From Parcubacteria group bacterium (GTDB lineage Bacteria; Patescibacteriota; Minisyncoccia; Moranbacterales; UBA2206): a DNA stretch of 64,000 nucleotides. Where the stretch lies: the NCBI GenBank assembly GCA_041661275.1, contig JBAZUU010000004.1, positions 71,480-135,479 of the forward strand. The letters run 5' to 3'. The notes below the pieces were generated by a model. The model was not told the DNA's origin and searched no databases. It saw only the letters and a list, made by a program, of their open reading frames with translations. Positions 1-64,000 of this stretch are shown here, piece after piece. The translations under genes were made by a program, and so were the position numbers. Each line of letters opens with the position of its first letter. The first letter of the stretch is position 1.

Positions 1-1
1 A

Positions 2-1354
2 CCAGATCTCCCCAGCCTTCTTTACCAAGGCATCACTACTATTGTTGGCGGAAATTGCGGCTCTTCACTTTCTCCCTTGGCCGACGCCTCAACTATTGAA
101 TCAATTCAAAAATGGATAGATCTGAAAAAGATTAGCGTGGATTGGCTGCGAGAAAAAGAATTTTTTGCATCTTTATCCAAGCGGAAAATTTCTGTCAATT
201 TTGCGACTCTGGTTGGACATGCAACATTGCGAAGGGGGATATTAAAAAATGAATCAAGAAGCCTCAACCGAAAGGAGCTTAATTTTATAAAAAAATTATT
301 GCTAGATTCAATGAAAGAAGGAGCAATGGGAATGTCAACTGGTCTCGTATATACGCATGCAAGAATGGCGTCAAGAGAAGAGATAATAGAATTGGCGGAA
401 GTGGTGGCGAAATCAGGCGGAGTCTACACAACGCATGTTCGAGGAGAAAAGGAGGAACTAATTTCTGCTATTGAAGAAGCGGTCGAGATCGGAGACGCAG
501 CCCGCGTGAAAGTACATATATCACATCTAAAAGCGATGGGAAAGAAAAACTGGCCCAAAATGATTGATGCTCTCGCTATCATTGATAACGCCAAAAAGAA
601 CGGAATTGATATCACCTTTGATGTTTATCCATATACGGCCACAGGATCGGTTCTCTATACCCTCCTTCCTTCTTGGGTAGCCGAAGGAGGAAAGAGAATA
701 ATGATTCATAGACTAAAAGACCCTGTTACTAGGAAAAAAGTGATAACTGAGATGAAAGACAGTGGATTCGACTATGATCAAGTAGAAATTGCCATTTCTC
801 CGCTTAATAAGACTTTGGCGCGAAGAAAAATAACAGAAATTGCCAAGTCCCAGGAAAAGTCTGCGGAAGAGGCGATCATTGATATTTTGATCGCGTCAGA
901 AGGAAGGGTGATAAGTTCTATGGAAGTTCTCTCCGAAGAAAATGTGAAGAAAGCCATAAAGCATCCACTGTCCATAATCTCTACTAATGGATCCGGATAT
1001 TCCGAAGCTCACAGGGAAACAGGAGAGGTGGTCCATCCAAGATGTTTCGGGGCATTCACCAAGGTACTGGAAGATTATGTGAAAAAACAATCTATATTAA
1101 GCTGGGAAGAAGCAATAAAAAAAATGACGTCAATGCCAGCAGAAAAATTCGGTATCAAAAAACGTGGTATTTTAGCTCCAAAGTATTTTGCTGACATTAA
1201 TATTATTGATCCGGAAAAATTGTCCAGTCCTGCTACCAAGGAAAATCCATACCAGTATTCCAAGGGTATTGACGCTATGCTGGTTAATGGTAAAGTGGTT
1301 ATAAGCGACGGGAAGTATACAGGGAGTAGAGAGGGGAAGATTATAAAACGTTAA
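2..1354 (+). CDS. N-acyl-D-amino-acid deacylase (D-aminoacylase) family amidohydrolase, 5' partial (runs off window start)
   Basis: Frame 2 is open from the window start: PDLPSLLYQGITTIVGGNCGSSLSPLADAS... The GNCG motif and the C-terminal amidohydrolase-type segment (ADINIIDPEKL...LVNGKVVI) fit the D-aminoacylase/Amidohydro_3 family. Confidence 0.55.
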   Translation, partial: PDLPSLLYQGITTIVGGNCGSSLSPLADASTIESIQKWIDLKKISVDWLREKEFFASLSKRKISVNFATLVGHATLRRGILKNESRSLNRKELNFIKKLLLDSMKEGAMGMSTGLVYTHARMASREEIIELAEVVAKSGGVYTTHVRGEKEELISAIEEAVEIGDAARVKVHISHLKAMGKKNWPKMIDALAIIDNAKKNGIDITFDVYPYTATGSVLYTLLPSWVAEGGKRIMIHRLKDPVTRKKVITEMKDSGFDYDQVEIAISPLNKTLARRKITEIAKSQEKSAEEAIIDILIASEGRVISSMEVLSEENVKKAIKHPLSIISTNGSGYSEAHRETGEVVHPRCFGAFTKVLEDYVKKQSILSWEEAIKKMTSMPAEKFGIKKRGILAPKYFADINIIDPEKLSSPATKENPYQYSKGIDAMLVNGKVVISDGKYTGSREGKIIKR

Positions 1355-1372
1355 GAACAGGCTTTAATAATC

Positions 1373-1560
1373 AATAACCAAGAAACAAGATACAAACAAA
1401 TCACAAATCCAAAATAACAAATCACAAATAAATTCAAAATTCAAATATCCTAAATCCAAAACCGTTTTGAATTTTAAAAATTGTAATTTGTAATTTATTT
1501 GGAATTTGGTGCTTGTAATTTGGAATTTGTTTGATTATTGCGTCTTGTATCTTGGTTATT
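1373..1560. repeat. Long imperfect palindrome (~188 bp). Left arm is CAAAT-rich, right arm ATTTG-rich. Related to the element at 63395-63540.
   Basis: Left arm aataaccaagaaacaagatac... and right arm ...gtcttgtatcttggttatt are reverse complements with indels. The centre lies near 1466. The segment caaacaaattccaaattacaa (on rc) is shared with 63430. Confidence 0.6.
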
Positions 1561-1567
1561 TTTTTAT

Positions 1568-2968
1568 ATGAAAATAGAAGATCTAAAAAACAAGAAAATA
1601 ACAGTTATGGGTCTCGGTCTTCATGGAGGCGGTGTGGCGATCGCGAAATTTTTGTGCGCGAATGGCGCCGTAGTTACCGTAACAGACATAAAATCCAAAG
1701 AAGAATTGGCGCCGTCAATTGAAAAACTGAAAAATTGCAAAAATATCACCTTTGTTTTTAATGCTCATCGGCCGGAAGATTTTACCAAGGTCGACATGAT
1801 AATCAAAAATCCGGCTGCACCCTGGACCAATAAATATGTAAAAATGGCGCTCGATGCAGGGATTCCGGTAGAAAGTGATTCCAGTTTGTTTTTCAAGTTT
1901 ACAAAAAACGAAATTATCGGCGTGACCGGAACAAAAGGAAAAACTACTACCGCTACCCTTATTTATGAAATTTTAAAAGCGGCCGGAAAATCGGTAATGA
2001 AAGTTGGCATTGGTCAGGTCAGTGTTCTTGATAAAATACCAGAACTCAAAAAAGATACAATTGTTGTTTTTGAGCTTTCTTCCTGGCGGCTGTCAGCTTT
2101 GGGACGACACAAACTGTCTCCTAAGGTTGCTGTTATCACTAATATATATCCAGACCATTTGAATTACTATAAAACAATGGAGGAATATCTGAATGATAAA
2201 AAATATATTTTTAAAAACCAAACTTCCAGCGATTGGTGCGTCATAAATCAGGATGATGCCAAGCTTGATATTTTGGAACCGGAAATAAAATCGCAAATAA
2301 TAAAATTTTCTAAGCAGAAGATTAATTCGGGGAAAACAGTTTATGCCGCGGATGGCGCTATCTATCTCAATAATGGGATAGATGAGAAAAAAATAATTGA
2401 TGTGGCGGATATAAAAATAAAGGGAGCGCATAATCGAGAGAATATTATGGCGGCTATCGCGGCGGTTTCTATATACAATATCGATCCTAAAATCATAAAA
2501 AAGACGATTGCCGAGTTTACGGGAGTTGCTCATAGATTAGAACTAGTCCGTGAACTTAACGGCGTGAAATATATAAACGATACGGCGGCTACCACTCCAG
2601 AATCAGCGATTTTTGGCCTCAATTCGTATTCTGAACCTATCATTCTCATCTGTGGCGGATCGGATAAAAATCTAGATGTGGCGGAATTCGGCGCAGAAAT
2701 AGTGAGAAAAGCCAAGGGAGTAATTTTTTTGAAAGGCGCGGCGACAGAAAAAATAATCGCGGCTATCAAAAATAATCTGCCCGAACTGGAAAAGTTTAAA
2801 TCATTCTCTATTGTTGACTCTATGGCTAAGGCCGTGGAACTGGCTCGATTAGAAGCTGTTTCTGGCGATATTGTCTTGCTTTCTCCTGGCGCCGCTAGTT
2901 TTGGAATGTTTCAAAATGAGTTTGACAGGGGGGACAAGTTTAAAGAAGCGGTAAAAGCGTTAAAATAA
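1568..2968 (+). CDS. murD: UDP-N-acetylmuramoyl-L-alanine--D-glutamate ligase MurD
   Basis: N-terminal Rossmann segment KKITVMGLGLHGGGVAIAKFL, Mur ligase P-loop GVTGTKGKTTTATL and a C-terminal Mur ligase domain. ATG at 1568 preferred over the upstream extension. Confidence 0.85.
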   Translation: MKIEDLKNKKITVMGLGLHGGGVAIAKFLCANGAVVTVTDIKSKEELAPSIEKLKNCKNITFVFNAHRPEDFTKVDMIIKNPAAPWTNKYVKMALDAGIPVESDSSLFFKFTKNEIIGVTGTKGKTTTATLIYEILKAAGKSVMKVGIGQVSVLDKIPELKKDTIVVFELSSWRLSALGRHKLSPKVAVITNIYPDHLNYYKTMEEYLNDKKYIFKNQTSSDWCVINQDDAKLDILEPEIKSQIIKFSKQKINSGKTVYAADGAIYLNNGIDEKKIIDVADIKIKGAHNRENIMAAIAAVSIYNIDPKIIKKTIAEFTGVAHRLELVRELNGVKYINDTAATTPESAIFGLNSYSEPIILICGGSDKNLDVAEFGAEIVRKAKGVIFLKGAATEKIIAAIKNNLPELEKFKSFSIVDSMAKAVELARLEAVSGDIVLLSPGAASFGMFQNEFDRGDKFKEAVKALK

Positions 2969-2971
2969 AAA

Positions 2972-2996
2972 ATCCCCAGTGATGGGGATTCTTTTA
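2972..2996 (+). terminator. Rho-independent terminator after murD
   Basis: Hairpin aatccccagtgatggggatt followed by cttttat. Confidence 0.6.
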
Positions 2997-3006
2997 TCCG
3001 TTTTGT

Positions 3007-3774
3007 TTAAAAAATCTTTTTTTTGATAACAAACTTATTTTTTAGCATACTCCCAAGAGTCGTTTTTATTGAATCTGTTATGTCGGAAAAATAATATACG
3101 TCATTTGCGTTTAATTTCCTTGGCATATTGGCAACTTCTTTAGCTATTTCACGGGCAGAACTTATCAGGTTTACTTTCGGATCGAGGATATCCAAAATTA
3201 TTTCTTCCAAGTAGGGATAGTGCGTGCAACCCAAAACCAAAACATCGACGCTGTCCTTTATATTGTCGAGATATTCCTTAGCGATCAATTTTGTTGCGGC
3301 ATGCTGGATCAATCCTTCTTCCACTAGCGGAACAAATAGCGGACAGGCCTTTTGTATCACTTCTATTTTGGAATTAACTTTTTTTATTTTGTCTCGATAA
3401 ATATTGCTCCTAATCGTTCCTGTTGTTCCAATTATTCCAACTTTATAATTTTTATTTTTTTCGGCTTCTAGCTTTATTTTTTCGATGACAGGATCGATTA
3501 CGTTATAAAATTTTATTTGGGTATATTTATTTTTTAAATGTTCGCTGGCCAGAGCTGAGGCAGTATTGCAGGCAATGATTATTTCTTTTATGCCTTGCTC
3601 GATAAAAAACCGACTTATTTCGTCGGCGTAACTAATTATCGTATCAGCGCTTTTATTTCCCCATGGATAGCGGGCGGTGTCGCCAAAATACATGACGGGA
3701 AATTTCGGATTTATCTTTTTCAATTCCGAAACAACAGAAAGCCCGCCGATACCGCTGTCAAAAATACCAATCAT
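3007..3774 (-). CDS. murI: Glutamate racemase MurI
   Basis: MIGIFDSGIGGLSVV... signature and both conserved Cys regions (IIACNTAS, VLGCTHYP). The start is trimmed to MIGIF because the longer ORF would overlap the tRNA. Confidence 0.85.
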   Translation of the reverse strand: MIGIFDSGIGGLSVVSELKKINPKFPVMYFGDTARYPWGNKSADTIISYADEISRFFIEQGIKEIIIACNTASALASEHLKNKYTQIKFYNVIDPVIEKIKLEAEKNKNYKVGIIGTTGTIRSNIYRDKIKKVNSKIEVIQKACPLFVPLVEEGLIQHAATKLIAKEYLDNIKDSVDVLVLGCTHYPYLEEIILDILDPKVNLISSAREIAKEVANMPRKLNANDVYYFSDITDSIKTTLGSMLKNKFVIKKKIF

Positions 3775-3795
3775 TTGTTTGAAGATTTTAATTTG

Positions 3796-3869
3796 TGGGC
3801 GTATCTGGACTCGAACCAGAGACCTCGTCATTATCAGTGACGCGCTCTAACCAACTGAGCTATACGCCC
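3796..3869 (-). tRNA. tRNA-Ile (anticodon GAT)
   Basis: rc reads gggcgta/tagctcagttggttagagc/gcgtca-ctgataa-tgacg/aggtc/tctggttcgagtccaga/tacgccc. Cloverleaf is complete. No CCA is encoded. Confidence 0.85.
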
Positions 3870-3874
3870 GAATG

Positions 3875-3947
3875 TGGACTGTGCCGGACTCGAACCGGCC
3901 GCCTCCTGCGTGCAAAGCAGGCGCTCTACCAGATGAGCTAACAGCCC
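3875..3947 (-). tRNA. tRNA-Ala (anticodon TGC) with G3:U70
   Basis: rc reads gggctgt ta gctcatctggtagagc g cctgc tttgcac gcagg aggcg gccggttcgagtccggc acagtcc a. The G3:U70 Ala identity pair is present. Confidence 0.85.
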
Positions 3948-4119
3948 GCAAACTATTTAAAAAACAGGCGAGAGGCCTATAAATAGTGTAATCAGGTAAC
4001 TAGAAATTATTATACATCAAATAATAGCCTTGTCCAGCGAAATTTGACACAATTCACAAAATAATATAATATATAGATACACAAAAAAGCCCAGAGGGGC
4101 TTTTAAAAAAGCTCTAAAT

Positions 4120-4305
4120 ATGAATAAAATCATCCATTTTTTGAAGGACGCCAAGACCGAACTGCAAAAGGTCAATTGGCCGACCAAAAAACAAACTATC
4201 AATTATACAGCGGCTGTCATTGCCATCAGTATTGCTATTGCCTTGTTTTTGGGCGCACTGGACTACATTTTCGAAGCTATTTTAAACAAATTTATATTAA
4301 AATAA
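4120..4305 (+). CDS. secE: Preprotein translocase subunit SecE
   Basis: 61-aa protein with a single C-terminal TM helix immediately upstream of nusG (canonical secE-nusG-rplK-rplA order). Confidence 0.75.
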   Translation: MNKIIHFLKDAKTELQKVNWPTKKQTINYTAAVIAISIAIALFLGALDYIFEAILNKFILK

Positions 4306-4306
4306 T

Positions 4307-4852
4307 ATGGCTAAACAATCCCAACATCACGGGCGAGCGTGGTATGTGCTCCATACATATTCCGGATATGAAGACAATGTGTCACGGAACCTGAAGCAAC
4401 GTATCGAATCGATGGATATGCAAGACCTCATCTTCGATGTAATGGTACCGACGGAAAAGAAAATAAAGATCAAGGCTGGGAAAAGAACAGTTGTTGAAGA
4501 AAAAATTTATCCCGGATATGTCCTGGTTGATATGATCGTCACTGACGCTTCTTGGTATGTAGTACGAAACACTCCAAATGTAACCGGATTTATCGGTCTT
4601 GGAACCACTCCGACGCCGGTTGATCCGCGGGAAATCGAGATGCTCAAAAAACGAATGGGTGTATCCGAACCGAAATATAAGATTGATGTGCAGACAGGTG
4701 ATGCAGTGAAGATCACTGACGGACCATTTAAGGATTTTGACGGAAAAGTTTCAGATGTGGATGAGGAAAAGGGAAGAGTGAAGGTGCTGGTTTCAATATT
4801 TGGAAGAGAGACACCAGTGGAATTAGACTTTTTGCAGATAAATAAAATATAA
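4307..4852 (+). CDS. nusG: Transcription termination/antitermination factor NusG
   Basis: WYVLHTYSGYEDNV NGN domain and C-terminal KOW motif (GDAVKITDGPFKDFDGKV). Confidence 0.9.
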   Translation: MAKQSQHHGRAWYVLHTYSGYEDNVSRNLKQRIESMDMQDLIFDVMVPTEKKIKIKAGKRTVVEEKIYPGYVLVDMIVTDASWYVVRNTPNVTGFIGLGTTPTPVDPREIEMLKKRMGVSEPKYKIDVQTGDAVKITDGPFKDFDGKVSDVDEEKGRVKVLVSIFGRETPVELDFLQINKI

Positions 4853-4858
4853 TTATTT

Positions 4859-4956
4859 CCTACAAAATTACAAAATACATACAAAATTACAAAAGTACAA
4901 AGGCAGATAATATTTCGCAGTTTTGTATTTTTGTAAATTTTTGTATTTTTGTAGGG
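4859..4956. repeat. Imperfect palindrome (acaaaattacaaaa / ttttgtaatttt arms) between nusG and rplK
   Basis: cctacaaaattacaaaatacatacaaaattacaaaagtacaaa ... tttgtatttttgtaaatttttgtatttttgtaggg. The arms are reverse complements. Confidence 0.5.
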
Positions 4957-4964
4957 TTACGAAC

Positions 4965-5387
4965 ATGGCTAAGAAAGTAAAAACTATAATAAAGTTACAA
5001 ATTCCAGCGGGAAAAGCTAATCCGGCGCCTCCAGTGGGACCAGCCTTGGGTCAGCATGGTTTGAATATCCAGGAATTTTGCACCAAATTCAATGAGCAGA
5101 CTCGGGACAAGGGATCTGACATTATTCCGGCTGAAATTACTGTTTTTGAAGACAGAACTTTCACTTTTATCCTGAAAACTCCTCCGGCATCTGATCTTCT
5201 GCGAAAAGCAGCGGGAGTAGAAAAGGGCGCGGGGAATCCTCTAAAAGACAAAGTGGGAAAAATTTCTAAAGATAAACTGCGAGAAATTGCGGAAAAGAAA
5301 TTACCAGACCTCAATGCTAATGATGTAGAAGGAGCGGAGAAGATCATCGCCGGGACAGCAAGAAGTATGGGGATAAAGATTGAGTAG
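4965..5387 (+). CDS. rplK: 50S ribosomal protein L11
   Basis: [39 protein letters not shown] matches the L11 N-terminal domain. Confidence 0.9.
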
Positions 5388-5552
5388 TGTTTGGAAGTTG
5401 GTTTATTGGAAAAAAGAAGATAGTTCAGGAAAACGGAAATAAGAAATAAGATTCCATTTTCTAATTTCTTCTTTCTGGAACCAATTTCTATTTTCTAATT
5501 AACTAATTTCTAAGTGGGAGAGCATTACAGCTCGTATGTACCACGAAAATAT

Positions 5553-6245
5553 ATGAAACATGGTAAAAAGTATCGAGCGGCCTATGAAAAACTGGATCGC
5601 GAAAAAGTTTACAGTTTAGACGAAGCTGTGAAGTTTATGAAGGAAAACAAGATTGCTAAGTTTGATGAATCAGTGGAAGTGCACATCAGAACTAATGTTG
5701 ATACTAAAAAGGGTGACCAGCAAGTGCGCGGAACGGTCAATTTGCCACACGGAACAGGAAAAAACAAGAAGATCGCGGTGATCACCTCAACTGCTGCCAA
5801 AGAGGCGAAAGAAGCCGGAGCGGACATCGTGGGTGGTGAGGAAATGATCGAGAAGATAAAGAGCGGAAAAATGCTGGCAGGGAAAGAAACCTTTGATATT
5901 TTAGTGGCGACTCCCGAGATGATGCCAAAGCTGGCGCAGGTGGCCAAAATTTTGGGACCGAAAGGCCTGATGCCAAATCCAAAAACTGATACAGTAACGA
6001 CCAAGGTCAAGGAGACAGTGGCGGCGCTCAAAAAAGGAAAAGCGGCTTTCAAAAATGATGACTCGGGGAACATTCATCAGATCGTCGGCAAAGTTTCTTT
6101 TGATGATCAAAAATTAGTTGATAATATTAGAACTTTTGTCGAAGCGGTGGAAAAATCAAAACCATCAGGACTGAAAGGAAGACTTATCAGTAATATTACC
6201 GCCTGCTCAACAATGGGAGTGGGATTGAAAATCAGCGTGAAATAA
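5553..6245 (+). CDS. rplA: 50S ribosomal protein L1
   Basis: MKHGKKYRAAYEKLDREKVYSLDEAVKF...VHIRTNVDTKKGDQQVRGTVNLPHGTGK matches L1. The upstream repeat-rich leader could be the L1 autoregulatory site. Confidence 0.9.
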   Translation: MKHGKKYRAAYEKLDREKVYSLDEAVKFMKENKIAKFDESVEVHIRTNVDTKKGDQQVRGTVNLPHGTGKNKKIAVITSTAAKEAKEAGADIVGGEEMIEKIKSGKMLAGKETFDILVATPEMMPKLAQVAKILGPKGLMPNPKTDTVTTKVKETVAALKKGKAAFKNDDSGNIHQIVGKVSFDDQKLVDNIRTFVEAVEKSKPSGLKGRLISNITACSTMGVGLKISVK

Positions 6246-6334
6246 AACTAGATTTGATTTTTTAGCTGAAATATGCTATAATAGATAAAGCGGGTGAAAT
6301 ACCCGTTTTTATTTATTTTTATAAAAGCAATAAT

Positions 6335-6793
6335 ATGGCTATACGTATAGGAACAAATTTACCCAAAGGAACAGTGGCCGATGGCAAATCTTTAGGTTTT
6401 GATCCAAAGCGCAGTAAATTTATACAGGGACTTCTAAAAGATAAAGACGCAAGAGGAGCATTGGATAAACCTCAAGAAAGAAAACTGGTTTATGATGCTT
6501 TTAAAAGGCAGATGGGCAAAACTCCCAGAAATATAACCAACAGAGATGTGCGGGCTGTATTAGGAGCTTTTGGAACAGGAGAAATTGACCTGAAGGAAAG
6601 GCAGGCATTAGGAAAGGCGCTTCTTGGCAATGGATCATTTGTAAAGAAATATGATACTATTTCCAAAGAAAAGAAAGATTTTCTTTTAGGAAAAAGCAAC
6701 CCTGTAGTCGATCCTCGCAATGGAAGCTTGTCGACGACTAAACCCGGAAGTTCTTCAGGGAAAAGCGTCACTAGACATTCAGGTTTATTCTAA
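6335..6793 (+). CDS. Hypothetical protein (152 aa, basic, no recognised domain) occupying the position where rplJ is normally found
   Basis: Clean ORF preceded by a terminator and a TGCTATAAT -10 element. No similarity recognised by eye. Confidence 0.4.
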   Translation: MAIRIGTNLPKGTVADGKSLGFDPKRSKFIQGLLKDKDARGALDKPQERKLVYDAFKRQMGKTPRNITNRDVRAVLGAFGTGEIDLKERQALGKALLGNGSFVKKYDTISKEKKDFLLGKSNPVVDPRNGSLSTTKPGSSSGKSVTRHSGLF

Positions 6794-6886
6794 ATTGTAA
6801 AAGCAAAAAAGCGTTAAGAGCGCTTTTTCTATTGACTACCGGCAATACTTTTGATAGGATAATAAGGTGTTTAAAGGATAAATCAC

Positions 6887-7453
6887 ATGGACAAGAGAAA
6901 AATAGTAATAGGTCTCATAGGAGAGAAGGGTGCTGGAAAAGGCACTGTTTCTGATTATCTCATTGAAAAATATAAAGCCATCCACTACGGAACTTCAAAG
7001 ATACTTCGAAGGACGCTAGAGGACTTGCATCTGCCTGTCACGCGAGACAATTTAGTTAAGTTAGCCCTAGTTCTCAAAGAAGGCTATGGTCCATCGGTCA
7101 TCATTGATTCGCTTATCACAGATATGGAAAAGAATGGGTCGGATATCATCATCGCTGACGGAATCAGGATGCATGGCGATGTGGAACCGTTCAAGAAAAA
7201 ATATGGGCCGGATTTTTATCTGGTATATGTGACGGCTGACACGCGCTTGCGTTATGAGCGGACAAAAGCCAGAAAGCAAAACCACGGCGAAGAAAAGACT
7301 TCGTTCCAGGAATTTTTAGAAGAAGAAGCCAAGCTAACGGAAATCTCCATCCATGAAATAGGCAAGCAGGCTGACTTCAAACTTTCCAACAATGGCGCGC
7401 CGGAAGATCTCATCAAGCAAGTAGAGGAAATGCTTAAAGGCATATTGAAATAG
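6887..7453 (+). CDS. P-loop nucleoside/nucleotide kinase-like protein (CoaE/dNMP-kinase-like), paralog 1
   Basis: Walker A GLIGEKGAGKGT, DGIR motif, LID-like RLRYERTKAR, and a C-terminal SNNGAPEDL that matches the CoaE-type DNNGAPD ending. Confidence 0.6.
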   Translation: MDKRKIVIGLIGEKGAGKGTVSDYLIEKYKAIHYGTSKILRRTLEDLHLPVTRDNLVKLALVLKEGYGPSVIIDSLITDMEKNGSDIIIADGIRMHGDVEPFKKKYGPDFYLVYVTADTRLRYERTKARKQNHGEEKTSFQEFLEEEAKLTEISIHEIGKQADFKLSNNGAPEDLIKQVEEMLKGILK

Positions 7454-7459
7454 ACCTAC

Positions 7460-7491
7460 AATCCCGTCGCTCGCGAGCGACGGGATTTTTT
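7460..7491 (+). terminator. Rho-independent terminator
   Basis: aatcccgtcgctcgcgagcgacgggatttttt: 12-bp GC-rich stem plus T6. Confidence 0.65.
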
Positions 7492-7539
7492 GACCCCGAT
7501 TTTAATAAATAGTACAATAGAAAAACCTAATATAGCCAT

Positions 7540-8109
7540 ATGAAAATAGTCATTGGGACAGCGGGGGAGATAGCCAGTGGGAAAGAAACTGTGGCACGAT
7601 ATATCATCAAAAAATACGGCGGGTCTTTGTATAGATTTTCCGATTCTCTTCGCGAAATCCTGACCAGGATGCATCTGCCTGCCGACAGATCAAATTATCA
7701 CAAGATTTCCATGGCTTTGCGAGAGTATTTTGGTCAGGATGCACTTTCGCGGATTGTCTATAACGACATTAAAAAAAGCAAAAATAAAATAATTATTCTT
7801 GACGGGATTAGAAGGAAATCAGATACTGAATATTTGAAAGATATTAAAGGGTTTAAACTTATCTTCATTGACGCCAAGATAGAAACAAGACTAGTTAGAT
7901 TAAAAGCAAGAAAAGAAAAGCCCGATGATAAGAATAAGAGCATTGCTAAGTTTAAAAAAGAGCATGAGTCAGAAGTGGAAATAAAAATAAGAAAACTCAA
8001 GAAAATAGCTGATTTTGTGGTTGATAATAATGGTGAAAAAACGAAGCTTTTCCAGCAAATTGATCAAATCATTGATAGGATTTCCAAGAAAAAGAGTAAT
8101 TTGGTATAA
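7540..8109 (+). CDS. P-loop kinase-like protein, paralog 2 (degenerate Walker A GEIASGKET)
   Basis: Same architecture as 6887..7453 (MHLPADRSNY ~ LHLPVTRDNL; DGIRRK; RLVRLKARK; DNNGEKT). Tandem duplicate. Confidence 0.55.
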   Translation: MKIVIGTAGEIASGKETVARYIIKKYGGSLYRFSDSLREILTRMHLPADRSNYHKISMALREYFGQDALSRIVYNDIKKSKNKIIILDGIRRKSDTEYLKDIKGFKLIFIDAKIETRLVRLKARKEKPDDKNKSIAKFKKEHESEVEIKIRKLKKIADFVVDNNGEKTKLFQQIDQIIDRISKKKSNLV

Positions 8110-8183
8110 TTAGTTTACATTGCGCAACTGGGGATAATTTCAGTTACGCATTATTTTATCTCTAAACACTAACAACAACAAAA

Positions 8184-8705
8184 ATGGCAAAACCGTCCAA
8201 TGCAAAAAAAACCAGACTGAATTGGGATGAATTATTTATGAACATGGCTGTTCTGGCCGCTGAAAGAACCGCCTGTAAATTTGTGAGAGCGGGAGCAGTG
8301 TACGTTGATCACAATCATCGGGTAATTTCCTTGGGTTACAATGGGCCGACTGAAGGGGACTATCATTGCATCGATGTCGGATGCGCCAAAGTGGACGGAG
8401 ATCCGAAAACCAAAAAACTGAAACGATGTCGCGGAGCGCATGCTGAAATGAATGGCATCGCTAACGCGGTTGACACTACCCGACTCCGTGGCGCCACACT
8501 TTATTCTGCTACTTTTCCGTGTTATGACTGTATGAAAGCGCTTAATAACGCGGGAATAAAAGAAATTGTCTACTACACCGAATATAAAAGGATCCAGACC
8601 GGCGGAGAGAAAAAGGAAGAAGAGAATGAGGCTTGGGAGCTGGCCAAAAAACGAAAAATAAAAGTACGGAAATATAAAGGAGAGCTTAATCAAAAAATAA
8701 GTTAA
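8184..8705 (+). CDS. dCMP deaminase (ComEB/CDA family)
   Basis: HAEMNGIANA zinc-binding motif with PCYDC. dCMP deaminase length and motif spacing. Confidence 0.85.
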   Translation: MAKPSNAKKTRLNWDELFMNMAVLAAERTACKFVRAGAVYVDHNHRVISLGYNGPTEGDYHCIDVGCAKVDGDPKTKKLKRCRGAHAEMNGIANAVDTTRLRGATLYSATFPCYDCMKALNNAGIKEIVYYTEYKRIQTGGEKKEEENEAWELAKKRKIKVRKYKGELNQKIS

Positions 8706-8723
8706 AAAATCTTTTATAAAACT

Positions 8724-9722
8724 ATGGACAAAAAACATCCGGAATATCAATATTTAGACCTGATGCAAGACATTTTGGATAATGGATCGGATAAAAAACT
8801 GTTTTTCACTCCTGAAGTTCTGAAAGATTATGAAGAAAAAGGCCAAGAACCGCCGGTCATTCGAAGCGTCTTTGGGCGGCAGGCCAGATTTGATATGACC
8901 CAGGGCTTTCCCTTACTTACGACAAAAAAAGTTTTTTGGAAAGGAATTCTTCATGAGCTGCTCTGGTTTTTAAGTGGAAGTTCCAACATAAAATATTTAG
9001 TGGATAATAATGTCCATATTTGGGATGAGTGGGCTTATAAGAGATACAGAAAAAGCGCTATTGAAAAAAATGAGCCCTATATGACACAGGAGGAATTTAT
9101 TTCTAAGATAAAAAATGAACCAGCGGACAGCGAATTTGTGACCAATTGGGGCGACTTGATTGTTGTTTATGGAAAAATGTGGCGTCGTTGGCCAGCTAGC
9201 GATGGTCGAGAAATTGACCAATTAGGCTGGGTAATTCAAGGACTCAAGGACAAACCATTTCGAAAATCGTACGTAGTTTCTGGATGGAATCCTGATTTTA
9301 TCTACGCTATGGCCTCAAGGGGTAATGCCAATGAAGTCCCACCGTTTTGTCATACAACTTTTCAATTCGCAGTTACCGAAGGCAATAAGTTAAATCTTGG
9401 TCTATATCAAAGGAGCGCTGATTTATTTTTAGGTGTCCCGTTTAACATTGCCAGTTACGCTCTTCTTCTTCAAATGGTAGCCCAAGTAACTGGCCTTGAA
9501 GTAGGAGAATTTGTGCATACTTTCGGTGATGTGCATTTGTATTCCAATCACTATGATCAAGTAAGAGAGCAACTTTCCAGAGAACCGAAACCATTGCCGA
9601 CGATAAAAATTAAGCCTGATATAAAAAATATTGATGACTTTAAGTTTGAGGACTTTGAATTGATAAATTATGATCCGCATCCAGCCATCAAGGCGGAGTT
9701 GGCGAATATTGGAGGATTCTAA
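8724..9722 (+). CDS. thyA: Thymidylate synthase ThyA (with ~50-aa insertion as in Lactobacillus-type TS)
   Basis: Near-collinear with E. coli ThyA: [12 protein letters not shown], catalytic [41 protein letters not shown]. Confidence 0.9.
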
Positions 9723-9731
9723 TGATATTAT

Positions 9732-10232
9732 ATGAAAGTTATTTTGATGATGGCTATTACCATGGACGGGAAGATCGCGCGAGATAGCGATCATTTTCCT
9801 GATTGGACGAGTAGGGAAGACAAAAAACTTTTTGCGCGTGTTTCCAAGGAATATGGCGTGGTTATGATGGGAGAAAGGACTTTCAAAACTTTTCCGTCAC
9901 CACTTCCAAATCGCCTAAATGTAGTTTTTACACTGGAGAAAAATCCTCCGGAAACAGAGGGTGTGAAGTGGGTTTCTGGCGAGCCGGAAAAAGTTTTGAA
10001 AGAATTGGAACAAATGGGATATAAGTCAGCTATCCTTGGAGGGGGAGCCTATCTCAACACCTTGTTCTTGAAAAAAGGCCTGATTGACGAAATAATTGTG
10101 ACAGTTGAGCCAAAAATATTCGGCGCCGGACTTTCGCTTTTTTCGGAAGAAGTGGGTGTGAATCTGAAATTGATAGAAACGGAAAAGATAAATGAAGATT
10201 CTATCGTACTAAAATATAAAGTTATTAAATAA
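9732..10232 (+). CDS. Dihydrofolate reductase family protein (RibD C-terminal-domain type)
   Basis: MKVILMMAITMDGKIA... and GGGAYLNTLFLKKGLIDEIIVTVEPKIFG match the RibD_C/DHFR-like fold. Located immediately after thyA. Confidence 0.6.
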   Translation: MKVILMMAITMDGKIARDSDHFPDWTSREDKKLFARVSKEYGVVMMGERTFKTFPSPLPNRLNVVFTLEKNPPETEGVKWVSGEPEKVLKELEQMGYKSAILGGGAYLNTLFLKKGLIDEIIVTVEPKIFGAGLSLFSEEVGVNLKLIETEKINEDSIVLKYKVIK

Positions 10233-10238
10233 AAAAAT

Positions 10239-10811
10239 ATGATTTTAGGGATCAAAGAGCTTCACCGGTTGGTTTCCGAACAAAAATTGGTAGAAAATTT
10301 GTGCGAGCGGGAAATGAATAATCCGGAAGGAGCGGGGTTTGATTTGCGACTGGGAGAAGTGTATGAAATGGTAAGTGACCCTTCGACAGGCTCAGGGCAA
10401 GATGGGTTCCTGGGAGTAGAAGAAAGGCAGACGCCGGAAATTAAGCTTGTTGCTAAAGATGATCCGACAAAAGAAGAAGCAGAAAATTTTTTTGTGTTCG
10501 AACCGGGAAAATATTATCTCATAAAAACGATGGAGAAAGTGAATCTGCCAGTAACACTTTCCGGAATAATTTTTCCGCGGACAACTATGTTTCGCTCGGG
10601 GCTGGGACTGTTTAATGGTGTGGTGCAACCCGGTTATCAAGGCGAACTGACTTTTGGCGTTTGCAATCTTGGAAAGAGCAATATAAAAGTTTCTTTTGGC
10701 GCTCGCGTGGTGCATATCACATTCCACGAAGTTTTGGGAGAAGGCAACCAATACCGCGGACAGTGGCAAGGCGGAAGAGTGGCAACGGGAGGGAAAGAAG
10801 TGCAGGTTTAA
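10239..10811 (+). CDS. dcd: dCTP deaminase
   Basis: GAGFDLRLGEVYEM, the dUTPase-fold motif GIIFPRTTMFRSGL, and GYQGELTFGVCNLG. Confidence 0.85.
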   Translation: MILGIKELHRLVSEQKLVENLCEREMNNPEGAGFDLRLGEVYEMVSDPSTGSGQDGFLGVEERQTPEIKLVAKDDPTKEEAENFFVFEPGKYYLIKTMEKVNLPVTLSGIIFPRTTMFRSGLGLFNGVVQPGYQGELTFGVCNLGKSNIKVSFGARVVHITFHEVLGEGNQYRGQWQGGRVATGGKEVQV

Positions 10812-10831
10812 TATTTCTTCATAAATTAATT

Positions 10832-10859
10832 AAGACCCGCCGATGACGGGTCTTTTTTA
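10832..10859. terminator. Bidirectional intrinsic terminator between dcd (+) and the BtpA-like gene (-)
   Basis: agacccgccgatgacgggtct followed by tttttt. An A-run lies on the other side. Confidence 0.6.
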
Positions 10860-10876
10860 ATTTCGTAAATTCTACG

Positions 10877-11575
10877 TTATTTGACAGCGTTGATCAGTTC
10901 TTCCGTAAGAGACGGGTCGAGATTGTAAAAATTCCGGCTAATACTTGTAGCAACCAAAAAGAACTGGCATTCAGGGTAAAGTTTTACATTTTCAACGCTG
11001 ATGCCGCTAGCTATCGCCAATGGAACATTGCCAGCGACTTTCTTCATGCGGCTGATCTTTTCAGGATCGGGCGGGCTTCCTGTTTTCCTCCCACTTGTGG
11101 TTATAACGTCCATGTAGCGTATTGCTAGTTCAGTCGCTCTTTCAACGTTATCGACAAGTGATTGATACTTGAAAGCTACTCCGCCAAAATACATTCCCTT
11201 CCAGCCACTTTTTTTTCTAGCCATTGCTATGAGCTCGGGCTCATTTTGATGTTCAGTTTGTTCGTTGATCATGGCGTTGTCAGTCCAAATGGCGGAGGCG
11301 CTTTCTGGAATAACCTCGAAAACCTCTCTTGGAGCAAGGTCTAAAAAATTCAGACCGATCCACCAGTCAGGAAAAATATTTCGAACGGCCTGATAAATGT
11401 AAAGCAGATCGTTACACAAGATATTGTGGTTGATTAAAAAAATCCCGTCGCAACCAGCTCTCTTAGCGATGGTTGCATTGGCCAAGGCTTGATTAACATT
11501 GCTTACATGAATTACGGGCAATACAACATGCTTTTTGTCGGGAAAATCATTTTTTGGCATCGCTATTACCTCCAT
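10877..11575 (-). CDS. BtpA/SgcQ-family TIM-barrel protein
   Basis: VLPVIHVSNV..., TSGRKTGSPPDPEKI and AIASGISVENVK...FLVATSI are consistent with PF03437 (BtpA). Confidence 0.5.
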   Translation of the reverse strand: MEVIAMPKNDFPDKKHVVLPVIHVSNVNQALANATIAKRAGCDGIFLINHNILCNDLLYIYQAVRNIFPDWWIGLNFLDLAPREVFEVIPESASAIWTDNAMINEQTEHQNEPELIAMARKKSGWKGMYFGGVAFKYQSLVDNVERATELAIRYMDVITTSGRKTGSPPDPEKISRMKKVAGNVPLAIASGISVENVKLYPECQFFLVATSISRNFYNLDPSLTEELINAVK

Positions 11576-11721
11576 AAGGGTTTATAATGAACTTTTTATC
11601 CAAAAGCAACGTTAGCTTGTAGATTATATCAGATTAAAATAGAATATAGTTATTGTCAATGAAACAAGTTGCCAGCCGTCATTTTTTTGGTTAGAATAAG
11701 AAAGTACTAAATATAGCAATT

Positions 11722-13197
11722 ATGGCCAAATATACACCAGTCATTGGAATGGAAGTTCATGTGGAGTTGAAAACTGCTTCCAAGATGTTTTGTGATTCTA
11801 AAAATGGCTTGGGATTGGAAAGGGAACCGAACGTGAACATTTGTCCTGTTTGTACTGGCCAGCCAGGAACATTGCCAGTGCCTAATGCTGAAGCGATAAA
11901 ATTCGTTCAGATGGCCGGGCTGGCTTTGAATTGCGAACTCAATCTCAGTACTAAATTTGATAGAAAAAATTATTTTTATCCAGACCTTCCGAAAGGTTAT
12001 CAGATATCCCAATACGACCAACCACTTTGCGGAAAGGGAAGTCTGAAAATAAACGGGAAAGAAATTGGAATAACCAGGATCCATCTGGAAGAAGATACGG
12101 GAAAGCTTATTCATCCCAAAGGTGTGGATTATACCTTGGTAGATTTTAATCGGGCTGGCGTGCCGCTTATGGAGCTGGTAACTGAACCGGATATTGAATC
12201 GGGGGAAGAAGCCAGGATTTTTTGTCAAAAATTACAACAAATATGTCGATACTTAGGTATTTCTGATGCTGATATGGAAAAAGGAATGATGAGATGCGAA
12301 GCCAACATCTCGGTCTATAGAAAGGGCGAAGATAAACTCTCTGGAACGAAAGTGGAAGTGAAAAACATCAACTCTTTCAAGTTTGTGGAAAAGGCTATTG
12401 CTTATGAAATAGAAAGACAGATCGAAGTTCTGGAATCGGGGAAAAAAGTGGTTCAGGAAACACGCGGCTATGATTCTAATAGGAGCGCGACAGTATCACA
12501 AAGGACAAAAGAATCCGCCCATGACTACCGCTATTTCCCAGAGCCGGACATTCCGCCGCTAAAATTCACTAAGGATTATTTTGATGATTTGAAAAAACAT
12601 CTTCCGGAATTGCCGGAGGCAAAAATAATCCGCATAAAAGAGGAATATAAATTACCCGAAGCTGATGTGGAGATAATTGTTTCTGATAAAGACCTGGCTG
12701 ATTATTTTGAAGATGTAGTCAGTGAACTCAAAGAAAAGATAAGCTGCAAAGAATTCGAGGTTGATGAGAAAAAAGCAATAAAACTGGCGGCTAACTATAT
12801 TATCACTGAACTGCGAAAACACCTGACCGAACATAATCATGGTATAGCCGACATAGAAATCACTCCGGAAAATTATGCGGAACTCATTTGTATTGTGGCC
12901 AGTGGAAAAATAAATTCCAGCGCGGCGCAGACAGTTCTCGCTGAAATGTACAAAACCGGTGGCGATCCGTCACAGATAATAGAGTCAAAAAATTTGGCGC
13001 AGGTGAGTGATGAGGAAGAGCTGGAAAAAATAGTGGAAAGAATAATTTCTGATAATCAGCAGTCCGCGGACGATTATAAGGCGGGAAAAGAAAACGCGTT
13101 GAAATTTTTGATGGGACAGGTAATGAAGGAAACGAAAGGGAAGGCTAACCCGCAGGTTGTCGGAGAAATTTTGAAAAATAAATTGAGTATTAAATAA
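11722..13197 (+). CDS. gatB: Asp/Glu-tRNA(Asn/Gln) amidotransferase subunit B
   Basis: MAKYTPVIGMEVHVELKT..., the ICPVCTGQPGTLPVPN segment and a C-terminal GatB/YqeY domain. Confidence 0.9.
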   Translation: MAKYTPVIGMEVHVELKTASKMFCDSKNGLGLEREPNVNICPVCTGQPGTLPVPNAEAIKFVQMAGLALNCELNLSTKFDRKNYFYPDLPKGYQISQYDQPLCGKGSLKINGKEIGITRIHLEEDTGKLIHPKGVDYTLVDFNRAGVPLMELVTEPDIESGEEARIFCQKLQQICRYLGISDADMEKGMMRCEANISVYRKGEDKLSGTKVEVKNINSFKFVEKAIAYEIERQIEVLESGKKVVQETRGYDSNRSATVSQRTKESAHDYRYFPEPDIPPLKFTKDYFDDLKKHLPELPEAKIIRIKEEYKLPEADVEIIVSDKDLADYFEDVVSELKEKISCKEFEVDEKKAIKLAANYIITELRKHLTEHNHGIADIEITPENYAELICIVASGKINSSAAQTVLAEMYKTGGDPSQIIESKNLAQVSDEEELEKIVERIISDNQQSADDYKAGKENALKFLMGQVMKETKGKANPQVVGEILKNKLSIK

Positions 13198-13255
13198 AAA
13201 GAGGGGGTTCGCCAACGAGCGGACGTTTTGTTAACCTAAACGGAGGGGATGCGTA

Positions 13256-13444
13256 ATGACGGTTTGTCAGAAAAGAGGGGAAGGGACAGGGAGCGAGGGT
13301 GACTGCTTATGTATCAAGTGTGATAGTCACCTTGGTCCAATCCTGTGTGACAAGGGGAGTTGCGGGAAGTGCAGTGTTCACATCATAACCCATGATGAAT
13401 GCGTCATGGCAAGGAGCTCCTGCATTCCCAAGGATCAATACTAG
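13256..13444 (+). CDS. Small Cys-rich protein (62 aa, 11 Cys) in a GC-rich island
   Basis: Strong SD ggagggg 7 nt upstream. Cysteine pattern C-x13-CLC-x2-C-x8-C-x4-C-x2-C. Local GC is clearly above the flanks. Confidence 0.35.
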   Translation: MTVCQKRGEGTGSEGDCLCIKCDSHLGPILCDKGSCGKCSVHIITHDECVMARSSCIPKDQY

Positions 13445-13656
13445 GCGATGTCGTCAAAAAAGTCCCGGGCCAAGCCTCGGGACTAAAATTTATACAGTTG
13501 ACGAGTTTTCTATAGAGTGCTATGATGGTTAAAATATGAAAAGCTACAGGAAGCGAAAGAAATATCCACTAGCGATTAAAACAATTTTTATAGTTTTCCG
13601 ATAAAACCCCGAGAGGGGATTTTTTTTTCGTCCTTTTACAAAAAAAGGGAGGTTTT

Positions 13657-13869
13657 ATGAGAAGAAAGCATATAAGTAATGTCATTGAAAATGGTCACAG
13701 TACACGTTGCCTGATTTGCGGAAAAATAAAGCCGGCAATCATAGTTGAGGTTAGCCTGGAAGATGGAAAAGTGATAAATCTTTGCAATCTGGACGCGTGC
13801 AAAATTTGTTTTTGGAAAAGCTGTTTTTTGCGAAGTCAATTTTGTATCGGCCAGGGTATCAGTGATTAA
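13657..13869 (+). CDS. Small zinc-ribbon-like protein (70 aa)
   Basis: SD aagggagg upstream. Motifs CLICGK ... CNLDACKIC. Confidence 0.35.
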   Translation: MRRKHISNVIENGHSTRCLICGKIKPAIIVEVSLEDGKVINLCNLDACKICFWKSCFLRSQFCIGQGISD

Positions 13870-13917
13870 CCGCAACGCGGTTTGGGCGTATGATAGTCCA
13901 ACCTATCATATTGCCCT

Positions 13918-14925
13918 TTATTTTTTCAAAAATTTATTTATTTCCGATTCTGTCTTTTTATACTCGTCAATCCATTTTATACGCGTATCTTTTCTGAACC
14001 ACGTCATCTGCCGTTTGGCATAGTCTTTTTCAGCTCGGAGTATTTTTTGAAATAGTTCCTCCTTGGTTGCGATCTCACCTCTGAGATACTTAGGAATCAA
14101 AAAGTATCCAAGACCAAAGCTTTCTATTTTTTTCCAGGACAGTTTTTCTTTGGAATGTAAATTTTCCACTTCCCTTATCATTCCTTTCGCGAATCTTTTT
14201 CGAAGACGTTTTTCAATGTTTTGGTGGAGTTTTTCTTTGGGGAGATTGATGCCGATCTGGAGAAAGTTATAATTACGTGGTTTTAATTTAGAACCCTCTC
14301 CTGTCGCGAAGACGCGACATCCTCTCCCGAGGGGAGAGGAGGAATTTCTTCTTCCACCCTCTCCCTTCGGGAGAGGGTCATTCGACGAAGTCGAATGGGG
14401 AGAGGGAACCTTACCTAACGTCTTACAAATTTCTATGGCTCTTATTAACCGTACTTTGTTTTTGGCGTCAATACTTTTGGCTCGCTGGGGATCTAGTTTT
14501 TTTAGCATTGTGAATAATTTTTCCGCCGAATAATTACGTAAATAATTACGTAATTTCCAATCAGGTTTTACTTCCGGGTAGATTACATTATCAACAATGG
14601 CTTTTATCCAAAAGCCAGTGCCTCCACAGATAATGGGCAATTTCCCACGTTTCAGGATATCCTTAATAATCTTTTCGGCATCTTTTTTAAATTTAGCGGC
14701 GTTGTAATTTGTTCGCGGACTGACGATATCAATCATATAATGTTTAGCTAGCTTCTGTTCAGCTTTAGTAATCTTACCTGTTCCAATATCCAGTCCGCGA
14801 TAGATTTGTCTTGAGTCAGCGGAAATAATTTCACCGTTGAATTTTTTGGCAAGTCGAATTGCCACATCCGATTTTCCGGAAGATGTGGAGCCGAGGATGA
14901 CGATTATCTTATTATTTCCTTCCAT
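13918..14925 (-). CDS. miaA: tRNA dimethylallyltransferase MiaA carrying in-frame palindromic insertions
   Basis: IIVILGSTSSGKSDVAIRLAKKFNGEIISADSRQIY P-loop. ~38 aa (PSPHSTSSNDPLPKGEGGRRNSSSPLGRGCRVFATGEG) derive from the palindromic repeat at 14294-14406. Confidence 0.85.
   Translation of the reverse strand: MEGNNKIIVILGSTSSGKSDVAIRLAKKFNGEIISADSRQIYRGLDIGTGKITKAEQKLAKHYMIDIVSPRTNYNAAKFKKDAEKIIKDILKRGKLPIICGGTGFWIKAIVDNVIYPEVKPDWKLRNYLRNYSAEKLFTMLKKLDPQRAKSIDAKNKVRLIRAIEICKTLGKVPSPHSTSSNDPLPKGEGGRRNSSSPLGRGCRVFATGEGSKLKPRNYNFLQIGINLPKEKLHQNIEKRLRKRFAKGMIREVENLHSKEKLSWKKIESFGLGYFLIPKYLRGEIATKEELFQKILRAEKDYAKRQMTWFRKDTRIKWIDEYKKTESEINKFLKK
14294..14406. repeat. Family-B palindromic element (two tandem CCCTCTCC...GGGAGAGG hairpins) inside the miaA CDS
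   Basis: ccctctcctgtcgcgaagacgcgacatcctctcccgaggggagagg + ccaccctctcccttcgggagagggtcattcgacgaagtcgaatggggagaggg. Related copies at 24565-24625 and 54688-54739. Confidence 0.6.
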
Positions 14926-16159
14926 ATCTTATTAACTCTCTTAAGACTTTTTCTCTCCTTTTCTTTTCCGGCAAATCGACCGTTTCTTTCATCTTCCACG
15001 CGGCAGTATCGGGGCGGGGAGAATATTTATTGATATATGCTTCATTGTAGCTGACAGTTTTGAAAACTTTTATTGACTCGGAGAAATCCTTTTTGGCTTC
15101 ACCCGGGAAGCCGACGATTATGTCAGTAGTAAATTCGGCTTCTGGAATTATTTTTTTTATCTTTTTAATGAGATTCAGATAATACTTTTGCGTGTATGGT
15201 CGGTTCATGGCCTTGAGAATCTTGTCGCTTCCAGCCTGGACAGGCAAATGGATCTCTCGGGAAATATTTTTGTTTTTGGCAATAACTTTTATCAGTTCGT
15301 TAGAAAAATCTTTGGGGTGAGAGGTTAAAAACTTGAAGCGAATTTGAGGGTTTGATTTGGCAAGGTAATCCAAGAGTTTCGGAAAGTCTACAGTGACAGA
15401 ATTTTTAATTTTTAATTTTAAATTTTTAATCAATTTTAAATTTCCTAATTTTGAATTTTTAAACTCATAGTTATAACTATTAACGTTCTGTCCGAGAAGA
15501 GTTATTTCTTTGCAGTCATTTTTTGTCAGCGATTTTATTTCTTTGATAATATCTTCTACGGGTCTCGAAATCTCTCTACCTCTGGCGTAGGGGACGACGC
15601 AATAGGAGCAGAAGTTGTTACAGCCGGTCATTATCGGCACGTACACTTTATTGTTGTTAATGTATTTTGGAATAATATCCAAATAAGAACCGTCATTCTG
15701 AGCGGAATGACCCCGCCCTTGGCGGGGGAATGTAGCCGAAGAATCTGCCTTTTGGGTTTTCTGGTTATATTTTTTAGTAGATCCTTCGACTACGTTCCGA
15801 TAAGAATCGGAACTTCGCTCAGGATGACGGACTAAGAGAGGTTTTAATTTTTCCGGAAAATTATTTATATTACAGAATAAATCAACCTTATCTTCTAATC
15901 TTCTTTGCACGTCTTTTCTGTCGGCAAGGCAGCCGGTGAGGATGATAGTAATTTTTGGGTTTGATTTTCGTAGATTATGCACAAGTCCATAAACCCTATT
16001 TTCCGCCGACTGACGCACGCCGCAAGTATTGAAAATCACCAAGTTGGCCTGGTTTATATCTTTGGTTGGTTTAATTCTATGCGTTTCTAGAAACCCAGCA
16101 ATTCGCTCGGAATCGCTTTCATTCATTTGACAGCCGAAAGTTTTGATGTAATATTTCAT
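14912..16159 (-). CDS. miaB: tRNA-i6A37 methylthiotransferase MiaB carrying an in-frame MITE insertion
   Basis: MKYYIKTFGCQMNESDSERIAG MTTase N-terminus and radical SAM GCNNFCSYC. A 47-codon insert (15690-15830) is the family-A repeat. Confidence 0.85.
   Translation of the reverse strand: MKYYIKTFGCQMNESDSERIAGFLETHRIKPTKDINQANLVIFNTCGVRQSAENRVYGLVHNLRKSNPKITIILTGCLADRKDVQRRLEDKVDLFCNINNFPEKLKPLLVRHPERSSDSYRNVVEGSTKKYNQKTQKADSSATFPRQGRGHSAQNDGSYLDIIPKYINNNKVYVPIMTGCNNFCSYCVVPYARGREISRPVEDIIKEIKSLTKNDCKEITLLGQNVNSYNYEFKNSKLGNLKLIKNLKLKIKNSVTVDFPKLLDYLAKSNPQIRFKFLTSHPKDFSNELIKVIAKNKNISREIHLPVQAGSDKILKAMNRPYTQKYYLNLIKKIKKIIPEAEFTTDIIVGFPGEAKKDFSESIKVFKTVSYNEAYINKYSPRPDTAAWKMKETVDLPEKKRREKVLRELIRYGRK
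15690..15830. repeat. Family-A MITE-like nested-hairpin repeat, copy 1 (141 bp, inside miaB CDS, in frame)
   Basis: ccgtcattctgagcggaatga...gaagaatctgcc...agatccttcgactacgttcc...cgctcaggatgacgg. Both the outer and the inner inverted repeats are present. Confidence 0.7.
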
Positions 16160-16224
16160 AGAAGTTCTTGTGGGTAAAGTGGTATCCATTAGGATACTAA
16201 AATATTAACGAATTATCAAGGAGG

Positions 16225-16431
16225 ATGGCCATGGAACGAGGTGAAGAAATCACTCCCAAAGAGAGAGAAATTTGGGAAAGGAGAGGCGTATATTACTTCG
16301 TTTTCCAAACAAGCGACAGGGGTCTCTATATGGAAGGCCCTAATGGATCATCTCGGCCCATTGAGGATGGGATGGCTCACGGAAAAAACGGCTGGACAAG
16401 GCATTCACCGCCGGTTGGGATTTTGGACTGA
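16225..16431 (+). CDS. Hypothetical small protein (68 aa) in a GC-rich island
   Basis: Perfect SD aaggagg 6 nt before the ATG. No homology recognised. Confidence 0.25.
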   Translation: MAMERGEEITPKEREIWERRGVYYFVFQTSDRGLYMEGPNGSSRPIEDGMAHGKNGWTRHSPPVGILD

Positions 16432-16449
16432 AAATCAAGGAGATCTGTT

Positions 16450-16740
16450 ATGACGGTCAAAAGCATAAGAGAGATTTTATCAGAAGGAGGAACATTATTA
16501 CGAGTAGATATCGCAGGTCAAACGACCGCCGAATATGCTACGCATGCACGGCTGGATAGGTCTACTCTTTATCTCACATGTCCGACTCGCGGATTAGGGC
16601 TTAGCGATAATCTGGTTGATATCGCTTATGAGAAAAGGGTGCCTGCCGCAAAGGTTTGGGGTTTACGCTGGGTTTCTGTGCATGTAACAGCGTTTATCTT
16701 GAGGGAAGTTCAGCCAGACTCAGAATTATTTTTTAAGTAA
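16450..16740 (+). CDS. Hypothetical protein (96 aa) in a GC-rich island
   Basis: SD aaggag before the ATG. Followed by the terminator aaaagggctgcgaattgtgcagccct + T-run at ~16775-16808. Confidence 0.35.
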   Translation: MTVKSIREILSEGGTLLRVDIAGQTTAEYATHARLDRSTLYLTCPTRGLGLSDNLVDIAYEKRVPAAKVWGLRWVSVHVTAFILREVQPDSELFFK

Positions 16741-16814
16741 AATAAGTTCTTTGAGTTTTTAAAACAGATAATAAAAAGGGCTGCGAATTGTGCAGCCCTA
16801 GTATTTTTTCTAGG

Positions 16815-18623
16815 TTATTTTTTTTCGTCAATTTCTTTTCTAATTTTTTCCACAAATTCATCTACTTTCAAAACCTCTTGCTCTTTTTGTCCTCGCGTTC
16901 TCACGGCAACTGTGCCATCCTTTTCTTCCTTTTCTCCCACCACAATCATATACGGAATTTTTTGCTTTTCCGCTTCGCGGATGCGTTTGCCGAGAGATTC
17001 GTCATCTTTGTTTATTTCTGCGCGTATATTATTTTCCTTCAGTTCCGCCAGTATCTTTTCGCCATATTTATTAAACTTTTCGGAAACTGGAATGATCATC
17101 ACTTGCACTGGGGATAGCCAAAGCGGAAACGCGCCGGCGTAGTGTTCAATGAGAACACCAATAAATCTTTCAAAAGATCCAAATAGTGCTCGATGTAGCA
17201 TATAAGGTTTTTCTTTTTCTCCTTTCTCATTAATAAAGCTCATAGCAAATTGTTCGGGCATATTAAAGTCGAATTGCAGTGTTGAACATTGCCATTCCCG
17301 TCCGATTGCATCCTTTACCTTAAAATCTAATTTTGGCCCATAAAATACCGCGCCGCCCACATCTTTAGTTATGTTTAATTTCTTTTCTTTTGCAACTTCT
17401 TCTAAAACTTTTTCTGTGAATTTCCACCCATCTTCTGTTCCGGCATATTTTTCATTTTTAGGATCTCGAACTGAAAGATAAACATTAACATCATCTATCG
17501 CGAATCCAAAAGATTTATAAATGAACAAAATAAAATCTACCACTTTTTCAAGTTCCTGTTTGACCTGGTCAACCCGGCAAATTATATGAGCATCATCTTG
17601 GGTAAAGCCTCGCACCCGAGTTAATCCAGAGAGTTCGCCTTTTTTCTCATAGCGATACACTGTGCCACATTCTGCCCAGCGAAAGGGGAGCTCCCGATAA
17701 GAGTGCAGGTTAGAATTAAAAATTTGAATGTGGAAGGGGCAGTTCATTGGTTTTAGGAGAAACTGTTCTGGCGCTTTAGCTTTTTTCCCTTCCTGGCTAT
17801 CTCTCAAAGTCTGACCAACTTCCATTGGAGGATACATGCTTTCGTTATAGAAACCCCAATGGCCAGAAGTTTCCCAAAGAGTCCGGTTTCCGATATGTGG
17901 AGAGCGAACAAGCTCATAACCATTTTTTAAATGCTCGGCATACCAAAAATCTTCAATAACTCGCCAAAGAATAGCGCCCTTTGGATGCCAAAGGGGAAGG
18001 CCAAGTCCAACTACTTCATCAATATGAAATAAATCCAGTTCTTTTCCTAATTTCCTATGATCTCTTTTTTCCGCTTCTTCCAGCATCTTTAGATACGCGT
18101 CCAGTTCTTTTTTATTCTCAAAAGCGACGCCATAGATCCGCTGGAGCATTTTGTTTTTTTCATCACCTCGCCAATAGGCGCCAGAAATCTTGGTGAGTTT
18201 AAAACTTTCTGGATTAATTTTTCCAGTAGATTCCACATGCGGGCCGGCGCAAAGGTCAACGAGATGGCCAGATTTATAAACGGAAACTTTTTTCTCGCCA
18301 GCTTTTTCCAGATCAGAAATAAGTTCAACTTTATAAACTTGGTCAGCTTCTTCGAATTTTTTTATGGCTTCGGCAATGGAAATTTCCGCCCGTTCAAATG
18401 GATGATCGGCTTTGATGATAGCTTTCATCTTTTCTTCCAAAATTTCCAAATCTTCCGGAATCAAAGTTCTTGGCAGATCAAAGTCATAATAGAATCCGTT
18501 TTCAATGGCCGGACCAATGGCCAGTTTCGCTTCGGGAAACATTTCCAAAACCGCCGCGGCCAAGACGTGGGACGCGCTGTGTCGAAGAGTTTCTAAATTG
18601 TTGGGTGTGGTTTTTCTTGACAT
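16815..18623 (-). CDS. thrS: Threonyl-tRNA synthetase
   Basis: LRHSASHVLAAAV editing/second additional domain, class II motifs (FRWAECGTVYRYE..., GFTQDDAHIIC) and a C-terminal anticodon-binding domain. Confidence 0.9.
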   Translation of the reverse strand: MSRKTTPNNLETLRHSASHVLAAAVLEMFPEAKLAIGPAIENGFYYDFDLPRTLIPEDLEILEEKMKAIIKADHPFERAEISIAEAIKKFEEADQVYKVELISDLEKAGEKKVSVYKSGHLVDLCAGPHVESTGKINPESFKLTKISGAYWRGDEKNKMLQRIYGVAFENKKELDAYLKMLEEAEKRDHRKLGKELDLFHIDEVVGLGLPLWHPKGAILWRVIEDFWYAEHLKNGYELVRSPHIGNRTLWETSGHWGFYNESMYPPMEVGQTLRDSQEGKKAKAPEQFLLKPMNCPFHIQIFNSNLHSYRELPFRWAECGTVYRYEKKGELSGLTRVRGFTQDDAHIICRVDQVKQELEKVVDFILFIYKSFGFAIDDVNVYLSVRDPKNEKYAGTEDGWKFTEKVLEEVAKEKKLNITKDVGGAVFYGPKLDFKVKDAIGREWQCSTLQFDFNMPEQFAMSFINEKGEKEKPYMLHRALFGSFERFIGVLIEHYAGAFPLWLSPVQVMIIPVSEKFNKYGEKILAELKENNIRAEINKDDESLGKRIREAEKQKIPYMIVVGEKEEKDGTVAVRTRGQKEQEVLKVDEFVEKIRKEIDEKK

Positions 18624-18734
18624 ATATGCTTTTTTGTTAAATAATTTTAATTAGTTCCAAATATTAAGTTTTTTAAGTGTTTGCGAATCTATTAATGATC
18701 CTAATCTGTAAAGACTATACGAGGAGGAAGGCTT

Positions 18735-19034
18735 ATGTGCGGAGGAGCTGATATTGGTTACGATCTTGATGAGATCCAAGATAGTCAACTGTTTATTCTG
18801 GTCAAATGTCCTAAGTCTGGATGCAAGGGGTTAATTTCTATGACTCCTCGAGAGGTGCGCGTGGATTTTCCGGACTGTCCTGTTGGGGGCAATGTTCAGC
18901 TCAGATTTGATCAGGGGGAAAACATCTGTCCGGAGTGTGGAGATGCAGGTCTGCAGATAGATACGAAAATAATTAACTTTTCATTCTCCGATCAAGACTA
19001 TCGATCTCGCGCTGAACATTACGAATACCCATAA
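18735..19034 (+). CDS. Small zinc-ribbon-like hypothetical protein (99 aa) in a GC-rich island
   Basis: SD gaggagg upstream. Motifs CPKSGC ... CPVGG ... CPECGDAG. Confidence 0.4.
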   Translation: MCGGADIGYDLDEIQDSQLFILVKCPKSGCKGLISMTPREVRVDFPDCPVGGNVQLRFDQGENICPECGDAGLQIDTKIINFSFSDQDYRSRAEHYEYP

Positions 19035-19042
19035 ACGGCAAA

Positions 19043-19111
19043 ACCCCGTCTCAAAAATTTGTCGAGAATAGCAATTCTCAAAAAACAAATTCTTGGGACG
19101 GGGCTCTTTTT
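19043..19111 (+). terminator. Long GC-rich hairpin terminator
   Basis: aaaccccgtctc...(internal gagaatagcaattctc hairpin)...gggacggggctc followed by tttttattt. Confidence 0.5.
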
Positions 19112-19352
19112 ATTTACGTAAATAATTACGTAATTAATTACTTACCTCGTGGTTCCACCCAAATTGCCCGACATATGTCGAACTACTCTTTAAGTTATAT
19201 CGTTAACTTACACCGGAGGTTCGGCGGATGGTTAGGCCGCGTCAACGCCTCATTTAGTTGTCACTATATAACATACATAAAAACTGGAAAAAAGTCAATT
19301 TTCAAAAACAAAATAGTGTGATAAGATAAAGAAAATTACTAACAAAAAACAT

Positions 19353-20138
19353 ATGGAACAAGAAAACTCGTGCTGTCACAATTTCGACAAAAAATACGTC
19401 CTCATTATCCTCGGAATGGTGCTTTTGTCTGGAATTATCATTGCTTCTATTCTTCGCGACTGGTTTGTTAATGATTATCAAAGCCAGGTTTCTGTCACTG
19501 GCCAAGGGAAGGTGTCTTATCAACCAGATGAGGCTAATATAAATTTGGGGATACAAGTCGATAAAGCGCCGACGGCGGAAATTGCCTTGAAACAACTTAA
19601 TGAAAAAATGACCAAGGTCGTGGCGGCAGTAAAAGCGGCAGGAATTCCGGAAGAGGACATAAAAACCCGAGACTATAATTTAAGTCCCAGTTATGACTAT
19701 AATCAGGGAAGAGATTTTGTTTCCGGATATGATGCCCGACAAAGCTTGGCTGTGAAAGTAAAAAATATTGATAAAAATAAAGAATTAGTCAGTCAAGTGG
19801 TCGCGGCGGCCAATGGGGCGGGAGTGAATAATATAAACAGTATCAATTTTGGAGTTTCTGATCTGAATTCTATCAAGCAGCAGGCGCGAGTGAAAGCTAT
19901 CCAGGATGCCAAGAGCAAGGCTGATGAACTTTTCAAAGCGGCTGGAGTGAAGCCGAAAAAAATTACCGGTTGGTATGAGAATGAAGCAGGGGGAATGGGA
20001 GGAGCGCAACCTGTGGCGGAAGGCAGTATGCTATCAGCCGCTAAAAATGACAGAGGAGGAGCCAGTGTCTCTCCGGAAATTCCATCAGGGAATCAGGAGA
20101 TGATAGTGGAAATCGGAGTTAACTATGAAGTGAAGTAG
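19353..20138 (+). CDS. SIMPL-domain (DUF541, YggE-like) periplasmic/membrane-anchored protein
   Basis: N-terminal TM segment. YQPDEANINLGIQVDKAPTAEIALKQLNEKMTKVVAAVKAAGIPEEDIKT is typical of the SIMPL family. Confidence 0.75.
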   Translation: MEQENSCCHNFDKKYVLIILGMVLLSGIIIASILRDWFVNDYQSQVSVTGQGKVSYQPDEANINLGIQVDKAPTAEIALKQLNEKMTKVVAAVKAAGIPEEDIKTRDYNLSPSYDYNQGRDFVSGYDARQSLAVKVKNIDKNKELVSQVVAAANGAGVNNINSINFGVSDLNSIKQQARVKAIQDAKSKADELFKAAGVKPKKITGWYENEAGGMGGAQPVAEGSMLSAAKNDRGGASVSPEIPSGNQEMIVEIGVNYEVK

Positions 20139-20169
20139 TTTTTTCCAATACTCTAAATAAGGATGACCT

Positions 20170-20460
20170 ATGGAGATGATGCAGGCAAAGAGCAATGGTT
20201 TACAAGGTGTTATTTTTCTGAAAATAACAAATCTACAGGTGATAGTTGAGAATTCCCGGTTCTCTGTGGTCTGGAAAGGTTACGGCATCGATTTAGAGAC
20301 CACTCTGGATACATTGGAGAAAATCAAGACACCCGAAAAATTCGGAATGAGGGTCGATGAGGTTGATCGAAGAGTGGGGTATATTACCGCTCAATTGGAA
20401 ATGATGGGCATAATCACTCCGGAACAGGCGGAGGCAATCATGAGCTATGGATGCTACTAG
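20170..20460 (+). CDS. Hypothetical protein (96 aa)
   Basis: Clean ORF with a moderate SD. No recognised domain. Confidence 0.4.
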   Translation: MEMMQAKSNGLQGVIFLKITNLQVIVENSRFSVVWKGYGIDLETTLDTLEKIKTPEKFGMRVDEVDRRVGYITAQLEMMGIITPEQAEAIMSYGCY

Positions 20461-20707
20461 TTCTTTATTTTAAGGGAGGACACCAATATGAAACAATTCG
20501 GGAGCAGGCAGTTGTCTGCTCCTTTTTATTTTCAAATCCACAAATTTATGGTATAATTTAGGTAATTCATCCCCCACCACTTTTTCGCTTTTTTTTATTT
20601 AACTCTTGTCAATCTTATTTAATAAATTAGTAATTTATTAAAATTTTATCACTTTCTTTTCGCGCTTTCGCGCAAGAGAAAAAGTGGTAGGGGATAAAAA
20701 TAAAACA

Positions 20708-21667
20708 ATGAACACAAAAACAACCTTAACGTTAATAATCATTATTATCCTTGTGGCAGGAGTGGTGATGTTGGGCGCGCGGATTTTGAGTGGTTCAGAA
20801 GACAATTGGATCTGTCAAAACGGCGAATGGGTGAAGCACGGCAACCCGTCCTCTTTCAAACCGGCATTGCCTTGTGAAAAAAATAAAAGTATCGATGAAA
20901 GTGTCAACGTTCAGGAAAAAAATAATTCAGAAAATCCAACTTCCGATGCGGCAGGGAATGATGTGAAAGTGACGCAGCCGATGCCAGGCGATACCATCAA
21001 TAGTCCCATAGAAATTATTGGTGAGGCGAAAGGAAATTGGTTTTTTGAAGGGGAACTGCCGGTAAAATTAGTTGATAAAAACGGAAAAGTAATTGCCGAA
21101 ACGCAAGCTAAAGCGCTTGGCGAATGGATGACGACAGATTTTGTTCCTTTTAGAGCGATTTTAGAATTTTCAGCTCCAACATCCGCTACAGCGGATTTAA
21201 TTTTGGCTGCTAATGATCCTTCGGGTCAGGGAAGCGCGAAAGAGATAAGGATACCGGTAACGCTCGGAAAAGTTACCGGCATGAAAATAAAATTATTTTT
21301 CAGCAGCCTCTATTTTGATCCGGAGTCGCAAAATTGTGAAAAAGTTTATGAAGTGGAAAGAGTTGTTCCAAAAACCAAGGCAGTGGCCAAGGCGGCGCTC
21401 GAGGAACTTTTGGGCGGCATAACAGAGGAAGAAAAAGGCGGCGGATATTTTACCAGTATAAGCCTGGGGGTAAAAGTAAATAGTGTTTCTGTAGTGAATG
21501 GCGTAGCCAAAGCCGATTTCAGTTCGGAGCTGGGAAATGGAGTGGGTGGATCATGCCGAACTTCTATAATAGTCGCGCAGATAACTCAAACGTTGAAACA
21601 ATTCCCGACTGTGAAAAACGTAGTAATTTCGATTGATGGGAAGACGGAGGGAATTTTGCAGCCTTGA
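20708..21667 (+). CDS. Membrane-anchored Gmad2 Ig-like + GerMN-domain protein
   Basis: N-terminal TM segment. Gmad2-like block PMPGDTINSPIEIIGEAKGNWFFEGELPVKLVD. C-terminal GerMN block ALEELLGG...GGGYFTSI...VISIDGKTEGILQP. Confidence 0.7.
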   Translation: MNTKTTLTLIIIIILVAGVVMLGARILSGSEDNWICQNGEWVKHGNPSSFKPALPCEKNKSIDESVNVQEKNNSENPTSDAAGNDVKVTQPMPGDTINSPIEIIGEAKGNWFFEGELPVKLVDKNGKVIAETQAKALGEWMTTDFVPFRAILEFSAPTSATADLILAANDPSGQGSAKEIRIPVTLGKVTGMKIKLFFSSLYFDPESQNCEKVYEVERVVPKTKAVAKAALEELLGGITEEEKGGGYFTSISLGVKVNSVSVVNGVAKADFSSELGNGVGGSCRTSIIVAQITQTLKQFPTVKNVVISIDGKTEGILQP

Positions 21668-21845
21668 TCAGGGTGTAAACTTTTGCGTTCGTCTCTGTCG
21701 ATACGCGCTTCGGCGCGATAATATTTTAGAATACTTAATCCCGACAGTATAGCAAGGTTGATCTATATCGGAAAATGCTAAGCGCCTACGAAAGCGTCTC
21801 TCCATAGCCAAACGCAAAAGTTTAAGAAATATAAATAAAAATAAC

Positions 21846-23672
21846 ATGAAAAATCAAAACAGTGCGCTGCCTTCAAATAGAAGGGGATCGGCAGGATTAA
21901 TAATTGTTCTATTCGCGGCAATAATAGTCCTGGCTATTATTGTTTTTGTAATAATAAGAACACTTTTTCCAGCTTTTGATCTAAAAAATCCCCTGGCGCT
22001 TTTTTCTGGTTCTCAAACAAGTCAAAGCGTTGTGTCCGCTCTAAAAATAAAGACCGATGACAGTGTGGCGGAGATAATAACAGGGGATGGAAAAACGAAT
22101 TTGACTCTCGATCCGATTGCTAAAAAAGACTGGCCAAAAGATGCGGTCGGTGGAATGTTCAAGTTGGAGCCAAGTGGAGATTTTCCAAAGCCAATCACTT
22201 TCAAAATGACTCTAAATAAGGCACCGGAAGGATGTTTTGCTATCGGCTATTGGCATGAGGACACAAAAAAATGGGAATTCTTGCCGACAATTGATCTGGG
22301 AAATAATCAATATGCCACAGTTCTGACGCACGCCAGCACTGTTGGTGGGGGATTGGCCAGCGCCTGTCCTTCGAAGTTTCAGGATGCGGAAAATGTATCT
22401 ATGAGCAATGCTATCCGGGCGGAGCTGATGAAAATTCAAATTGACCAACAAACCGGAGAAGCGGCCAAGATAAATGATGCCAGTTGGAAAAAGGCCTGGG
22501 AGAATGCTGATGAGCTGACTAACAAAGTTATCAGTGATTTTTGCAAAGAGAGAAAAGCGGCCAAGAATTTCTGGGATATAAAAAACACACCAGCCACGAT
22601 GGACTTTTTTAATGGCACACAAATGATGCAGTGTCTCGGTTTTGAAACATTGGCTGAAAAATATTCCAAAGCCGTGGACAACGAGTGCGGAGAAAAGAAA
22701 AAAGATAATGTATATGTCATCAAACAAACTGATAATATAAATGCCAATGTTGATATAAATTTGGCGCAGGGATTCTATAAGCAGCAAATGGATCATAAGA
22801 CTATGGCAGTGACCAACGGAAAAACGACCTCATTTGCCAAGCCAGGCGCTTTCGGCTGGCAGACAAGCTGGCAGGTAGATTCTTTCTACACAGCCACCTT
22901 TACCAATGACTCACGTGTTTTCAAGGAAGAAAGTGTCGGAGCTGACTATTATCTCCTTGATATTCCAATGAAGGGTGTGACGGGAAAATCAAATAGTGTT
23001 AACCGCACCACTTTTTCCTTGGAAGGAGTGAATGAAGGACAGACGTTTTCAGTGAAGGTCGTGCCGATTTCTTATACTTCTAGCGCTTCTGGTCCGTCAC
23101 AGACTGCCAGAGGAAAAATTATCGATGACGGCCAATTAGTGTGGAATTATAACCGCAACTTTTCTCCCGGCTGGAGTGACTCGGGTACTACCGGAAAGCC
23201 GATGGAATTTAAAGCTACTTTACTGAAAAATCTGGGGGAGAAAGGAGCAATAATTAAATTTAGTAGTGACTTGGATGATTTAGGAGGAAAACAAGGAGAG
23301 CAACTGAAACAGATAAATGATATGGTGAAAAGCGCTATGCCAGGCGGACAAAGCTTTCATGGTATGACTTTGCCTCCAGGAGTGAACATTTCAGAATCCG
23401 GTGGCGATAAGCCGTGGAGAATAAAATTGGAATCGGATAGTACGAGCTCAGAAGATGGGACGGGAAATCAGACAGATTCTTCCAAAAACAATAATTCTTC
23501 AGTCAATCCCAATGACAAAGATGGTGATGGCGTTCCGGACCTTGCACCTTTGCCTTCGGCAAATGACAAAAATGGCGACGGTATTCCCGATCTGGTTCCG
23601 TTGCCTTCGCCTAATGATCTTAATGGTGATGGTATTCAAGATCTAGTTCCGCTTCCAGGGTATAAGAAATAA
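21846..23672 (+). CDS. Membrane-anchored surface protein with C-terminal thrombospondin-type-3-like Ca-binding repeats
   Basis: N-terminal TM segment and a large extracellular region. The C-terminus carries three repeats: NPNDKDGDGVPDLAPLPS / ANDKNGDGIPDLVPLPS / PNDLNGDGIQDLVPLPG. Confidence 0.6.
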   Translation: MKNQNSALPSNRRGSAGLIIVLFAAIIVLAIIVFVIIRTLFPAFDLKNPLALFSGSQTSQSVVSALKIKTDDSVAEIITGDGKTNLTLDPIAKKDWPKDAVGGMFKLEPSGDFPKPITFKMTLNKAPEGCFAIGYWHEDTKKWEFLPTIDLGNNQYATVLTHASTVGGGLASACPSKFQDAENVSMSNAIRAELMKIQIDQQTGEAAKINDASWKKAWENADELTNKVISDFCKERKAAKNFWDIKNTPATMDFFNGTQMMQCLGFETLAEKYSKAVDNECGEKKKDNVYVIKQTDNINANVDINLAQGFYKQQMDHKTMAVTNGKTTSFAKPGAFGWQTSWQVDSFYTATFTNDSRVFKEESVGADYYLLDIPMKGVTGKSNSVNRTTFSLEGVNEGQTFSVKVVPISYTSSASGPSQTARGKIIDDGQLVWNYNRNFSPGWSDSGTTGKPMEFKATLLKNLGEKGAIIKFSSDLDDLGGKQGEQLKQINDMVKSAMPGGQSFHGMTLPPGVNISESGGDKPWRIKLESDSTSSEDGTGNQTDSSKNNNSSVNPNDKDGDGVPDLAPLPSANDKNGDGIPDLVPLPSPNDLNGDGIQDLVPLPGYKK

Positions 23673-23769
23673 AATATTTATAGTCCCATAAAGCTGGTCG
23701 TAGCAAGCCGATATGGTCGCTGGCCAGCTTTTTTTATATCCTTTATAATTATATGACTCATGCAGTATT

Positions 23770-24333
23770 ATGATAACGACTCTGGAAAAAATTAAATTGG
23801 AAGACAAAGAGATAAACTATAATTTGCGACGCAGTAAACGTGCTCGGCGGATGCGGCTGACTATCAATTGCGACGGATCTCTGACGGCGACTCTTCCCCG
23901 AAGATATTCCACTGATGTGTTGGAGAATTTTATCATAGAAAAGGCCGGATGGATCTTGAAAAAGATCGAATACTTTGAGGGCTTGGAAAATAAGGTTCTT
24001 TGGAAAAATGATCCGGTTGATTATGGAAGATACAAAAATGAAGCTTTAGCGCTGGCTCTCAAGCGTGTATATTATTTTAATCAGATTTATGGTTTTAGTT
24101 ATTCCAAAATTTCCATTCGTAATCAAAAGACCAGGTGGGGAAGTTGTTCGAAGAATGGCAACCTAAGCTTTAATTATAAAATTGTTTTTTTGCCAGAATA
24201 TCTGGCTGACTATGTAATTGTCCATGAGCTTTGTCATTTAGGAGAGTTTAATCATTCATCGCGATTTTGGCAATTGGTGGAAAAGACCATAAAAGATTGT
24301 AAAGCTTTGAGGAAGGAAGTGAGGAAGCTATAA
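23770..24333 (+). CDS. YgjP/DUF45-family (M48-like) metal-dependent hydrolase
   Basis: WGSCSKNGNLSFNYKIVFLP...YVIVHELCHLGEFNHSSRFW contains the HExxH motif in the typical DUF45 context. Confidence 0.7.
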   Translation: MITTLEKIKLEDKEINYNLRRSKRARRMRLTINCDGSLTATLPRRYSTDVLENFIIEKAGWILKKIEYFEGLENKVLWKNDPVDYGRYKNEALALALKRVYYFNQIYGFSYSKISIRNQKTRWGSCSKNGNLSFNYKIVFLPEYLADYVIVHELCHLGEFNHSSRFWQLVEKTIKDCKALRKEVRKL

Positions 24334-27300
24334 AATTGTCACTTTTCCTTCCGGTAGAACGGCTTTGATTTTTTCCTGGATATCATCCAGTTTTTTGATG
24401 CAATAGGGAGTTTCCAGTTTGGAATTATTTATTTCCAAAATTACTTTCATCGCCCCACGATCGCAGGAGTCGAAGAATTGAGAAAGTTTCTTGATCGATT
24501 CTTGGCCGCATTCCGCAGGAAGAGTAATAAATAATTTAGGATTATGGATAGTTTGTCCCTCATCCGCCTGCCGTAAATTTTCAGAAAAATTTTGGCAGGC
24601 CCCTTCTCCCGAAGGGAGAAGGGGTTTTGAAGGAGTATTTCTTTTTTGGGTGGCCATAATTCTTTTCATATTTTCCACTTCTTTTTGGTCGACTATTTTG
24701 GCGTTGTCTACCAGGATCTTGAAATTCCCATCCTTGTCGGAAACGCGGCCACTGGCGATGATGATCTTTTCTTCTTCGAAAACTGAACCAAGACGTTCCA
24801 GGACTTTTGGAAAAACAAGAAGTTCAATGCTGGAATCGACACTCTCAATGGTAACGAAACACATCATTTGCTGGCTTTTGGTATATATTTTTTTTATTTT
24901 GGAAATAATTCCGCCGACACTGACATTTTGGCCGACACTAGACTGATTGATATTTCTGATGTTTGTTGCTACCTTGTTAAAATAGTCCTGATAATCTTTG
25001 ACTGGGTGGTCGCTGATGTAGAGTCCCAAAAGTTCTTTTTCCCAGGTCAATTTTTGTTTGGCGGTTGCTTCTGGAGCGCTGGCCAACGTAATTTGCGGCA
25101 GATTTATTTCCTCTTCTCCAAAAAGGCTGGCTTGCGAACTATTTTTGATACGCTCAAGATTTTTGGAATGAGCCAGGATCATTTCTATCGAAGTTATAAT
25201 TTGATTTCTTTCGCCCAGATCATCAAGCGCGCCGACTTTGGCCAGAGCTTCAATGGATTTTTTATTCAGATCTTTGTGATGGACGCGCTCGATAAGGTCA
25301 GTGATACTTTTAAACTTCCCGTTTCTTTTTCTCTCTTCAACAACTTCATGCGCAATTGTATGCCCGACGTTTTTGACAGCATTGAGTCCAAAGCGGATCC
25401 TTTCTTTTTTATCAGTCGGGTCAATAATAACAGCGAATTCTTCAAAACTTTCATTGATGTTCGGTGGTAGGACTTCAATGCCCATTTCCCGGACCTCGGC
25501 AATTTCAATGGCTACGCGATCGATGTCGTCCTGGTCGGAAGTGAGAAGAGCGGCCATAAATTCCGCCGGATAATGAGCTTTGAGATAGGCGGTTTGATAT
25601 CCGATGAGTGCATAACAGGCAGCGTGCGAACGATTAAAACCGTATCCGGCGAACGGTTCGATAAAAGAAAAAACCTCTTCAGCGATGACACTGGAAATTC
25701 CCTGACGTAAACATCCATCGATAAATTTAGCCCGCTCTTCCTGAATGAGAGCGAAAACTTTTTTGCCCATCGCTTTTCGGAGAACATCCGCTTCACCAAG
25801 GGAAAATCCAGCCATCGATTGCGCTATCTGCATCACTTGTTCCTGATAGACAGCTACGCCGTAGGTTTTTCCCAAGATTGGCTCAAGCAATGGATGAAGA
25901 TATCTTATCTGACGCTCGCCATGTTTTCTGGCGATAAAGTCGGGGATCCAATCCATCGGTCCCGGGCGGTAGAGAGCCACCATAGCAATAATGTCTTCAA
26001 AAACGTTTGGTTTTAATAATTTTAAGTATCTTTTCATACCGGAACTTTCCAACTGAAACACGCCGGTTGTTCGGGCATCTTGCAAAAGCTTGAAGGCTTT
26101 AGGATCATCAGCCGGAATATCATCAATATTGATTTCCACGCCTTTGGTTTTTTTCAAAATTCGCAAAGTATTTTGAATGATGGTCAGGTTTTTCAGTCCC
26201 AAAAAATCCATTTTCAGAAGCCCAATCTTTTCTATAAAACTATATTTTGTGGAAGAGGAATATTGCGTGACAGCTCCTGATTCTTTTCCGATAATTTTTT
26301 GTAAGGGGGTATATTCCACCACTGGCTCGCGGGTGATCACCACGCCACACGCATGCATTGACGCATGGCGAGCCACTCCTTCCAGACGCTTGGCTGAATC
26401 GATCAATTTTTTAGCGTCTTCTCCGGAACCATAAAGGTCAGAAAATTCCTTGACGTTTTTGAGGGCATCTTCAATTCCAGAAAACATCGGAATGAGCTTG
26501 GCCGTTTTGTCGCAAAAATCATAAGGGAGGCCAAGCGCCCGGCCAGCGTCACGGATAGCGGCTCGCGCAGCCATTGTTCCAAAAGTGATGATCTGCGCCA
26601 CGTGATCGTTGCCATATTTTTCCCTGACATAATCCAACACTTCATCCCGGCGATCGTCAGCGAAGTCCATATCAACATCCGGCATAGATATTCTTTCCGG
26701 GTTCAAAAATCTTTCAAAAAGAAGGTCATATTTGACCGGGTCGATGTTGGTGATTCCGATGAGATATGAAACGAAACTTCCTGCGGCTGATCCGCGTCCC
26801 GGTCCCACAACTATTCCCTGATCTTTCGCCCAATTGACGAAATCCTGAACGATCAAAAAGTATGACGCAAATCCGGTTTTTTGGATGATGTCCAGTTCAT
26901 ATTCCATTCTTTTTAAATATTCTTCGCCGGGATTTTCGCCAAATTTTTTATGCAAACCTTCTTCTGTCAGTTTTCTGAGATATGATTCGGCATTGTATCC
27001 ATCCGGCACATCGAAGTGGGGGAGCTGGGTTTCTCCGAGTTTGATTTCCAAATTACATGCCTCGACAATTTTTTGGGTGTTTTCTAATGCTTCCGGAACG
27101 TCCTTAAAATGTTCATACATTTCTTCCGGACTCTTGAGCCAAAGTTCAAAAGCCATCAAATTCATCCGGTTGTCTTCCTGCACTTTGCGGTTAGTTTGGA
27201 TGCAAAGCAAAATATCCTGGATAGAATTATCACCGCTATTCACATAATGGATATCATTAGTAGCGACCAAAGGGATATCCAGTTTTTTGGAAATTTTTTT

Positions 27301-27879
27301 GAGCGCGTCATTGGCAATTTTCTGTCGCGGGAAATTAGGATGATGCTGGATCTCCAGATAAAAATTACCGTGGCCAAAAATTTCGTCGTATTCTTTCGCC
27401 AGCCTTTCCGCTTTTTCCATATCGCCGGAAATGGCCGCGGCCGGCACTTCGCCTTCCGCGCAAGCGCTAAGACCGATGAGACCTTCGGAATGTTTTCTTA
27501 GTAATTCCTTATTGATGCGAGGTTTGTAATAGAATCCTTCCAGATGGGCGATAGAAATCAGTTTCATGAGGTTCTTGTAGCCCTTTTCATTTTTGCAAAG
27601 CAAGATCAGGTGATAGCGAGTTTTGTCTTCCGCAGTATTATTGTGGCTTTTATAGTCTCCGGCAGTGAGATAAAATTCGCAACCGATAATCGGTTTTATC
27701 CCTTTTTCTTTGGCTTTGATAAAAAACTCGATAGCGCCATAAAGAACGCCGTGATCGGTGATAGCGAGCGAATCCATTCCCAGTTCTTTGGCGCGATTAA
27801 GTAGGTCGTCGATTTTGGCAAGACCATCGAGGAGGGAGTAGTGGGAGTGGACGTGGAGATGGGTGAATTTGGGAGGCAT
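24328..27879 (-). CDS. dnaE: DNA polymerase III alpha subunit DnaE
   Basis: N-terminal PHP domain (HLHVHSHYSLLDG), polymerase core, OB fold. 1183 aa. Confidence 0.9.
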   Translation of the reverse strand: MPPKFTHLHVHSHYSLLDGLAKIDDLLNRAKELGMDSLAITDHGVLYGAIEFFIKAKEKGIKPIIGCEFYLTAGDYKSHNNTAEDKTRYHLILLCKNEKGYKNLMKLISIAHLEGFYYKPRINKELLRKHSEGLIGLSACAEGEVPAAAISGDMEKAERLAKEYDEIFGHGNFYLEIQHHPNFPRQKIANDALKKISKKLDIPLVATNDIHYVNSGDNSIQDILLCIQTNRKVQEDNRMNLMAFELWLKSPEEMYEHFKDVPEALENTQKIVEACNLEIKLGETQLPHFDVPDGYNAESYLRKLTEEGLHKKFGENPGEEYLKRMEYELDIIQKTGFASYFLIVQDFVNWAKDQGIVVGPGRGSAAGSFVSYLIGITNIDPVKYDLLFERFLNPERISMPDVDMDFADDRRDEVLDYVREKYGNDHVAQIITFGTMAARAAIRDAGRALGLPYDFCDKTAKLIPMFSGIEDALKNVKEFSDLYGSGEDAKKLIDSAKRLEGVARHASMHACGVVITREPVVEYTPLQKIIGKESGAVTQYSSSTKYSFIEKIGLLKMDFLGLKNLTIIQNTLRILKKTKGVEINIDDIPADDPKAFKLLQDARTTGVFQLESSGMKRYLKLLKPNVFEDIIAMVALYRPGPMDWIPDFIARKHGERQIRYLHPLLEPILGKTYGVAVYQEQVMQIAQSMAGFSLGEADVLRKAMGKKVFALIQEERAKFIDGCLRQGISSVIAEEVFSFIEPFAGYGFNRSHAACYALIGYQTAYLKAHYPAEFMAALLTSDQDDIDRVAIEIAEVREMGIEVLPPNINESFEEFAVIIDPTDKKERIRFGLNAVKNVGHTIAHEVVEERKRNGKFKSITDLIERVHHKDLNKKSIEALAKVGALDDLGERNQIITSIEMILAHSKNLERIKNSSQASLFGEEEINLPQITLASAPEATAKQKLTWEKELLGLYISDHPVKDYQDYFNKVATNIRNINQSSVGQNVSVGGIISKIKKIYTKSQQMMCFVTIESVDSSIELLVFPKVLERLGSVFEEEKIIIASGRVSDKDGNFKILVDNAKIVDQKEVENMKRIMATQKRNTPSKPLLPSGEGACQNFSENLRQADEGQTIHNPKLFITLPAECGQESIKKLSQFFDSCDRGAMKVILEINNSKLETPYCIKKLDDIQEKIKAVLPEGKVTIL
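24565..24625. repeat. Family-B-like palindromic element inside the dnaE CDS (near the C-terminus)
   Basis: ccgcctgccgtaaattttcagaaaaattttggcaggc + cccttctcccgaagggagaagggg, translated in frame as ...KPLLPSGEGACQNFSENLRQADEG... Confidence 0.4.
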
Positions 27880-27903
27880 AATAATTTTATTATTTTGACT
27901 TAT

Positions 27904-28033
27904 CCGTCATTCCGAGCGAGCACGAATGAAATGAAGTGCGAGTCGAGGAATCTGCCAAATGGGTTTACTAGTAATATTATTAAGTAGATCTCTCGACTCG
28001 CTCTCCCTATGGTCGAGCTCGCTCGAGATGACG
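27904..28033. repeat. Family-A MITE-like repeat, copy 2 (diverged)
   Basis: ccgtcattccgagcgagcacgaatgaaatgaagtgcgagtcgaggaatctgccaaat...agatctctcgactcgctc...gctcgagatgacg. Confidence 0.6.
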
Positions 28034-28452
28034 ATAAAATTGGAAATAATAAAAACCACCTGTTAAAGTAGTCTAAAAAAATTTCTCTGAATAATATATT
28101 ACCACCATACTTTTTTTATCCTCATAGCCCAGGTTGCCCTTTGGGATTTGCAGGATAGTTATGGATATATAGTAGCATACAATATTATAACAAAAAAGAC
28201 CCGGGTTTACCGGTCTTCTTTTTTGCTTTTTATTTTTCTCGAGATTTGTTGTTTTTTCTAAATCTATCTCTCATGATAAGATAGATTGAGAAATAATAAC
28301 CAAAGAACTTTACGAACCCCGCACTAATTCCGAGTAAAATATAATAAACATATAATTTTTACCACGGAATCGCCTGCGGCTTAAAATCGGATAACTTCAA
28401 AGTCTATTTCTTGAATTAGTGCGGGGCAGGCACCATATTATTTTACTACTGT

Positions 28453-29157
28453 ATGAAAAAACAGTCAATATCAAAAATACTAAAAACTGAACAAAAATAT
28501 CTGGACAATGGATACGATTTTGTTATTGGCATAGATGAGGCAGGACGGGGGCCGTTGGCGGGGCCAGTAGTGGCTTGCGCGGTTTGTTATAGGAATGGAG
28601 GCTCGGCCTCCATTATGGAGGCCGAGCCTCCAAAGCGATTTGAGTCAATAAAGGATAGTAAAAAGCTTTCTGAAAAGCAGCGGGAAGAATTATATGATTT
28701 TATACACGAGCATTTCCATGTCGGTATTGGAATCTGTGACCACAAAACAATCGATAGGATAAATATTTTGGAAGCGACGTATCTTTCTATGAAAAAAGCG
28801 CTTACCTTCCTAACATCCGATGTTAGGATGAATAAGATGATAGTGTTGGTCGATGGCAATAAAGTTATTCCCAATTGCAGTTATGAACAAAAAGCGATTG
28901 TTAACGGCGACAATATTGTGAAATCAATTTCGGCGGCTTCGATCATTGCCAAAGTGACGCGGGATCGGATGATGAAAAAAATGCACGATAAATATCCGAA
29001 GTATAATTTTGCTTCTCATAAGGGATATGGGACGAAATTGCATATGGAAATGATAAAAAAGCATGGAGCTTGTGAGATACATAGGAAGAGCTTTAGACCC
29101 TGCAATCTTAAGAGAGTCTCTTCTGCCCGTCATTCTGAGCGGAATCGAGTCCGTTAG
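28453..29157 (+). CDS. rnhB: Ribonuclease HII (C-terminus extended by read-through into a MITE copy; internal in-frame palindrome)
   Basis: FVIGIDEAGRGPLAGPVVACAV catalytic motif. An internal NGGSASIMEAEPPK segment is encoded by the perfect palindrome at 28597-28635. The last ~12 aa (ARHSERNRVR) come from the repeat at 29127. Confidence 0.85.
   Translation: MKKQSISKILKTEQKYLDNGYDFVIGIDEAGRGPLAGPVVACAVCYRNGGSASIMEAEPPKRFESIKDSKKLSEKQREELYDFIHEHFHVGIGICDHKTIDRINILEATYLSMKKALTFLTSDVRMNKMIVLVDGNKVIPNCSYEQKAIVNGDNIVKSISAASIIAKVTRDRMMKKMHDKYPKYNFASHKGYGTKLHMEMIKKHGACEIHRKSFRPCNLKRVSSARHSERNRVR
28597..28635. repeat. Perfect 15-bp-stem palindrome inside the rnhB CDS
   Basis: ggaggctcggcctcc attat ggaggccgagcctcc. 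Confidence 0.6.
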
Positions 29158-29263
29158 GACGAGATGAAGTCGAAGAATCTGCCAAATAATATTACTAGTG
29201 GTATTTTTGAGTAGATCCTTCGACTTCGTTCGGATAAAATCCTCACTACGCTCAGGATGACGG
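29127..29263. repeat. Family-A MITE-like repeat, copy 3 (overlaps the 3' end of rnhB)
   Basis: ccgtcattctgagcggaatcgagtccgttaggacgagatgaagtcgaagaatctgccaaat...agatccttcgacttcgttcgg...cgctcaggatgacgg. Confidence 0.7.
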
Positions 29264-29307
29264 ACTGTTTTGTTGATTTTTGCGTTTAATTGGGATAATA
29301 TGTAACT

Positions 29308-30906
29308 ATGAAGGAAGAGATAAAAAAAGTCTTAAAAAAATCTTTAAACGAAACAAAAACCCAAGAAAACTGGGATATTTCTGAAATGCCTGAAATTGAA
29401 GTAGATTATCCTCGTGACGAGCAATTTGGCGATTTTACCACCAATATTGCTATGGTTTTGGCTAAAATTATCAAGAAAAACCCCTTGGAAATAGCGGCGG
29501 CTATAAAAGAAAACATCAAGTCCAATGTAATAAAAAATGTGGATATTGTCGCTCCGGGGTACATCAATGTTACCCTAAAAACGAAGTATTTGCAGAAAAT
29601 AGTGGCTCAAATCGCAGAATATGGCAAGAAATTCGGCGAAAATGACCTCGGAAAGGGTCAAAAGGTGCTTTTGGAGTTCATTTCATCCAATCCAACAGGT
29701 CCAATTCACATCGGAAATGCCCGAGGAGGGCCACTGGGCGACACTTTGGCGCGTGTTTTAGAGAAAACCGGCTATAAAACAGAGAGGGAATTCTATATCA
29801 ATGACTGGGGCAATCAGATCGAAATTCTGGGTCATTCAGTTTTAGGCGACAGTGAAGCGCAATATTCCGGCGACTATATCAAAATTCTTACGGAGAAAAT
29901 GGATAAAAAAATAACCAACCCGTTGGAAATCGGCCATTGGGCGGCGCATAAAATTATTCAAGAATATATCAAACCGACATGCAAAAAAGCGGGAATAAAA
30001 TTCGACAGTTGGTACAGTGAAAAAGATGAGTTGCACGAAAAAGATAAAGTAGGAGAAATAATAAAATTTATTGAAGAAAAGGGATTGACCTATGAAAAAG
30101 AAGGCGCGCTTTGGTATAAATCTATCCAGTTTGGTGATGACAAAGATCGAGTGCTAGTGAAATCCGATGGCAAAAAAACATACATTGCTACCGATTTTGC
30201 TTATCATAAAGAAAAAGCAGATAGGGGATATAATAAACTAATTAATATCCAAGGCGCCGACCATCACAAAGAGGCGGAAGTAGTGAAAAATTTTACGGAA
30301 AAAGTATTAGGTGCAAAAATAAAAGTTGATTATATCCTGACGCAAATTGTCAAAGTGGTTGAAAATGGAGTGGAGGTAAAAATGTCCAAAAGAAAGGGGA
30401 CATATTTTGCCCTTGATGATCTCATCGATGAAGTAGGAAAAGACGCGGTGCGGTTTATCTTCCTTTCCTATTCATCGACCAATCACATCAATTTCGATAT
30501 TAATTTAGCGAAAGTTCAATCAGACAAAAATCCGGTCTATTATGTCCAGTATGCTCACGCCAGAATATCTTCAATCCTCAAAAAGGCCAAGACTCTCAAT
30601 TTCAAATTCGATAAGAAAAATTCTGCCGAGCTTCTGACCCACGAAAAAGAGATAGGCCTCATCCGTGAACTTTCCAAATTTCCAGCGCTTCTCGAAGAAA
30701 TTTCCCAAAGTTATGAAGTGCACAGGCTGCCATTTTACGCTATGAAACTGGCCGATAAGTTCCATTCGTTCTATGGTGCTTGCAAAGTGCTGGACGAAAA
30801 GAATAGTGAACTGACACGCGCTAGACTAAACCTGGTGAATGCTGTTAAGATAGTACTAGCTGAAGTATTGGAGTTGATGGGAGTGGAGGCGCCGGAAAAA
30901 ATGTAG
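29308..30906 (+). CDS. argS: Arginyl-tRNA synthetase
   Basis: Class I motifs: SNPTGPIHIGNARGG (HIGH region) and a KMSK variant (KMSKRKG). C-terminal DALR anticodon-binding domain. Confidence 0.9.
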   Translation: MKEEIKKVLKKSLNETKTQENWDISEMPEIEVDYPRDEQFGDFTTNIAMVLAKIIKKNPLEIAAAIKENIKSNVIKNVDIVAPGYINVTLKTKYLQKIVAQIAEYGKKFGENDLGKGQKVLLEFISSNPTGPIHIGNARGGPLGDTLARVLEKTGYKTEREFYINDWGNQIEILGHSVLGDSEAQYSGDYIKILTEKMDKKITNPLEIGHWAAHKIIQEYIKPTCKKAGIKFDSWYSEKDELHEKDKVGEIIKFIEEKGLTYEKEGALWYKSIQFGDDKDRVLVKSDGKKTYIATDFAYHKEKADRGYNKLINIQGADHHKEAEVVKNFTEKVLGAKIKVDYILTQIVKVVENGVEVKMSKRKGTYFALDDLIDEVGKDAVRFIFLSYSSTNHINFDINLAKVQSDKNPVYYVQYAHARISSILKKAKTLNFKFDKKNSAELLTHEKEIGLIRELSKFPALLEEISQSYEVHRLPFYAMKLADKFHSFYGACKVLDEKNSELTRARLNLVNAVKIVLAEVLELMGVEAPEKM

Positions 30907-31020
30907 CTCTTTACTAATTACTAATTTTGTACGAATATACCAATTACGAATAAAAAATTAGTATATTAGTATGAGAATCGTAATTAGTAAAGATTTATCT
31001 AATTATAAATCACTAAATGT

Positions 31021-32184
31021 ATGAGGATCGGTATCGATGCAAGGACTATACTGAATCCGGAAAAAGGCGAGGCGATCGGGGTAGGGCATTATACCTACCA
31101 GTTGATCCGTCATCTTCTGGAGATCGATTCTGAAAACGAATATGTTTTGTTTTTTGATTTTCGCGTTCGGGAAAAAGACGTCAAAAAATTCACCAAGCTC
31201 AATGTGAAAATAAAATTCTACCCGTTTTCTGATTATAAAAAATATCTGCCCGGAGCCTACAATGAAATTTTGGGCATGGCGACACTCGCGCGAGAAAAAT
31301 TGGATGTTATTCATTCCACTTCTCCATCAAGCCGGATCCCGACCAGCTATCGCGGAAAAACTATCGTTACTGTGCATGATCTGGCTTCATACAAAGTGCC
31401 GGATATCTTTCCGAGCTTCAAAGTAGCAAAATACAAAGCGACAATGAACCTTATGGTATCCAAAGCCGACAAAATTATTGCCGTTTCCAATTCCACCAAA
31501 AAAGATCTGTGTGACATTTTTGGATGCAACGAGGATAAGATAAGAGTCATTTATTCCGGTTTTGATAAGCGCCTACTCGAAGAATCAAAGGTCAGCCGGG
31601 AAAAAGTTTTGGAAAAATATGGGATTAATGACGGCAAAAAATATATTCTGTTTTTGGGAACTCTTGAGCCGGTGAAAAATCTGACGAGACTTTTTGAGGC
31701 TTATAAAATATTTAAAGAGAAATGTGGTAAGGGAAGTGGGAGTTGTGATTATAAATTGGTCATTGCCGGAAAGAAAGGTTGGCTTGGGAAAGAATATCGG
31801 CAAATAGTAAAAGATCTCGGTATCGCCAAAGACGTAATTTTTACCGGTTATATAATCGGCGATGAGCTTGTGCCGCTTTTCAAAAACGCCGATTTTTTCG
31901 TGATGCCTTCACTTTATGAAGGATTTGGCACAACTGTTCTTGAAGCTTTTGCTACCGGCACGCCAGCCATCGTTTCGGGCGTTTCTTCCATTCCGGAACT
32001 AGCCGGAGATGCGGCGGTTCTCGTCAATCCGCTAAACACCCAGGAAATCGCTGATGCTATGGTTAAATTAGCAGGAGATGACAAATTGCGCTATGACCTG
32101 CGACAACTTGGTTTCCATCAGGTGGAAAAATTTGATTGGAAAAAGACGGCGAAAGAAACTCTTGAAGTTTATAAAAATGTATAA
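31021..32184 (+). CDS. Glycosyltransferase family 4 (GT-B fold)
   Basis: MRIGIDARTI... N-terminus and a C-terminal EGFGTTVLEAFATGTPAIVS GT1/GT4 motif. Confidence 0.8.
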   Translation: MRIGIDARTILNPEKGEAIGVGHYTYQLIRHLLEIDSENEYVLFFDFRVREKDVKKFTKLNVKIKFYPFSDYKKYLPGAYNEILGMATLAREKLDVIHSTSPSSRIPTSYRGKTIVTVHDLASYKVPDIFPSFKVAKYKATMNLMVSKADKIIAVSNSTKKDLCDIFGCNEDKIRVIYSGFDKRLLEESKVSREKVLEKYGINDGKKYILFLGTLEPVKNLTRLFEAYKIFKEKCGKGSGSCDYKLVIAGKKGWLGKEYRQIVKDLGIAKDVIFTGYIIGDELVPLFKNADFFVMPSLYEGFGTTVLEAFATGTPAIVSGVSSIPELAGDAAVLVNPLNTQEIADAMVKLAGDDKLRYDLRQLGFHQVEKFDWKKTAKETLEVYKNV

Positions 32185-35110
32185 GAAGATTGATCCTAAA
32201 ATGAATCTTCCAAAGATGGAGGAAGACGTTTTGAAATTTTGGGAGGAAAATAAAATATTTGAAAAGTCTTTAGAGAATAGAAAGGATGCGCCTTTGTATT
32301 CTTTTTATGATGGACCACCATTTGCCACTGGCCTTCCGCATCACGGGCATCTTTTAGCTTCAACCTCAAAAGATGTTGTTCCTCGCTTTTGGACAATGAA
32401 GGGATATAATGTTCCGCGAAGATGGGGATGGGATACCCACGGTTTGCCAATCGAAAATATTGTCGAGAAAAAATTAGGTTATAAGGGCAAGAAAGAAATC
32501 GAGGAAAATATTTCTAAATTTAATGAAGAAGCAAAAAACACAGTTCTTCAATTTGCCGATGAGTGGAAAAAAACTATCCGAAGAATTGGACGTTGGGTGG
32601 ATTTTGATAATTCCTATAAAACCATGGATTCAACTTTTATGGAATCAGTTTGGTGGGGGTTTAAGGAGTTGGATAAAAAAGGACTGGTTTATAAGGATTC
32701 AAGAATTTCGTTATACTGTCCGCATTGTGCTACACCACTTTCTAATTTCGAGATTGCTATGGACAATTCCTACAAGATGGATAAAGATGTTTCGATTTAT
32801 GTGAAAATTGGCTTAAAAGATAATCCAGGAACTTACTTTTTAGTCTGGACAACAACTCCCTGGACACTGTTAGCTAATGTTGCACTCGCTGTTGGAGAAA
32901 AAATAAAATATGTAGAAGTAAGATATGACAAAGAAAAATATATTATAGCCAAAGACCTTATAGATAAAGTAATTCCGGAAGATGATTATGAACTTATCAG
33001 CGAGTTTGATGGAAAGGATCTGATTGGAAAGGAATATGATCCGATTTTTCCTCATAATATCGAAAATGGGTACCGTGTGGTGGCGGGAGATTTTGTGAAT
33101 ATTGAAGATGGAACAGGGATAGTTCATTTAGCGCCAGCTTATGGGGAAGATGACTTTCAAGCGAGAAAGAAAAATAACTTGCCTCTAATTGAAAATGTTG
33201 ACGATGAAGGGCAATTCACGGAAGGGCAGTGGAAAGGAATGAATGTTTGGGATGCTAATTTTAAGGTTGTTGGGTATATCCATGAAAAAGGATTGTTATT
33301 CAAAAAAGAAAACATCACTCACTCTTATCCACATTGCTATCGATGTGACGCGAAATTAATTTATAAGGCTCAACCAGCCTGGTTTATAAAAGTATCAGAG
33401 TTTAAAGATGAGTTGATAAGCGAAAACGAAAATATTAACTGGCATCCAGAACATTTGAAACATGGAAGATTTTTGAACGGCTTGGAAAACGCGCCAGATT
33501 GGAATGTTTCACGCTCCCGATATTGGGGAAACCCGATGCCTATTTGGGAATGTGAAAAATGTAAAGAAATAGAAATTGTTGGATCATACGATGAGCTGGA
33601 AAAACTTTCTGGAAAAAAGCTCGATGATTATCACAGGCCATTTATTGACGAGATAACTTTTGACTGTGAAAAATGCAAAGGCAAGATGAAAAGAGTTTTA
33701 GATGTGTTTGATTGTTGGGTAGAATCAGGATCGATGCCTTTTGCAGAATTTCATTATCCTTTCGAAAACAAAGAGATATTTGAAAAAAGATTTCCGGCAC
33801 AATTTATATCCGAATATATCGCCCAGACGCGAGGCTGGTTTTATACTCTTCACGTTTTGTCGGTCGGACTTTTTGAAAAACCCAGTTTTATAAACGCAGT
33901 AACGACCGGGACGATTGCTGGAAGCGACGGAAAAAAAATGTCAAAGTCGCAAGGAAATTTTACTGATCCTAATGTCCTTCTTGATAAATATGGAGCAGAT
34001 TCTTTCAGATTTTATTTGATGCAATCTTCTCTTATGGAAGGGGAGAATCTAAATTTTCTCGATAAAGATCTGGAAGCTATCTTTAAAGGAATGTTTCGCA
34101 TGATGTGGAATTCATATTCGTTTTTTGTGCTTTATGCCAACGTCGACAAATGGAATCCTGATCCTAAAACCGGGTTTTGGGATGAATCCCAAAACCCGGT
34201 TTTAGGAAGCCGAAATATTTTAGACCGCTGGATAGTTTCTGAATTACAAACGCTCATTAAAGATGTTAATGAAAATATGGAAAATTATGAGTTGACCAGA
34301 GCAGCGAGGCTGTTTCCAAAATTTATCGACAATCTTTCCAATTGGTATATCAGGCGTTCCAGAAGGAGATTTTGGAAGTCGGAGTCCGACTCCGATAAAA
34401 AAGAAGCCTATGAAACTTTGCATTATGTTTTGGTGACGCTTTCAAAACTGATGGCGCCATTCACGCCGTTCATCGCGGAGGAGATATTTCGGAATTTATC
34501 AGACGCAGGGAACAAAAATTTTTGTTCCGTACACCTCCAGGATTTTCCGGTGGCCGATGAAAAATTGATTGATGAAAAATTAAATGAAGAGATGGCAAAA
34601 GTGAGAGACATTATCACACAAGGCTTGCAACTTCGCGCGATGGCGAAAATAAAAGTCAGACAGCCATTGGAAAAATTTTTGATTGCCAATTTGGAGCTTT
34701 CTCATAAAGAACTTTTGGAAATCATCCGTGAAGAAATGAATGTGAAGAAGGTTGAGATGGTGGAAAAAGTCAAAGAAGGGGAAAGCTGGATAATCGGGGA
34801 GATTGGGGAAATTAGCGTTGGTTTAAATATTGAGATCACCGAAGAACTTAGGCTGGAAGGTGTGGCGCGGGAGATAATCCGGCATATTCAGGAGATGCGA
34901 AAAGAGGCCGGGTATGATGTTGACAACCGGATAAAAGTATGCTATGCTGGTTGGTCAGTGGTTTTCGAGAAATTTGGCGATCTGATCGCCAAGGAAACTC
35001 TGGCTGATTCTTTACAAAATAATAAACCGGATCAATCCGATCTGGAAAAGGAATTTAATATTGAGGGGGAAAAAGTTCTTATTTATATAAAACGAACCAA
35101 AAATACATAA
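32177..35110 (+). CDS. ileS: Isoleucyl-tRNA synthetase
   Basis: PPFATGLPHHGHL (HIGH), KMSKSQGN (KMSKS), CP1 editing domain and zinc-finger C-terminus. The ATG overlaps the stop of the GT4 gene (ATGTATAA). Confidence 0.9.
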   Translation: MYKKIDPKMNLPKMEEDVLKFWEENKIFEKSLENRKDAPLYSFYDGPPFATGLPHHGHLLASTSKDVVPRFWTMKGYNVPRRWGWDTHGLPIENIVEKKLGYKGKKEIEENISKFNEEAKNTVLQFADEWKKTIRRIGRWVDFDNSYKTMDSTFMESVWWGFKELDKKGLVYKDSRISLYCPHCATPLSNFEIAMDNSYKMDKDVSIYVKIGLKDNPGTYFLVWTTTPWTLLANVALAVGEKIKYVEVRYDKEKYIIAKDLIDKVIPEDDYELISEFDGKDLIGKEYDPIFPHNIENGYRVVAGDFVNIEDGTGIVHLAPAYGEDDFQARKKNNLPLIENVDDEGQFTEGQWKGMNVWDANFKVVGYIHEKGLLFKKENITHSYPHCYRCDAKLIYKAQPAWFIKVSEFKDELISENENINWHPEHLKHGRFLNGLENAPDWNVSRSRYWGNPMPIWECEKCKEIEIVGSYDELEKLSGKKLDDYHRPFIDEITFDCEKCKGKMKRVLDVFDCWVESGSMPFAEFHYPFENKEIFEKRFPAQFISEYIAQTRGWFYTLHVLSVGLFEKPSFINAVTTGTIAGSDGKKMSKSQGNFTDPNVLLDKYGADSFRFYLMQSSLMEGENLNFLDKDLEAIFKGMFRMMWNSYSFFVLYANVDKWNPDPKTGFWDESQNPVLGSRNILDRWIVSELQTLIKDVNENMENYELTRAARLFPKFIDNLSNWYIRRSRRRFWKSESDSDKKEAYETLHYVLVTLSKLMAPFTPFIAEEIFRNLSDAGNKNFCSVHLQDFPVADEKLIDEKLNEEMAKVRDIITQGLQLRAMAKIKVRQPLEKFLIANLELSHKELLEIIREEMNVKKVEMVEKVKEGESWIIGEIGEISVGLNIEITEELRLEGVAREIIRHIQEMRKEAGYDVDNRIKVCYAGWSVVFEKFGDLIAKETLADSLQNNKPDQSDLEKEFNIEGEKVLIYIKRTKNT

Positions 35111-35120
35111 CCCAACCTCT

Positions 35121-35309
35121 ATGTCCCGAAAGGAGCTATTTATGGCTAAGATACTGGATTTTCCGAAAAAGATGGCTTCCGCCAATTCTTCAGATGTGGA
35201 TAGGGAAGAAACAGGAAAGACTCCTGAGTCCAGCAAGGAGGTGACACCTATTGAAATTGACTGGGAGCATATCAAAAAGAGAATGTTTCTGGATGACATC
35301 GGCGCCTAA
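35121..35309 (+). CDS. Hypothetical small acidic protein (62 aa)
   Basis: ORF directly after ileS with a moderate SD. Confidence 0.3.
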   Translation: MSRKELFMAKILDFPKKMASANSSDVDREETGKTPESSKEVTPIEIDWEHIKKRMFLDDIGA

Positions 35310-35336
35310 TTTTTCCGAATGCGAAAGGGGAGCGTC

Positions 35337-35474
35337 ATGAGACAATTTATTTCTGTGTGTGAATGGATTGACACTGCTCCGGAAGAGGTGTTTGTCGCGT
35401 TTCTTCTGGTTGCGACGTTGGTTATTATAGTCATCAACGATCTCCTCCGAAAAAAGGGGAGATCGGAAGTCTGA
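35337..35474 (+). CDS. Hypothetical small single-TM peptide (45 aa); a paralogous unit follows at ~35613
   Basis: SD aaggggag before the ATG. The upstream context atgcgaaaggggagcg is duplicated ahead of a second hydrophobic peptide ORF (MGLLLLGVWITGLGLAFGL...). Confidence 0.3.
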   Translation: MRQFISVCEWIDTAPEEVFVAFLLVATLVIIVINDLLRKKGRSEV

Positions 35475-36075
35475 CAGGGAGGGAGGGGAATGACAGTACT
35501 ATTAATCGCACTCGGTGTTTTTGTCTGGTTTCTCGTCGTTTCCGTGACGCGCCAAACCTTTAAGAAAAACAAAGAGACGGTGAACGTTTTTCCCGTATGC
35601 GAAAGGGGGCGATATGGGATTATTGCTTCTGGGCGTTTGGATAACAGGGTTGGGTCTTGCGTTTGGCCTTTGCCGATGCATGGCTCTCGTATCAATCCGT
35701 CTGGTTGAGGCCGAGGAACGGAGGCGGGGCGTGATCATTTCTTCTTCAGAAGAGCCTGCCGACTAAAGATTTATTTTTTGGCAGAGTATCTTCAAAAGTC
35801 TCTCGTGGAGAAATTTTCTGCGGGAGCTTTTTTTATTTCCCCTTGACAAAAATATAGGGCGGTTTTGGAAGAAATAAAAAATAGAAAAAAATGCGTGTTC
35901 AAGCTTGATTTTTTCTTTTAGACGTGCTATAATGGATATAGAAAGTTAAAGAAGTTGCTCGCGGGAGCCATAACCCTGTAAAGTTCCGCAACGGAACCAC
36001 GGGGCAAGAAACGGGTGTAGGCCCGTTTTAAGTATTTTCTGGGGGAACAATAACCCAGAGTTAATTATTGCCAAA

Positions 36076-36948
36076 ATGAAAAAAAATAATAGGAAAATAA
36101 AAATACTCAAACTATCAGTGGCAGTTGTCATAATGTTTTCATATTTGTCATATCCTGCCCTGGCTAAAGAAATAAATATTGCTAATGTTTTAGAGTTGGT
36201 GAATGAAGCTCGACAAAAAAATGGCGTAGCCACCTTGGATGAAAATCAAAAATTGGACAAGATCGCGGCGGACAAATTGGAAGACATGGTGAAGAATAAT
36301 TATTTTGCCCACACGTCTCCCAAGGGAGTCAATCCGTGGTTCTGGTATGAAAAAAATAGTTATGACTATAAGTACGCGGGAGAAAATCTGGCTATCAATT
36401 TTATGCGCGCCGAAGATCAGCAGGACGCCTGGATGAAAAGTCCGACTCACCGAAAAAATATTTTGAATCCCAACTATCAGGAAATTGGAGTTGCGGTCGG
36501 AGCGGGGGAGGTCAATGGACAGTTGGGAATAATTGCCGTTCAGGAATTTGGAACCTTGGCCAGCGCCGCCGGAGACGTTTCAAAAGAAGGGGAAAACTTT
36601 TCCGCGCACAAGGATGAGGGATTGGTCAAGGACGGCGTGAAGATAACCCCGCAAGTTTTGTCGGTGAAAGACTTTACCGAAGAGAAATTGAAAAATGAAA
36701 TTCCAGGAACCAAAAGCAATTCCAGTTGGACGAGAAATATATTGGACAAGTTCAACGCCAATAGTCCTGCTATGTATAACTACATGAGCCTTCTCGCCGT
36801 CTTCTTAATGCTTGCTTCAATCGTTCTGGCCTCAGCTTCATTTCTCACAGTAGCCGCGCATGAGATTATGATTTGCGATGAGTTGCGTCGAAAAGTGTAT
36901 GCCGACCACGAAGTATTAATAAAACATGACCGGATTTTGATATCGTAG
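36076..36948 (+). CDS. CAP/SCP/PR-1-domain secreted protein with N-terminal signal/TM and C-terminal TM segment
   Basis: VNEARQKNGVATLDENQKLDKIAADKLEDMVKNNYFAHTSP...GENLAINF...WMKSPTHRKNILNPNYQEIGVAV matches PF00188. Confidence 0.75.
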   Translation: MKKNNRKIKILKLSVAVVIMFSYLSYPALAKEINIANVLELVNEARQKNGVATLDENQKLDKIAADKLEDMVKNNYFAHTSPKGVNPWFWYEKNSYDYKYAGENLAINFMRAEDQQDAWMKSPTHRKNILNPNYQEIGVAVGAGEVNGQLGIIAVQEFGTLASAAGDVSKEGENFSAHKDEGLVKDGVKITPQVLSVKDFTEEKLKNEIPGTKSNSSWTRNILDKFNANSPAMYNYMSLLAVFLMLASIVLASASFLTVAAHEIMICDELRRKVYADHEVLIKHDRILIS

Positions 36949-37283
36949 TATGCGAATGGCCCACTACGAAAGGGCACATGCGAATACATATCGTGATAGG
37001 GGGTTGACTTGTGGAATCTAGCTTATGTTAGATTTCACAATCAAAACAAACACAAAAAAATAACAAAAAAGTCTTCGACGAAAGTTGACAGACTATCTGC
37101 CTCATCGGCAGACTCGCCGGAGAGGCGAGAAAACAAAAAATAAAAGACAAGAGTCCTTGTCTTATCTCAAATGAAATTGAGAACCCTATCAAAACTCCCG
37201 ACTTGTTCGGGATTTTTGATTGGGAAAAATATTATAAAAAACAAACCCCCATTCGCCAAGAAGCGAACGGGGGGGGGGTGGGT

Positions 37284-38075
37284 TCAGAGCGGCTCCAGCA
37301 TCTCCAATAATGCTTGGACTGCCGGTTCGTCCGAGCGCGGAAGGGCAAAGTATATCGCTTCGCCCTTGAATATTTTTACCGCGAGGGAATACGTTACTAC
37401 CTTTCCCTCAAGAAATTTTCTATCCTCCTTATCCCACTGGAGAGGGATAAAGCATTTTTTGATAACCGGGGATTTTTTGTTAAAGGTCCACAGTATCATA
37501 TCCCCAGTATCTTCAAAGAGAATAACTGCGCGTCTTTCGCGGTCGTCGTAGCTATCCTGTGTTTGAGCAAGAATCGGTGTCGCCAGGAAAAGAAAGCAGA
37601 TGAGAACAGTAAGTTTTGTTACAACCCTTTGCGAAAGTCGCAAGACGTTGCAATTCTCTTTTGCTTCCGCTTCCTCCAGAGTACGATTTTCCTCGTCCAT
37701 TTTTCGGCCGAAAGTTTCAAAGTCCTGGAGCTCGTAGATACCTACGGGATCACTTTCTTTTTTTCGGTTACTGAAATAGATCGAAAGGGAAATTGCGGTG
37801 AGAACCATCAGTGTGAGCAGGACATTTGGCAGTATGGATATTAGCTTATTCACTGCCAATTTTAATGCCAAACCGATAGGCTCGAAAGCGTTAATGAAAT
37901 CGCTGACGACCTGTTTTTCAACAGGCATTGTTGATATTTCAGTTCCTGTTGCATGAACCACCCATGGAAGAATTAAAAAAAGCAGGCCAACCAGTGTTAC
38001 AAAAATTATGATTTTCACCCAGTAGGGCACAAAATAACACTTAAGTTCTCCATTCTTGGAAATTAATGTGATCAT
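37284..38075 (-). CDS. Hypothetical membrane protein (263 aa, three or more TM segments)
   Basis: Clean ORF followed on the minus strand by an intrinsic terminator (ccccgttcgc ttcttg gcgaatgggg + U-run) that includes the G10 tract at 37271-37283. Confidence 0.5.
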   Translation of the reverse strand: MITLISKNGELKCYFVPYWVKIIIFVTLVGLLFLILPWVVHATGTEISTMPVEKQVVSDFINAFEPIGLALKLAVNKLISILPNVLLTLMVLTAISLSIYFSNRKKESDPVGIYELQDFETFGRKMDEENRTLEEAEAKENCNVLRLSQRVVTKLTVLICFLFLATPILAQTQDSYDDRERRAVILFEDTGDMILWTFNKKSPVIKKCFIPLQWDKEDRKFLEGKVVTYSLAVKIFKGEAIYFALPRSDEPAVQALLEMLEPL

Positions 38076-38357
38076 TTCATCCCTCCTTTTGATGAAAAGT
38101 AATGATTGGTTTCAAATAATTCATCCCACCCCTCTTTCAATCTTTTTTGCAAAAAAACTGAAAGAGAGGCAGGTTTTGAGTTGTTAACGAACCATGTTCT
38201 TAATATAACACATTAGCACAGTTTATGCTTCCAGTCAACAAGCAGATATAAAACTTGGATTAAACCACAAATCTTGGCTTTGTCTAGCCAAATTGCCAAT
38301 TTAGAGTTTTTTACTATTGTGTGCTATAATAATTAAATAATAAATAACAAATAAAAA

Positions 38358-39404
38358 ATGAAAAAAATCGTAGTGTCTGGTCTTGCTCTGGTGTTTCTTT
38401 TGGGCGCGTCGGGTGCGGCAGCGGGAGTAGAAAAAAATGGAATAGATTTTTCCAGGCCTATCAAAGTTGATGACCTGAAAATCGAAAAGAAGTTGATTCT
38501 TTCCAAAGAGCAACGAGCTTTAGGAGAAAAAGGTTCAAAAGGCAAGCCTACTCCACCGCCGGTGACAGTTGAAGGAGCGACCGGAGTTTTGGGAACGCCT
38601 CTGGCGCTGGGCGCCAAAAAATATGCCATTTTGGTCGGACTGAGCAATTATGCGGGAACCGCTAATGATTTATGCATCGATTCTCTAAAAACAACAGCCA
38701 ACTACCCAAATAGTTTATGCGCTGATGCCGATGCGGCTAATATGGAACTGACACTGAAAGATAAATATGGATATAATGATACAAATTCGACTATCTGGCG
38801 TTTCAGTGATGCTGATGCCAATTTTGCTGCGATCCAATCAGCCAAAGATTATATTTTAGCCAATGCCAAAGCTGGAGACGAAGTAGTTTTCTTTTTCAGC
38901 GGACATTCAGCCACTTCCAACAGAAATCTTTTCAAAAATGGCGACCGGTTGAATGTAGGTCTGGCTCTGTATAATCTGCCATATGATTCGCGAGAAGTCA
39001 TTTGGGACGGCTATCTCCAGAATTGGTTTGGCAGTTTAGCCACTAATCGCATTGTGTTTATTTTTGACACTTGCCATGCCGGTGGGCTGGCCAGTTATCT
39101 GCAAGGAACCGGTCGGGAAGTGGTGATGTCCAGCGCCGAAAATCAGTATTCCTATACATATTATTTGGGAGGGGAAAGCAATATGCTTGGAGAAGGATCG
39201 TTTGCTCACTTTTTTAACGTAGATGGGATGTATAATGGCTTGGCAGATGGTTATAACATGTTTGCGCCTAACGGAATTGACGGTAAAGTTGCGGTGGAAG
39301 AAGCCTATAGCTATGCTAAAAAATTCGTGCCCATCGATACTTCCAATCATCAGATTCCTGCGCTCAATGACAAGTTTACTGATGATTTAATGCTTGGTTA
39401 TTAA
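38358..39404 (+). CDS. Secreted caspase-family (peptidase C14, orthocaspase-like) protein
   Basis: Signal peptide. YAILVGLSNYAG ... GDEVVFFFSGHS (catalytic His) ... IVFIFDTCHAGG (catalytic Cys). Confidence 0.7.
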   Translation: MKKIVVSGLALVFLLGASGAAAGVEKNGIDFSRPIKVDDLKIEKKLILSKEQRALGEKGSKGKPTPPPVTVEGATGVLGTPLALGAKKYAILVGLSNYAGTANDLCIDSLKTTANYPNSLCADADAANMELTLKDKYGYNDTNSTIWRFSDADANFAAIQSAKDYILANAKAGDEVVFFFSGHSATSNRNLFKNGDRLNVGLALYNLPYDSREVIWDGYLQNWFGSLATNRIVFIFDTCHAGGLASYLQGTGREVVMSSAENQYSYTYYLGGESNMLGEGSFAHFFNVDGMYNGLADGYNMFAPNGIDGKVAVEEAYSYAKKFVPIDTSNHQIPALNDKFTDDLMLGY

Positions 39405-39515
39405 GAAAATAAAGTGGGAAGGGATAAAGGTCGAGGGTGTTAGTAACTGTTCAACATCTTTTCTTTGATATATACTTCTTTGCAGAGCTTTGTTAAAACA
39501 AAAAAACACAAAACT

Positions 39516-39851
39516 ATGCAAAGAAAAATGTATCCAAGCGATGTCACTCGCGAGCAATTTGAAAAAATCAGACCGATTCTCGATACGGCCTGCAAGAAAA
39601 CAAGGCCGAGAACCATCGACCAGTATGACGTGTTCTGCGCCCTGCTGTACCTGCTGAAATCCGGCTGCCAATGGCGAATGTTGCCATCGGATTTTCCCAA
39701 ATGGCGCACCGTCCATCATTACTTTTCTCTCTGGAGCCGGAAGGAAAACAAAAACACCCCCAGCGTATTGGAGGAGGTCTTAAAAAAAATTGGTCAGCGA
39801 CGAACGCTTGAGAAATGGGAGATTATGCAAAACGAGCTTGGGTATCGTTGA
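39516..39851 (+). CDS. IS5-family transposase OrfA (DUF4096 N-terminal domain)
   Basis: YDVFCALLYLLKSGCQWRMLPSDFPKWRTVHHYF is the hallmark of IS5/IS427 OrfA. Confidence 0.8.
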   Translation: MQRKMYPSDVTREQFEKIRPILDTACKKTRPRTIDQYDVFCALLYLLKSGCQWRMLPSDFPKWRTVHHYFSLWSRKENKNTPSVLEEVLKKIGQRRTLEKWEIMQNELGYR

Positions 39852-40311
39852 TGCCCAAAGCGTGAAAAATACTGAATCAGCGAGACAGAAAGGCTATGAC
39901 GCAGGCAAAAAAGTATCCGGTATTAAGCGGCATATTGTCGTGGACACCAATGGATTACCGCACGCAGTTACCATTACGACAGCTGATGTGACTGACAGAG
40001 ATGGAGCCATTAAGGCTTTTGAGACAAACAAAAAACACCTGTCGAAGGTGAAGAAAATACTGGCCGACGGCGGTTACACAGGCAAACCGTTTGCCGAAAA
40101 AGTGAAGAAGATTTTGAAAGCGGAAACAGAAATTGCTAAAAGAAATGAATTGCATACATTCAAAGTTATTCCGAAAAGATGGGTGGTGGAAAGAAGTTTC
40201 TCTTGGTTGGAAAAATGTCGGAGATTATGGAAAAATTGCGAAAGAAAACTTAATTCAAGTTTACAAATGATGGTTCTGTGTTTCGTGAGAGTTTTGTTGA
40301 AAAGATGTTGA
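39790..40311 (+). CDS. IS5-family transposase OrfB (DDE domain), expressed by programmed frameshift from OrfA
   Basis: GIVDAQSVKNTESA...GIKRHIVVDTNGLPHAV...ADGGYTG...VVERSFSWLEKCRRL is the DDE_Tnp_1 signature. Confidence 0.8.
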   Translation: MVSDERLRNGRLCKTSLGIVDAQSVKNTESARQKGYDAGKKVSGIKRHIVVDTNGLPHAVTITTADVTDRDGAIKAFETNKKHLSKVKKILADGGYTGKPFAEKVKKILKAETEIAKRNELHTFKVIPKRWVVERSFSWLEKCRRLWKNCERKLNSSLQMMVLCFVRVLLKRC

Positions 40312-40370
40312 ACAGTTACTTAGGCTACCCAAAATGCCTGAACTAATTAATAATTACTAGAATAATATAC

Positions 40371-40871
40371 ATGAAAAAAATACTTATTGGAGGAAGTCTT
40401 GGTATTTTCGCATTTTTTGCCTTCTTTGCAATGCCGGCTTTTGCGGCAGGCAGATTTGACCAATATGGCTATAATGATACTGCCAGAATTTTTAACGGCA
40501 CAGGAGAGTCCTGGTCTTTGGCAAAAGGATTGCCTGCTGATTATCTTGGAGCGTATGCCAAAGATAAACTAGTTATGAAATGGAACGCTGAATGGGATAG
40601 GGGAAATGCAGAGGGCTGGTCCAAGGGACCATACAATGCCTGGGAGAATAATGAATGGAATGGAAAAGTGAAAGGTGGTTCCGGCGCTGTTTGGCATTAT
40701 AAAATAGTCTGGGTCGGCGATTATGTTGCAAATCCAAGCCTGATACCTGATGGAGCATACGGAATATGGGGACAATTCGCGACTATTATGGATCAGGGGC
40801 ATGACCCAAGTTATGGGCCGGGACATTTTTGGTTCGCACATGCCAGTCCAACCGGGTACGGGGCTTACTAA
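40371..40871 (+). CDS. Secreted Trp/Gly-rich hypothetical protein (166 aa)
   Basis: Signal peptide MKKILIGGSLGIFAFFAFFAMPAFA. The upstream region is paralogous to that of 41398. Confidence 0.5.
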   Translation: MKKILIGGSLGIFAFFAFFAMPAFAAGRFDQYGYNDTARIFNGTGESWSLAKGLPADYLGAYAKDKLVMKWNAEWDRGNAEGWSKGPYNAWENNEWNGKVKGGSGAVWHYKIVWVGDYVANPSLIPDGAYGIWGQFATIMDQGHDPSYGPGHFWFAHASPTGYGAY

Positions 40872-41397
40872 GAGTCAGAAACTTTAAAAAACAACCCAGT
40901 ATTTTGAGGGGTTGTTTTTTTATGTCATAATATTTGGCTTTGTCAAGCCAAAATGTGGATAACTTTCCTTGCATTTTTTTTGCCGGCTGATAGAATAAAA
41001 AAGCAGATGAGGGAAAATAAAATATTTTTCAAAAAGGAAAAAAGATAAAAGGAGGGAAAAGGGGTTAAATCGTAAAATACAGTTGAATAATAGATATGGA
41101 TATATTCTTGATGAAAAGGATATTTTTATTTAAGAAGGCCAGCCGGCGTTCATTATTTGTTTAGTGAATAGCGGTTGGCTTTTTTTGTTGTTCTCTACGA
41201 ATTACGAATTTTAAAGAGCAAAATTTAATTCCTCCGATCGGAGGAGCCCAAAGAGGAGGAGGGTTTAAATTTTTTTAAAGCCAACCCCGGTTGAATAGTC
41301 CGCTTCGCGGAATTCAACGGGGCAAGTAATGGTCGAGGGTGTCAGGCCGCCCAGAGCGTCTGGAAATTAATTAGTAATTAACTAGAATAAATAAACT

Positions 41398-42000
41398 ATG
41401 AAAAAAATTATATTAAGCTTAGCGGCCATTGTTGCTGTCGGAGCTGTGGCAGGATATGGATCTTATGCTCTGTGGAGTGATACTGAAACCAGTACTGGAA
41501 ACAGTATTACAGCTGACAAGTTGGATTTGGTATTAGCAAGTGTCCCCCTGACTATTGCTAATGTTCATCCCGGGCAAACAGGAAGCAGTGCTGCTATGAC
41601 AGCTAAAAATGATAGCAATACTGTCAATGGAACCTTGACTTATACAGTCACTGGATTAGTTGATAATGAAAATGGTTGCGTGGAGCCAGAATCTAACCCA
41701 GCAGAAGGAAATGACCTTACTTGTGGTACGCCCGGAGCGGGGCTAGGAGAACTTTCGGGTCACGTAAAGGTAGGTTTTATTGCTGATTTAAACGGAGATG
41801 GCACATATGAAACTACTATTCCCGAGGCGTATCTGAATACTCTTAGCGGTACTACTACCATAGGAACTGTGGCCGCTGGCGTTACTGCCAGTGTTCAAAT
41901 GACATATACCGTAGATAATTCAGTTACTCCTTTTGCAGACAATATCTTTATGACTGACAGCTCTACATTTGATGTTAATTTCAACTTAACTCAGATATAG
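41398..42000 (+). CDS. TasA/camelysin-like protein with SipW-cognate class signal peptide
   Basis: N-terminus ...GYGSYALWSDTETSTGNSITADKLDL matches the TIGR04088 pattern (xYAxFSDxExSxxNxFxAxxLDL). ~200 aa. Immediately upstream of sipW. Confidence 0.6.
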   Translation: MKKIILSLAAIVAVGAVAGYGSYALWSDTETSTGNSITADKLDLVLASVPLTIANVHPGQTGSSAAMTAKNDSNTVNGTLTYTVTGLVDNENGCVEPESNPAEGNDLTCGTPGAGLGELSGHVKVGFIADLNGDGTYETTIPEAYLNTLSGTTTIGTVAAGVTASVQMTYTVDNSVTPFADNIFMTDSSTFDVNFNLTQI

Positions 42001-42097
42001 TCCTGGTTATTTTTGACGCGGGAAGATTTTCTCGCGTCTGCTTGGGAAACTCAATGACGACTGTGGGTCGGTTTGGGTTTTCAAAGCGGACTAAATT

Positions 42098-42625
42098 ATG
42101 AAAAAAGCGTACTATATCACCCAAAACATATTTGTCACTCTGGCCATTGCCATTGTCCTGTTTCTTTTGGCTGCCAGATTTTTGCCAAAATTCCATTACG
42201 GGCTATATATTATCCAGTCCGGATCGATGCAGCCGACTTTGAAAACAGGAAGTATCGTAGTCGACAAAAAGCAGGCGGATTATCAAAAAGGCGAAATCAT
42301 TACTTTTGCCCGAAGCAAAAAAGAGATCATCACCCACAGAATCACAGAAGTGACAGGCGAAGGAGAAAATATATTATACAAAACCAAGGGCGATGCCAAT
42401 AATACGGATGATTTGTTCCTGGCCAGGAAAAATTTGGTTTTGGGAAAAGTAATATTCGCGGTTCCGTATTTCGGATATATTATCGCTTTTGTCAAAACGA
42501 AAACAGGACTGGTTCTGCTAATTATCATTCCAGCCCTTTGGTTTATAGTAGAAGAGGCGTTGAAAGTCAAAAAAACAATCAGAGAGAAAAAAAATAAAAC
42601 TAAAGGTAATGAACAGGAGGAATAA
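42098..42625 (+). CDS. sipW: Signal peptidase I, SipW (archaeal/ER) type
   Basis: IQSGSMQPTL (catalytic Ser), ITHRITEV (catalytic His region), KTKGDANNTDD and the C-terminal TM helix are collinear with B. subtilis SipW. Confidence 0.75.
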   Translation: MKKAYYITQNIFVTLAIAIVLFLLAARFLPKFHYGLYIIQSGSMQPTLKTGSIVVDKKQADYQKGEIITFARSKKEIITHRITEVTGEGENILYKTKGDANNTDDLFLARKNLVLGKVIFAVPYFGYIIAFVKTKTGLVLLIIIPALWFIVEEALKVKKTIREKKNKTKGNEQEE

Positions 42626-44552
42626 AAAAAATAAATATGCGGAATTAATAACGGTTGTTTGCGCGATGTTGTTGGCTGTTGTTTCTCCTGTTTTTGTTTA
42701 TGCTGACTATCAGGATAACGAAACGACTAGTGGCAATTCTTTTTCCGCTTCCAGCTTGAATGCGGAAGTTTCTTCCACTCAATCGGGACTGGAAGTGGCT
42801 TTGACGGCTGCTGGAATGGTTCCGGGAGACAGCGTCAGCCGGGACGCCAATATTGATAATGTCGGAGGTGAAAATTTCAAATATAAAGTGGAATTTGAAA
42901 AAGTGAGCGGAAGCGACGCTCTTTGCGACGCGCTCCAACTGGAAGCAAAACAGGGCGGCGCGACGGTATATAATGACGATCTCCTTGATTTTACTGTGAG
43001 CGGCGGGACTTTGAATTCAGGAAATGATGACGATTGGGATTTTACTGTTACCTTGCCGACAGGGTCGCCCAATAGTTTGGAGGGATTGAGTTGCAATTTT
43101 AAGTTCGTCTTTACCGCCTGGCAGACAGATTTTGCGAATCCAACCGCGGGCTGGGTGGACGAAGAAGAACTCGATGGCAACAATATCACGACTGGTGATT
43201 GGGATCCGGTGATAACGGGCGTAGCAAATACTAATCCGCTGGATACCAAAGGCCAGACCAACGATGAGATGGCTAAAGTTAGTGTTTCCTGGAGCACCAG
43301 CGAAAACACCACTTCCAACGTGGTTTATGACACAGTCACTCGCGCGGATTGCACCGGATACGCGAACCATAATACTCCTGTTGACGCAGTGGCTGACAAT
43401 ACTAACCATGAAGTGACACTTAAAAATCTTTTGGCCGGCACTACATATCATTATCGCGCCGTGAGCCGCGACGTGGGCGGAAATCAGGTTTGCTCCAGTG
43501 AATATTCATTCACCATCCCTGCTTCCACGACAGATATTCCGTCATCAGACATAGTTCTCAATGAATTTGTGCCCCATCCTTCTGGTTCGGAAAGTGGCGA
43601 ATGGGTGGAATTATATAACAAAAGCGGATCGGATGTCGGAGTCAATGGCTGGTATATTTATGATTCTACGGATTCCGGTGGCGTAATGATAAGTTCGGCC
43701 AATACTGATACGGGCGGAACGACTGTTTCAGCCGGTGGTTATCTCGTTGTTTATCTCAATAAATCCTATCTTAATAATAGTGGTGGCGATACCGTGAAAC
43801 TGTATAGCGGCTTATTCGGTGTCGGAACATTGATTGACAGCCACAGCTATACCGGAACAATTCCCGAAGGCAAATCTTTTGCCAGGTTTCCTGATGGTGT
43901 CGGGGTTTGGATAGATCCGGATGTAACGCCTGGAGAAAAAAATGAATTGAAGCCGGAAGAAAAAGAGGCGTTTCTGACGCAAACAGCAAACGCTTGCTTT
44001 GACGGTAAAATGCGAAAAGAAAGCAAGGAAAATATCTGCCAGGGAGAATTTTTGAAATATCTGGGGATGGTAAACAAGAAAAAAGACATTGAAATGACCG
44101 ATGCAATGTGGGAAAAAATGAAAACCGTCAGCCCGGCAGTGGAAACAATGAAGGAAAAAGAAGCTACAGATGTGAAAACAGAACCCGCCTCGACTCGCGA
44201 AGACGCTACGTCGACGCGAGGCGGGAAAACAACGCCGGCAGGTGGAAAAGCGGATATAAAAAAAGAAGAGGTAGCCGCTCCCTTGGAAGAAAAGGATAAA
44301 AAAGTGGAAGATGCGCCTGCTGTTGAGGTTGCTCCGGCGCCGAAAGAGGAAATAAAACCGGAAGAAAAAACTATTCCGGAAGAAAAGAAAGTGGAAGTGA
44401 AGGAAGTGCCAAAGGAAGATCCTAAAGTCGAAGAAAAGCCTAAAGAAGAACCTAAAATCGAGGAAAAACCCAAAGAAGAAGCGCCAAAAGTGGACGCTGT
44501 TGTTTCGGAAGTTTTTGATTATTTTAAAATAAATTATATTAATTTATGTTAG
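42609..44552 (+). CDS. Large SipW-cognate-signal surface protein with Fn3-like and lamin-tail (LTD) domains and a K/E/P-rich repetitive tail
   Basis: N-terminus VYADYQDNETTSGNSFSASSLNAEV. Fn3-like block KVSVSWSTSENTTSNVVYDT...TTYHYRAVSRD. LTD block LNEFVPHPSGSESGEWVELYNKSGSDVGVNGWYIYD...GGYLVVY. Tail PKEEPKIEEKPKEE... Confidence 0.6.
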   Translation: MNRRNKKNKYAELITVVCAMLLAVVSPVFVYADYQDNETTSGNSFSASSLNAEVSSTQSGLEVALTAAGMVPGDSVSRDANIDNVGGENFKYKVEFEKVSGSDALCDALQLEAKQGGATVYNDDLLDFTVSGGTLNSGNDDDWDFTVTLPTGSPNSLEGLSCNFKFVFTAWQTDFANPTAGWVDEEELDGNNITTGDWDPVITGVANTNPLDTKGQTNDEMAKVSVSWSTSENTTSNVVYDTVTRADCTGYANHNTPVDAVADNTNHEVTLKNLLAGTTYHYRAVSRDVGGNQVCSSEYSFTIPASTTDIPSSDIVLNEFVPHPSGSESGEWVELYNKSGSDVGVNGWYIYDSTDSGGVMISSANTDTGGTTVSAGGYLVVYLNKSYLNNSGGDTVKLYSGLFGVGTLIDSHSYTGTIPEGKSFARFPDGVGVWIDPDVTPGEKNELKPEEKEAFLTQTANACFDGKMRKESKENICQGEFLKYLGMVNKKKDIEMTDAMWEKMKTVSPAVETMKEKEATDVKTEPASTREDATSTRGGKTTPAGGKADIKKEEVAAPLEEKDKKVEDAPAVEVAPAPKEEIKPEEKTIPEEKKVEVKEVPKEDPKVEEKPKEEPKIEEKPKEEAPKVDAVVSEVFDYFKINYINLC

Positions 44553-45448
44553 GTAGAAAAATAAAAATCATCACATACGCTTTTTTCTTCTCGATTCTTT
44601 TTGGCTTTGCAGGGGCGGCTCAAGCGGCGGTTTCTCTCGATGTCAGCGGAGTGCATGACCATATGTTCAGTGAAGACAATATATATCCGGGATGGACCGA
44701 TAGCCATACGGTGAATGTCAAGAATACCAGTGATGGTTCTGAAGTGATTGATGTTTACGCCACTTTTGATATTACTGATAATTCCGATCTAACCAAAAAA
44801 ATTCATTTGTATGTCATAAGAGAGGCTGACAATAAATATATGCTGGGCGGAGTCGGTGACAGAATAACTTTGGATGAAGCGGATGGTGACAGGATATTTA
44901 TCGATCGATTGGACGCGGGAGAATCGGAAGATTATAAAATAAAACTTCGTTTCGATTCTGACGCCGGCAATGAATATCAGGAGCTTAGTTCTGATTTTGA
45001 CATAGATTTAGGGTTTGAATCAGATGAAGTTCCGGGCGGAGGAACGCCCTTGCCAAAAGTTGTTTCTGGTGAGAAGCCCCCGGAAGAAGTGGCCGGAGTT
45101 TCTACGCCGGAAGAAGGCGCTGAAAATCAGGGGGCGCAATTGGGAGCAGAAACAACTTGTCAGAGCTGGCCGCAATGGATATGGATAGTCGCCATCTTGG
45201 CTTATGCCTTGATACTTCTGAAATACTTGCAGAATAATTATAAAGCCGAAAAAATGGTTTGGAAATTCGGTCTCGTCTGGACTGTTGCGGCTGTCACTTT
45301 CTGGTATTTTAGGGACAAATGTCGGGAATATCAGTGGTTTTTGTATGGTTCAATAATAATTGCTGTTGCTAGCTATTTTATTTATCTCTGGATGCTGAAA
45401 AAGAAAGTGAAAAGCGGAACTTTGCCGGTTGATCATACGCAGGAATAA
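44546..45448 (+). CDS. Secreted beta-rich protein with C-terminal triple-TM anchor (possible second TasA-like/anchor component)
   Basis: Signal peptide followed by a ~180-aa acidic beta-rich domain, then three TM helices. The start overlaps the end of the preceding gene. Confidence 0.45.
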   Translation: MLGRKIKIITYAFFFSILFGFAGAAQAAVSLDVSGVHDHMFSEDNIYPGWTDSHTVNVKNTSDGSEVIDVYATFDITDNSDLTKKIHLYVIREADNKYMLGGVGDRITLDEADGDRIFIDRLDAGESEDYKIKLRFDSDAGNEYQELSSDFDIDLGFESDEVPGGGTPLPKVVSGEKPPEEVAGVSTPEEGAENQGAQLGAETTCQSWPQWIWIVAILAYALILLKYLQNNYKAEKMVWKFGLVWTVAAVTFWYFRDKCREYQWFLYGSIIIAVASYFIYLWMLKKKVKSGTLPVDHTQE

Positions 45449-45548
45449 AGATTGACTTAAAACTGTATAAGGTATAAAATGCCAATCACTCGAGATTGGC
45501 ATTTTTGATTGGAGTGAACCGTTCTTTGAACACAAAGGGGATATAATC

Positions 45549-45908
45549 ATGAAAATTCTTGTGATCGATGATGAAGAAGGACTTAGTTTCATCATAAGTA
45601 AATTCCTAAAATCGAGGGGCTTTGAAACAGCCCTTGCTACTAATGGACAGGAGGGAATAAAAATCATCGGCTCTAGTGAGATCGACCTAGTGGTTTCCGA
45701 CATCAATATGCCGGGGAAAAGCGGGTTGGATGTATTGGAATACGTTCGGTCTAATCATCCAGGCATACCGGTCATCATGATGACCGGCGAAGCTACCAAA
45801 AAAGAAAGAGAAAGCGCCTTAGCGTTAGGTGCTTTCGGTATCATAAAGAAGCCATTTCTTTTGTCTGATCTTCTGGGCAAAATCAAGGAGGCGCTCGGAA
45901 AGGAGTGA
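45549..45908 (+). CDS. Stand-alone response-regulator receiver (CheY-like)
   Basis: MKILVIDDEEG...DLVVSDINMPGKSGLDVL...GAFGIIKKPF. The phospho-acceptor Asp and a Lys are present. Confidence 0.8.
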   Translation: MKILVIDDEEGLSFIISKFLKSRGFETALATNGQEGIKIIGSSEIDLVVSDINMPGKSGLDVLEYVRSNHPGIPVIMMTGEATKKERESALALGAFGIIKKPFLLSDLLGKIKEALGKE

Positions 45909-46200
45909 CTCTGTTTCTCTAACTGTAAACGCAAAGGAAAGGGAGATGAAAACAACGGGTAGCAGTGATAGTTGGAGCTGGGTATCATTTCTTGTGCTGG
46001 TTTCCCCACTGCTGGGATTCGGACTCTTTCTTCTTTGGGTTTTTGGATGCCATGGAGCGTCCAAAAAAGCCCAAAAAGAAAGGAGGAAAAAAAGTGTGGA
46101 ATACAAAAAGGCGTAGGCAAAAATGCCTGCCTAGAAAGGGAGAAAGATCGAAGGCTTTCCTCCCTTTTCTTTTTGCCTTTTTCTATTATAGAATTGATAT

Positions 46201-46923
46201 ATGGACTATAAATATAACGGCATAATTTTGTCCAAGATCGATATCGCGGAAGTTGATCGGATTTATAATATCTATACACTGGAAGCGGGAAAGATACGGG
46301 TGATTGGAAAGGGAACAAGAAATCCCAATGCTAAACTGGCGGGAAGTATTGAGCCGGTGACTAGCGCCGAAATATATGTTTCCCGTACAAAAGGTCTAGG
46401 GAAAATTACCGGAGCTATTGTCCTTGATAATTTTTCGCGCTTGAAATCCGATTATGAATATCTGAACAAGGTTTTCTATGTTTTTGGGATTTTAGAAAAA
46501 ATAATTACCAACGAAGAAAAAGACGAAAAAGTCTTCGCGCTTCTTTTGACTTATCTAAAAATACTGGAAGAACTGGCAGAAAAAGGCAAGGAAAAAGAGA
46601 AGATAGAGATTGTCACTCTCGGATTTATATTTAAACTGCTTGAAGCTGCCGGTTACGGGCTTAATATGGAAAACTGCGTCAGATGCGGAACCAGACTCAG
46701 ACCAGAAAACAACTTTTTCAGCGCGCCGTCCGGAGGAGTAGTTTGCTCCGGGTGTGCCGATTTTAGCGCGAAGAAAGTAAGAATTGAAAGCGCTACTATA
46801 AAATTGATCCGGATATTTTTGGGGAATAAGTTGGAAAATTTTGCCAAAATATCCGCTTCCAGAGCAGATATAAAAAATACGGAAGCGATAGCGGGGGAGA
46901 TGGTGAGGTGGATAGTGGGATAG
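46201..46923 (+). CDS. recO: DNA repair protein RecO
   Basis: N-terminal OB fold (GIILSKIDIAEVDRIYNIYT) and zinc finger CVRCG...CSGC. Confidence 0.8.
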   Translation: MDYKYNGIILSKIDIAEVDRIYNIYTLEAGKIRVIGKGTRNPNAKLAGSIEPVTSAEIYVSRTKGLGKITGAIVLDNFSRLKSDYEYLNKVFYVFGILEKIITNEEKDEKVFALLLTYLKILEELAEKGKEKEKIEIVTLGFIFKLLEAAGYGLNMENCVRCGTRLRPENNFFSAPSGGVVCSGCADFSAKKVRIESATIKLIRIFLGNKLENFAKISASRADIKNTEAIAGEMVRWIVG

Positions 46924-46942
46924 GAAATTTGAAATTTTTTAG

Positions 46943-47079
46943 CCGTCATCCTGAGCGAAGTCCAATTCTTATTGGACGTAGTCGAAGGATCTGCTTGCTA
47001 ATAGCACGAGTAGTATTAATTAGTAGATTCTTCGACTGCATTCTCCCGCTTCGCGGGATCATTCCGCTCAGAATGACGG
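46943..47079. repeat. Family-A MITE-like repeat, copy 4 (inverted orientation)
   Basis: ccgtcatcctgagcgaagtccaattcttattggacgtagtcgaaggatctgc...agattcttcgactgcattctcccgcttcgcgggatcattccgctcagaatgacgg. Confidence 0.7.
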
Positions 47080-47143
47080 ACGTCTCTGGTTTGATAAAAC
47101 ACTCAAAATCGTCTATTATAAAAGTACTTAATCAAATACAAAA

Positions 47144-49039
47144 ATGTCGCTATCTGATATCAAAAGAAAACTATATCAAAAAGAACAGGAAAAGAACCTG
47201 TCGGAACATGACAAAAGTTCTTACGACCCGCATCACGCAATTTCTGGGCAAACGCAGGATTCTTCCGGCGATCTTTGGGCAAAAAAAGAAATGGGACTTG
47301 GCGTCAAAGAAAAAGTGGCTATCAAAAAAGGCGCTTACGTTTTAGGCGGAATTCTGGCGGTTATTTTTATCATCATGATAGCCTATTTTATCCGGCTGTC
47401 TTCCTTTTCAGCCGATCGAGTGACGGTGTCGATAACCGGAGCGGATCGGACGGACAGCGGTAAATTTCTGACCTATGAGATCAGTTATAAAAATGATAAT
47501 CGGGCAGAATTGAAAAATGCCCAACTGAAAATTACTTATCCGGGAGATTTCAAGCCGGAAGACAATACCAATTTTGTCGAAGAAAGCCCGACCAATGGAA
47601 CATATTCTCTTGGCACAATTGCCGGTCACGGGACGGGAAAAGTAACTTTTAGCGGAAGAATCTATAGCCCAAAAGGCGCTCTGGTTTATCTGAAAGCCCA
47701 ATTGTTATATAACCCGGGAAGCTACAGTTTGCGTTATACCAGTGAAAAACAGTTGGGGATAAATGTTGTCACTTCACCGATAACTCTGGAAGTCGCAGGA
47801 CCACAAACTTTGGCCAGCGGAGACGAGATAGGCTATATGGTCAGTTTCAAAAACGATGGAGAAACGGATCTCAATGATATAAAAATAAAGATCGATTATC
47901 CTGGCAGATTCACTTTTTCCACATCTTCTCCGAAAAGTTTTGAAGGAAATAATATCTGGTATGTCGGATTGCTTTCTCCGGGTCAAACTGGAAAATTAAC
48001 GGTAATTGGAAAACTGGAAGGAAATACCGATGAAGTAAAGAGTCTTAAAGTGTACGTCGGTTCTACGGAAAAAGGGAGCTTTGTCAGTTTCAATGAAGGA
48101 AGCGCTGACACCAGAATTGTCGGCTCGGCCATTGCTATAACGCAGACAGTGAATGACCTGACCAGTCTCAATGCTAACGCGGGCGATCTTTTGCGCTTCG
48201 GCATAGATTATAAAAATACAAGTGAAATAGGGCTCAAAAATCTGATTCTGACAGACAGAATTGACAGTCCGGTTCTGGATTATAGCTCGCTTGAAGCAAG
48301 CGGCGGACATTTTGACGCCAATAGCAAAACTATTACCTGGAAAGCGTCTGATCATCCGGAACTGGCCGGGATCGAACCAGGCGCTGGCGGAAGAGTTGAG
48401 TTTACTGTGAAAGTAAAAGAATCTATTCCGGTGGCGAGTACGAACGATAAAAATTTTGTCATTTCCAGTATCGTGAAGATTGATAGTCCTGACATCCCCA
48501 CGTCTATTTCCACGAATAAAATTATCTCCGGAAATAAAATTGATGTGAAGCTTAATTCCAAGCTGTTTCTAGCTGTCAAAGGATTTCATAAAGACTCTAA
48601 TATTACTAACTCCGGGCCGGTTCCTCCTAAAGTAGGCCAGGAAACAACGTATGCCATCCATTGGATAGCGTCAAATATTAACAATGACGTGAATAACGCC
48701 AGGGTGGAAGCAGTATTGCCCACCTGGGCGACAGCGACAGGAATAGTATATCCGGAAGGCGCGAACATCACATATAACCAGCGAGACAATACTGTCGTTT
48801 GGGAAATAGGCAATATGAGCGCTGGAACTGGCGTGCTGTCAAGTCCCAAAGAAGTTTCTTTCCAGATAAAAATTATGCCTTCGCCCGACCAAAAGGATAA
48901 ATTGATAGACATTCTGAAACCATCAACTTTCAAAGCCAAGGATGCTTTTACGGGAGATGAAATTTCAGCGACGGCTGAAGGAAAAACAACCCATCTTGAG
49001 GAAGACAGTAGCTTGGATTCGAAAGAGAGGGTGGAGTAG
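47144..49039 (+). CDS. Membrane-anchored DUF11/CARDB-like repeat protein (631 aa)
   Basis: N-terminal TM segment. At least four ~110-aa repeats with the YxxSYKNDxxxxLxNxxLxxxYP pattern. Confidence 0.55.
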   Translation: MSLSDIKRKLYQKEQEKNLSEHDKSSYDPHHAISGQTQDSSGDLWAKKEMGLGVKEKVAIKKGAYVLGGILAVIFIIMIAYFIRLSSFSADRVTVSITGADRTDSGKFLTYEISYKNDNRAELKNAQLKITYPGDFKPEDNTNFVEESPTNGTYSLGTIAGHGTGKVTFSGRIYSPKGALVYLKAQLLYNPGSYSLRYTSEKQLGINVVTSPITLEVAGPQTLASGDEIGYMVSFKNDGETDLNDIKIKIDYPGRFTFSTSSPKSFEGNNIWYVGLLSPGQTGKLTVIGKLEGNTDEVKSLKVYVGSTEKGSFVSFNEGSADTRIVGSAIAITQTVNDLTSLNANAGDLLRFGIDYKNTSEIGLKNLILTDRIDSPVLDYSSLEASGGHFDANSKTITWKASDHPELAGIEPGAGGRVEFTVKVKESIPVASTNDKNFVISSIVKIDSPDIPTSISTNKIISGNKIDVKLNSKLFLAVKGFHKDSNITNSGPVPPKVGQETTYAIHWIASNINNDVNNARVEAVLPTWATATGIVYPEGANITYNQRDNTVVWEIGNMSAGTGVLSSPKEVSFQIKIMPSPDQKDKLIDILKPSTFKAKDAFTGDEISATAEGKTTHLEEDSSLDSKERVE

Positions 49040-49201
49040 GGGGTCGGGATAATTTTCATTTTACAAAAAATTAACTCGGGCTCTAAATTTTCTAGCTAAA
49101 ATTTTTGCTACGGTCAACGGCTGAAGCGCAAAAATTTTAGAGAAAATCTGAGCCCTCAAACAGGAATTTTTTATAAAATAAAAAATTATCCCTCTTGATA
49201 T

Positions 49202-50275
49202 ATGAAAGAAGATAAAAGAAAAAAAATAATAAAGACAATGCACGGCGAAATTCAGACGCCGTTTTTTATGCCGGACGCGACGCGCGGGTTTATGCGATCG
49301 ATGGATAAGAATGATCTGGAACAGATTGGTGTCGAGCCGATGGTGGTCAACACGTATCATCTATATCTCCAGCCGGGAATGGAAACTATAAAAAAAGCAA
49401 GCGGAATTCACAAATTTATGAACTGGCCGCATCCGTTGCTTTCTGATTCCGGAGGTTATCAGGTTTTTTCTCTTATTCATAAAAATCCCAAAATGGGGAA
49501 AATTACGGACAAGGAAGTTATTTTTCACTCACCCTTGGACGGTTCTATCCATAAAATTTCTCCAGAATATGCGATTCAAATCCAATTTGATCTCGGAGTG
49601 GATATGATGGTGGTTCTGGATGATCCCCCGCCGAACAGTTATCCGAAAGAAAAAATTGCCAAGGCGGTGGATCGAACAATCGCCTGGGCAAAACGGTGTA
49701 AAGTTGAATATGAAAAGCAACTAGAAAAACGTAAAATTAGTGAAAAAGACCGGCCGCTTATTTTTGGCGTGATCCAGGGCGGGGAGCATCTGGACTTGCG
49801 CAAATATTGTGCCGAAGAACTGGTAAAAATCGGATTTGACGGTTATGGTTTTGGCGCGCGGCATGTTGATTCTGATGGAAAATTTATGGAAGAAGTGGTT
49901 CGGGAAACCGCCAGCTTCATTCCGGAAGATTCCTTGCGGTTCGCGCTTGGCATCGGTACGCCGGAGGATATCATGAAATGCGTGGGATACGGCTGGGATA
50001 TGTTTGATTGTGTCATTCCAACGAGAGAAGGAAGACACGGGAGGCTTTTTATCAGTGACGGAAAAACCATAAATATTAATAACGGGAAATTTAAAGATGA
50101 TTTTTCTCCGGTTGACTCTAAGTGTGATTGTATGTTATGCCAGAACCATACACGCAGCTATCTCCGCCATATGTTCCAGATGAAAGAACCACTAGCGATG
50201 CGACTGGCATCGATTCACAATTTGAAATTTTATATGGATCTTATGGAAAAGATAAGAAGCGATGTGGATAAGTAG
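49202..50275 (+). CDS. tgt: Queuine tRNA-ribosyltransferase (tRNA-guanine transglycosylase)
   Basis: TPFFMPDATRGFM, VVNTYHLYLQPG, the catalytic region MMVVLDD, and the zinc site CDCMLCQNHTRSYLRH. Confidence 0.9.
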   Translation: MKEDKRKKIIKTMHGEIQTPFFMPDATRGFMRSMDKNDLEQIGVEPMVVNTYHLYLQPGMETIKKASGIHKFMNWPHPLLSDSGGYQVFSLIHKNPKMGKITDKEVIFHSPLDGSIHKISPEYAIQIQFDLGVDMMVVLDDPPPNSYPKEKIAKAVDRTIAWAKRCKVEYEKQLEKRKISEKDRPLIFGVIQGGEHLDLRKYCAEELVKIGFDGYGFGARHVDSDGKFMEEVVRETASFIPEDSLRFALGIGTPEDIMKCVGYGWDMFDCVIPTREGRHGRLFISDGKTININNGKFKDDFSPVDSKCDCMLCQNHTRSYLRHMFQMKEPLAMRLASIHNLKFYMDLMEKIRSDVDK

Positions 50276-50395
50276 GATAGAAAAAAAGTATTATTGTTGC
50301 TAATATATAAGCATAATATAAAAAACAAAAAAATGAACCCCGTTAGAACTTTCTGTTTTTGAAATTAAAACGGGGAACATAAAAAAACAAAAAAT

Positions 50396-51097
50396 ATGGA
50401 CAGTTCTAACGGGGTGAACCAAAAAGGAGTGGTGGCCGGACTTATCATAGTTATTGTAATTTTAACCGTGGTTCTAGCCTACGTATTGGTGGTAAAAAAA
50501 GCGGAAGCTCCAAGTGTTTCTCCGGAGGCAGTAGTTCAAACGCAAAAACCGGTGGAAAGTGCAGTCAGTGAAACGCCAAAGCCAATTATTCCTGAAACAC
50601 CGGTAGTAGTTCCGGAAGCAGTTGATAAATATGCCGGATGGCTGACGTATACCAGTGATAAATATAAATATGAAATAAAATATCCGCAGGGAATGACCAT
50701 AACGGAAGCTAAAAAAAGCGATTTGGGGTTATCACCGGATTCGGGGATGACCTTTGATCAGGCTTTCGCGAAAGTTACCGGACAAGTCTGTGTCAGCTTT
50801 AGCCAGAAAAAAGATTCCGTGCTTATTTCAGCGCCAGTGAACAAGGGATACGCTTATGTCATTTGCGGACGCACCGGCATGGGATCGGATACGAAGATAA
50901 AAAAATCTACGGAAAAAATTACCATTGACGGAAAAGAATATACAGTTAATGCCAACGATATGACCGATTCTACCGGCAGAACCATCGAAACCGTGGTCGA
51001 GTTGACTGACGGAACGCAAATATCCTTTTCCGCTTCCAATGAAAGTTATAGGGAAGGGGTCAAAAAAATGGTGGAGTCGTATAAAAAAATAAAATAA
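50396..51097 (+). CDS. Hypothetical membrane-anchored protein (233 aa)
   Basis: N-terminal TM segment, Pro/Glu/Val-rich linker and a C-terminal globular region. No domain recognised. Confidence 0.45.
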   Translation: MDSSNGVNQKGVVAGLIIVIVILTVVLAYVLVVKKAEAPSVSPEAVVQTQKPVESAVSETPKPIIPETPVVVPEAVDKYAGWLTYTSDKYKYEIKYPQGMTITEAKKSDLGLSPDSGMTFDQAFAKVTGQVCVSFSQKKDSVLISAPVNKGYAYVICGRTGMGSDTKIKKSTEKITIDGKEYTVNANDMTDSTGRTIETVVELTDGTQISFSASNESYREGVKKMVESYKKIK

Positions 51098-51172
51098 AAG
51101 TAGTATCAAAAAACAAAAGGAGCAAGGATTTCCCTTGCTCTTTTTATATAAGTGATTTAAATTTAAGTTTAT

Positions 51173-52441
51173 ATGAAACATATCGAACTTCTGGCTCCGG
51201 CAGGAGATTTGGATAAATTAAAATACGCCATAGAATACGGCGCGGATGCTATCTATTTTGGCGTGCCGGATTTTTCACTGCGGGCGCGGATAAATAAATT
51301 CAGCGAAAAAACTTTGAAAGAAGGCGTGGAATACGCGCATGCGAAAAAGAAAAAAGTTTATGTAACGCTAAATATCTATGCCCACAACAGGCATATGCTA
51401 GCAATTGAAAGGCATTTGAAGTTTTTACATCCACTGAAAATTGATGGCGTGATTGTAAGCGATCCGGGAATAATGAGCCTAGTGAAAAAACATTTGCCGC
51501 ACGTGGACATCCATCTTTCTACGCAAGCCAATACTACAAACTGGCAGGCGGTAAAATTTTGGAAAGAGCAGGGAGTAAAAAGGATAATTTTAGCGCGGGA
51601 AGTGACACTTTCTGAAATAAAAGAAATCAGAAAAAAAGTGCCAAATATCGAACTGGAATATTTTGTTCATGGGGCGATGTGTATGAGCTATTCCGGACGA
51701 TGCATTCTTTCCAAATGGATGACAAGCCGCAGTGCGAATCTTGGAGATTGTTCGCAACCTTGCCGGTGGAAATATGGGGCAGTGAACAGTGATCAAGGAT
51801 CAATGAACAAAAAAGAGTTAAGGATAAGAGATGATCAGAAAAGATATGAAATGAATATTGAAGAGGATCAGCACGGGACGTATTTTTTCAATAGCTATGA
51901 CATGAATCTCATAGAACACGTGAAAGATCTGATTGATGTCGGCGTAACCAGTCTCAAAATTGAAGGGCGGGCGAAAAGCGTATATTATGTTGCGGTGGTA
52001 ACGCGAGCGTATAGAAAGGTGATTGACACAGTAGAGACGCAAAATTTTGCGTCTGTACAAAAAATAATTTCCGAGCAAAAAAAGGAACTGGATAAATTGA
52101 CTAACCGCGGATATTCCAAAGGATTTTTGTTAGGCGCTGAACCACCGCATGATTTTTCTGACCGGATGAGAATCGCTGATTTTAGTTTTGTGGGAGAAAT
52201 TATTGGAGATTGGGAAAATGAGGGAAATAAGGGAAATTCGGTCAGGGTGCACAATACTCTATTTAAAAAAGATAAATTGGAGGCAATTACGCCTTCTGGA
52301 AATTTTAGGATAAAAATTAAGGAGGTGTTAAACTTTGAGGGAAAAAAAGTAACCGAGGCGCACGGTGGAACGGACAAAACTTTTTATATAAAATTTAATA
52401 AGCTTTTGGAAAAGGGGAATATTATCAGAAAAATCGGTTAG
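51173..52441 (+). CDS. Peptidase U32 family protein (YhbU/RlhA-like)
   Basis: MKHIELLAPAGDLDKLKYAIEYGADAIYFG...LNIYAHNRHM...FVHGAMCMSYSGRCILS. U32 consensus. Confidence 0.85.
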   Translation: MKHIELLAPAGDLDKLKYAIEYGADAIYFGVPDFSLRARINKFSEKTLKEGVEYAHAKKKKVYVTLNIYAHNRHMLAIERHLKFLHPLKIDGVIVSDPGIMSLVKKHLPHVDIHLSTQANTTNWQAVKFWKEQGVKRIILAREVTLSEIKEIRKKVPNIELEYFVHGAMCMSYSGRCILSKWMTSRSANLGDCSQPCRWKYGAVNSDQGSMNKKELRIRDDQKRYEMNIEEDQHGTYFFNSYDMNLIEHVKDLIDVGVTSLKIEGRAKSVYYVAVVTRAYRKVIDTVETQNFASVQKIISEQKKELDKLTNRGYSKGFLLGAEPPHDFSDRMRIADFSFVGEIIGDWENEGNKGNSVRVHNTLFKKDKLEAITPSGNFRIKIKEVLNFEGKKVTEAHGGTDKTFYIKFNKLLEKGNIIRKIG

Positions 52442-52490
52442 AAAAGTTGTCCACAGTCGGCGTTTTTCAACATTGACAAAAAGTATTTTT

Positions 52491-52860
52491 TCGTGTATAA
52501 ATAAACCAAAAAGCGGTGTCTCTAATCATGGAGGGGTGGAATGCAGACTTCCGGCTTTTCCTAGGGTGTTTTGACCGACATCCAAGATATTCAAACATCA
52601 ACCGACGTAGCTGGTGAGTATAATGCCCAGCGCCCGGCGTTAATATAACGACCGGATCGGACGGAACCCGCTCCACTTTAAAGGGGGCAAAATGAAAGCT
52701 AGAGACCGGCCTTAGCTCTTTCGAGAGACCAAAAGGTCTCTCACGCCCAATCCCCGGGGATAATAATTTCTATTCAGAATAAGCAATCTTACACCTGCAT
52801 CACAAGCTCATTCCCGGGGCTTGTTTTTTTATTTCAAAACATTGACTAAAAGCCGAATCC
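52491..52860 (+). promoter_or_regulatory. Candidate structured RNA / long leader upstream of GlyRS (promoter + GC-rich ~330 nt + weak terminator)
   Basis: ttgaca-17-tataaa promoter at 52491-52519. Multiple GC hairpins follow (gagagaccaaaaggtctctc, tccccgggga). caagctcattcccggggcttg + T7 lies at ~52815-52845. Confidence 0.3.
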
Positions 52861-52894
52861 GCGGTATATTTCATTATATTTAAAGCAAAATATT

Positions 52895-54292
52895 ATGAGT
52901 AAAAAAGATCTAACTATGGAAAAAATTGTGTCGTTGTGCAAGAGAAGAGGGTTTGTCTATCCATCTTCCGAAATTTATGGAGGACTGGCGGCTATTTATG
53001 ATTATGGCCATTACGGAATTCTCCTCAAGAATAATATTGCCAATGCCTGGTGGAAGCATATGGTTCAGTTTCGAGATGATGTTGTCGGTCTAGATTCGGC
53101 TATCTTTATGCATCCGACAACGTGGGTAGCGTCAGGTCATGTCGGAGGGTTCAACGACCCACAAGTGGATTGTCGAAAATGCAAAAACCGTTTTCGCGCC
53201 GACCATATTTTAGAAGAATTTGGAATTAGCGCTGACAAAGCGACATTAGAATTTTTGAATGAACAGTTGGATAAATTACGAGAAGAAAAAAAATTGAAGT
53301 GTCCGGTTTGCGGCTCAACTGACCTGACTCCGGCCAAAACTTTTTCTTTGATGGTGAAATCAAATGTTGGTTCGCCGACAGACGAACTCAAAGAAGAAAA
53401 TGTCGTCTATCTTCGTCCGGAAACGTGCGGTGGAATATATTTGGAATATAAAAATACAGTAGATTCATTGCATATGAAATTGCCGTTCGGAATTGCCCAA
53501 GTAGGAAAAGCTTTTAGAAATGAAATTGTGGCTCGCCAATTTATCCTGCGAACAAGGGAATTTGAGCAGATGGAAATGCAATATTTCTTGCATCCGTCTA
53601 TCATGAAAGAAAAATATGACGAATGGAAAGAAACTCGCTGGGAATGGTATTTGGAATATGGAATTGGAAAAGATGAATTGCGCTGGTATAAGCACGAAAA
53701 ATTAGCTCACTATGCTTCGGAAGCTTATGACATCGAATTTGATTTTAGCTCTCTTGGCGGATTCAAAGAAGTGGAAGGAATTCATGCCAGAGGAGATTGG
53801 GATCTTTCTCAACACTCAAAGTTTTCTGGTGTAGATCTAAGTTATTTTGATGAAAAGACCCAGGAACGATTCACTCCGCACATCATGGAAACTTCCGTTG
53901 GGCTCAACCGCTTGCTATATATGTTCATAGATCATTCCTACACGGAAGAGGAAGTAAACGGAGAAACGAGAGTAGTTTTGAAATTTGATAAGCGCCTGGC
54001 TCCAGTGAAGGTAGCTGTTTTGCCACTTTCTAAAAAAGAAGAATTGCAAAAAGTAGCCAAAGACATCTGGAATGATCTGAAATTATCTTTTATGGCTGAA
54101 TATGATGACACGCAATCTATCGGCAAGCGTTATCGTCGTCAGGACGAGATCGGCACGCCATATTGTGTGACGGTAGATTTTGACACTCTGACTGATAATT
54201 CTGTCACGGTTCGTGATAGAGATAGTATGAAGCAGGAAAGAATAAAGATTAATGAGCTGGAAAAGTATTTAGAAGAGAAACTAGCTGAATAA
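52895..54292 (+). CDS. glyQS: Glycyl-tRNA synthetase, dimeric archaeal/eukaryal-like type
   Basis: Class II motif 1/2/3 arrangement with an anticodon-binding C-terminus. 465 aa. Confidence 0.9.
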   Translation: MSKKDLTMEKIVSLCKRRGFVYPSSEIYGGLAAIYDYGHYGILLKNNIANAWWKHMVQFRDDVVGLDSAIFMHPTTWVASGHVGGFNDPQVDCRKCKNRFRADHILEEFGISADKATLEFLNEQLDKLREEKKLKCPVCGSTDLTPAKTFSLMVKSNVGSPTDELKEENVVYLRPETCGGIYLEYKNTVDSLHMKLPFGIAQVGKAFRNEIVARQFILRTREFEQMEMQYFLHPSIMKEKYDEWKETRWEWYLEYGIGKDELRWYKHEKLAHYASEAYDIEFDFSSLGGFKEVEGIHARGDWDLSQHSKFSGVDLSYFDEKTQERFTPHIMETSVGLNRLLYMFIDHSYTEEEVNGETRVVLKFDKRLAPVKVAVLPLSKKEELQKVAKDIWNDLKLSFMAEYDDTQSIGKRYRRQDEIGTPYCVTVDFDTLTDNSVTVRDRDSMKQERIKINELEKYLEEKLAE

Positions 54293-54382
54293 TTTTTTGA
54301 AAAATTGAATATCTTTTATAGAGACGCCCTGCCATGGCGTCTCTACTTTTCGGCTCTTTAATATTTAGTGTGTGCTTTTTAA

Positions 54383-54525
54383 CCGTCATTCTGAGCGGAA
54401 TCGAGTCCGTTTAGGACGAGATGAAGTCGAAGAATCTACTTTATGGCTAAACCAGGCAATATTATTGAGTAGATCCTTCGACTGCGTTCTTCCGCTAACG
54501 CGGAATCACTTCGCTCAGGATGACG
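54383..54525. repeat. Family-A MITE-like repeat, copy 5
   Basis: ccgtcattctgagcggaatcgagtccgtttaggacgagatgaagtcgaagaatct...agatccttcgactgcgttcttccgctaacgcggaatcacttcgctcaggatgacg. Confidence 0.7.
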
Positions 54526-54687
54526 AGCTTATATGGTCCAGTGTAAAACCTCGTTAAATGGCTTAACAAAAATAATTTTTAAACTTATCCACCACACTAA
54601 TTATTATAGAGCCTACTTTTCTTGCCAATTGAGCCAAAATATAGTAGGCTGAAGTGTGGTATTATTAATATAACCAACAATAATGTG

Positions 54688-54739
54688 CCCTCTCTGTCAC
54701 GATAGGAATCGTGACATCTCTCCCGGAGGGAGAGAGGGA
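54688..54739. repeat. Family-B palindromic element upstream of the NIF3 gene
   Basis: ccctctctgtcacgataggaatcgtgacatctctcccggagggagagaggg. Same architecture as the first hairpin at 14294. Confidence 0.5.
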
Positions 54740-54741
54740 TA

Positions 54742-55704
54742 ATGAAAAACTCTATGACTATTCAAGAAATTTATAAACTGGCCTTAGAAATGGGCATGAA
54801 GAGCGATTTTCGGTCAAAAAAGGAAATTGCCGAATATTTGAAATTGAAAAAGGAAGAATATGACGCTTTGCCGAAAGACGAAAAACAATATTTCGACAAA
54901 GAAAAATTGACTAATCCATATTCTGATACGCGAATTCATTTTGATTCTGGCAAAAAAAATATTAAAAGAATTTTTGCGTCGATTGATGTGACGCCTGGAT
55001 CGATCTATATTGCCGAAGAACTACATGCAGATCTCATCATCAATCATCATCCGGTTGGACTGGCCTTGGCTGGACTTGATGATGTTATGAACTATCAAGT
55101 GGATCAGATGGAAAAAGTTGGTGTGCCAATTGCTATTGCCGAAAAACTAATTCACAAGAGAATTTCCGAGGTGGCACGCGGAATAAACCCCATTAATCAT
55201 TATGAACCGGTAGATGCAGCCAGAGTTATGAAGATTAGTCTTATCAATATTCATACACCAGGAGATAATTTTGCTGCGCAATTTGTTTTAGAAAAAATCA
55301 AAAAAGCCCAACCAAGATATGTGAAAGATATTTTGAAAGCGCTTATGGAAATTCCGGAATATCAAGAAGCAACAAAACAAGGAAGTGGGCCAATGCTTTT
55401 TTCGGGCGCTAAAAATAATCGCTGTGGACGAGTTGTAGTATCAGAATTTGCCGGAGGAACAGACGGGTCAAAAGAAATCTATCAAGCAATGGCCAATGCT
55501 GGTGTGGGAACAATCATTTCCATGCATCAGAGCGAAGATCACCGGAAAGCGGCTGAAGAGGCGCATATCAATGTCGTTGTGTCTGGGCATATTTCATCTG
55601 ATTCTTTGGGCATGAATTTGTTTTTGGATAAATTAGAAAAAAAGGGAATGGAAATCGTGCCGTTTGGAGGACTCATTAGAGTTAGCAGAAATAAGAAAAA
55701 ATAA
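54742..55704 (+). CDS. NIF3-family (YqfO-like) dinuclear-metal-centre protein
   Basis: ADLIINHHP and the C-terminal VVVSGHISSDSLGMN match the NIF3 signatures. Confidence 0.8.
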   Translation: MKNSMTIQEIYKLALEMGMKSDFRSKKEIAEYLKLKKEEYDALPKDEKQYFDKEKLTNPYSDTRIHFDSGKKNIKRIFASIDVTPGSIYIAEELHADLIINHHPVGLALAGLDDVMNYQVDQMEKVGVPIAIAEKLIHKRISEVARGINPINHYEPVDAARVMKISLINIHTPGDNFAAQFVLEKIKKAQPRYVKDILKALMEIPEYQEATKQGSGPMLFSGAKNNRCGRVVVSEFAGGTDGSKEIYQAMANAGVGTIISMHQSEDHRKAAEEAHINVVVSGHISSDSLGMNLFLDKLEKKGMEIVPFGGLIRVSRNKKK

Positions 55705-55706
55705 TT

Positions 55707-56987
55707 ATGAAACATAAAAAAACTACACTCAAAAATGGGCTGCGGCTTATCACTATCCCCATGTCTGGTGGTACACAAACAGTGACAGTGATTGTTATGG
55801 TTGGTGTTGGCTCCCGCTATGAAAAAGATATAGAGGCGGGGATTTCTCATTTCATTGAACATATGTTTTTCAAGGGAACAGAAAAGCGTCCAACCACACT
55901 TGATATTTCAACAGAATTAGATAGCGTTGGTGGAGAATTTAATGCCTTCACCGGAAAAGATAGAACGGCCTACTATGTGAAAGTGGATGCGCGACATTTG
56001 GATCGAGCGCTTGATGTGGTGGCTGATATGTATCTCAATTCCAAATTAGAAGAAAAGGAAATCAACAAGGAGCGCGGCACGATTTTGCAAGAACTTAATA
56101 TGTATGAAGACACACCTACGGCGAACGTCGGTGATACTTTTGAAAATCTGATGTATGGAAAAAATCCGTTGGGGCGGGAGATCATCGGCTATAAATATAC
56201 TTTGCTAAAAATGAAGAGGAAAGACCTCGTGGACTATATGGGTCGTTTCTATATGGCCAATGATACGGTGATAACAATAGCTGGAAAATTTAATGAAAAA
56301 GCGACGATCAAAAAAATTAAGAAATATTTCGGAGAAATGGGCAAGGGAGAAAAACCGCGTATCGTGAAATTTAAAGATACCCAAAAAGAACCGCAAGTAA
56401 AAATAAAATTCAAAAAAACCGACCAGACCCATTTCATTCTGGGCACGAGAGCCTATGATATTTTTTCGCCACATCGATTTGCCCTTTCGCTTCTTTCGAT
56501 AATCCTGGGCGGCAATATGTCGAGTCGTCTTTTTGTCGAAATCAGGGAAAAGCGGGGACTGGCCTATTATGTCCGCTCGACCGTAGAATCTCATCACGAC
56601 ACTGGATATTTGTCAGTACAAGCTGGTGTGGAGCACAAAAATCTTGACCTGGCTATCTCAACGATAGTCAAAGAATTCAAAAAGATGGCCAAATTCGGCG
56701 TCAGTGAAAAAGAGCTGCAAAGAGCCAAGGATTATGTCAAAGGAAAAACGGTCATGGGTATGGAAGAGTCAGATGAAGTGGCAATGTTCTTTGCCGGGCA
56801 AGAAACGATGAAAAAAGAAATAATGACAACAGAAGAGATCTTCAAGCATTTTGACAGGGTGAAAACTTCTGATATTCTTAGGGTAGCGAAAGACATATTT
56901 AAGAATAATAAATATAATCTGGCGGTCATCGGGCCGCATAGTAACGGCGGCAAATTTAAGAAACTTTTAGAAAATAATGTCCAATAG
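55707..56987 (+). CDS. Peptidase M16 (insulinase/pitrilysin) family protein
   Basis: HFIEHMFFKGTEKR inverted zinc motif HxxEH. Confidence 0.8.
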   Translation: MKHKKTTLKNGLRLITIPMSGGTQTVTVIVMVGVGSRYEKDIEAGISHFIEHMFFKGTEKRPTTLDISTELDSVGGEFNAFTGKDRTAYYVKVDARHLDRALDVVADMYLNSKLEEKEINKERGTILQELNMYEDTPTANVGDTFENLMYGKNPLGREIIGYKYTLLKMKRKDLVDYMGRFYMANDTVITIAGKFNEKATIKKIKKYFGEMGKGEKPRIVKFKDTQKEPQVKIKFKKTDQTHFILGTRAYDIFSPHRFALSLLSIILGGNMSSRLFVEIREKRGLAYYVRSTVESHHDTGYLSVQAGVEHKNLDLAISTIVKEFKKMAKFGVSEKELQRAKDYVKGKTVMGMEESDEVAMFFAGQETMKKEIMTTEEIFKHFDRVKTSDILRVAKDIFKNNKYNLAVIGPHSNGGKFKKLLENNVQ

Positions 56988-58011
56988 ATCAATAAACATT
57001 TCTACCGGAATTGTTTTCAGGACTATTCTCATAATCCTGGCTCTTTGGTTTTTATATTTAGTGCGCGAAGTAATCGTGCTTCTTTTTATCTCGGTCATTC
57101 TGGTTTCCGCTATGGAGCCAGCGGTGGACTTTTTGCAAAAGAAAAAAATTCCCCGCTCGGTCACGGTTTTAGGATTATATATAGTCATACTGGCTGTTAT
57201 TAGCGTGGCTGTTTCTTTCCTGGTTCCGCCAATGGTCAAACAATTTCAGGAATTGTCGCAAAACTTCGCGCAGTATTCCCAAAACTTCAAAGACTCGTTA
57301 GGGCCGATCAATAATTTTATTGAGATCAACCATATTAATCTGGGAACTAGCCAGATCCTGGGCGATCTTGGCAGTGGAGTATCCGGCATTACTCAAAATA
57401 TATTTTCCAAAACTCTTGGAATTTTCTCTGGTCTGCTTTCCGTCGTTATTATTTTTTCTCTGGCTTTCTATATGTCAGTGGAAGAAAACGGTATCAAAAA
57501 TTTCATCACTTCCGTTACGCCCAAAAAACATCAGGAATATGCTATTAATATTTCAGAGCGGATAAAAAACAAAATTGGCAAGTGGCTTCTGGGACAACTT
57601 TTTGTGATGTTTGTTATTTTTGTTATGGATTCCATCGGGTTATATTTGGTTGGCGTTCCGTACGCGTTAATTTTAGGAATTTTTGCCGGTCTGATGGAAG
57701 TCATTCCTTATGTCGGGCCGATTATTTCCGGTATTCCCGGTGTCATTTTGGGATTTATGATTTCTCCGACAACTGGCTTTTTAGCATTTTTAGTTTATCT
57801 CATCGCCCAACAAGTCGAAGGTAATGTGGTTATTCCTGTTGTCATGAAAAAAGCGGTGGGTCTGAATCCTATCGCGATAATCCTCGCTCTTCTTATCGGA
57901 GCGAAAATAGCTGGAGTGCTGGGAGTTATCCTTTCTATTCCCATAGCCACCGCCATCGGACTTTTCATCAGAGACATTATGGACAATAAAAACGAAAAAG
58001 AGACAGCGTAG
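56977..58011 (+). CDS. AI-2E family transporter (PerM/YhhT-like)
   Basis: 8-TM topology and the PF01594 motifs (e.g. EVIPYVGPIISGIPGVILG). Confidence 0.8.
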   Translation: MSNRSINISTGIVFRTILIILALWFLYLVREVIVLLFISVILVSAMEPAVDFLQKKKIPRSVTVLGLYIVILAVISVAVSFLVPPMVKQFQELSQNFAQYSQNFKDSLGPINNFIEINHINLGTSQILGDLGSGVSGITQNIFSKTLGIFSGLLSVVIIFSLAFYMSVEENGIKNFITSVTPKKHQEYAINISERIKNKIGKWLLGQLFVMFVIFVMDSIGLYLVGVPYALILGIFAGLMEVIPYVGPIISGIPGVILGFMISPTTGFLAFLVYLIAQQVEGNVVIPVVMKKAVGLNPIAIILALLIGAKIAGVLGVILSIPIATAIGLFIRDIMDNKNEKETA

Positions 58012-58060
58012 GCAGTTTGTGCAGGTTTGATATTCGACTTAGACATTTGATGTCTAAGTT

Positions 58061-58537
58061 TTATTTTATAAAAAGTATTATAATAGCCGCGACGGAAATT
58101 ATGAAGTCATTGGCAAAATTACGAAAGCTCCATTCCCGGAGCTTGGAGTTTTTGGGAATTTTGTTATAGCGATGGGCGAAATAATTAAAATCCCGGAGTT
58201 TTATAAAAACAGGATTTTCGGGAAAAACCTTATAGAGAAAAGTAAAAAGGTCAGGAAGGAGCGAGAAAGTGACTCCCAAAAGAATATTGTTAGAAATTCC
58301 GTCATAATTCATAAAAAGATAAACCAGAGAAGCGGTGATGGCCATAGCGGCCATAAAATCCAGAAGGACTTTCCAGGCAGAACTCCTCATGTTATTTTTC
58401 CGGTCATCCCAATAGTCGCCGTGCCTCAAACTATCCATTGCGTAATGCATAGTTAGCGACAGGATTATTATAAGCCATGGATTTGATACATTTTTTCCGA
58501 TAACTGCTCCGACCAGAGCATGAGTAGGTAGAATCAT
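58061..58537 (-). CDS. Hypothetical membrane protein (possibly YdjM/DUF457-like)
   Basis: MILPTHALVGAVIG N-terminus and 4 predicted TM segments. A MITE copy lies directly upstream of its start. Confidence 0.45.
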   Translation of the reverse strand: MILPTHALVGAVIGKNVSNPWLIIILSLTMHYAMDSLRHGDYWDDRKNNMRSSAWKVLLDFMAAMAITASLVYLFMNYDGISNNILLGVTFSLLPDLFTFLYKVFPENPVFIKLRDFNYFAHRYNKIPKNSKLREWSFRNFANDFIISVAAIIILFIK

Positions 58538-58545
58538 AAAATAGT

Positions 58546-58682
58546 CGTCATTCTGAGCGGAATCGAGTCCGTTTAGGACGAGATGCAGTCGAAGAATCTG
58601 CCAAATATTAGCACTAGTGATAATTTATAGCAGATCCTTCGACTACGTCCAATAAGAATTGGACTTCGCTCAGGATGACGGT
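58546..58682. repeat. Family-A MITE-like repeat, copy 6
   Basis: tcgtcattctgagcggaatcgagtccgtttaggacgagatgcagtcgaagaatctgccaaat...agatccttcgactacgtccaataagaattggacttcgctcaggatgacgg. Confidence 0.7.
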
Positions 58683-58723
58683 GGTGGTTTGAGTTTTTAT
58701 TGTAACTACGATAAACTAATTAT

Positions 58724-59425
58724 ATGCATACTGGTATATTATACATCGTCGCGACACCTATTGGCAACTTGGAGGATATCACATTCAGGGCTGTTTGGAC
58801 TTTAAAAGAGGTCGATTTAATTTTTTGTGAGGATACGCGGGTAACAAAAAGACTTCTAGATAAATATAATATTACTGCTGAAACAAGATCTTTCTATAAA
58901 TCCAGTGGAAGCGGCGCGCGAAAGCCGCAAGCCAATTTTGAATATATCTTGTCGGAGCTCGGCTCCGGTAAAGATGTGGCTTTTGTCACAGATGCCGGAA
59001 CACCAGGAATATCTGATCCGGGGAATACGCTCGCGGAAAAAGTTCTGGCCGAAGGTTTTGCTGTTATGCCAATCCCAGGAGTTTCCGCTCTCACGACTCT
59101 CGTGTCTGTTTCTGGAATTGATCTGACCCAATTTGTATTTTTAGGTTTTCCACCGCATAAAAAAGGCCGGGAAACATATTTCAAAAAATTATTGTCGTAT
59201 GATATTCCGGTGATATATTATGAATCCCCGCATCGATTGATAAAAAATTTAGAATTATTATCTGTCATTGCGAGCGAAGCGAAACAATCTCGTAACATTA
59301 TTTTGGGTCGCGAACTGACAAAAATGTTCGAAGAAGTCATTCGCGGCAGCGCGGAAGATATTTTGAGATATTTTGAGGAAAATAAGGGAAAAGTGAAGGG
59401 AGAGTTTGTAATTATTGTTTATTAA
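58724..59425 (+). CDS. rsmI: 16S rRNA (cytidine1402-2'-O)-methyltransferase RsmI
   Basis: GILYIVATPIGNLEDITFRAVWTLKEVDLIFCEDTR matches the tetrapyrrole-methylase-fold RsmI family. Confidence 0.85.
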   Translation: MHTGILYIVATPIGNLEDITFRAVWTLKEVDLIFCEDTRVTKRLLDKYNITAETRSFYKSSGSGARKPQANFEYILSELGSGKDVAFVTDAGTPGISDPGNTLAEKVLAEGFAVMPIPGVSALTTLVSVSGIDLTQFVFLGFPPHKKGRETYFKKLLSYDIPVIYYESPHRLIKNLELLSVIASEAKQSRNIILGRELTKMFEEVIRGSAEDILRYFEENKGKVKGEFVIIVY

Positions 59426-59427
59426 AT

Positions 59428-60849
59428 ATGGAAAATAAATTTTATATCACCACTCCGATATATTACGTCAATGCCAAGCCACATATCGGGCATGCTTATA
59501 CGACTATTGCGGCGGACGCGATGGCGCGGTTTTATCGTCAACAGCTGGGAGGTAAAAATGTTTTTTTTCTTACTGGAACTGATGAGCATGGACAAAAAAT
59601 CCAGAAAGTTGCAGAGTCTGCGGGAAAAAATCCACAGGAATTTACTGATGAAATCGTTGGCGAATTTAAGGATCTTTGGAAAAAATTGGATATAAAATAT
59701 GATAATTTTATCCGGACAACCGATGAAAAACACAAAAAAGCGGTGCAAAAAGTTTTGCAGACACTTTTTGATAAAGGTGCAATATATAAAGGCGAATACG
59801 AAGGGCTATATTGTGTTGGTTGTGAACAATTTAAAAACGAGTCGGATCTGGTCGATGGAAAATGCCCAGATCATGGAACTGTTCCGGAACTTCTAAAAGA
59901 AGAAAGCTATCTTTTGAAATTGACTGATATCCAGAAGGAGTTAATTCAAAAAATTGAAAGCGACGAGTTCAAAATAACTCCGGAAAAATATAAAAAGGAA
60001 ATTTTATCCTTTCTTAAAAATCAAGAATTGCGCGATGTTTCAGTTTCGCGGAAAAATGTTTCCTGGGGGATTCCACTTCCTTTTGATGAGAATCATACAA
60101 CTTATGTTTGGGTTGATGCATTCTTAAATTATCTGACGGGTCTTGGTTGGGATGGTGATGAAAAGAATATTCCCGAATTTTGGCCAGCAGATGTGCAATT
60201 GATTGGAAAAGACATTCTTCGCGTCCATGCGACAGTTTGGCCGGCGATTCTTTTGCATCTCGGAATAGAATTACCAAAAATTCTGTTTACTCATGGTCAT
60301 ATTTTATCTTCTGGAAAAAAGATGAGTAAAACTTTGGGGAATACAATCTCCATTGACGAAATGTTAGATAAATTTGGGACTGACGGTACCAGATATTTAT
60401 TATTAAGTGCAGGAACCTTTGGAACTGATGTTGATGTGACGATGGAGAGGCTAGCTGAGAAGTATAATTCAGATCTAGCAAATGGAATAGGAAACTTAGT
60501 TAGTAGAATTTTAAAACTTTGTGAGGGATTTAACATTGAAATAAAGAAAAGCGAATATGATCCTCTCGTATGGAACAAGGGATTTATAGAAAGTTTATGG
60601 CTGGATAAAGCGATTGATAGAATCTGGGATCACTTAATAAGGAAAAATAATAAATTTATAGATGACAATAAGCCATGGGAGCTTAAAAAAACCAATGAAA
60701 ATAAATTTAAAGAAGTTATGGAGAAACTTCTTGCCGATCTAGACTTAATTTCTGATTTAATTTCCCCTTTTATGCCTGAAACTTCGGAGAAAATTAAGGA
60801 GGCTTTGAAAAATAAAAAAACAAAGCCGTTGTTTCAAAGGATAAAATAA
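59428..60849 (+). CDS. metG: Methionyl-tRNA synthetase (short form)
   Basis: PIYYVNAKPHIGHAYTT (HIGH), KMSKTLGN (KMSKS) and the zinc knuckle CVGCEQF...CPDHG. Confidence 0.9.
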   Translation: MENKFYITTPIYYVNAKPHIGHAYTTIAADAMARFYRQQLGGKNVFFLTGTDEHGQKIQKVAESAGKNPQEFTDEIVGEFKDLWKKLDIKYDNFIRTTDEKHKKAVQKVLQTLFDKGAIYKGEYEGLYCVGCEQFKNESDLVDGKCPDHGTVPELLKEESYLLKLTDIQKELIQKIESDEFKITPEKYKKEILSFLKNQELRDVSVSRKNVSWGIPLPFDENHTTYVWVDAFLNYLTGLGWDGDEKNIPEFWPADVQLIGKDILRVHATVWPAILLHLGIELPKILFTHGHILSSGKKMSKTLGNTISIDEMLDKFGTDGTRYLLLSAGTFGTDVDVTMERLAEKYNSDLANGIGNLVSRILKLCEGFNIEIKKSEYDPLVWNKGFIESLWLDKAIDRIWDHLIRKNNKFIDDNKPWELKKTNENKFKEVMEKLLADLDLISDLISPFMPETSEKIKEALKNKKTKPLFQRIK

Positions 60850-60851
60850 AA

Positions 60852-61418
60852 ATGGAATACTGCAACCAAAACAAAAAAGCAGGTTATGAATATCTGCTGG
60901 CTTATAAGTTGAGTGTGCCAATTTACGATTTAACAGTTGAATTTACTGAATTGCATATCTCGAGATTTTCCCGAACCAAAGATCAAATGGATCAGGCGGC
61001 AAGGTCGGGAATGCAAAATACCGCAGAAGGAAACAAGCAACAAAGTCTGGCCGGGTATATCAAGCTCACAGGCGTTTCTCGAGGTTCTTTTGAAGAACTT
61101 TTGAAGGATTACCTTTCTTTTGCCAGGCAGAAAAAGATTGAGATTTGGAATAAGGAAAAAGCGAATTTGGAGATCGGGGAAATAGGGGAGATATGGGGAA
61201 TTATTAAAGCGACTCCAACTCTTCCCGATCAACCCAATTTCCCTAATCTCCCGCAAGATCTCACAAAAGCTGTTAATTTGATGATTACCCTCATTAACCA
61301 GGAAAATTATCTTCTTGATAAATTGATTTCATCGCTTAATGAAAAACACATGAGAGAAGGTGGGTTTAATGAAGGCCTCTATAAAAAAAGAGTTGAATAT
61401 AGAAAAATTCATGGATAA
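60852..61418 (+). CDS. Four-helix-bundle (23S rRNA IVS-type, TIGR02436) protein
   Basis: YKLSVPIYDLTVEF...DQMDQAARSGMQNTAEGNKQ...GSFEELLKDYLSF is collinear with the family consensus. Confidence 0.45.
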   Translation: MEYCNQNKKAGYEYLLAYKLSVPIYDLTVEFTELHISRFSRTKDQMDQAARSGMQNTAEGNKQQSLAGYIKLTGVSRGSFEELLKDYLSFARQKKIEIWNKEKANLEIGEIGEIWGIIKATPTLPDQPNFPNLPQDLTKAVNLMITLINQENYLLDKLISSLNEKHMREGGFNEGLYKKRVEYRKIHG

Positions 61419-62229
61419 GTTAAAACTTGTTGACACTCACGCTCATGTGAATTTTTCCGCGTTTAAGGATGACGCGGATGAAATATTAAAGAAATGCTCC
61501 GATGAGAATGTCGGAGTTATTAATATTGGCTCACAATTTTCTACGTCAAAAAGAGCGGTAGAAATGGCGGAAAAATATGAAACTGGCGTTTGGGCCGTTA
61601 TCGGTCTTCATCCGAGTCATCTGGTCGAATATGATTACGAAGAAGAGGGGATAAAATTCAAATCAGTGGTGGAAAAATTTGATGCCCAAAAATATCGGGA
61701 GCTAGCCAAAAGCAAAAAGGTGGTGGCCATTGGCGAGTGCGGACTGGATTATCATTATGGTGAAGAAAACAAGGAAATACAGATGGAAACTTTTCGAGAA
61801 GAAATAAAATTAGCAGTAGAGCTGGATCTGCCGCTAGTTGTCCATTGTCGCAATGCTTACAAGGACGTTTTGGAAATTTTGACGGAAGAAAAGAAAAAAT
61901 ATGGTGAAAAACTGCGGGGCGTGATGCATTCGTATCTCGGAAGATTGAGCTATGCCCACGAATTTAATAAACTTGGATTTCTCATCGCATTTAACGGCGT
62001 CATCACATATGCCCGTGATTATGACAAAGTGATTCGCGAAATAAATCTGGAAAATATACTAGTAGAAACTGATTGTCCATGGCTCACGCCAGTTCCTCAT
62101 CGAGGCGAAAGAAATGAACCAATTTACGTTAAATTTGTTGCCCAAAAGATCGCGGAGATAAAAAATATTGATGTGAGTGAAGCGGAAAATGTCACCACCC
62201 AAAACGCCAAAAAACTTTTCCTGATTTAG
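61411..62229 (+). CDS. tatD: TatD-family metal-dependent hydrolase/DNase
   Basis: VDTHAHVNF, ...AIGECGLDYHY..., VVHCRNA..., ETDCPWLTP. Confidence 0.8.
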   Translation: MDKLKLVDTHAHVNFSAFKDDADEILKKCSDENVGVINIGSQFSTSKRAVEMAEKYETGVWAVIGLHPSHLVEYDYEEEGIKFKSVVEKFDAQKYRELAKSKKVVAIGECGLDYHYGEENKEIQMETFREEIKLAVELDLPLVVHCRNAYKDVLEILTEEKKKYGEKLRGVMHSYLGRLSYAHEFNKLGFLIAFNGVITYARDYDKVIREINLENILVETDCPWLTPVPHRGERNEPIYVKFVAQKIAEIKNIDVSEAENVTTQNAKKLFLI

Positions 62230-62321
62230 TTGCTAAATTTTCAAAAGCAAGCTAGAATAAGGCCAGAAAAACTGGTCTTTTTTGGTGAGTTGATGGTTCT
62301 TTGGAAAACGAAAGGGGAGTT

Positions 62322-62975
62322 ATGTACGCAACAGTAATTTCGATAGGAAGCATGGTATCCATGTGGTTCTATTCCGTTAGGAATTACTGGGAGCGGGTCA
62401 TAATTCCGTTTCTCAGAATAATTCCTGCCGAGATAAAACCAGACCACTTGAGCTGGTCGCGAGTGCCACTGGGATTTCTGGTAACTTTTTTCCTGTTTTT
62501 TTATCCAGTGCGATTGGTAGCTAATATGCTATATATTCTGGCATGGCTAACAGACATCCTGGATGGAGCATTGGCGCGGTACCGGAAACAATTTTCTATT
62601 TGGGGCTGTCGGATCGATCCTATTACCGACAAGGTTTTAAATGACTCAATTTTTATTGGCTATGGATGGTTTTGGCGAAATGATCCTGAGTTTTCTGTAA
62701 TGTTTTGGACAATTGTAGTTATAGTTGTTGCTGATCTCATTACCTTGGTTGGCGCCGGATTAATGTCTTACTTTATCGAAGAACGTGTTCAGGCCAACAT
62801 TTTTGGCAAATGGAAATTTGGCGCTCAATGCACTGGCTGTACAATGCTTATTTTAGAATGGGTTAATTCTGCAAGGCCGGTTTTGGAAGTCGCGGCGGCT
62901 TTGGGAATCTTAAGCGCTGTCAGTTATTGCTATACCGGATGTGTCAAAATTCGAGCCAGAACCGGCAGGTCTTAA
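62322..62975 (+). CDS. CDP-alcohol phosphatidyltransferase family protein
   Basis: DILDGALARYRKQFSIWGCRIDPITDKV matches the D-x2-DG-x2-AR...G-x3-D-x3-D motif. Multi-TM. Confidence 0.7.
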   Translation: MYATVISIGSMVSMWFYSVRNYWERVIIPFLRIIPAEIKPDHLSWSRVPLGFLVTFFLFFYPVRLVANMLYILAWLTDILDGALARYRKQFSIWGCRIDPITDKVLNDSIFIGYGWFWRNDPEFSVMFWTIVVIVVADLITLVGAGLMSYFIEERVQANIFGKWKFGAQCTGCTMLILEWVNSARPVLEVAAALGILSAVSYCYTGCVKIRARTGRS

Positions 62976-63143
62976 AACTTTTTTAAGGGACTCTTTGCGT
63001 TGCAATGCAGTCCCTGTTGTTTTTTCTGAAAAGAATTTTTCAGGGTTGACTTTTTTCCACTTCTCCTCCACAATTAAAGGTGGTTGCACGTATGCGAATC
63101 CCGCCAAGGCGGGACGAAAGCGCACATACAAATTAAATTGATT

Positions 63144-63452
63144 ATGGAAACAGATAAGAAAGATACAAAGAGGGCTCCATGGTGGCAGTCGGGGTTAGTG
63201 CTTTTCACAAAACTTTCCGGATGGATAATCGGGCCGGTACTTCTGGGAGTAATTTTGGGCAAATGGCTGGACAGGAAATATGGCACCGAGCCGTGGTTGT
63301 TTCTGGTCACAGTCGGAGTGGCGTTCTTCCTGTCGATGTTTGGGATAGTCAGAGATAGTTTGAGGGAGATGAAGAGGATAGAGGAAAAGGAAGTTAAAAA
63401 CAAGAAACAAGAAACAAGAAACAATAACCAAACAAATTCCAAATTACAATAA
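63144..63452 (+). CDS. AtpZ/AtpI-like ATP synthase-associated membrane protein
   Basis: APWWQSGLVLFTKLSGWIIGPVLLGVILGKWLDRKYGTEPWLFLVTVGVAFF and its position directly upstream of atpB. The C-terminal 20 aa are encoded by the repeat at 63395. Confidence 0.6.
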   Translation: METDKKDTKRAPWWQSGLVLFTKLSGWIIGPVLLGVILGKWLDRKYGTEPWLFLVTVGVAFFLSMFGIVRDSLREMKRIEEKEVKNKKQETRNNNQTNSKLQ

Positions 63453-63540
63453 TCAAATAATCAAGCAGATTGAGTTTTGAACAATTGGGTATTGAATTTT
63501 ATTTGTATCTTGTTACTTGGTCATTGGTTATTATATTTTT
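63395..63540. repeat. Family-C CAAAT/ATTTG-type imperfect palindrome (related to 1373-1560)
   Basis: aacaagaaacaagaaacaagaaacaataaccaaacaaattccaaattacaataatc...ttgaattttatttgtatcttgttacttggtcattggttatt. Shares caaacaaattccaaattacaa with the rc of the 1500-1530 region. Confidence 0.5.
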
Positions 63541-64000
63541 TATGGCTGAACATATTGAACAACCAAATATTTCCGGAAGCACAGAAATCACTACCGAAAC
63601 AACACTTTTTGCCGAACCTGTGGCGCATATCGGTGGTTTTACCATCACTAATTCTCTGATCAATAGTTGGATGGCCGTCCTGATTTTGGTCATTTTTTTT
63701 ATTCTCGTCGGGAAGAAGATAAAGAAGATCCCTCGCGGAATTCAGAATTTGTTCGAAATAATTTTGGAACAAGCTCTGACACTCGCTGACTCTATAACTT
63801 CCGACCGGAAGAAATCCGAAAAATTGCTGCCTATCACATTGGCGCTTTTTTTATTCATCCTTGTCAACAATTGGTTGGGACTTTTGCCGGGAATGGGAAC
63901 GATCGGATTTGTGGAATCGGAAGGTGGACATAATTTGTTCATCCCGTTTTTCCGTGGCGGAACAGCGGATATAAACACGACGTTAGCTCTGGCGCTCATT
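63541..64000 (+). CDS. atpB: ATP synthase F0 subunit a, 3' partial (runs off window end)
   Basis: MAEHIEQPNISG...LPITLALFLFILVNNWLGLLPGMGTIGF. Typical subunit-a TM helices. No stop before the window end. Confidence 0.8.

Follow-up and report, generated by a model that had tools for sequence, protein, structure and literature searches.

How does a palindromic repeat of 141 nt come to lie within the uninterrupted reading frame of miaB, the gene of a tRNA-modifying enzyme, to which class of elements does it belong, and is it read as protein? The sequence analysed, referred to below as the window, is a 64,000-nt stretch from a Parcubacteria group bacterium (CPR) (GCA_041661275.1 JBAZUU010000004.1:71480-135479). 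The original prediction for this locus placed a repeat copy inside an uninterrupted miaB, between the N-terminal domain and the radical-SAM cluster. Both statements were borne out: the repeat belongs to a six-copy family, the ORF is intact with the translation that had been given, and the insert occupies MiaB residues 111-156, between the UPF0004 domain and the radical-SAM core (Table 1). The further statement of 141 bp and exactly 47 codons in frame holds for the length and the frame; the codon count needs correction, as the element begins at the third base of codon 110 and so comprises 46 whole codons and 3 bases. In the reading that we consider likely, translation of the repeat dimer yields a disordered loop, which is tolerated, and selection on MiaB keeps the copy open.

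Table 1. Positions of miaB, of the element inside it and of the other copies of the repeat family (nucleotides are counted in the window, residues in MiaB)
Feature	Position	Strand	Description
miaB CDS	14912-16159	minus	415 aa; ORF without interruption; begins MKYYIKTFGCQMN
MiaB domain UPF0004 (Pfam)	residues 2-87		
MiaB domain Radical_SAM (Pfam)	residues 174-364		
Whole palindromic element in miaB	15690-15830	minus	141 nt; head-to-head dimer of two CGTC-tagged hairpin units; encodes R111-D156
Arm 1 (REP unit, coding strand)	15780-15829	minus	CGTC tag 15826-15829
Arm 1 stem halves	15821-15825 / 15781-15785		ATCCT / AGGAT; based on fold and within-arm covariation
Arm 1 side hairpin, widening the loop	15795-15812	minus	TTCCGATTCTTATCGGAA
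Spacer between units	15746-15779	minus	34 nt; unpaired loop; encodes about TKKYNQKTQKA
Arm 2 (REP unit)	15691-15745	plus	CGTC tag 15691-15694; stem halves ATTCT/AGAAT
Arm 2 side hairpin	15711-15727	plus	CCCCGCCCTTGGCGGGG
Copy c2	27904-28034	minus	131 nt; between the divergently transcribed dnaE and rnhB
Copy c3	29127-29263	minus	137 nt; first ~30 nt are the last codons and stop of the RNase HII ORF (rnhB, 28453-29157)
Copy c4	46943-47079	plus	137 nt; downstream of recO
Copy c5	54383-54526	minus	144 nt; intergenic, downstream of a class II aminoacyl-tRNA synthetase gene
Copy c6	58545-58681	minus	137 nt; intergenic, upstream of an rsmI-like gene

The host protein was assigned to the MiaB/RimO subfamily TIGR00089 with 355.7 bits against a cut-off of 251 (NCBIfam). 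Its score against the MiaB equivalog TIGR01574, which comprises UPF0004, the radical-SAM domain and a C-terminal TRAM domain, was 340.6 and thus slightly under the cut-off of 355.3, because the match spans profile positions 1-366 of 437 and the TRAM domain is missing. MiaB 7MJV/7MJZ is the best solved relative. All six cluster cysteines are kept, namely 10, 46 and 77 for the auxiliary cluster and 180, 184 and 187 for the radical-SAM cluster (CxxxCxxC), and the cysteines of both clusters together with 52 invariant columns are kept across 109 orthologs. The longest version of the ORF begins at 16189. miaB overlaps the start of miaA (13918-14925), and the gene order thrS-miaB-miaA was found again in relatives, with the synteny of miaA kept. 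Enzymatic activity is assumed here for this TRAM-less protein with its score under the equivalog cut-off. The description of MiaB as an essential enzyme was not upheld, since MiaB is non-essential in model bacteria.

Six full copies of the palindromic family were found in the window, with a mean column identity of 77%, and the terminal motif CGTCATYCTGAGCG (at most one mismatch) occurs 11 times, as against 0.00 times expected from 100 shuffles. The miaB copy is the only one of the six lying wholly within a gene. Counted strictly from tag to tag it spans 15691-15829 (139 nt), and one further C/G pair lengthens the palindrome to 141 nt. Every copy tested was folded into a four-way junction composed of an outer stem, two side hairpins and a central stem-loop, the free energies of the tested window copies being -65 to -74 kcal/mol (z about -9.5). 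For the miaB copy, the RNA minimum free energy was -69.8 kcal/mol (z -9.85), and none of 200 shuffles was equally stable. The side hairpins vary in sequence between copies with the hairpin form kept, and both of those in copy c4 are of the same type as in the miaB copy. Searching the whole window against Rfam at gathering thresholds yielded two tRNAs, chance-level matches and no family for the repeat; a permissive search of positions 15600-15920 yielded chance-level matches only, and a literature text search for the terminal sequence strings returned unrelated primer matches only.

The position of the insert was analysed by aligning Parcubacteria MiaB orthologs of 55-70% identity (39, then 108 sequences). 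Both catalytic domains are gap-free in the alignment, and the stretch between them is hypervariable. The discrete insertion that such an alignment had been expected to reveal is present: the interval from KVDLF to MTGC (MTGCNNFC) is 81 aa long here versus about 40-51 aa in the orthologs P0009, P0016, P0025, P0042 and P0052, and the repeat is absent at the linker position in the DNA of P0009 and P0025, the two short-linker orthologs read. The MiaB of Bacteroides uniformis (7MJV) aligns to residues 2-94 and 157-408 of the window protein. Helix 98-110 is the last one in the N-terminal domain, and the insert comes after it. In an AlphaFold2 model from the 109-sequence alignment, the mean pLDDT was 83.5, with values below 50 at residues 115-156 and mostly of 86-97 in the flanking blocks, and the TM score of the model against the solved MiaB structures 7MJZ and 7MJV was 0.75. 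Residues 115-156 are hence predicted to be disordered between two confidently predicted domains, which agrees with the placement on a loop that the original prediction had proposed for structural checking. A homologous segment in unrelated lineages, which had been named as the observation that would speak for native sequence, was sought with phmmer among 1.84 billion representative proteins; the one real relative of the insert peptide was another MiaB with the same insert, and a word-index protein search with the peptide gave no matches. Because the phmmer scan yields only another insert-bearing MiaB, the insert peptide is not regarded as a conserved protein module.

On the coding strand, the element is translated as ...LLV-RHPERSSDSYRNVVEGSTKKYNQKTQKADSSATFPRQGRGHSAQND-GSY.... 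The frame in use (RHPE...EGST...AQND) is hydrophilic, the other stop-free frame is hydrophobic, and there is no third open frame. Stops occur in the corresponding frame segment of copies c3, c5 and c6, for example TAG within ACTAGT of the spacer, where the miaB copy has CAG, and the intergenic-type copies c2-c6 were reported with no length divisible by three (131, 137, 137, 144 and 137 nt, respectively, as listed). Among further copies from metagenome and genome contigs, one of about 32 lies in a possible read-through ORF. Judged from the frame-preserving length and from the missing stop of the intergenic copies, the copy in miaB is most likely kept open by selection on MiaB. The following course of events may be envisaged. 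A copy would have become fixed in the linker after the last helix of the N-terminal methylthiotransferase domain, the ribosome would read through the element in its one hydrophilic stop-free frame, and about 46 disordered residues would be placed between two independently folded domains with neither iron-sulfur cluster site disturbed. We infer from the sequence that the insert is translated and, as had been suggested originally, tolerated as a peptide, and its functional near-neutrality appears plausible on the same grounds. The peptides predicted for the insert-bearing MiaB are NVVEGSTK and ADSSATFPR, with GHSAQNDGSYLDIIPK as the junction peptide. A structure of -70 kcal/mol in the middle of the ORF could alter translation or mRNA stability.

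For the classification of the element, the published description of CGTC-tagged REPs was used (Di Nocera, De Gregorio and Rocco 2013, BMC Genomics 14:522; PMC3733652). According to that paper, a unit bears an unpaired CGTC (or TGTC/CCTC) tag at one end, a stem of 8-9 bp that starts with complementary A/T, a loop of 4-5 nt with loop variants in some families and a three-base tail with the consensus CCA; most units form head-to-head dimers with the tags outside and with spacers of 20-100 bp, which are sometimes structured. In the window, CGTC heads 12 of 12 arms and lies outside every predicted arm stem, and the stem start CGTC-AT-NNN...N'N'N'-AT has complementary A/T at its first two positions. 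Simple relatives have nine stem positions (5 Watson-Crick, 2 G.A and 2 Watson-Crick) around a GNA loop, compared with the 8-9 bp stem and 4-5 nt loop of the published description, and in the window copies the loop is enlarged by a side hairpin of 18-20 nt. The bases after ...AGRAT, which start with C throughout, are CTA or CTG in the window copies and CTC or CCC in the relatives, as compared with the published tail consensus CCA. The tags are outside in 6/6 window copies, and the spacer of the miaB copy lies within the published range.

The hairpin nature of each arm was assessed by covariation. One genome per species was scanned for both termini 95-125 bp apart, by which at least 118 loci were obtained, falling, according to the record titles, in at least 12 phyla; CGTCATYCTGAGCG and an inner GAAGRATC are common to all loci among the matches listed. 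Among 207 arms, the variable positions of ATYCT and AGRAT can pair in 199 (148 C-G, 51 T-A) and are mismatched in 8. Where the two arms of an element differ, each arm remained internally paired in 12/16 elements while the long palindrome gained mismatches, the variable bases thus covarying within arms and not between them. In simple (short) arms from many genomes, the triplet after CGTC-AT is fully complementary to that before AT-C in 92/107, with six triplet types represented and a chance expectation of 1 in 64. This within-arm covariation argues for each arm as a selected hairpin, consisting of the CGTC tag, an AT-NNN stem, two G.A mismatches and a GC closing the GNA loop. The nearest-neighbour energy of the arm hairpin (-2.7 kcal/mol, z -0.2) was not significant, so that the hairpin is based on covariation only. 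The covariation suggests that the repeat is recognised as a folded single strand, and it may spread in this form by means of an enzyme acting in trans.

By these features the element is classified, at the level of its sequence, as a non-autonomous palindromic repeat, namely a head-to-head dimer of CGTC-tagged REPs, in the same superfamily as the Rickettsia repeats RPE-4 and RPE-6. The comparison with Rickettsia palindromic elements made in the original prediction is apt, since the arms bear the defining marks of the CGTC-tagged REPs and these include, in the published assignment, CGTC-1 (RPE-6) and CGTC-4 (RPE-4) of R. conorii as well as dRS3 of Neisseria (PMC3733652). The likeness to RPEs is probably due to homology. 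The label MITE has to be replaced. The size, the terminal inverted repeats and the lack of own coding capacity fit a classical MITE, but no target-site duplication or target motif was found flanking 39 copies, which have only the palindrome-extending C...G pair, and no longer element sharing the termini and bearing a transposase was found: no pair of tagged termini with a spacing of 400-5000 bp and no further termini in between occurred among the loci collected, and Pfam detected no transposase in ten ORFs adjoining the window copies (64 kb of genome), the neighbours being housekeeping genes. A REPIN/RAYT system was also considered; two inverted REPs that can be folded into one hairpin fit it, but the tag is CGTC and not GTAG, and the copy-flanked ORFs in the 64 kb of genome covered are rnhB and other housekeeping genes.

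The insert in this genome is real, as had been supposed, but it is not private to it. In the DNA of the orthologs P0002, P0003, P0004 and P0022, this family lies at an identical junction (LLx|RHPE ... QND|G-x-YL), with orientation and frame unchanged; the inserts are 117, 150, 144 and 81 nt long, respectively, and their structural intactness ranges from z -7.6 to -1.7. Related inserts were found in P0125, P0113, P0065, P0075 and P0105, and at least five lineages have the family of the miaB copy at that junction. A TGTC-tagged sister family (VIASxAKQS...LPRNDN) lies in the same linker of other orthologs, which was confirmed in DNA for P0045, and an AT-rich KLKIENxKLKI-type repeat and SFPRKRES also occupy the linker in others. 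The supplement of the REP study gives repeat-encoded peptides (SFPRKRES, WIPAFTGMT, CHSRESGNP of R. conorii CGTC-1, and also DSRFRGND; PMC3733652), and these match peptides in the CPR MiaBs P0078, P0105, P0008, P0015, P0030, P0039 and P0083. As far as sequences indicate, the MiaB linker is a hotspot, filled by several repeat families across about 120 orthologs. A second hotspot in MiaB is located after LGQNVNSY.

The occurrence of the same family at this junction in related Parcubacteria means that the insert is either old or recurrent. Independent random insertions at one identical codon are very unlikely, which leaves one old insertion that was decayed, deleted or replaced in the various lineages, or else targeted re-insertion or gene conversion. 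The latter reading, in which dimers prefer the linker for landing or homing and were repeatedly inserted there, or a resident copy was repeatedly overwritten by gene conversion, so that the insert is young and reports ongoing mobility, is a serious but clearly less probable alternative to the reading preferred here. It draws on the shared junction, orientation and frame in the window, P0002, P0003, P0004 and P0022 and on the presence of the insert in P0125, P0113, P0065 and P0075 as well, although selection would in any case restrict orientation and frame, given the hydrophobic nature of the other open frame. The carriers are scattered on a neighbour-joining tree, which is however rough. The miaB copy is nearer to the copies of its own genome (76-79% identity with c3-c6) than to those at the orthologous site (67-71%), but these differences are small and dominated by conserved modules, and the comparison was made one way, from the side of the window genome, the contigs of the orthologs being too short to contain intergenic copies of their own. 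Both side-hairpin types of the miaB copy are held in common with c4, and the orthologous inserts have different hairpins. The stems of the miaB copy are as intact as the intergenic ones (z about -9.6), whereas those of other lineages have decayed (z -2.9 and -1.7), and other repeat families fill the same linker in other orthologs. Against homing stands the lack of a flanking target motif or duplication among the copies inspected. A palindrome as intact as the intergenic copies, together with the same junction in several lineages, does exceed what passive tolerance of one old accident predicts. It is put forward, as a tentative and rather doubtful proposal, that true homing of CGTC-tagged dimers to the MiaB linker takes place in Parcubacteria, copies being repeatedly re-inserted there or refreshed from the active family of the genome; if it were true, repeats with no known transposase would be currently mobile in the tiny CPR genomes, and a defined and comparable target would be available for working out the insertion mechanism.

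Co-option of the insert, either of the peptide as a flexible or RNA-binding linker in a TRAM-less MiaB or of the mRNA or DNA structure as a regulator of the miaB-miaA operon, is improbable. The site is filled across lineages with 60-70% protein identity, and most insert-bearing MiaBs have no TRAM, but many orthologs, TRAM-less ones included, have short repeat-free linkers, and inserts are also present in the TRAM-containing P0113 and P0105. The terminal motifs are better conserved than the adjacent linker codons, yet this conservation tracks the DNA modules of the repeat and not a peptide motif. Unrelated repeat families replace one another in the linker, so that no particular sequence is required, and no Rfam match speaks for a regulatory structure. 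The special case of a basic RNA-binding tail that compensates for the missing TRAM was rejected, since the net charge per residue is similar in the linker (+0.094) and in the remainder of the protein (+0.073) and relatives with a TRAM bear inserts as well.

It is very unlikely that the insertion inactivated miaB, or that the segment is untranslated and its open frame fortuitous. A very stable structure in the middle of the ORF and the absence of the TRAM domain could be read in that way; the retention of the six cluster cysteines and the 52 invariant columns, the downstream radical-SAM domain in frame in every insert-bearing ortholog, the rarity by chance of a frame-compatible length without stops and the finding of nothing intron-like by Rfam speak against it. 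That the segment is native linker, or a repeat placed in the gene by misassembly, can practically be dismissed: the general risk of metagenome assemblies is all that speaks for it, whereas misassembly is unlikely because the identical protein is present in independent NCBI (two accessions), JGI and ENA assemblies (contigs of 144 kb and 101 kb), five further copies, called intergenic, lie in the same window, orthologs without the segment exist, and homologs of the peptide are confined to insert-bearing MiaB among the 1.84 billion representatives.

The findings bear on several wider questions. In-frame palindromic repeats are a long-proposed route to new protein loops, and most documented cases are from Rickettsia. 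Here, the same class of repeat as in Rickettsia would act likewise in a CPR bacterium, and the host range of the repeat type is extended from five reported phyla to at least 12. The roughly 120 orthologs constitute a natural series in which one linker is empty, freshly occupied, decayed or filled with other repeat families, and this series can be used for estimating the rate of insert decay and replacement and for testing targeted insertion. For annotation, the findings account for varying lengths and unusual low-complexity segments in the MiaB, MiaA and RsmI proteins of CPR bacteria.

Compared with known systems, the element is like bacterial MITEs with in-frame copies, such as ERIC/RU, pneumococcal BOX/RUP, Bordetella BRE and the Coxiella MITEs (reviewed in PMC3184786; see also PMC5896051), in being short and stably folded, with terminal inverted repeats and occasional fusion to or insertion in ORFs; unlike it, a classical MITE is flanked by a target-site duplication and shares its termini with an insertion sequence, neither of which was found here for the copies and loci collected. 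REPINs consist of two inverted REP hairpins and owe their mobility to RAYT transposases (Bertels and Rainey 2011, PMC3116915). Two inverted hairpins with a short spacer, folding apart or as one, the non-autonomous nature and the lack of target-site duplication are common to both, but REPINs are of the GTAG type and tied to a REP-flanked RAYT gene; no such gene was found in the examined parts of the window, and none is known for CGTC REPs (PMC3733652).

RPE-1 was described as a palindromic repeat in protein-coding genes (Ogata et al. 2000, Science 290:347, cited after PMC3184786 and PMC3733652). The likeness consists in a palindromic repeat of 100-150 bp that interrupts conserved genes without loss of frame, adds residues presumed to be located in loops, and occurs between genes as well; for MiaB, the location of the insert in a linker with the fold intact is predicted by pLDDT and TM score. 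The differences lie in the host, here a CPR bacterium with a free-living or episymbiotic life, and in the site, which is filled in many of the orthologs, with several repeat families involved. The link to RPEs is indirect and runs via RPE-4 and RPE-6, which the literature places among the CGTC REPs, and not via nucleotide comparison with an RPE consensus.

As for the CGTC-tagged REPs themselves, intragenic copies exist, no associated transposase is described, and five phyla, CPR not among them, are reported (PMC3733652). Like them, the window repeat is dispersed and mostly intergenic, and a copy occasionally lies in frame within a housekeeping gene, those of RNA-modification enzymes among them. 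Unlike CGTC-1 and CGTC-4, which were back-derived from the published peptides, it has the stem ATYCT-GA-GC...GC-GA-AGRAT with two G.A mismatches; its 3-5-nt loop is replaced by a side hairpin of 18-20 nt, by which a four-way junction is produced, its tail is of the CT/CC type and not CCA, and its host range is much wider. Its membership, as assigned from sequence, is at the level of the CGTC-tagged REP superfamily and is set by the defining marks, not by the consensus sequences of families 1-4. The phenomenon as such is already known from these systems; new are the CPR host, the wider distribution of this type of repeat and the finding that one linker is occupied recurrently.

A second in-frame extra segment, composed of about nine tandem AATTTTT heptamers, was found in the miaB gene, and its coding product is KLGNLKLIKNLKLKIKNS. 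Bacteroides MiaB has no such segment. The site after LGQNVNSY, at which the heptamer array is located, is a second hotspot of MiaB besides the linker between the UPF0004 and radical-SAM domains, and in other MiaB orthologs it is occupied by DWIPAFAGMT-type CGTC repeats or KLKI-type repeats. In the linker DNA of the 'empty' miaB ortholog of P0025 (locus L124), a perfect 21-nt palindrome, CTTAGACATCCAATGTCTAAG, was observed at the insertion point. It encodes LRHPMSK, peptides similar to which are also present in the orthologs P0016, P0042 and P0038, and the palindrome of P0025 may be a remnant left after repeat loss.

The TRAM domain, which binds tRNA, is missing from the MiaB of the window and from most of its Parcubacteria relatives. 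The stop codon of miaB overlaps the start of miaA in the window, and the MiaB and MiaA domains are fused into one protein of 653-714 aa in four relatives (P0026, P0048, P0051 and P0090). Taken together, these gene and domain arrangements raise the possibility that tRNA binding for the TRAM-less MiaB is supplied by MiaA.

An in-frame insert was also observed within miaA, built of the GC-rich hairpins CCCTCTCCC...GGGAGAGGG and CATTCGAC...GTCGAATG and translated as ...DPLPKGEGGRRNSSSPLGRGCRVFATGEG..., which occurs only once in the window. The NCBIfam miaA match to the MiaA of the window is split into two stretches, the best one of which stops at residue 183. In the genome of P0022, a TGTCATCCTGAGC terminus lies at position 5787 of L122, within the miaA ortholog (5611-6591), and hints at a further in-frame repeat unit there.

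Repeat units were also located in two other genes of the window. A single unit of the TGTC-tagged sister family lies in frame in an rsmI-like gene, with its peptide SVIASEAKQS immediately preceding the conserved RELTK motif. In rnhB (RNase HII), the final ~10 codons, together with the stop codon, come from copy c3 of the main, CGTC-tagged family, and the Pfam match to RNase HII ends at residue 217 of 234. A perfect 18+18-nt palindrome, unrelated to the main family, is also contained in rnhB.

Coordinates of the extra segments, repeat units and palindromes in the window
Feature	Position	Gene (strand)	Remark
Heptamer array	15400-15462	miaB, 14912-16159 (minus)	63 nt
Insert	14293-14406	miaA, 13918-14925 (minus)	~38 codons
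TGTC-tagged unit	59263-59292	rsmI-like, 58724-59425 (plus)	TGTCATTGCGAGCGAAGCGAAACAATC, one mismatch to consensus
Part of c3	29127-29157	rnhB, 28453-29157	
Palindrome unrelated to main family	1366-1560		97-nt arms
Palindrome unrelated to main family	20566-20698		
Palindrome unrelated to main family	21676-21824		
Palindrome unrelated to main family	28596-28632		
Palindrome unrelated to main family	30908-30993		
Palindrome unrelated to main family	34162-34207		perfect, 22+22 nt

In the metagenome sample Ga0224529 (L125-L162), whose contigs have ~50% GC, a longer conserved unit with the fixed flanks AAAAGGCCGTAAGTC ... GGTTTACACCCTTAA encloses the element, an arrangement that suggests a composite repeat in that metagenome. 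Among the matches listed (L001-L118), elements with the main-family termini and inner motif were found in Verrucomicrobia, Acidobacteria, Hymenobacter, Bifidobacterium vespertilionis, Clostridia, Gammaproteobacteria, Alphaproteobacteria, Planctomycetes, Nitrospirales, Chloroflexia, Gemmatimonadales, Fimbriimonadales and Patescibacteria. In 2013, CGTC repeats were reported from five phyla (PMC3733652), a range that the distribution of the elements listed here greatly exceeds.

What the first reader, a model, noticed from the sequence alone, without database searches (positions are those of the whole stretch)
28597..28635. rnhB carries an in-frame perfect palindrome and its C-terminus is extended by read-through into a MITE copy
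ggaggctcggcctcc-attat-ggaggccgagcctcc has a 15-bp perfect stem. It sits inside the RNase HII CDS and is translated as NGGSASIMEAEPPK, between the catalytic N-terminal region and the rest of the fold. The ORF does not stop at the usual RNase HII C-terminus (...HRKSFRPC). It continues about 15 codons into the family-A repeat at 29127, ending ...ARHSERNRVR.
Basis: partly seen in the sequence, partly recalled or inferred. Interest (0 to 1): 0.6.

Follow-up and report, generated by a model that had tools for sequence, protein, structure and literature searches.

The report
Translated hairpin insert in RNase HII
A perfect 37-base palindrome sits in frame in a tolerant surface loop of the RNase HII gene of a Parcubacteria/Moranbacteria-type bacterium. 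Relatives keep a hairpin at the same spot whose two arms always change together, and the gene now ends inside a small mobile repeat, so this is "selfish or self-perpetuating DNA inside an essential gene" seen in a new lineage, not a new machine.

Summary
Window 28596-28632 is a perfect 18+1+18 palindrome inside the rnhB ORF (28453-29157). It lies in the loop between strand β2 and the DSK motif. That loop is 13 aa in about 55 ordinary bacteria and 24 aa here. Seven orthologues from independent metagenomes carry a 14-18 bp hairpin within a few nucleotides of the same place. Over eight sequences, 117 of 120 stem positions are Watson-Crick, none is G·T, and 11 of 15 pairs changed on both sides and never on one side only. 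The peptide is not conserved and the AlphaFold model gives it low confidence. Other orthologues lack the hairpin or carry different repeats there.

My best reading is a translated "coding palindrome" in a permissive loop. Its arms are probably kept complementary by DNA-level conversion (template switching), not by a required function. A cis-acting hairpin is not excluded.

The C-terminal claim also holds, but only about 10 codons (Ala225 to the TAG stop) lie in the 137-bp MITE-like repeat (29127-29263), not 15.

The same window has other in-frame hairpins (dnaE, IleRS, an unidentified ORF) and a whole MITE in frame in MiaB, much as in Rickettsia. The finding is moderately interesting.

The parts
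28453..29157 (+). rnhB (RNase HII) ORF, 234 aa, including the inserted loop and the repeat-derived tail
   Evidence: ORF list. Pfam RNase_HII E = 2.1e-36. PDB sequence hits to T. maritima and E. coli RNase HII, E about 1e-38. Foldseek best hit 3o3f_A, E = 9e-20. A 100%-identical protein is named ribonuclease HII in a Parcubacteria MAG.
28582..28653 (+). Expanded, hypervariable loop between β2 (VVACA) and the DSK motif: 24 codons where ordinary bacteria have 13
   Evidence: The loop is 13 aa in about 55 diverse genomes and 18-70 aa with unrelated sequences in Moranbacteria orthologues (alignment A1).
28596..28632 (+). Perfect 18+1+18 palindrome (a 17-bp stem with a 3-nt loop when folded), in frame, coding NGGSASIMEAEPP
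   Evidence: Orthologous hairpins show compensated changes. pLDDT averages 55 for residues 51-60 and is below 50 for residues 50-54.
28808..28828 (+). Second, smaller in-frame palindrome (10+1+10, TCCTAACATC-C-GATGTTAGGA, coding FLTSDVRM) in the second variable loop of rnhB. Its core resembles the GACATC.GATGTC unit that forms the loop-1 hairpin in other orthologues.
29127..29263 (+). MITE-like repeat copy (137 nt). Terminal inverted repeats are CCGTCATTCTGAGCG / CGCTCAGGATGACGG, with a nested inner inverted repeat.
   Evidence: 6 copies in the window (inner inverted repeat I3).
29125..29157 (+). Repeat-derived C-terminal tail of rnhB: codon 225 (GCC, straddling the boundary), RHSERNRVR, and the TAG stop
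   Evidence: Coordinates. pLDDT is 52-57 for residues 211-234. Orthologues end 2-16 residues after SFRP.
29274..29276 (+). Inferred pre-insertion stop codon (TGA). If 29127-29263 is removed, the frame reads ...RVSSALFC*, 31 nt before argS.
   Evidence: Inference from the sequence and the repeat boundaries. The rnhB-argS spacers in relatives are 30-72 nt. No target-site duplication was recognised, so the exact junction is uncertain.
29308..30906 (+). argS, the downstream gene. Synteny dnaE(-) / rnhB(+) / argS(+) is conserved in relatives.

Best explanation
The palindrome is a translated 'coding palindrome'. It is about 33 nt of extra, hairpin-forming DNA sitting in frame in a structurally permissive surface loop of RNase HII.

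Shown:
- It is extra relative to canonical RNase HII.
- It is inherited at essentially the same site in related Moranbacteria.
- Its two arms always differ between lineages by paired, exactly complementary changes.
- The encoded peptide is free to vary.

Inferred:
- The arms are kept complementary mainly by a DNA-level process: intramolecular template switching or gene conversion between the arms of a quasi-palindrome during replication. A mutation in one arm is either erased or copied into the other.
- Because the element lies in an essential reading frame, it cannot easily be lost by imprecise deletion, so it persists as a self-perpetuating passenger.
- The protein tolerates it as an 11-13-residue disordered loop.
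- No function is required, although side effects on mRNA folding or translation speed are likely.

The C-terminal extension is a separate, recent event. A 137-bp MITE-like repeat inserted into the last codons of rnhB. Its terminal inverted repeat is open in this frame, so it replaced the original end (inferred ...ALFC*) with ...ARHSERNRVR*.
For: 1. Extra segment. The loop is 13 aa in about 55 diverse bacteria and 24 aa here. There is a 13-residue gap against T. maritima RNase HII. Confidence is low only in this loop and the tail of an otherwise confident RNase HII fold.

2. Same-site hairpins in 7 orthologues from independent samples:
- L002 is a perfect 18+1+18 palindrome with 5 stem positions different from the window, all compensated.
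- L001 has 1 compensated change.
- L089, L090 and L091 carry GGACATCGGATGTCC / GGACATCCGATGTCC.
- L094 and L095 carry further compensated variants.

3. Covariation count on the 8 sequences:
- 97.5% of cells are paired.
- 11 of 15 pairs changed on both sides (33 cells), and 0 pairs changed on one side only.
- 0 of 500 shuffles reach the observed score; slid controls are 29-44% paired.

4. Signs that the constraint is at the DNA level rather than on an RNA stem:
- 0 G·T pairs among 120.
- In the window, L001, L002 and L095 the symmetry continues through bases that cannot pair in a hairpin loop (loop of 0-1 nt).
- Each arm is itself partly self-complementary.

5. The hairpin is dispensable and turns over:
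- The loop has unrelated contents in other orthologues, including close ones. P0003/L093 has no hairpin, L092 has a 14-nt tandem duplication, and L084 has a 58-nt complex palindrome.
- P0002 and P0005 peptides are compatible with 17-bp stems in the same register.

6. Genome-wide habit:
- 20 perfect hairpins against 1.7 expected.
- In-frame hairpins occur in dnaE, IleRS and ORF 13918-14925.
- The TCTCCC-NNN-GGGAGA unit occurs 4 times in the window and twice in the L084 rnhB.
- A whole MITE is in frame in the MiaB linker.

7. Precedent. Perfect inverted repeats in Nematomorpha mitochondrial genes were argued to be maintained by repeat conversion or template switching (PMC6649704). Quasi-palindrome template-switch mutagenesis in E. 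coli and yeast appears in the abstracts of PMC7202029 and PMC8604942.

8. Tail. Orthologues stop 2-16 residues after SFRP.
Against: - No direct evidence distinguishes conversion from selection on the hairpin. A stable stem of similar size (14-18 bp) at the same place in lineages whose proteins are only 55-76% identical is also what a functional cis-element would look like.
- The GGACATCGGATGTCC stem is identical in three orthologues about 60-70% identical to the window protein (L089, L090, L091; their identity to one another was not measured). That is more conservation than neutral drift with conversion obviously predicts.
- The two hairpin types start 5 nt apart relative to the upstream anchor (+15 against +10). 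They may not be one element by descent.
- Only 8 hairpin DNAs were obtained, and they were chosen partly because their peptides looked palindromic.
- Translation of the loop and tail is inferred from the frame, not observed.
- The rate of template switching in these organisms is unknown.
Confidence: 0.58

Rival explanations
1. The hairpin is a functional cis-acting nucleic-acid element embedded in the coding sequence and kept by selection on base pairing. It could be an mRNA stem that tunes rnhB translation or stability (for example an RNase III or ribosome-pausing site), or a DNA hairpin or cruciform recognised by a protein.
For: - The hairpin sits at the same site with similar geometry (15-5-15 in the window, L090 and L094) across orthologues, with 11 of 15 pairs covarying and 97.5% pairing.
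- It is very stable (z = -8).
- The peptide is unconstrained while the pairing is conserved.
Against: - There are no G·U pairs or one-sided changes in 120 cells.
- The palindromic symmetry runs through unpaired loop bases.
- The arms are self-complementary, which would compete with the long stem.
- The hairpin is absent from close relatives (L093) and replaced by unrelated inserts in many others.
- Similar in-frame hairpins occur in unrelated genes of the same window.
- There is no Rfam match and no terminator-like tail.
Confidence: 0.2
2. The hairpin is a copy of a dispersed, mobile short palindromic element (REP/REPIN- or RPE-like) that targets this site. The different hairpin types in orthologues are independent insertions or cassette replacements, not one element evolving in place.
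For: - Other small hairpin units clearly are dispersed. TCTCCC-NNN-GGGAGA occurs in four places in the window and in the L084 rnhB.
- The GACAT..ATGTC unit occurs in loop 1 of L089-L091, in loop 2 of the window rnhB, and in intergenic DNA at 58037-58059. The intergenic copy is nearly identical to a 23-nt stretch of L091.
- The L084-type element appears at other positions and frames in other orthologues.
- The two hairpin types are offset by 5 nt upstream and are interleaved in the protein tree.
Against: - The GGAGGCTCGGCCTCC palindrome has no second copy in 64 kb or in the flanks of L001 and L002.
- There are no extra GACATC double units in the 2-kb flanks of L089-L091.
- Neither hairpin type is found in viral contigs.
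- Within each type the divergence is graded (1-5 compensated pairs), as expected for evolution in place.
- No transposase or RAYT-like gene was looked for or seen.
Confidence: 0.17
3. The palindromic segment is not part of the protein. It would be skipped by translational bypassing (as with mitochondrial 'byps' or T4 gene 60) or removed from the mRNA, or it is an assembly error.
For: GC-rich hairpin inserts in AT-rich genes that are bypassed are known in Magnusiomyces mitochondria (cited in PMC6649704). Hairpins are also error-prone in assembly.
Against: - All eight hairpin-bearing loops are stop-free and keep the frame despite different lengths (63-78 nt).
- Hopping from GGA (28597) to the GGA at 28617 would run into a stop within 7 codons (read).
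- Independent assemblies from different samples give orthologous hairpins.
Confidence: 0.03

Closest known systems
Rickettsia palindromic elements (RPEs; Ogata et al. 2000, 2002, as summarised in PMC10969869)
   Same: Palindromic, hairpin-forming DNA inserted in frame into unrelated housekeeping genes of a small-genome bacterium, at positions compatible with the protein fold. The MITE copy inside MiaB and the MITE-derived rnhB tail in this window match this pattern well.
   Different: - RPEs are about 100-150 bp, belong to multi-copy sequence families, and lose arm identity with time (quoting ref. 7).
- The rnhB hairpin is 35-37 nt and single-copy in 64 kb.
- It stays perfectly complementary across divergent orthologues.
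- There is no sequence relationship to RPEs, and the phylum is different.
Coding palindromes in Nematomorpha mitochondrial genes (PMC6649704)
   Same: Perfect inverted repeats inside functional protein-coding genes, with both arms translated. Repeat identity is 'binary' (perfect or absent), gain and loss between species are dynamic, and arm conversion or template switching was proposed instead of function.
   Different: - Those repeats are in mitochondria, not bacteria, and are much longer (up to 284 bp).
- They overlap conserved protein segments.
- Here the palindrome sits in a hypervariable loop as extra sequence.
- A hairpin is retained at one orthologous site across several lineages.
REP / REPIN elements and 'GTAG- and CGTC-tagged' palindromic repeats (PMC3733652)
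   Same: Short (20-40 nt) GC-rich stem-loops in bacterial genomes. The 137-bp repeat here begins C-CGTC-ATT, and several small hairpin units in the window are dispersed.
   Different: - REPs are by definition extragenic, high-copy and imperfect, and are associated with RAYT transposases.
- The rnhB hairpin is intragenic, translated, perfect and single-copy in the window.
- It lacks a GTAG or CGTC tag.
- No RAYT was examined.
Quasi-palindrome-associated template-switch mutagenesis (E. coli and yeast; PMC7202029, PMC8604942, PMC3820800)
   Same: It provides the mechanism I infer: arms of imperfect inverted repeats are homogenised to perfect complementarity in one step. This produces exactly the paired changes seen here and can alter coding sequence.
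   Different: It is a mutational process, not an element family. It has not been demonstrated in Patescibacteria, and its rate there is unknown.
Bacterial MITEs that create in-frame fusions (ERIC, BOX, Correia, QMITE; PMC10969869, PMC5896051)
   Same: For the tail: a short non-autonomous repeat with terminal inverted repeats, present in multiple copies, inserted at a gene end and supplying new C-terminal codons and the stop.
   Different: No target-site duplication was recognised. No parent IS or transposase was identified. The family is not matched to any named MITE.

Membership tests
RNase HII (Pfam PF01351) | Significant match to the family profile over the full domain | tested here: met
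   E = 2.1e-36, 126 bits against a cutoff of 25.8, profile positions 1-199 of 199. PDB RNase HII hits have E about 1e-38.
RNase HII (Pfam PF01351) | RNase H-like fold with the conserved DEAGRG and DSK motifs intact around the insert | tested here: met
   D28, E29, G31, R32, G33, D68, S69 and K70 are invariant in alignment A1. The AlphaFold model has pTM 0.82 and matches 3o3f_A at E = 9e-20. Enzyme activity is not testable here.
Coding palindrome (perfect inverted repeat inside a translated CDS, in the sense of PMC6649704) | Perfect inverted repeat wholly inside an intact ORF, with both arms in frame and stop-free | tested here: met
   28596-28632 lies inside ORF 28453-29157. The same holds in 7 orthologues.
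Coding palindrome (perfect inverted repeat inside a translated CDS, in the sense of PMC6649704) | Arm identity actively maintained: differences between lineages are paired, with no excess of imperfect repeats | tested here: met
   117 of 120 positions are Watson-Crick, there are 0 one-sided changes, and 11 of 15 pairs changed on both sides.
Coding palindrome (perfect inverted repeat inside a translated CDS, in the sense of PMC6649704) | The gene product is made and functional | not testable with these tools
   Only inferred from the intact frame and conserved catalytic motifs.
Rickettsia palindromic element-like / dispersed mobile palindromic element (applied to the hairpin) | Multiple related copies dispersed in the same genome | tested here: not met
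   There is no other copy of the 15-nt arm in 64 kb with up to 3 mismatches, and none in the flanks of orthologous loci. Only 64 kb of the genome was available, so the rest is untested.
Rickettsia palindromic element-like / dispersed mobile palindromic element (applied to the hairpin) | In-frame insertion at a fold-compatible site of a housekeeping protein | tested here: met
REP / REPIN | Extragenic location, high copy number, GTAG or CGTC tag, associated RAYT | tested here: not met
   The hairpin is intragenic, single-copy in the window, and has no GTAG or CGTC at its ends. RAYT presence was not tested.
MITE (applied to the repeat at 29127-29263) | Short (<300 bp), with terminal inverted repeats, no coding capacity of its own, and multiple copies | tested here: met
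   137 nt. The 15-nt terminal inverted repeats are CCGTCATTCTGAGCG / CGCTCAGGATGACGG. There are 6 copies in 64 kb at 66% mean column identity.
MITE (applied to the repeat at 29127-29263) | Target-site duplication and a related autonomous IS element | tested here: inconclusive
   No consistent flanking duplication is visible in alignment A2. No parent IS was searched for.
Known structured RNA family (Rfam) | Match to a curated covariance model | tested here: not met
   Only two noise-level hits (E = 0.14 and 0.78, both well below the gathering score), neither at the hairpin.

The most novel reading that the evidence does not exclude
Two novel readings remain open.

(a) Moranbacteria-type Patescibacteria may have an unusually active palindrome-generating and palindrome-homogenising process (template switching or arm conversion). 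It would write perfect hairpins into essential genes and keep them perfect over long evolutionary times. That would be a bacterial counterpart of the Nematomorpha mitochondrial 'coding palindromes', and a previously undescribed source of protein loop variation in this radiation.

(b) The rnhB hairpin may be a conserved cis-acting structure hidden in a coding loop.
Probability: 0.25. Interest if true: 0.7.

Novelty: new variant of a known kind. Interest (0 to 1): 0.45.

Why it matters
- Annotation. The 234-aa 'ribonuclease HII' on record for this MAG contains about 11 residues of palindrome-derived loop and about 10 residues of repeat-derived tail. Many 'lineage-specific insertions' in Patescibacteria proteins may be of this origin.
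- Evolution. A hairpin whose arms co-vary perfectly without G·U intermediates, inside an essential gene, is a clean natural case for separating DNA-level arm conversion from RNA-structure selection. [quoted passage not shown] I found no report of this in the searched literature.
- Caveat for RNA-motif discovery. Covariation alone would score this hairpin as a structured RNA.

Tried and rejected
It was useful only as the 13-aa loop baseline.
- The metagenome scan with the single protein gave only 6 loci, of which 2 were close relatives.
- DNA for the two most informative relatives, P0002 and P0005, could not be fetched. Their hairpins are inferred from peptides only.
- A peptide query of the three reading frames of the palindrome, meant to find dispersed copies in other proteins, returned 'no candidate'. 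This is uninformative, because it should at least have found P0001.
- Viral-contig scans for both hairpin types returned 0 hits.
- The Rfam and terminator scans found nothing at the hairpin.
- The protein-level 'maximum back-translatable stem' test has a high background (shuffled loops reach 8-19 bp). It supports only a modest excess: 20 of 112 loops reach >=17 bp against 4 of 112 shuffled.
- An internal start at ATG 28615 preceded by GGAGG was rejected. The product would lack the DEAGRG motif, and the feature is absent from the GACATC-type hairpins.
- -1 frameshifting was rejected because there is no slippery heptamer upstream.
- Bypassing between the two GGA triplets was rejected because it runs into a stop.
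- The NJ tree of 70 orthologues is star-like, so I did not use it to decide between gradual evolution and replacement.

Full report
**What is there**

Window 28597-28631 reads GGAGGCTCGGCCTCC-ATTAT-GGAGGCCGAGCCTCC, exactly as reported. The symmetry is larger than reported: 28596-28632 is a perfect 18+1+18 palindrome. The 15-mer has no other copy in the 64-kb window.

The window as a whole is rich in perfect hairpins. There are 20 with stem >=10 and loop <=25, against 1.7 in shuffles, and this one is the second longest. It is predicted to fold at -37.8 kcal/mol as RNA (z = -8.0) and -23.7 kcal/mol as DNA (z = -9.5).

It lies in frame in ORF 28453-29157. That ORF is a full-length RNase HII by three measures:
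- Pfam E = 2e-36.
- PDB sequence hits at about 1e-38.
- An AlphaFold model with pTM 0.82 that matches T. maritima RNase H2 (3o3f) at E = 9e-20.

An identical 234-aa protein is on record from a 'Parcubacteria group bacterium' MAG. The nearest named relatives are Candidatus Moranbacteria.

**Is it an insertion?**

Yes. HMMER alignments to T. maritima RNase HII leave 13 query residues unmatched between β2 (VVACAV) and the DSK motif. In about 55 diverse bacterial genomes this loop is 13 residues (VILxxxxxIxGLx); here it is 24.

In 112 Moranbacteria-type orthologues the loop is 18-70 residues and hypervariable. It contains peptides typical of translated repeats, such as RTSDV...GHPMS, NCHSRESGN...IPGQARND, SSPFGRGCP...FSRREKG and low-complexity KSQIQN runs. 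A second loop and both termini vary in the same way.

The model gives low confidence only for the insert (residues 51-60 average 55; residues 50-54 are below 50) and for the C-terminal tail (52-57).

**The key new result: orthologous hairpins with fully compensated changes**

I obtained DNA for ten close orthologues.

| Locus | Hairpin at the loop-1 site | Note |
|---|---|---|
| L001 | TGAAGGTTCGGCCTCCAT-T-ATGGAGGCCGAACCTCCA | one compensated change, one basal mismatch |
| L002 | TGGAAGCTTAACTTCCAT-G-ATGGAAGTTAAGCTTCCA | perfect palindrome; 5 stem positions differ from the window, all compensated |
| L089, L090, L091 | GGACATCGGATGTCC ... GGACATCCGATGTCC | loops of 5-18 nt; L091 has a compensated G:C to A:T change at the base |
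| L094 | GACACTTCGTGTCC-CTTTT-GGACACGAAGTGTC | further compensated variant |
| L095 | 17+17 perfect palindrome | further compensated variant |

Taking the outer 15 pairs of the eight hairpins gives these counts:
- 117 of 120 cells are Watson-Crick, 0 are G·T, and the 3 mismatches are all at the stem base.
- 11 of 15 pairs show changes on both sides (33 cells), and none shows a one-sided change.
- 0 of 500 shuffles reach the observed score, and slid controls pair at 29-44%.

The peptides differ freely (GGSASIMEAEPP, GSLTSMMEVKLP, RTSDVLFGHPMS). What is conserved is therefore complementarity, not protein sequence.

**What argues for a DNA-level process rather than a selected RNA stem**

1. There is no G·U pair or one-sided change in 120 cells.
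2. In the window, L001, L002 and L095 the palindrome is perfect through the centre. That includes bases that cannot pair in a hairpin loop.
3. Each arm is itself partly self-complementary (GGAGGC-TCG-GCCTCC; GGACATC-G-GATGTCC), which is a nested symmetry.
4. The hairpin is dispensable. L093, a close relative, has none. L092 has a 14-nt tandem duplication, L083 has low-complexity sequence, and L084 has a 58-nt complex palindrome.
5. The same window has further in-frame hairpins:
   - dnaE 24600-24624;
   - ORF 13918-14925, at 14321-14378;
   - IleRS 34162-34207, with a 22-bp stem, where T. thermophilus IleRS has a 7-residue gap;
   - rnhB loop 2, 28808-28828.

This is the pattern described for Nematomorpha mitochondrial 'coding palindromes'. 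Their authors proposed repeat conversion or template switching, and a parasitic character, because deletion is not available inside a coding sequence (PMC6649704). Quasi-palindrome template switching is an established mutational mechanism (PMC7202029 and PMC8604942). I therefore favour a translated, self-perpetuating coding palindrome. The conversion step is inference.

**What keeps the rivals alive**

- A stem of similar size at nearly the same place in lineages 55-76% identical in protein is also what a functional element would show.
- The GGACATCGGATGTCC stem is identical in three orthologues that are about 60-70% identical to the window protein.
- Some small hairpin units are clearly dispersed. 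TCTCCC-NNN-GGGAGA occurs four times in the window and twice in the L084 rnhB.
- The intergenic hairpin at 58037-58059 is nearly identical to 23 nt of the L091 rnhB loop.
- The two hairpin types begin 5 nt apart relative to the upstream anchor, so replacement rather than descent is possible.
- I could not scan more than 64 kb of this genome. Scans of viral contigs found nothing.

**The C-terminus**

The repeat family has six copies in the window. Each is about 137 nt, with terminal inverted repeats CCGTCATTCTGAGCG / CGCTCAGGATGACGG and an inner inverted repeat.

The copy after rnhB spans 29127-29263. Codon 225 (GCC) straddles its start. RHSERNRVR and the TAG stop (29155-29157) are repeat-encoded. 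NLKRVSS is upstream, native sequence.

Orthologues stop 2-16 residues after SFRP. Removing the repeat gives ...SSALFC-TGA, 31 nt before argS, comparable with the spacers in relatives. This last point is inference, because no target-site duplication was seen.

About 10 codons are therefore repeat-derived, not 15. The same repeat, in the opposite orientation, sits fully in frame (49 residues, LVRHPERS...HSAQNDG) in the linker between the two MiaB domains. That is an RPE-like situation (PMC10969869).

**Comparison and novelty**

The closest known cases are:
- Rickettsia RPEs: in-frame palindromic repeats, but long, multi-copy and decaying.
- Nematomorpha coding palindromes: perfect and actively maintained, but mitochondrial and long.
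- REP/REPIN elements: extragenic and high-copy.

The rnhB hairpin fails the multi-copy criterion within the window, so I do not file it as an RPE- or REP-type element. It meets the descriptive criteria of a coding palindrome.

I found no report of this phenomenon for Patescibacteria in the searched library. I rate it a new variant of a known kind, of moderate interest.

Noticed in passing
window 15690-15835 (inside ORF 14912-16189, minus strand): A complete copy of the same MITE-like repeat lies in frame and stop-free inside a MiaB-type methylthiotransferase. It adds about 49 residues (LVRHPERS...HSAQNDG) in the linker between the N-terminal domain and the radical-SAM domain. The PDB alignment to 7mjz leaves query residues 104-166 unaligned.
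   Followed up: partly
window 34162-34207 (inside IleRS ORF 32078-35110): This is the longest perfect hairpin in the window: a 22-bp stem with a 2-nt loop, TCCTAAAACCGGGTTTTGGGAT/ATCCCAAAACCCGGTTTTAGGA. It is in frame and codes DPKTGFWDESQNPVLG. T. thermophilus IleRS has a 7-residue gap there, so part of the palindrome overlaps native coding sequence. A second 10+10 palindrome is at 34509-34528.
   Followed up: partly
window 14323-14337, 14360-14374, 24605-24619, 54719-54733; L084 1906-1920 and 1988-2002: A small dispersed hairpin unit, TCTCCC-NNN-GGGAGA, has 4 copies in the window against 0.15 expected. Two copies are in frame in ORF 13918-14925 (function not identified here), one is in frame near the C-terminus of dnaE (PLLPSGEGA), and one lies just upstream of ORF 54742. 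Two more are in the second loop of another genome's rnhB.
   Followed up: partly
window 58037-58059; L091 2150-2172: The intergenic hairpin ACTTAGACATTTGATGTCTAAGT, between convergent genes, is nearly identical to ACTTAGACATCCGATGTCTAAGT inside the rnhB loop of a different Moranbacteria genome. The GACAT..ATGTC palindromic unit therefore occurs both between genes and inside them.
   Followed up: no
window 28317-28330 and 28413-28426: A 14-bp inverted repeat, CCCCGCACTAATTC / GAATTAGTGCGGGG, has arms 82 nt apart. It lies immediately upstream of the rnhB start codon and encloses a promoter-like site (28358-28387). A terminator-like stem followed by a T-run sits at about 28199-28230.
   Followed up: no
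L092 337-402: In this orthologue the same rnhB loop carries no hairpin. It has a tandem direct repeat of a 14-nt unit (AGGAATTATGAATC, twice plus a partial copy), coding NYESGIMNQEN. The loop therefore also grows by slippage.
   Followed up: no
L084 1627-1722; proteins P0016, P0028, P0031, P0032: A 58-nt complex palindrome (TGTCATTCCCGCGAAAGCGGGAATCC...GGAATGACA, coding NCHSRESGNPDWIPGQARND) occupies loop 1 in some orthologues. Related peptides from other frames or orientations (RFRGNDK, IPACAGMT, YSRESGN) appear in loop 2 or at the N-terminus of others. This indicates a mobile element family inserting at several sites of the same gene.
   Followed up: no
window 7460-7487: A perfect 28-nt palindrome with no loop (AATCCCGTCGCTCG/CGAGCGACGGGATT, 64% GC) lies between two same-strand ORFs (6887-7453 and 7540-8109).
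   Followed up: no
window 29127-29131 and the other repeat copies: The terminal inverted repeat of the MITE-like family begins C-CGTC-ATT. This recalls the 'CGTC-tagged' REP superfamily (PMC3733652). No RAYT or parent IS was looked for.
   Followed up: no
literature (PMC3820800): In yeast, loss of RNase H2, the homologue of the gene carrying this palindrome, increases quasi-palindrome template-switch mutations. This is probably coincidental, but it means the host gene belongs to the pathway that restrains the process I invoke.
   Followed up: no

Follow-up and report, generated by a model that had tools for sequence, protein, structure and literature searches.

Introduction

Several small bacterial proteins, namely AcrZ, MgrB, KdpF, MgtS and CydX, are single-pass proteins that modulate larger membrane proteins. 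Another kind of short peptide is found in the leaderless multi-peptide bacteriocin operons, of which aureocin A70 and enterocin L50 are examples. Next to ileS, the usual neighbour is LspA. In AT-rich genomes, islands of high GC content often turn out to be RNA genes. The genomes of CPR bacteria (Patescibacteria) are small and encode many membrane proteins that lack annotation, which possibly play a role in an attachment-dependent lifestyle.

The locus described here lies behind ileS in a Moranbacteria-like CPR bacterium, within a 64 kb stretch of DNA that was analysed as a whole and is referred to as the window. With moderate confidence, positions 35111-35836 (about 720 nt) are read as a lineage-specific cassette of four mini-genes appended to the 3' end of ileS, the GC-rich island of the region being the GC-richer part of this cassette. 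The cluster is probably real, and it would then be an ordinary orphan small-gene cluster and not a recognisable toxin, bacteriocin or RNA.

Layout of the locus

The genes and signals that frame the cassette are as follows.

32132-35110, + strand: ileS (isoleucyl-tRNA synthetase), open reading frame, upstream gene of the predicted transcription unit
35800-35836, + strand: predicted intrinsic terminator from the terminator scan, 12-bp stem and a run of seven T (-17.7 kcal/mol, z -2.1)
35905-36075, + strand: promoter of the CAP-domain gene, TTGATT-17-TATAAT (35905-35933), with its conserved leader, from the promoter scan and the relatives
36076-36948, + strand: CAP-domain gene (Pfam CAP), from the gene call, the next gene after the cassette

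The called product of ileS has 992 aa and carries the Pfam domains tRNA-synt_1, Anticodon_1 and DUF5915, and its homologues are named isoleucyl-tRNA synthetase. Behind it, on the same strand as ileS, four ORFs termed ORF55, pep1, pep2 and pep3 follow one another head to tail. A strong Shine-Dalgarno sequence (SD) precedes each of them, and gaps of 15-31 nt are present between ileS and the successive ORFs. The initial annotation had described a GC-rich island after ileS, and this was borne out, as the GC content at 35311-35770 is 0.491 (49%) against a window mean of 0.405 (sd 0.033, 460-nt windows), a value attained by only 0.5% of the 460-nt windows.

The terminator scan returned no site between ileS and the cassette, and the first terminator-like site 3' of ileS is the one at 35800-35836, directly after pep3. 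Promoter-like sites were found at 34920-34948 (10/12 matches to consensus) and 35257-35284 (9/12). Since no predicted terminator separates the two, we infer that the cassette would be co-transcribed with ileS, although these two promoter-like sites speak against it. The promoter and leader of the CAP-domain gene form the right-hand edge of a slot that is variable among relatives.

The called neighbours of the locus are ArgS, a GT4 glycosyltransferase, IleS, the CAP-domain protein, a C14 peptidase and a DDE transposase. The caspase-like Peptidase_C14 gene (38358-39404 of the window) is syntenic with the CAP gene in the related loci L006 and L008 as well, and the DDE_Tnp_1 transposase (39790-40311) lies just downstream of it.

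The gene calls available for the cassette differ from one another. The Prodigal-type calls in three assemblies comprise ORF55 and pep2, the NCBI call comprises pep1, and pep3 is called by none. The three cassette-bearing assemblies are 100% identical across 2 kb and thus hold no within-lineage variation for selection analysis. The contig comes from the samples ERZ27249449, SRR6484324 and SRR18595301.

Small open reading frames of the cassette

The four ORFs, and one hairpin within them, are listed below.

35142-35309, + strand: ORF55, 55 aa, acidic, soluble, net charge -3, with the SD AAGGAG 6 nt upstream
35337-35474, + strand: pep1, predicted 45-aa single-pass membrane peptide, NCBI hypothetical protein WCV59_03170, from the ORF list and the census
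35438-35465, + strand: strong 8-10-bp hairpin, CGATCTCC...GGAGATCG, in the 3'-terminal part of pep1, seen in the sequence and present in the fold
35490-35708, + strand: pep2, 72 aa, predicted N-terminal transmembrane (TM) helix and a basic stretch, with the SD GGGAGGGAGGGG
35614-35766, + strand: pep3, predicted 50-aa single-pass membrane peptide with the motif GLCRCMA and a charged tail, from the ORF and its orthologue

The three short ORFs (pep1, pep2 and pep3) had been recognised from the outset, and they exist as stated, each behind a G-rich SD. ORF55, which starts 31 nt past the ileS stop, is a fourth member of the cassette that had escaped the initial annotation. In pep1, an acidic N-terminus is followed by the predicted TM helix VFVAFLLVATLVIIVI and a basic C-terminus. 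In a census of both strands of the 64 kb (that is, 128 kb of sequence), 13 ATG ORFs of 30-90 aa with a strong SD were counted. Only three of these contain a 17-residue stretch with a Kyte-Doolittle value of at least 2.0, and they are exactly pep1, pep2 and pep3; the maximum over 17 residues is 2.99 in pep1 and 2.16 in pep3. The clustering of three SD-led TM ORFs is far beyond chance.

Homologues of pep1, pep2 and ORF55 were found in none of the fetched loci, and no matches to them were returned from Pfam, PHROGs, NCBIfam, PADLOC, IMG/VR, or the phage and plasmid records. Their standing as translated genes is a prediction drawn from the SDs, the TM helices and the clustering statistics. Residues ~37-72 of pep2 overlap the second copy of a direct repeat as well as pep3, and this part may not be functional. 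The overlap of pep2 and pep3 extends over 95 nt in different frames, which is unusual.

It was also observed that ORF55, pep1 and pep2 share one reading frame (35121-35708), broken only by the TAA at 35307-35309 and the TGA at 35472-35474. The common frame may be a matter of chance (1 in 9) or the trace of a broken longer gene. A recoding or readthrough of the TGA that would fuse pep1 and pep2 was considered and rejected, as TGA ends ordinary long genes of the window and each ORF has its own SD. Similarly, a minus-strand ORF of 129 aa at 35306-35695, which has a TTG start and neither an SD nor a family, was set aside as a by-product of GC-rich sense coding. The hairpin at the 3' end of pep1 was rejected as a terminator, there being no T-run after it; it is possibly an mRNA stability or processing element.

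The repeated initiation region

A direct repeat links the starts of pep1 and pep3.

35310-35330, + strand: repeat copy 1, TTTTTCCGAATGCGAAAGGGG, initiation region of pep1, with weaker similarity reaching 35347
35588-35608, + strand: repeat copy 2, TTTTCCCGTATGCGAAAGGGG, initiation region of pep3, with weaker similarity reaching 35624

The two copies match at 19/21 positions with an exact core of 12 nt, and none of 300 shuffles of the cassette attained this match. A weaker similarity extends to 38 nt at 79%, past the ATG. Thus, the shared upstream context described in the initial annotation is a real direct repeat, though the coordinates given for the ATG of its motif were one base off and should read 35319 and 35597. 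The further claim that the peptides themselves are duplicated did not hold, as pep1 and pep3 are no more alike than shuffles at either the DNA or the protein level, and the repeat is limited to the 21-38 nt of the initiation region.

The 3' part of the repeat, CGAAAGGRG (9 of the 21 nt), is the usual strong SD of this genome; CGAAAGGGGAG also serves as the ribosome-binding site of the CDP-alcohol phosphatidyltransferase gene at 62322. What is peculiar to the cassette is limited to the dozen bases on the 5' side. In the fold, the copy 2 element is able to pair with the pep3 start codon, through a local hairpin in which CCCGUAU pairs with AUAUGGG (-13.1 kcal/mol, z -1.5). The hairpins of the two initiation regions differ from each other and are not significant (z -0.07 and -1.5). 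The 21-mer is best read as a duplicated translation-initiation region, composed of 12 bases specific to the cassette and the consensus SD of this genome. Its probable source is a local duplication or recombination event, in which pep1 and pep2 were placed ahead of the older pep3.

pep3 and its orthologue

Among the members of the cassette, an orthologue was found for pep3 alone, at 1829-1984 of locus L009. The two proteins are 41% identical over 41 aa, with an alignment score of 61 against 20.4 +/- 4.0 in shuffles (z ~10). Over 36 aligned codons, the differences fall 18/9/29 on the first, second and third positions; the alignment was made at the protein level, which somewhat favours the third-position pattern, but the signal is still strong. 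As many as 14 of the 17 identical residues are encoded by different codons, and GLCRCMA is retained despite six third-position changes. Because the substitutions are so distributed over the codon positions and the conserved residues are kept with different codons, pep3 is judged to be coding and to evolve as a protein. The orthologue in L009-L011 is also syntenic, being located just ahead of the terminator and the CAP promoter.

The L009 copy opens with ATG TAA (1829-1834), a stop at the second codon, and the same is seen in L010 and L011. The conserved SD GGAGGCGAT precedes it, and the protein similarity resumes beyond the stop. Either an internal ATG is used as the start (37 aa), or the copy may be undergoing recent pseudogenisation or decay; pep3 may therefore be dispensable or decaying in the L009 lineage.

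The search of pep3 against 1.84 billion representative proteins gave no match, which is expected for an uncalled ORF of 50 aa, yet lends no support. A word-index search of 5.8 billion proteins missed the pep1 and pep2 entries that are present in that index, so short proteins are beyond its reach and its silence does not speak for absence. The check on conservation that had been proposed at the outset came out divided: pep1 and pep2 have no homologue in the small set of relatives, whereas pep3 is conserved in L009.

Variation behind ileS among relatives

The relatives were reached via the flanking CAP protein and contigs, as well as via ileS, and amount to about seven sparsely sampled lineages. 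Judged by IleS, the closest representative of a species is a Candidatus Moranbacteria MAG with 54% identity. The ileS scans of genome and metagenome collections gave relatives at 42-54% identity, among which L004 ends at ileS, while L005 and L007 are uninformative. The content of the slot in the others is as follows.

L015 (CAP 78% identity): empty slot; homology resumes at CTTGACAAAA, just past the terminator of the window
L008/L014 (CAP 79-81%): one 80-aa ORF with TM helix and zinc ribbon
L009-L011 (CAP 72%): 78-aa zinc-ribbon ORF, then the pep3 orthologue
L013 (CAP 73%): 48-aa TM ORF
L006 (IleS 53%): 83-aa and 52-aa TM ORFs
L018 (found via the IleS C-terminus): ileS, a strong-SD 55-aa TM ORF, then recO
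L017 (found via the IleS C-terminus): ileS followed directly by recO, with nothing between

The synteny of ileS, slot, CAP promoter, CAP gene and C14 peptidase gene is conserved, but the content of the slot is not. Thus, on comparison of the sequences, the slot that separates ileS from the following gene is hypervariable among the relatives reached. In two lineages, pep3 is its 3' anchor. We do not claim that the TM mini-ORFs of all these lineages belong to a single family; pep3 against the 48-aa ORF of L013 gives p 0.016, and [AG][LF]C near the helix end is common to the mini-ORFs, both being weak hints. A further CAP relative (P0010, JGI contig; L016 1-276) has a 5'-truncated CAP gene fused to unrelated sequence, likely the product of a chimeric assembly or a rearrangement.

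A tentative and rather unlikely extension of these observations is that, in this Moranbacteria clade, the 3' end of ileS acts as a hotspot of turnover: mini-genes that are strongly translated and unrelated to one another would be acquired, exchanged and lost there time and again, carried along by the mRNA of an essential gene. The mini-genes meant here are Cys-containing single-pass membrane peptides and zinc-ribbon miniproteins. If this were true, the ileS slot would serve either as a nursery in which new small proteins arise or as a rapidly evolving set of tools with which an episymbiotic CPR bacterium interacts with its host or competitors, and the window cassette, in which an initiation region is duplicated, would show one moment of such turnover.

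The leader of the CAP-domain gene

Beyond the slot, the promoter of the CAP-domain gene is conserved as TTGATT-17-TGCTATAAT in the window (35905-36075), L008 (2895-2978), L009 (2046-2123), L013 (2864-2934), L015 (483-566) and L006 (7644-7726). It is followed by a variable hairpin, whose arms appear compensatory by eye (GGCT/AGCC, GGG/CCC, GCC/GGC), and by a hairpin resembling a terminator, ACGGGTG-N-GCCCGTTTT; the stem sequence of the latter does not vary, even among relatives at 53% IleS identity. The leader has no match in Rfam, and it could be an attenuator, a riboswitch-like leader or a short RNA.

The same arrangement, TGCTATAAT and then GCGGGTGAAATACCCGTTTTT, is found at 6274-6335 of the window, ahead of a 152-aa ORF (6335-6793) that has no Pfam family. 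Because it precedes this ORF as well, the CGGGTG...CCCGTTTT hairpin close to the promoter may be a regulatory element that recurs in this genome. Past the leader hairpin and ahead of the CAP start codon, TACGAA(A/T)A repeats are present in L006 (7727-7770), L009 (2135-2175) and L013 (2950-2990) and absent from the window; they are possibly binding sites of a regulator.

Alternative explanations

Four other explanations of the island have been weighed. In one of them, it would be an unrecognised structured non-coding RNA, in line with the GC excess of 35311-35770 and with a fold of 536 nt that has a z of -2.9. Such an RNA is, however, contradicted on several sides: Rfam gives no family at E <= 1 for 35110-35840, the nucleotides of the cassette are conserved at this position in no relative and are deleted in L015, and the sole conserved piece, pep3, varies mostly at third codon positions. 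A match to a known non-coding RNA, which would have spoken against the peptides, was accordingly not obtained, and the structured-RNA reading is already largely refuted and extremely improbable. At the gathering score, Rfam finds only two tRNAs in the whole window; these are tRNA-Ile(GAT) and tRNA-Ala(TGC), adjacent at 3795-3947 on the minus strand, a pair that is typical of rRNA operon spacers, and no rRNA was detected in the window. Another suggestion is that the cassette is mostly non-functional, consisting either of what remains of a decaying gene that was inserted or formerly present, or of fortuitous ORFs in a variable ileS 3' UTR, with at most pep3 being a gene now or once. The cassette is indeed missing from L015 and replaced by unrelated ORFs in other relatives; ORF55, pep1 and pep2 form one frame broken only by two stops, and pep2 continues into pep3; the L009 copy of pep3 has an early stop; and pep1, pep2 and ORF55 are without homologues anywhere searched. 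Nevertheless, each ORF has an ATG and its own strong SD at proper spacing, three independent TM helices occur in 430 nt and are unique in the window, three ORFs fall in one frame with a chance of 1 in 9, and the conceptual pep1-pep2-pep3 fusion matches no Pfam family, LspA included. Decay or chance as the main origin of the cassette is thus considered unlikely. As for particular origins that were tried, a remnant of LspA was rejected, since Peptidase_A8 is matched neither by the single peptides nor by the conceptual fusion at E <= 10 in Pfam, and so was a phage, plasmid or defence origin, for which the phage, plasmid, IMG/VR, PHROGs and PADLOC collections gave no matches.

The remaining two explanations see the peptides as toxins or as bacteriocin-like products. 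In a system resembling the type I toxin-antitoxin modules, membrane-damaging peptides would be held in check by the repeated 5' element, by an antisense RNA, or by both. The size of the peptides and their single TM helix (pep1 45 aa, pep3 50 aa) agree with this, as do the repeated element beside two of them, the ability of its second copy to pair with the pep3 start codon, a perfect TATAAT on the minus strand (35429-35424) and the patchy distribution of the locus. However, chance alone would give a single TATAAT roughly once in a few kb, and the consensus scan finds no minus-strand promoter-like site within 35310-35770; the hairpin is neither conserved between the repeat copies nor significant; the peptide genes, which follow an essential gene in a predicted operon, lack both a promoter and a long structured 5' UTR of their own; and the peptides have no family match in Pfam, NCBIfam or PADLOC. 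Such a module is therefore quite improbable. It is very improbable, too, that an episymbiotic CPR cell uses the products against its host or competitors, as leaderless or multi-peptide bacteriocin-like secreted peptides or as immunity peptides. Tandem hydrophobic peptides of 45-50 aa with strong SDs resemble leaderless multi-peptide operons, and the locus is strain-variable; a faint YxzE-like Pfam match (E 0.089) appears as well, but only for the artificial fusion and far below threshold. Against it, pep1 and pep3 have a net charge of -1 and are not cationic, no Gly-Gly pair is present in either, so that a double-glycine leader is missing, no ABC transporter, C39 peptidase or immunity genes occur among the called neighbours, and the plasmid and phage collections gave no matches. 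Thus, the analogies to toxins and bacteriocins drawn in the initial annotation are not supported, while its broader idea of small membrane peptides is retained on the strength of the SDs, the TM helices that are unique in the window and the conservation of pep3.

Proposed function and significance

For the preferred reading, that of a cassette of small genes appended to ileS, a plausible course of events can be outlined. The four ORFs would be read from the ileS transcript, and their translation would proceed by SD-driven re-initiation or by coupling. On its way to the end of pep2, a ribosome passes over the start region of pep3, whose weak hairpin it would open. Small accessory membrane proteins would result, together with one soluble partner. 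The peptides may be inserted N-out/C-in, because basic residues follow each helix, and, by analogy with the characterised bacterial small membrane proteins, they may bind or modulate a larger membrane protein or the envelope. No partner membrane protein is encoded among the called neighbours of the cassette. Of the features expected from a small regulatory membrane protein, a predicted TM helix and an SD are found in pep1, pep2 and pep3, and conservation is found for pep3 in one other lineage.

By itself, the cassette neither reveals a new mechanism nor gives access to a long-standing question. It does show how small proteins escape annotation, because the two gene callers disagree and both omit pep3, the sole ORF that is supported comparatively. 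If broader sampling confirms the pattern, the slot distal to ileS would provide a tractable site for following the gain and loss of small proteins.

Comparison with known systems

In the ileS-lspA operon of many bacteria, as at this locus, a coding region for membrane protein lies directly downstream of ileS and is co-oriented with it. However, the cassette has three separate one-helix ORFs, whereas signal peptidase II is a four-helix enzyme, and there is no similarity between them. With the operons of aureocin A70 and enterocin L50, the cassette shares tandem SD-led ORFs of ~30-50 aa that encode hydrophobic peptides; it differs from them in that pep1 and pep3 are not cationic, transporter and immunity genes are lacking nearby, and homology is absent. 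The type I toxins (Hok, Ldr, Ibs, Fst, TisB, Zor, ShoB) are likewise small hydrophobic peptides, sometimes in tandem and with a conserved upstream regulatory sequence, but the cassette would be operonic with an essential gene and has no detected antisense RNA gene.

Among the small regulatory proteins, AcrZ, MgrB, KdpF, MgtS and CydX are usually encoded near their partner complex or belong to a specific regulon, whereas the cassette adjoins ileS and a CAP-domain gene, and its peptides have no sequence similarity to any of these proteins. The likeness lies in the architecture: like them, the cassette peptides are of the 30-60 aa class, with one predicted TM helix and flanking charges, and they are SD-led genes of the kind that is often lineage-restricted and missed by gene callers.

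Follow-up and report, generated by a model that had tools for sequence, protein, structure and literature searches.

An exported caspase-family (C14) peptidase precursor predicted from a Parcubacterial genome, and its relatives across bacteria and archaea

The gene and its surroundings

The stretch of DNA analysed here (the window, 64,000 nucleotides from a Parcubacteria group bacterium) carries at 38358..39404, like all the features given below by coordinates on the forward strand, an open reading frame that is listed with an ATG start and 348 amino acids plus a stop, and that is a real gene for the precursor of a C14 (orthocaspase-type) cysteine peptidase. A 100% identical protein is listed at NCBI under the title "caspase family protein [Parcubacteria group bacterium]". 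It is an already annotated member of a known and widespread family of exported proteases, with many uncultured bacteria and archaea among its carriers, and the annotation is correct but routine.

Upstream lies a gene for a secreted protein of the CAP/YkwD family (36076..36948; Pfam CAP, 1.3e-18), which also precedes the caspase gene at the related loci L001, L021 and L024. At L001, whose caspase is 66% identical, the order ArgRS-GT4-IleRS-CAP-caspase is kept throughout. Such conservation of upstream order, together with an ordinary GC content (0.39-0.44 for the caspase segment, about 0.40 for the window) and the discrete nature of the one insertion in the intergenic spacer, contradicts an earlier sequence-only reading, which had placed the gene in a small accessory segment. 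The caspase gene sits in a syntenic backbone, not in an accessory island.

The insertion itself is an intact IS5-family element (39440..40322), bounded by perfect terminal inverted repeats of 21-22 bp (39443-39463 and 40299-40319; two copies in the window against 0.01 expected) with TTA on both flanks. The transposase is divided between orfA (~39465-39851) and orfB (39790-40311, in the +1 frame), with a run of eight A at ~39783-39790; it matches Pfam DUF4096 and DDE_Tnp_1 (the latter at 1.3e-31), and the NCBIfam profile NF033580 (transpos_IS5_3) is shared out between the two frames, positions 1-89 of its 258 falling to orfA and 86-257 to orfB. With a DDE transposase, terminal inverted repeats and a short target duplication the element has the features of its family, and the adjacent IS5 element of the sequence-only reading is thus real. 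It is missing from the syntenic L001 and stands at the same position in an independent assembly. A functional link between element and caspase was considered and rejected, since the element is absent from relatives and lies in the spacer with a discrete target duplication of its own; it is an unrelated recent insertion, irrelevant to caspase function. There is a general caution here: prokaryotic caspase homologues should not be taken for cell-death or immunity genes, or for effectors, merely because an insertion sequence is their neighbour.

A Trp-rich secreted protein had been reported nearby, and it is indeed there (166 aa, 10 Trp or 6.0%, signal-like N-terminus); its resemblance to a 369-aa secreted protein of L001 is confined to the signal peptide, and no relatives of it were found near other caspase loci. 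An upstream ORF of 263 aa lies on the opposite strand, has no conserved counterpart in L001 and looks by inspection like a multi-pass membrane protein; against defence models it has no significant match (Cas11d stays sub-threshold at E=0.0079), and a gasdermin or defence reading built on it was rejected on these grounds. An Rfam scan of the whole window at gathering thresholds returned two tRNAs only, with nothing near the caspase gene; a promoter scan found 14 candidates, not above the 10.9 +/- 3.4 of shuffled sequence; and no terminator-like site was found on the forward strand between the caspase stop and the insertion.

A metacaspase-like core and its predicted fold

Membership of the family is clear from the profile search. 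Residues 121-244 match Pfam PF00656 (Peptidase_C14) at 31.8 bits (E=1.5e-7; gathering threshold 21.4), albeit over profile positions 21-136 of 233 only, and most homologues likewise carry a precomputed PF00656 match; some members show weak matches to PF01650 (C13) as well, and an NCBIfam profile search of the protein returned no match. The catalytic core, p20-like, spans residues 88-250 (38619..39107) and contains the motifs FFFSGHS (residues 178-184) and FDTCHAGG (236-243), whose His183 (codon 38904-38906) and Cys239 (codon 39072-39074) line up with those of SGH and DSCHSGG in Arabidopsis metacaspase-4 (AtMC4). The cysteine aligned to Cys239 is the AtMC4 residue mutated to alanine in the C139A entry 6w8r, and in a profile alignment the pair also matches His220 and Cys276 of Yca1. 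Conservation among homologues is close to absolute, at 120/120 for His183 and 119/120 for Cys239. The sequence-only reading had staked its call of a C14 protease with a His-Cys dyad on these two tests, and since a significant profile match and an aligned dyad were both found, the call stands. Searched as a profile, the family finds AtMC4 at E 2.5e-20, Yca1 at 3e-18 and TbMCA2 at about 1e-10, and on sequence grounds the protein belongs to peptidase family C14 of clan CD, in the metacaspase/orthocaspase branch C14B, with peptidase activity predicted.

The pocket that would receive the substrate is conserved to the same degree. TbMCA2 lines its S1 site with Asp95, Ser156 and Asp211 (PMC4357240), and the equivalents here are Asp125 (120/120 homologues), Ser181 (120/120) and Asp237 (119/120), the first aligning with Asp25 in the GCxND motif of AtMC4, the second lying within SGH and the third within the DxC motif; the acidic S1 pocket of subfamily C14B is thereby retained. 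The equivalent of TbMCA2 Cys92 has no clear alignment, the candidate Cys121 being one position off and present in only 42/120 homologues. Enzymes of C14B cleave after basic residues (PMC6426788), and the three pocket residues, taken by themselves, predict cleavage after Lys or Arg.

An AlphaFold2 (AF2) model of the protein is of good quality (pLDDT 85.6, pTM 0.87), and its top Foldseek matches are all metacaspases or paracaspases at probability 1.00; matches at that probability comprise metacaspases, MALT1, GSU0716, caspase-1 and legumain, and the alignments to metacaspases cover 300-340 columns. Yca1 (4f6o), the Candida glabrata enzyme (7qp0), TbMCA2 (4af8), AtMC4 (6w8s) and AtMC9 (8a53) are the best profile and fold matches. 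The bacterial GSU0716 of Geobacter sulfurreducens (PDB 3bij) is likewise a single-domain caspase fold (Foldseek E=2e-7), but its sequence relation is far weaker (profile E=1.6e-5) than that of the eukaryotic metacaspases. We are confident that the protein adopts the caspase/hemoglobinase fold, including the half equivalent to p10, in what is a predicted model and not a solved structure. That C-terminal half (residues 251-348; 39108..39401) completes the fold in the model and has conserved residues in homologues (E261, E314, E315), yet its p10 is unrecognisable by sequence: the C-terminal 103 residues alone match nothing in Pfam at E<=10, and profile matches to metacaspases in the PDB stop at the Cys motif. 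Orthocaspases are defined operationally as prokaryotic p20 proteins without a sequence-detectable p10 (PMC6426788), and since none is detectable here the protein is operationally an orthocaspase, with the caveat that its modelled fold is structurally complete, p10-equivalent half included. Type I metacaspases have a sequence-recognisable p10 within 66 residues of p20 and a Pro-rich or zinc-finger prodomain; neither is present, the N-terminus consisting instead of a signal peptide and a Lys-rich pro-region. [quoted passage not shown]

Clan CD is not confined to hydrolases. GPI8 (C13), the plant asparaginyl ligases and PorU (C25) cleave a sorting signal and pass the protein on to an acceptor, and an enzyme of this clan at the surface of a CPR cell might conceivably be such a transpeptidase or sorting enzyme. 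The fold is common to legumain and the peptide asparaginyl ligases (Foldseek 4aw9, 7fa0), the weak C13 matches of some family members lean the same way, the predicted location of the protein is extracellular, and its gene at times lies beside genes for surface fibres. Sequence and fold are clearly nearest to C14 metacaspases, and not to C13 or C25, however; furthermore, no protein with a conserved sorting motif at its C-terminus came up as a candidate substrate and no acceptor system is evident, all of which leaves a transpeptidase very improbable.

Signal peptide, pro-region and calcium site

The protein opens with MKKIVVSGLALVFLLGASGAAAG, in which a basic n-region (MKK), a hydrophobic core in residues 4-22 and an A-x-A site (A20-A21-A22, then G23) can be recognised by inspection as a Sec signal peptide of residues 1-22 (38358..38423). 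Kyte-Doolittle hydropathy reaches a mean of 2.42 over the best 15 residues and 2.98 over the best 12, and the absence of Cys from the region means that there is no lipobox. By this heuristic, which applies hydropathy and the -3/-1 rule and is not a dedicated predictor, the N-terminus has the n-region, h-region and cleavage site of a type I signal peptide and lacks a lipobox Cys. Homologues have [GV]-x-A followed by K, Q or R at the same position, and their N-termini are signal-like in 113/119 database homologues and at 69/80 genome loci. The secretion signal claimed by the sequence-only reading is borne out in these heuristic terms, and the protein would be exported through Sec and cleaved after residue 22. 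The hydrophobic N-terminus may alternatively be an uncleaved signal anchor, giving a membrane-tethered enzyme.

Keeping the protease inside the cell requires the hydrophobic N-terminus to be incidental. There are bacterial models for an intracellular cell-death or anti-phage protease, namely the caspase-like proteases that activate gasdermins or are linked to NLR or CHAT proteins, and the cytoplasmic orthocaspase MaOC1 of Microcystis aeruginosa. The generic 'caspase' model of PADLOC does match the p20 core (4.6e-10), and among the related loci L005 adjoins an island of Abi, type I R-M and Fic genes and L069 a zeta toxin. A signal-like N-terminus kept in more than 90% of relatives argues the other way, as does the company the gene keeps: Pfam and PADLOC searches of the neighbours found no gasdermin, NACHT/STAND NTPase, TIR or CRISPR effector gene by the caspase in the window, and none that recurs in relatives. 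An intracellular role is therefore the most improbable of the readings considered. MaOC1, the prototype orthocaspase, is nonetheless an instructive comparison: both proteins are prokaryotic, keep the His-Cys dyad intact within a p20-like domain, have an acidic pocket predicting Arg/Lys cleavage and show no sequence-detectable p10. MaOC1 works inside the cell, where a type II antitoxin is its substrate (PMC7935541), unlike the present protein with its conserved Sec signal, its Lys-bearing pro-region and an activity that is predicted.

Between signal and core lies a pro-region of residues 23-87 (38424..38618), marked by Lys44-Lys45, K61-G-K-P64 and A74-T-G-x-L-G79. Position 45 (codon 38490-38492) is occupied by Lys in 118/120 homologues and by Arg in one; G62 is conserved at 92%, A74, T75 and G76 at 92-97% and G79 at 95%, and the motifs are kept in archaeal and Chloroflexota relatives too. 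The AF2 model is well defined at residues 31-60 (pLDDT 82-90), where residues 41-43 form a strand and residues 50-60 a helix, and the region alone has no match in Pfam. What had been described as a Lys/Pro-rich linker is in part correct, in that a basic, Pro-rich stretch (KGSKGKPTPPP, residues 58-68) does exist, but it falls inside this conserved pro-region and is no mere spacer. In the pro-forms of clan CD peptidases the active site is typically blocked by a region at either the N- or the C-terminus; in RgpB a residue of the prodomain enters S1, and in TbMCA2 the N-terminal region gates the active site (PMC4357240), as that of the present protein may also do. We infer that the protein would behave as a zymogen by way of its pro-region.

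The calcium switch of the metacaspases appears to have been eroded in the window's subclade. TbMCA2 has an allosteric Ca2+ site of four aspartates (Asp173, Asp189, Asp190 and Asp220; PMC4357240), and passing from TbMCA2 through Yca1 to the family, a mapping of ligands by their spacing relative to the catalytic Cys, the putative equivalents in our protein are Asn199, Asp217, Gly218 and Ser246, of which one is acidic; residue 200 is Val. The family majority has Asp199 (106/120), Asp217 (118/120), Gly218 and Asp246 (102/120). Of the four aspartates of metacaspases the family therefore retains three and the window protein, in which the four-Asp site typical of type I enzymes is absent, only one, its subclade being without two of the three acidic residues that the family keeps. 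This subclade probably no longer uses the metacaspase Ca2+ switch, and its activity would then be independent of Ca2+. Members that keep these residues, such as P0049 with Asp199, Glu200 and Asp246, and members that have lost them offer a natural comparison.

Distribution and likely role

Relatives of the protein are spread over at least 363 species-representative genomes of bacteria and archaea, among them CPR, Chloroflexota (Dehalococcoidia), Caldisericota, Thermococcus, Archaeoglobales and Bathyarchaeia, and nearly all have the same layout of signal and pro-region. The statement in the sequence-only reading that secreted orthocaspases are uncommon does not survive this count; a survey from 2012 (Asplund-Samuelsson et al., PMC3501461) had already counted, among 671 prokaryotic caspase homologues, 46 with the same domain order, in which the metacaspase domain is preceded by an N-terminal transmembrane helix or signal peptide, and read those N-termini as probable signal peptides denoting extracellular localisation. 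That survey is older than the CPR genomes and describes neither the conserved pro-region nor the cross-domain subfamily. Literature searches for caspases or metacaspases in Patescibacteria/CPR gave irrelevant or passing mentions only, and among publications on archaeal orthocaspases and on extracellular metacaspase propeptides no description of the exported subfamily was found. The modest addition made here is thus that the exported form is a coherent and wide-ranging subfamily with a conserved pro-region of its own, of which we found no description in the literature searched.

CPR bacteria are widely seen as symbionts with biosynthetic deficits. Since the source is by its NCBI name a Parcubacterium and the protein is expected to reach the outside of the cell, it could be imagined as an effector directed at a host, cleaving a partner's surface proteins for attachment or nutrient release; the sequence-only reading had suggested such an action, or else a part in envelope remodelling. 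The same family, signal and pro-region are found, though, in Dehalococcoidia, Caldisericota, Thermococcus, Archaeoglobales and Bathyarchaeia, none of which is to our knowledge considered an episymbiont, and a role specific to episymbiosis is therefore unnecessary. The caspase loci showed no linked gene for an immunity protein, an adhesin or a secretion system, and the gene lies in a conserved housekeeping backbone and not in an effector island. We regard a host-directed effector as improbable. The search for co-occurring effector or immunity genes that the sequence-only reading had proposed came back empty in a wider sense, with no conserved partner gene recurring across 89 related loci; the caspase gene stands alone, in contexts that vary across relatives.

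One neighbourhood does return. Downstream of the insertion sequence, Pfam and NCBIfam identify a TasA/camelysin-like protein (41398-42000), a SipW-type signal peptidase (42098-42625) and an LTD/fn3 surface protein (42609-44552), followed by a 300-aa protein (44546-45448) as the last gene of a cluster that spans 41398..45448. This cluster is facultatively linked to the caspase gene, and any functional connection is putative. The protease might be dedicated to maturing or remodelling the adjacent surface assembly; once exported, it would cut after Lys/Arg to trim or release surface proteins, for example in the C-terminal tail of the LTD protein, which is rich in Lys, Glu and Pro and has 27 Lys among its final 147 residues. 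The window shares the order caspase, TasA-like, SipW, LTD with L040 (Nealsonbacteria), L021 (Parcubacteria) and L019 (Moraniibacteriota), with caspases only 35-41% identical, and at L069 and on the contig P0006 the SipW cluster lies on the other side of the caspase gene. Counted forwards, the link is seen at 5 of about 45 CPR loci, to which the window and P0006 are added, with a binomial p of 0.0008-0.07 according to a background rate that was assumed, not measured, and for loci that are phylogenetically related. Counted in reverse, from 80 SipW-anchored metagenome loci of which 26 are at least 8 kb long, only 1 of the 26 has a caspase homologue, no more than chance. Furthermore, most caspase loci lack the cluster, including L001 and all archaeal and Chloroflexota members, and a tendency of genes for secreted proteins to cluster could yield the pattern without functional coupling. 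A dedicated maturation protease is on this balance unlikely, though less so than the other alternatives weighed here.

The recurrent siting beside the TasA-like/SipW/LTD cluster in several CPR lineages is itself an observation that hints at a more specific job. The most ambitious reading would join all of these threads: an undescribed exported family that crosses domains (CPR, Chloroflexota, Caldisericota and several archaeal phyla), in which Lys45 of the propeptide blocks the Lys/Arg-specific S1 pocket of its own enzyme or is cleaved there, which CPR bacteria have recruited to a SipW/TasA-like/LTD locus for surface fibres to mature or remodel structures of host contact, and of which the window's subclade has lost the Ca2+ switch. 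We find this conjunction decidedly doubtful.

With moderate confidence we favour instead a Sec-exported, latent C14B endopeptidase, specific for Lys/Arg, that serves mainly general extracellular proteolysis. The signal (residues 1-22) would carry the protein across the cytoplasmic membrane of a monoderm CPR cell and be removed by signal peptidase I. The pro-region would then pack on the catalytic domain and impose latency, with Lys45, or Lys61/63, filling the S1 pocket or being cut there, so that maturation would be autocatalytic. The mature enzyme, with His183/Cys239 and its acidic S1 site (Asp125, Asp237, Ser181), would cut after Lys or Arg outside the cell, and most likely, by analogy, would release peptides by general proteolysis for an organism with little biosynthetic capacity. 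This nutritional role is proposed because of the absence of a partner gene and of the analogy, whose model is the gingipain- and clostripain-like peptidases of clan CD, specific for Arg/Lys, that microbes in anoxic sediment export.

Gingipains (C25) and clostripain (C11) would share with the protein, as predicted, a signal peptide, a prodomain that blocks the active site, a basic P1 and a part in extracellular degradation (PMC4357240), and peptidases like them abound in the same anoxic habitats and lineages (PMC6752024). They differ in family, the present protein being placed in C14 by Pfam, profile and fold, and in architecture, since it is much smaller and carries neither Ig-like nor C-terminal sorting domains. 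Among the peptidases secreted in anoxic sediment, exported Arg-specific members of clan CD predominate (PMC6752024). Being common to CPR, to archaea of sediment and subsurface and to Chloroflexota, the family described here could contribute to the extracellular peptidase activity directed at Arg/Lys that has been measured in anoxic sediments.

Catalytic domain and predicted specificity

The caspase gene is an open reading frame with an ATG start at 38358..39404 on the plus strand, exactly where the sequence-only reading had placed it, and its 348-aa product (the caspase protein, whose residue numbering is used throughout) carries the motifs FFFSGHS (aa 178-184) and FDTCHAGG (aa 236-243). The Pfam Peptidase_C14 model matches it at 31.8 bits (E=1.5e-7; curated cut-off 21.4), and a phmmer search of PDB sequences leads to Arabidopsis metacaspase-4 (AtMC4), in which the SGH motif aligns with His183 and the DSCHSGG cysteine, mutated to alanine in PDB entry 6w8r (C139A), with Cys239. 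Both the family assignment and the His/Cys dyad proposed from the sequence are thus borne out, and the dyad is nearly invariant among database homologues (His183 in 120/120, Cys239 in 119/120). In one archaeal relative (L048, an Archaeoglobaceae MAG, JAVZNF010000006.1), Tyr replaces the catalytic His and the Cys is kept, as in a pseudo-orthocaspase; this is a single MAG sequence with a probably miscalled start codon, and no pseudo-variants are reported from archaea in PMC6426788.

A profile built from 30 homologues, 38-82% identical to the caspase protein, matches metacaspases far more strongly (AtMC4 2.5e-20, Yca1 3e-18, C. glabrata Mca1 4e-18, AtMC9 7e-13, TbMCA2 about 1e-10), and the bacterial GSU0716 at 1.6e-5 only. 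The same alignment yields a confident AlphaFold2 model (mean pLDDT 85.6, pTM 0.87). Compared with the PDB by Foldseek, this model finds its best counterparts exclusively among metacaspases, the MALT1 paracaspase and GSU0716, with caspase-1, legumain and asparaginyl ligases ranking lower; that the protein works as a transpeptidase is very improbable. The Pfam match is limited to profile positions 21-136 of 233, and the C-terminal 103 residues alone give zero Pfam matches, even at E<=10. PMC6426788 operationally calls a prokaryotic p20 protein a metacaspase if a p10 can be detected by sequence and an orthocaspase if not; on that definition, the protein classifies as an orthocaspase. Foldseek alignments of the model to metacaspases nevertheless span 300-340 columns, and so show a C-terminal half that, as modelled, completes the fold despite the lack of a p10 recognisable by sequence.

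Asp125 (AtMC4 Asp25 of GCxND by alignment), Ser181 of the SGH motif and Asp237 of the DxC motif are kept in 119-120 of the 120 database homologues; their TbMCA2 equivalents, Asp95, Ser156 and Asp211, line the proposed S1 pocket of that enzyme (PMC4357240). Since C14B enzymes cleave after basic residues (PMC6426788), Lys/Arg specificity is a reasonable prediction. The TbMCA2 Ca2+ ligands Asp173, Asp189, Asp190 and Asp220, conserved in Yca1 (PMC4357240), would correspond by their spacing from the catalytic Cys to Yca1 Asp236, Asp252, Asp253 and Asp283, which in the profile alignment fall at family positions 199, 217, 218 and 246. The usual family residues here are Asp199 (106/120), Glu200 (102/120), Asp217 (118/120), Gly218 and Asp246 (102/120); the caspase protein, like its closest relatives, carries Asn199, Val200, Asp217, Gly218 and Ser246. 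The Asn-Val (38952-38957) and Ser (39093-39095) substitutions co-occur in one subclade of about 9-12 of the 120 homologues. Of the three acidic ligands that the family keeps, this subclade appears to have lost two, and this loss suggests that activation of its enzymes may be Ca2+-independent.

Export signal, pro-region and distribution

Residues 1-22 (MKK, a hydrophobic core, A-A-A, then G) read as a type I Sec signal with its n-, h- and c-regions; the N-terminus lacks a lipobox Cys, and homologues carry [GV]-x-A, with K/Q/R next, at the equivalent site. A signal-like hydrophobic N-terminus is found in 113/119 database homologues and 69/80 genome-derived relatives, those without one appearing 5'-truncated or to have miscalled starts. 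The secretion signal recognised earlier is therefore well supported on these heuristic grounds, and the protein is predicted to be exported; the hydrophobic segment may instead be a signal anchor.

Between signal and catalytic domain lies what had been described as a Lys/Pro-rich linker. The stretch KGSKGKPTPPP is indeed present (aa 58-68), and belongs to a conserved pro-region rather than to a mere linker. Counted over 120 homologues, position 45 holds Lys in 118 and Arg in one, Lys44 is 84% conserved, the K61-G62-K63-P64 motif has Gly62 in 92% and a basic residue at position 63 in 85%, and conservation reaches 92-97% for Ala74, Thr75 and Gly76 and 95% for Gly79; these features recur in archaeal, Chloroflexota and Caldisericota relatives. 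Because residues 31-60 are modelled at pLDDT 82-90 and include a strand (41-43) and a helix (50-60), the model suggests that this segment packs against the catalytic domain. As a near-invariant pro-region Lys in a predicted Lys/Arg-specific protease, Lys45 is an obvious candidate for a role in autoinhibition or autoprocessing.

NCBI already lists an identical protein (MFA6048018.1, MFA6485260.1, "MAG: caspase family protein [Parcubacteria group bacterium]"), and when one genome per GTDB species was scanned by pattern plus tblastn, at least 363 species genomes contained relatives. The best 80 of the 363 comprise 35 labelled Patescibacteria (Parcubacteria, Moraniibacteriota, Saccharibacteria, Nealsonbacteria, Doudnabacteria), 12 Chloroflexota/Dehalococcoidia, 4 Caldisericota, 15 archaea (Archaeoglobales, Thermococcus, Bathyarchaeia, Nitrososphaeria, Brockarchaeota and others) and 14 others or unlabelled. 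Three loci (L013, L017, L023) come from MAGs labelled 'uncultured Bdellovibrionales'; their homologues, 39-41% identical to the caspase protein, group by sequence with those of Moraniibacteriota and share the same long insert, and the protein on the L013 contig bears the NCBI name 'polysaccharide deacetylase', so that misassigned bins and propagated misannotation are probably responsible for these labels.

The exported layout was already present in 46/671 prokaryotic caspase homologues (a metacaspase domain preceded by an N-terminal helix that is probably a signal peptide) surveyed by Asplund-Samuelsson et al. (2012; PMC3501461), who discussed extracellular localisation. With that precedent and relatives in 363 genomes, the suggestion that secreted orthocaspases are uncommon is overstated: they are a minority, yet known and well populated. 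Our literature searches found no description of the exported subfamily or its pro-region; the conserved pro-region, the cross-domain spread, the Ca2+-site loss in one subclade and a facultative SipW/TasA-like/LTD neighbourhood are only mildly new.

Gene neighbourhood and predicted role

Five genes lie 3' of the insertion element that follows the caspase gene: one for a Trp-rich secreted protein and then, at 41398-45448, those for a TasA/camelysin-like protein with a SipW-dependent signal peptide (TIGR04088), a SipW-type signal peptidase, an LTD/fn3 protein and a 300-aa protein. The LTD product (647 aa; LTD plus fn3/PurAcPhosph_N, with a Lys/Glu/Pro-rich C-terminal tail) is a surface protein. 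The order caspase, TasA-like, SipW, LTD is repeated in Nealsonbacteria (L040), Parcubacteria (L021, where CAP also lies directly upstream of the caspase gene) and Moraniibacteriota (L019), and the cluster stands on the opposite side of the caspase gene in L069 and on the P0006 contig. This amounts to 5 of about 45 CPR caspase loci, plus the window and P0006, more than expected for one or two clusters per genome (binomial p 0.0008-0.07, varying with the assumed background). Anchoring on SipW relatives in 80 metagenome loci, however, recovered a caspase homologue in only 1 of the 26 loci at least 8 kb long, and coupling is unsupported in that direction. The linkage is therefore judged facultative, a lead rather than a finding, and may stem from secreted-protein genes lying together or from a functional connection particular to certain lineages; that the protease is a dedicated maturase of surface assembly is accordingly unlikely. 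The cluster itself, with the same gene order in distant CPR lineages (L040, L021, L019, L069 and many SipW-anchored loci) and LTD in 34/80 and a p300-like protein in 19/80 of the SipW-anchored loci, resembles a conserved surface-fibre or adhesin locus of CPR bacteria.

More distant relatives occupy entirely different gene contexts, and defence-system models matched none of the neighbours, only the protease itself through a generic caspase match. Both observations speak against a role of the gasdermin, NLR or CRISPR type, and of the alternatives a protease of intracellular death or defence is the least credible. Individual homologues adjoin an AAA_15/Abi_C, KilA-N, type I restriction HsdR and Fic island (L005 1-9900), a zeta-toxin gene (L069 7918-8616) or a 737-aa secreted protease with beta-helix and Peptidase_M10 (L008 7682-9895), none recurrent among caspase loci.

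The caspase protein is, then, a C14B-type peptidase, predicted to be exported, with an intact dyad, a conserved pro-region and no obligatory partner. Its signal peptide would be cleaved, the Lys-bearing pro-region would hold the zymogen latent, maturation would be autocatalytic, and the mature enzyme would be Lys/Arg-specific and Ca2+-independent. General extracellular proteolysis for peptide acquisition is the favoured role, because the gene stands alone and because the family is common to presumed non-episymbiont lineages, including Bathyarchaeia and Thermococcus, which to our knowledge are not episymbionts; a host-directed effector, as its presence in a CPR genome might invite, is improbable. 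The favoured role also draws on anoxic sediment, where exported Arg-specific clan CD peptidases (C25) dominate signal-peptide-bearing peptidase genes and match measured activities (PMC6752024), this last step of analogy being the weakest link.

Insertion element and minor features of the locus

In L001, a syntenic relative on a 250-kb contig whose caspase is 66% identical, the upstream order ArgRS - glycosyltransferase - IleRS - CAP - caspase is the same and the insertion element is absent; GC content at the caspase locus is unremarkable. The gene therefore sits in conserved backbone and the element is a recent bystander. An exported C14 protease in a CPR genome had been correctly read from the sequence; its rarity, the accessory segment and the relevance of the element were overreach.

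The element itself is, as proposed, an intact IS5-family member (39440-40322, ~877 bp), present once in the window and lying in the spacer that separates the caspase gene from the next one, where it begins 38 nt past the stop codon. It has perfect terminal inverted repeats of 21-22 bp (39443-39463, 40299-40319) and TTA at each end, a TNA-type target duplication. An assembly chimera was rejected because the element lies at the identical place in an independent assembly. Its orfA (DUF4096) and orfB (+1 frame, DDE_Tnp_1) jointly cover the 258-position IS5 model and overlap at an A8 run (about 39783-39790); the split, shared with the independent assembly L090, is a candidate for programmed or transcriptional slippage or for an inactivating frameshift.

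The Trp-rich secreted protein noticed nearby is also real (40371-40871; 166 aa, signal-like N-terminus, 10 Trp or 6.0%, 25 Gly, 11 Tyr); it matches nothing in Pfam, NCBIfam or PADLOC and has no relative by other caspase loci, its likeness to a 369-aa secreted protein of L001 being confined to the signal peptide. Pairs of tRNA-Ile(GAT) and tRNA-Ala(TGC) are typical of 16S-23S spacers; one such tandem lies at 3795-3947 (-), Rfam finds no rRNA in the 64-kb window, and a 274-aa mechanical ORF (3007-3831, -) overlaps the tRNA-Ile. Between the IleRS and CAP genes, about 770 bp (35310-36075) hold only short overlapping mechanical ORFs at slightly raised GC (0.43), with no Rfam match, and the equivalent place in L001 holds an 80-aa Cys-rich (zinc-ribbon-like) ORF.
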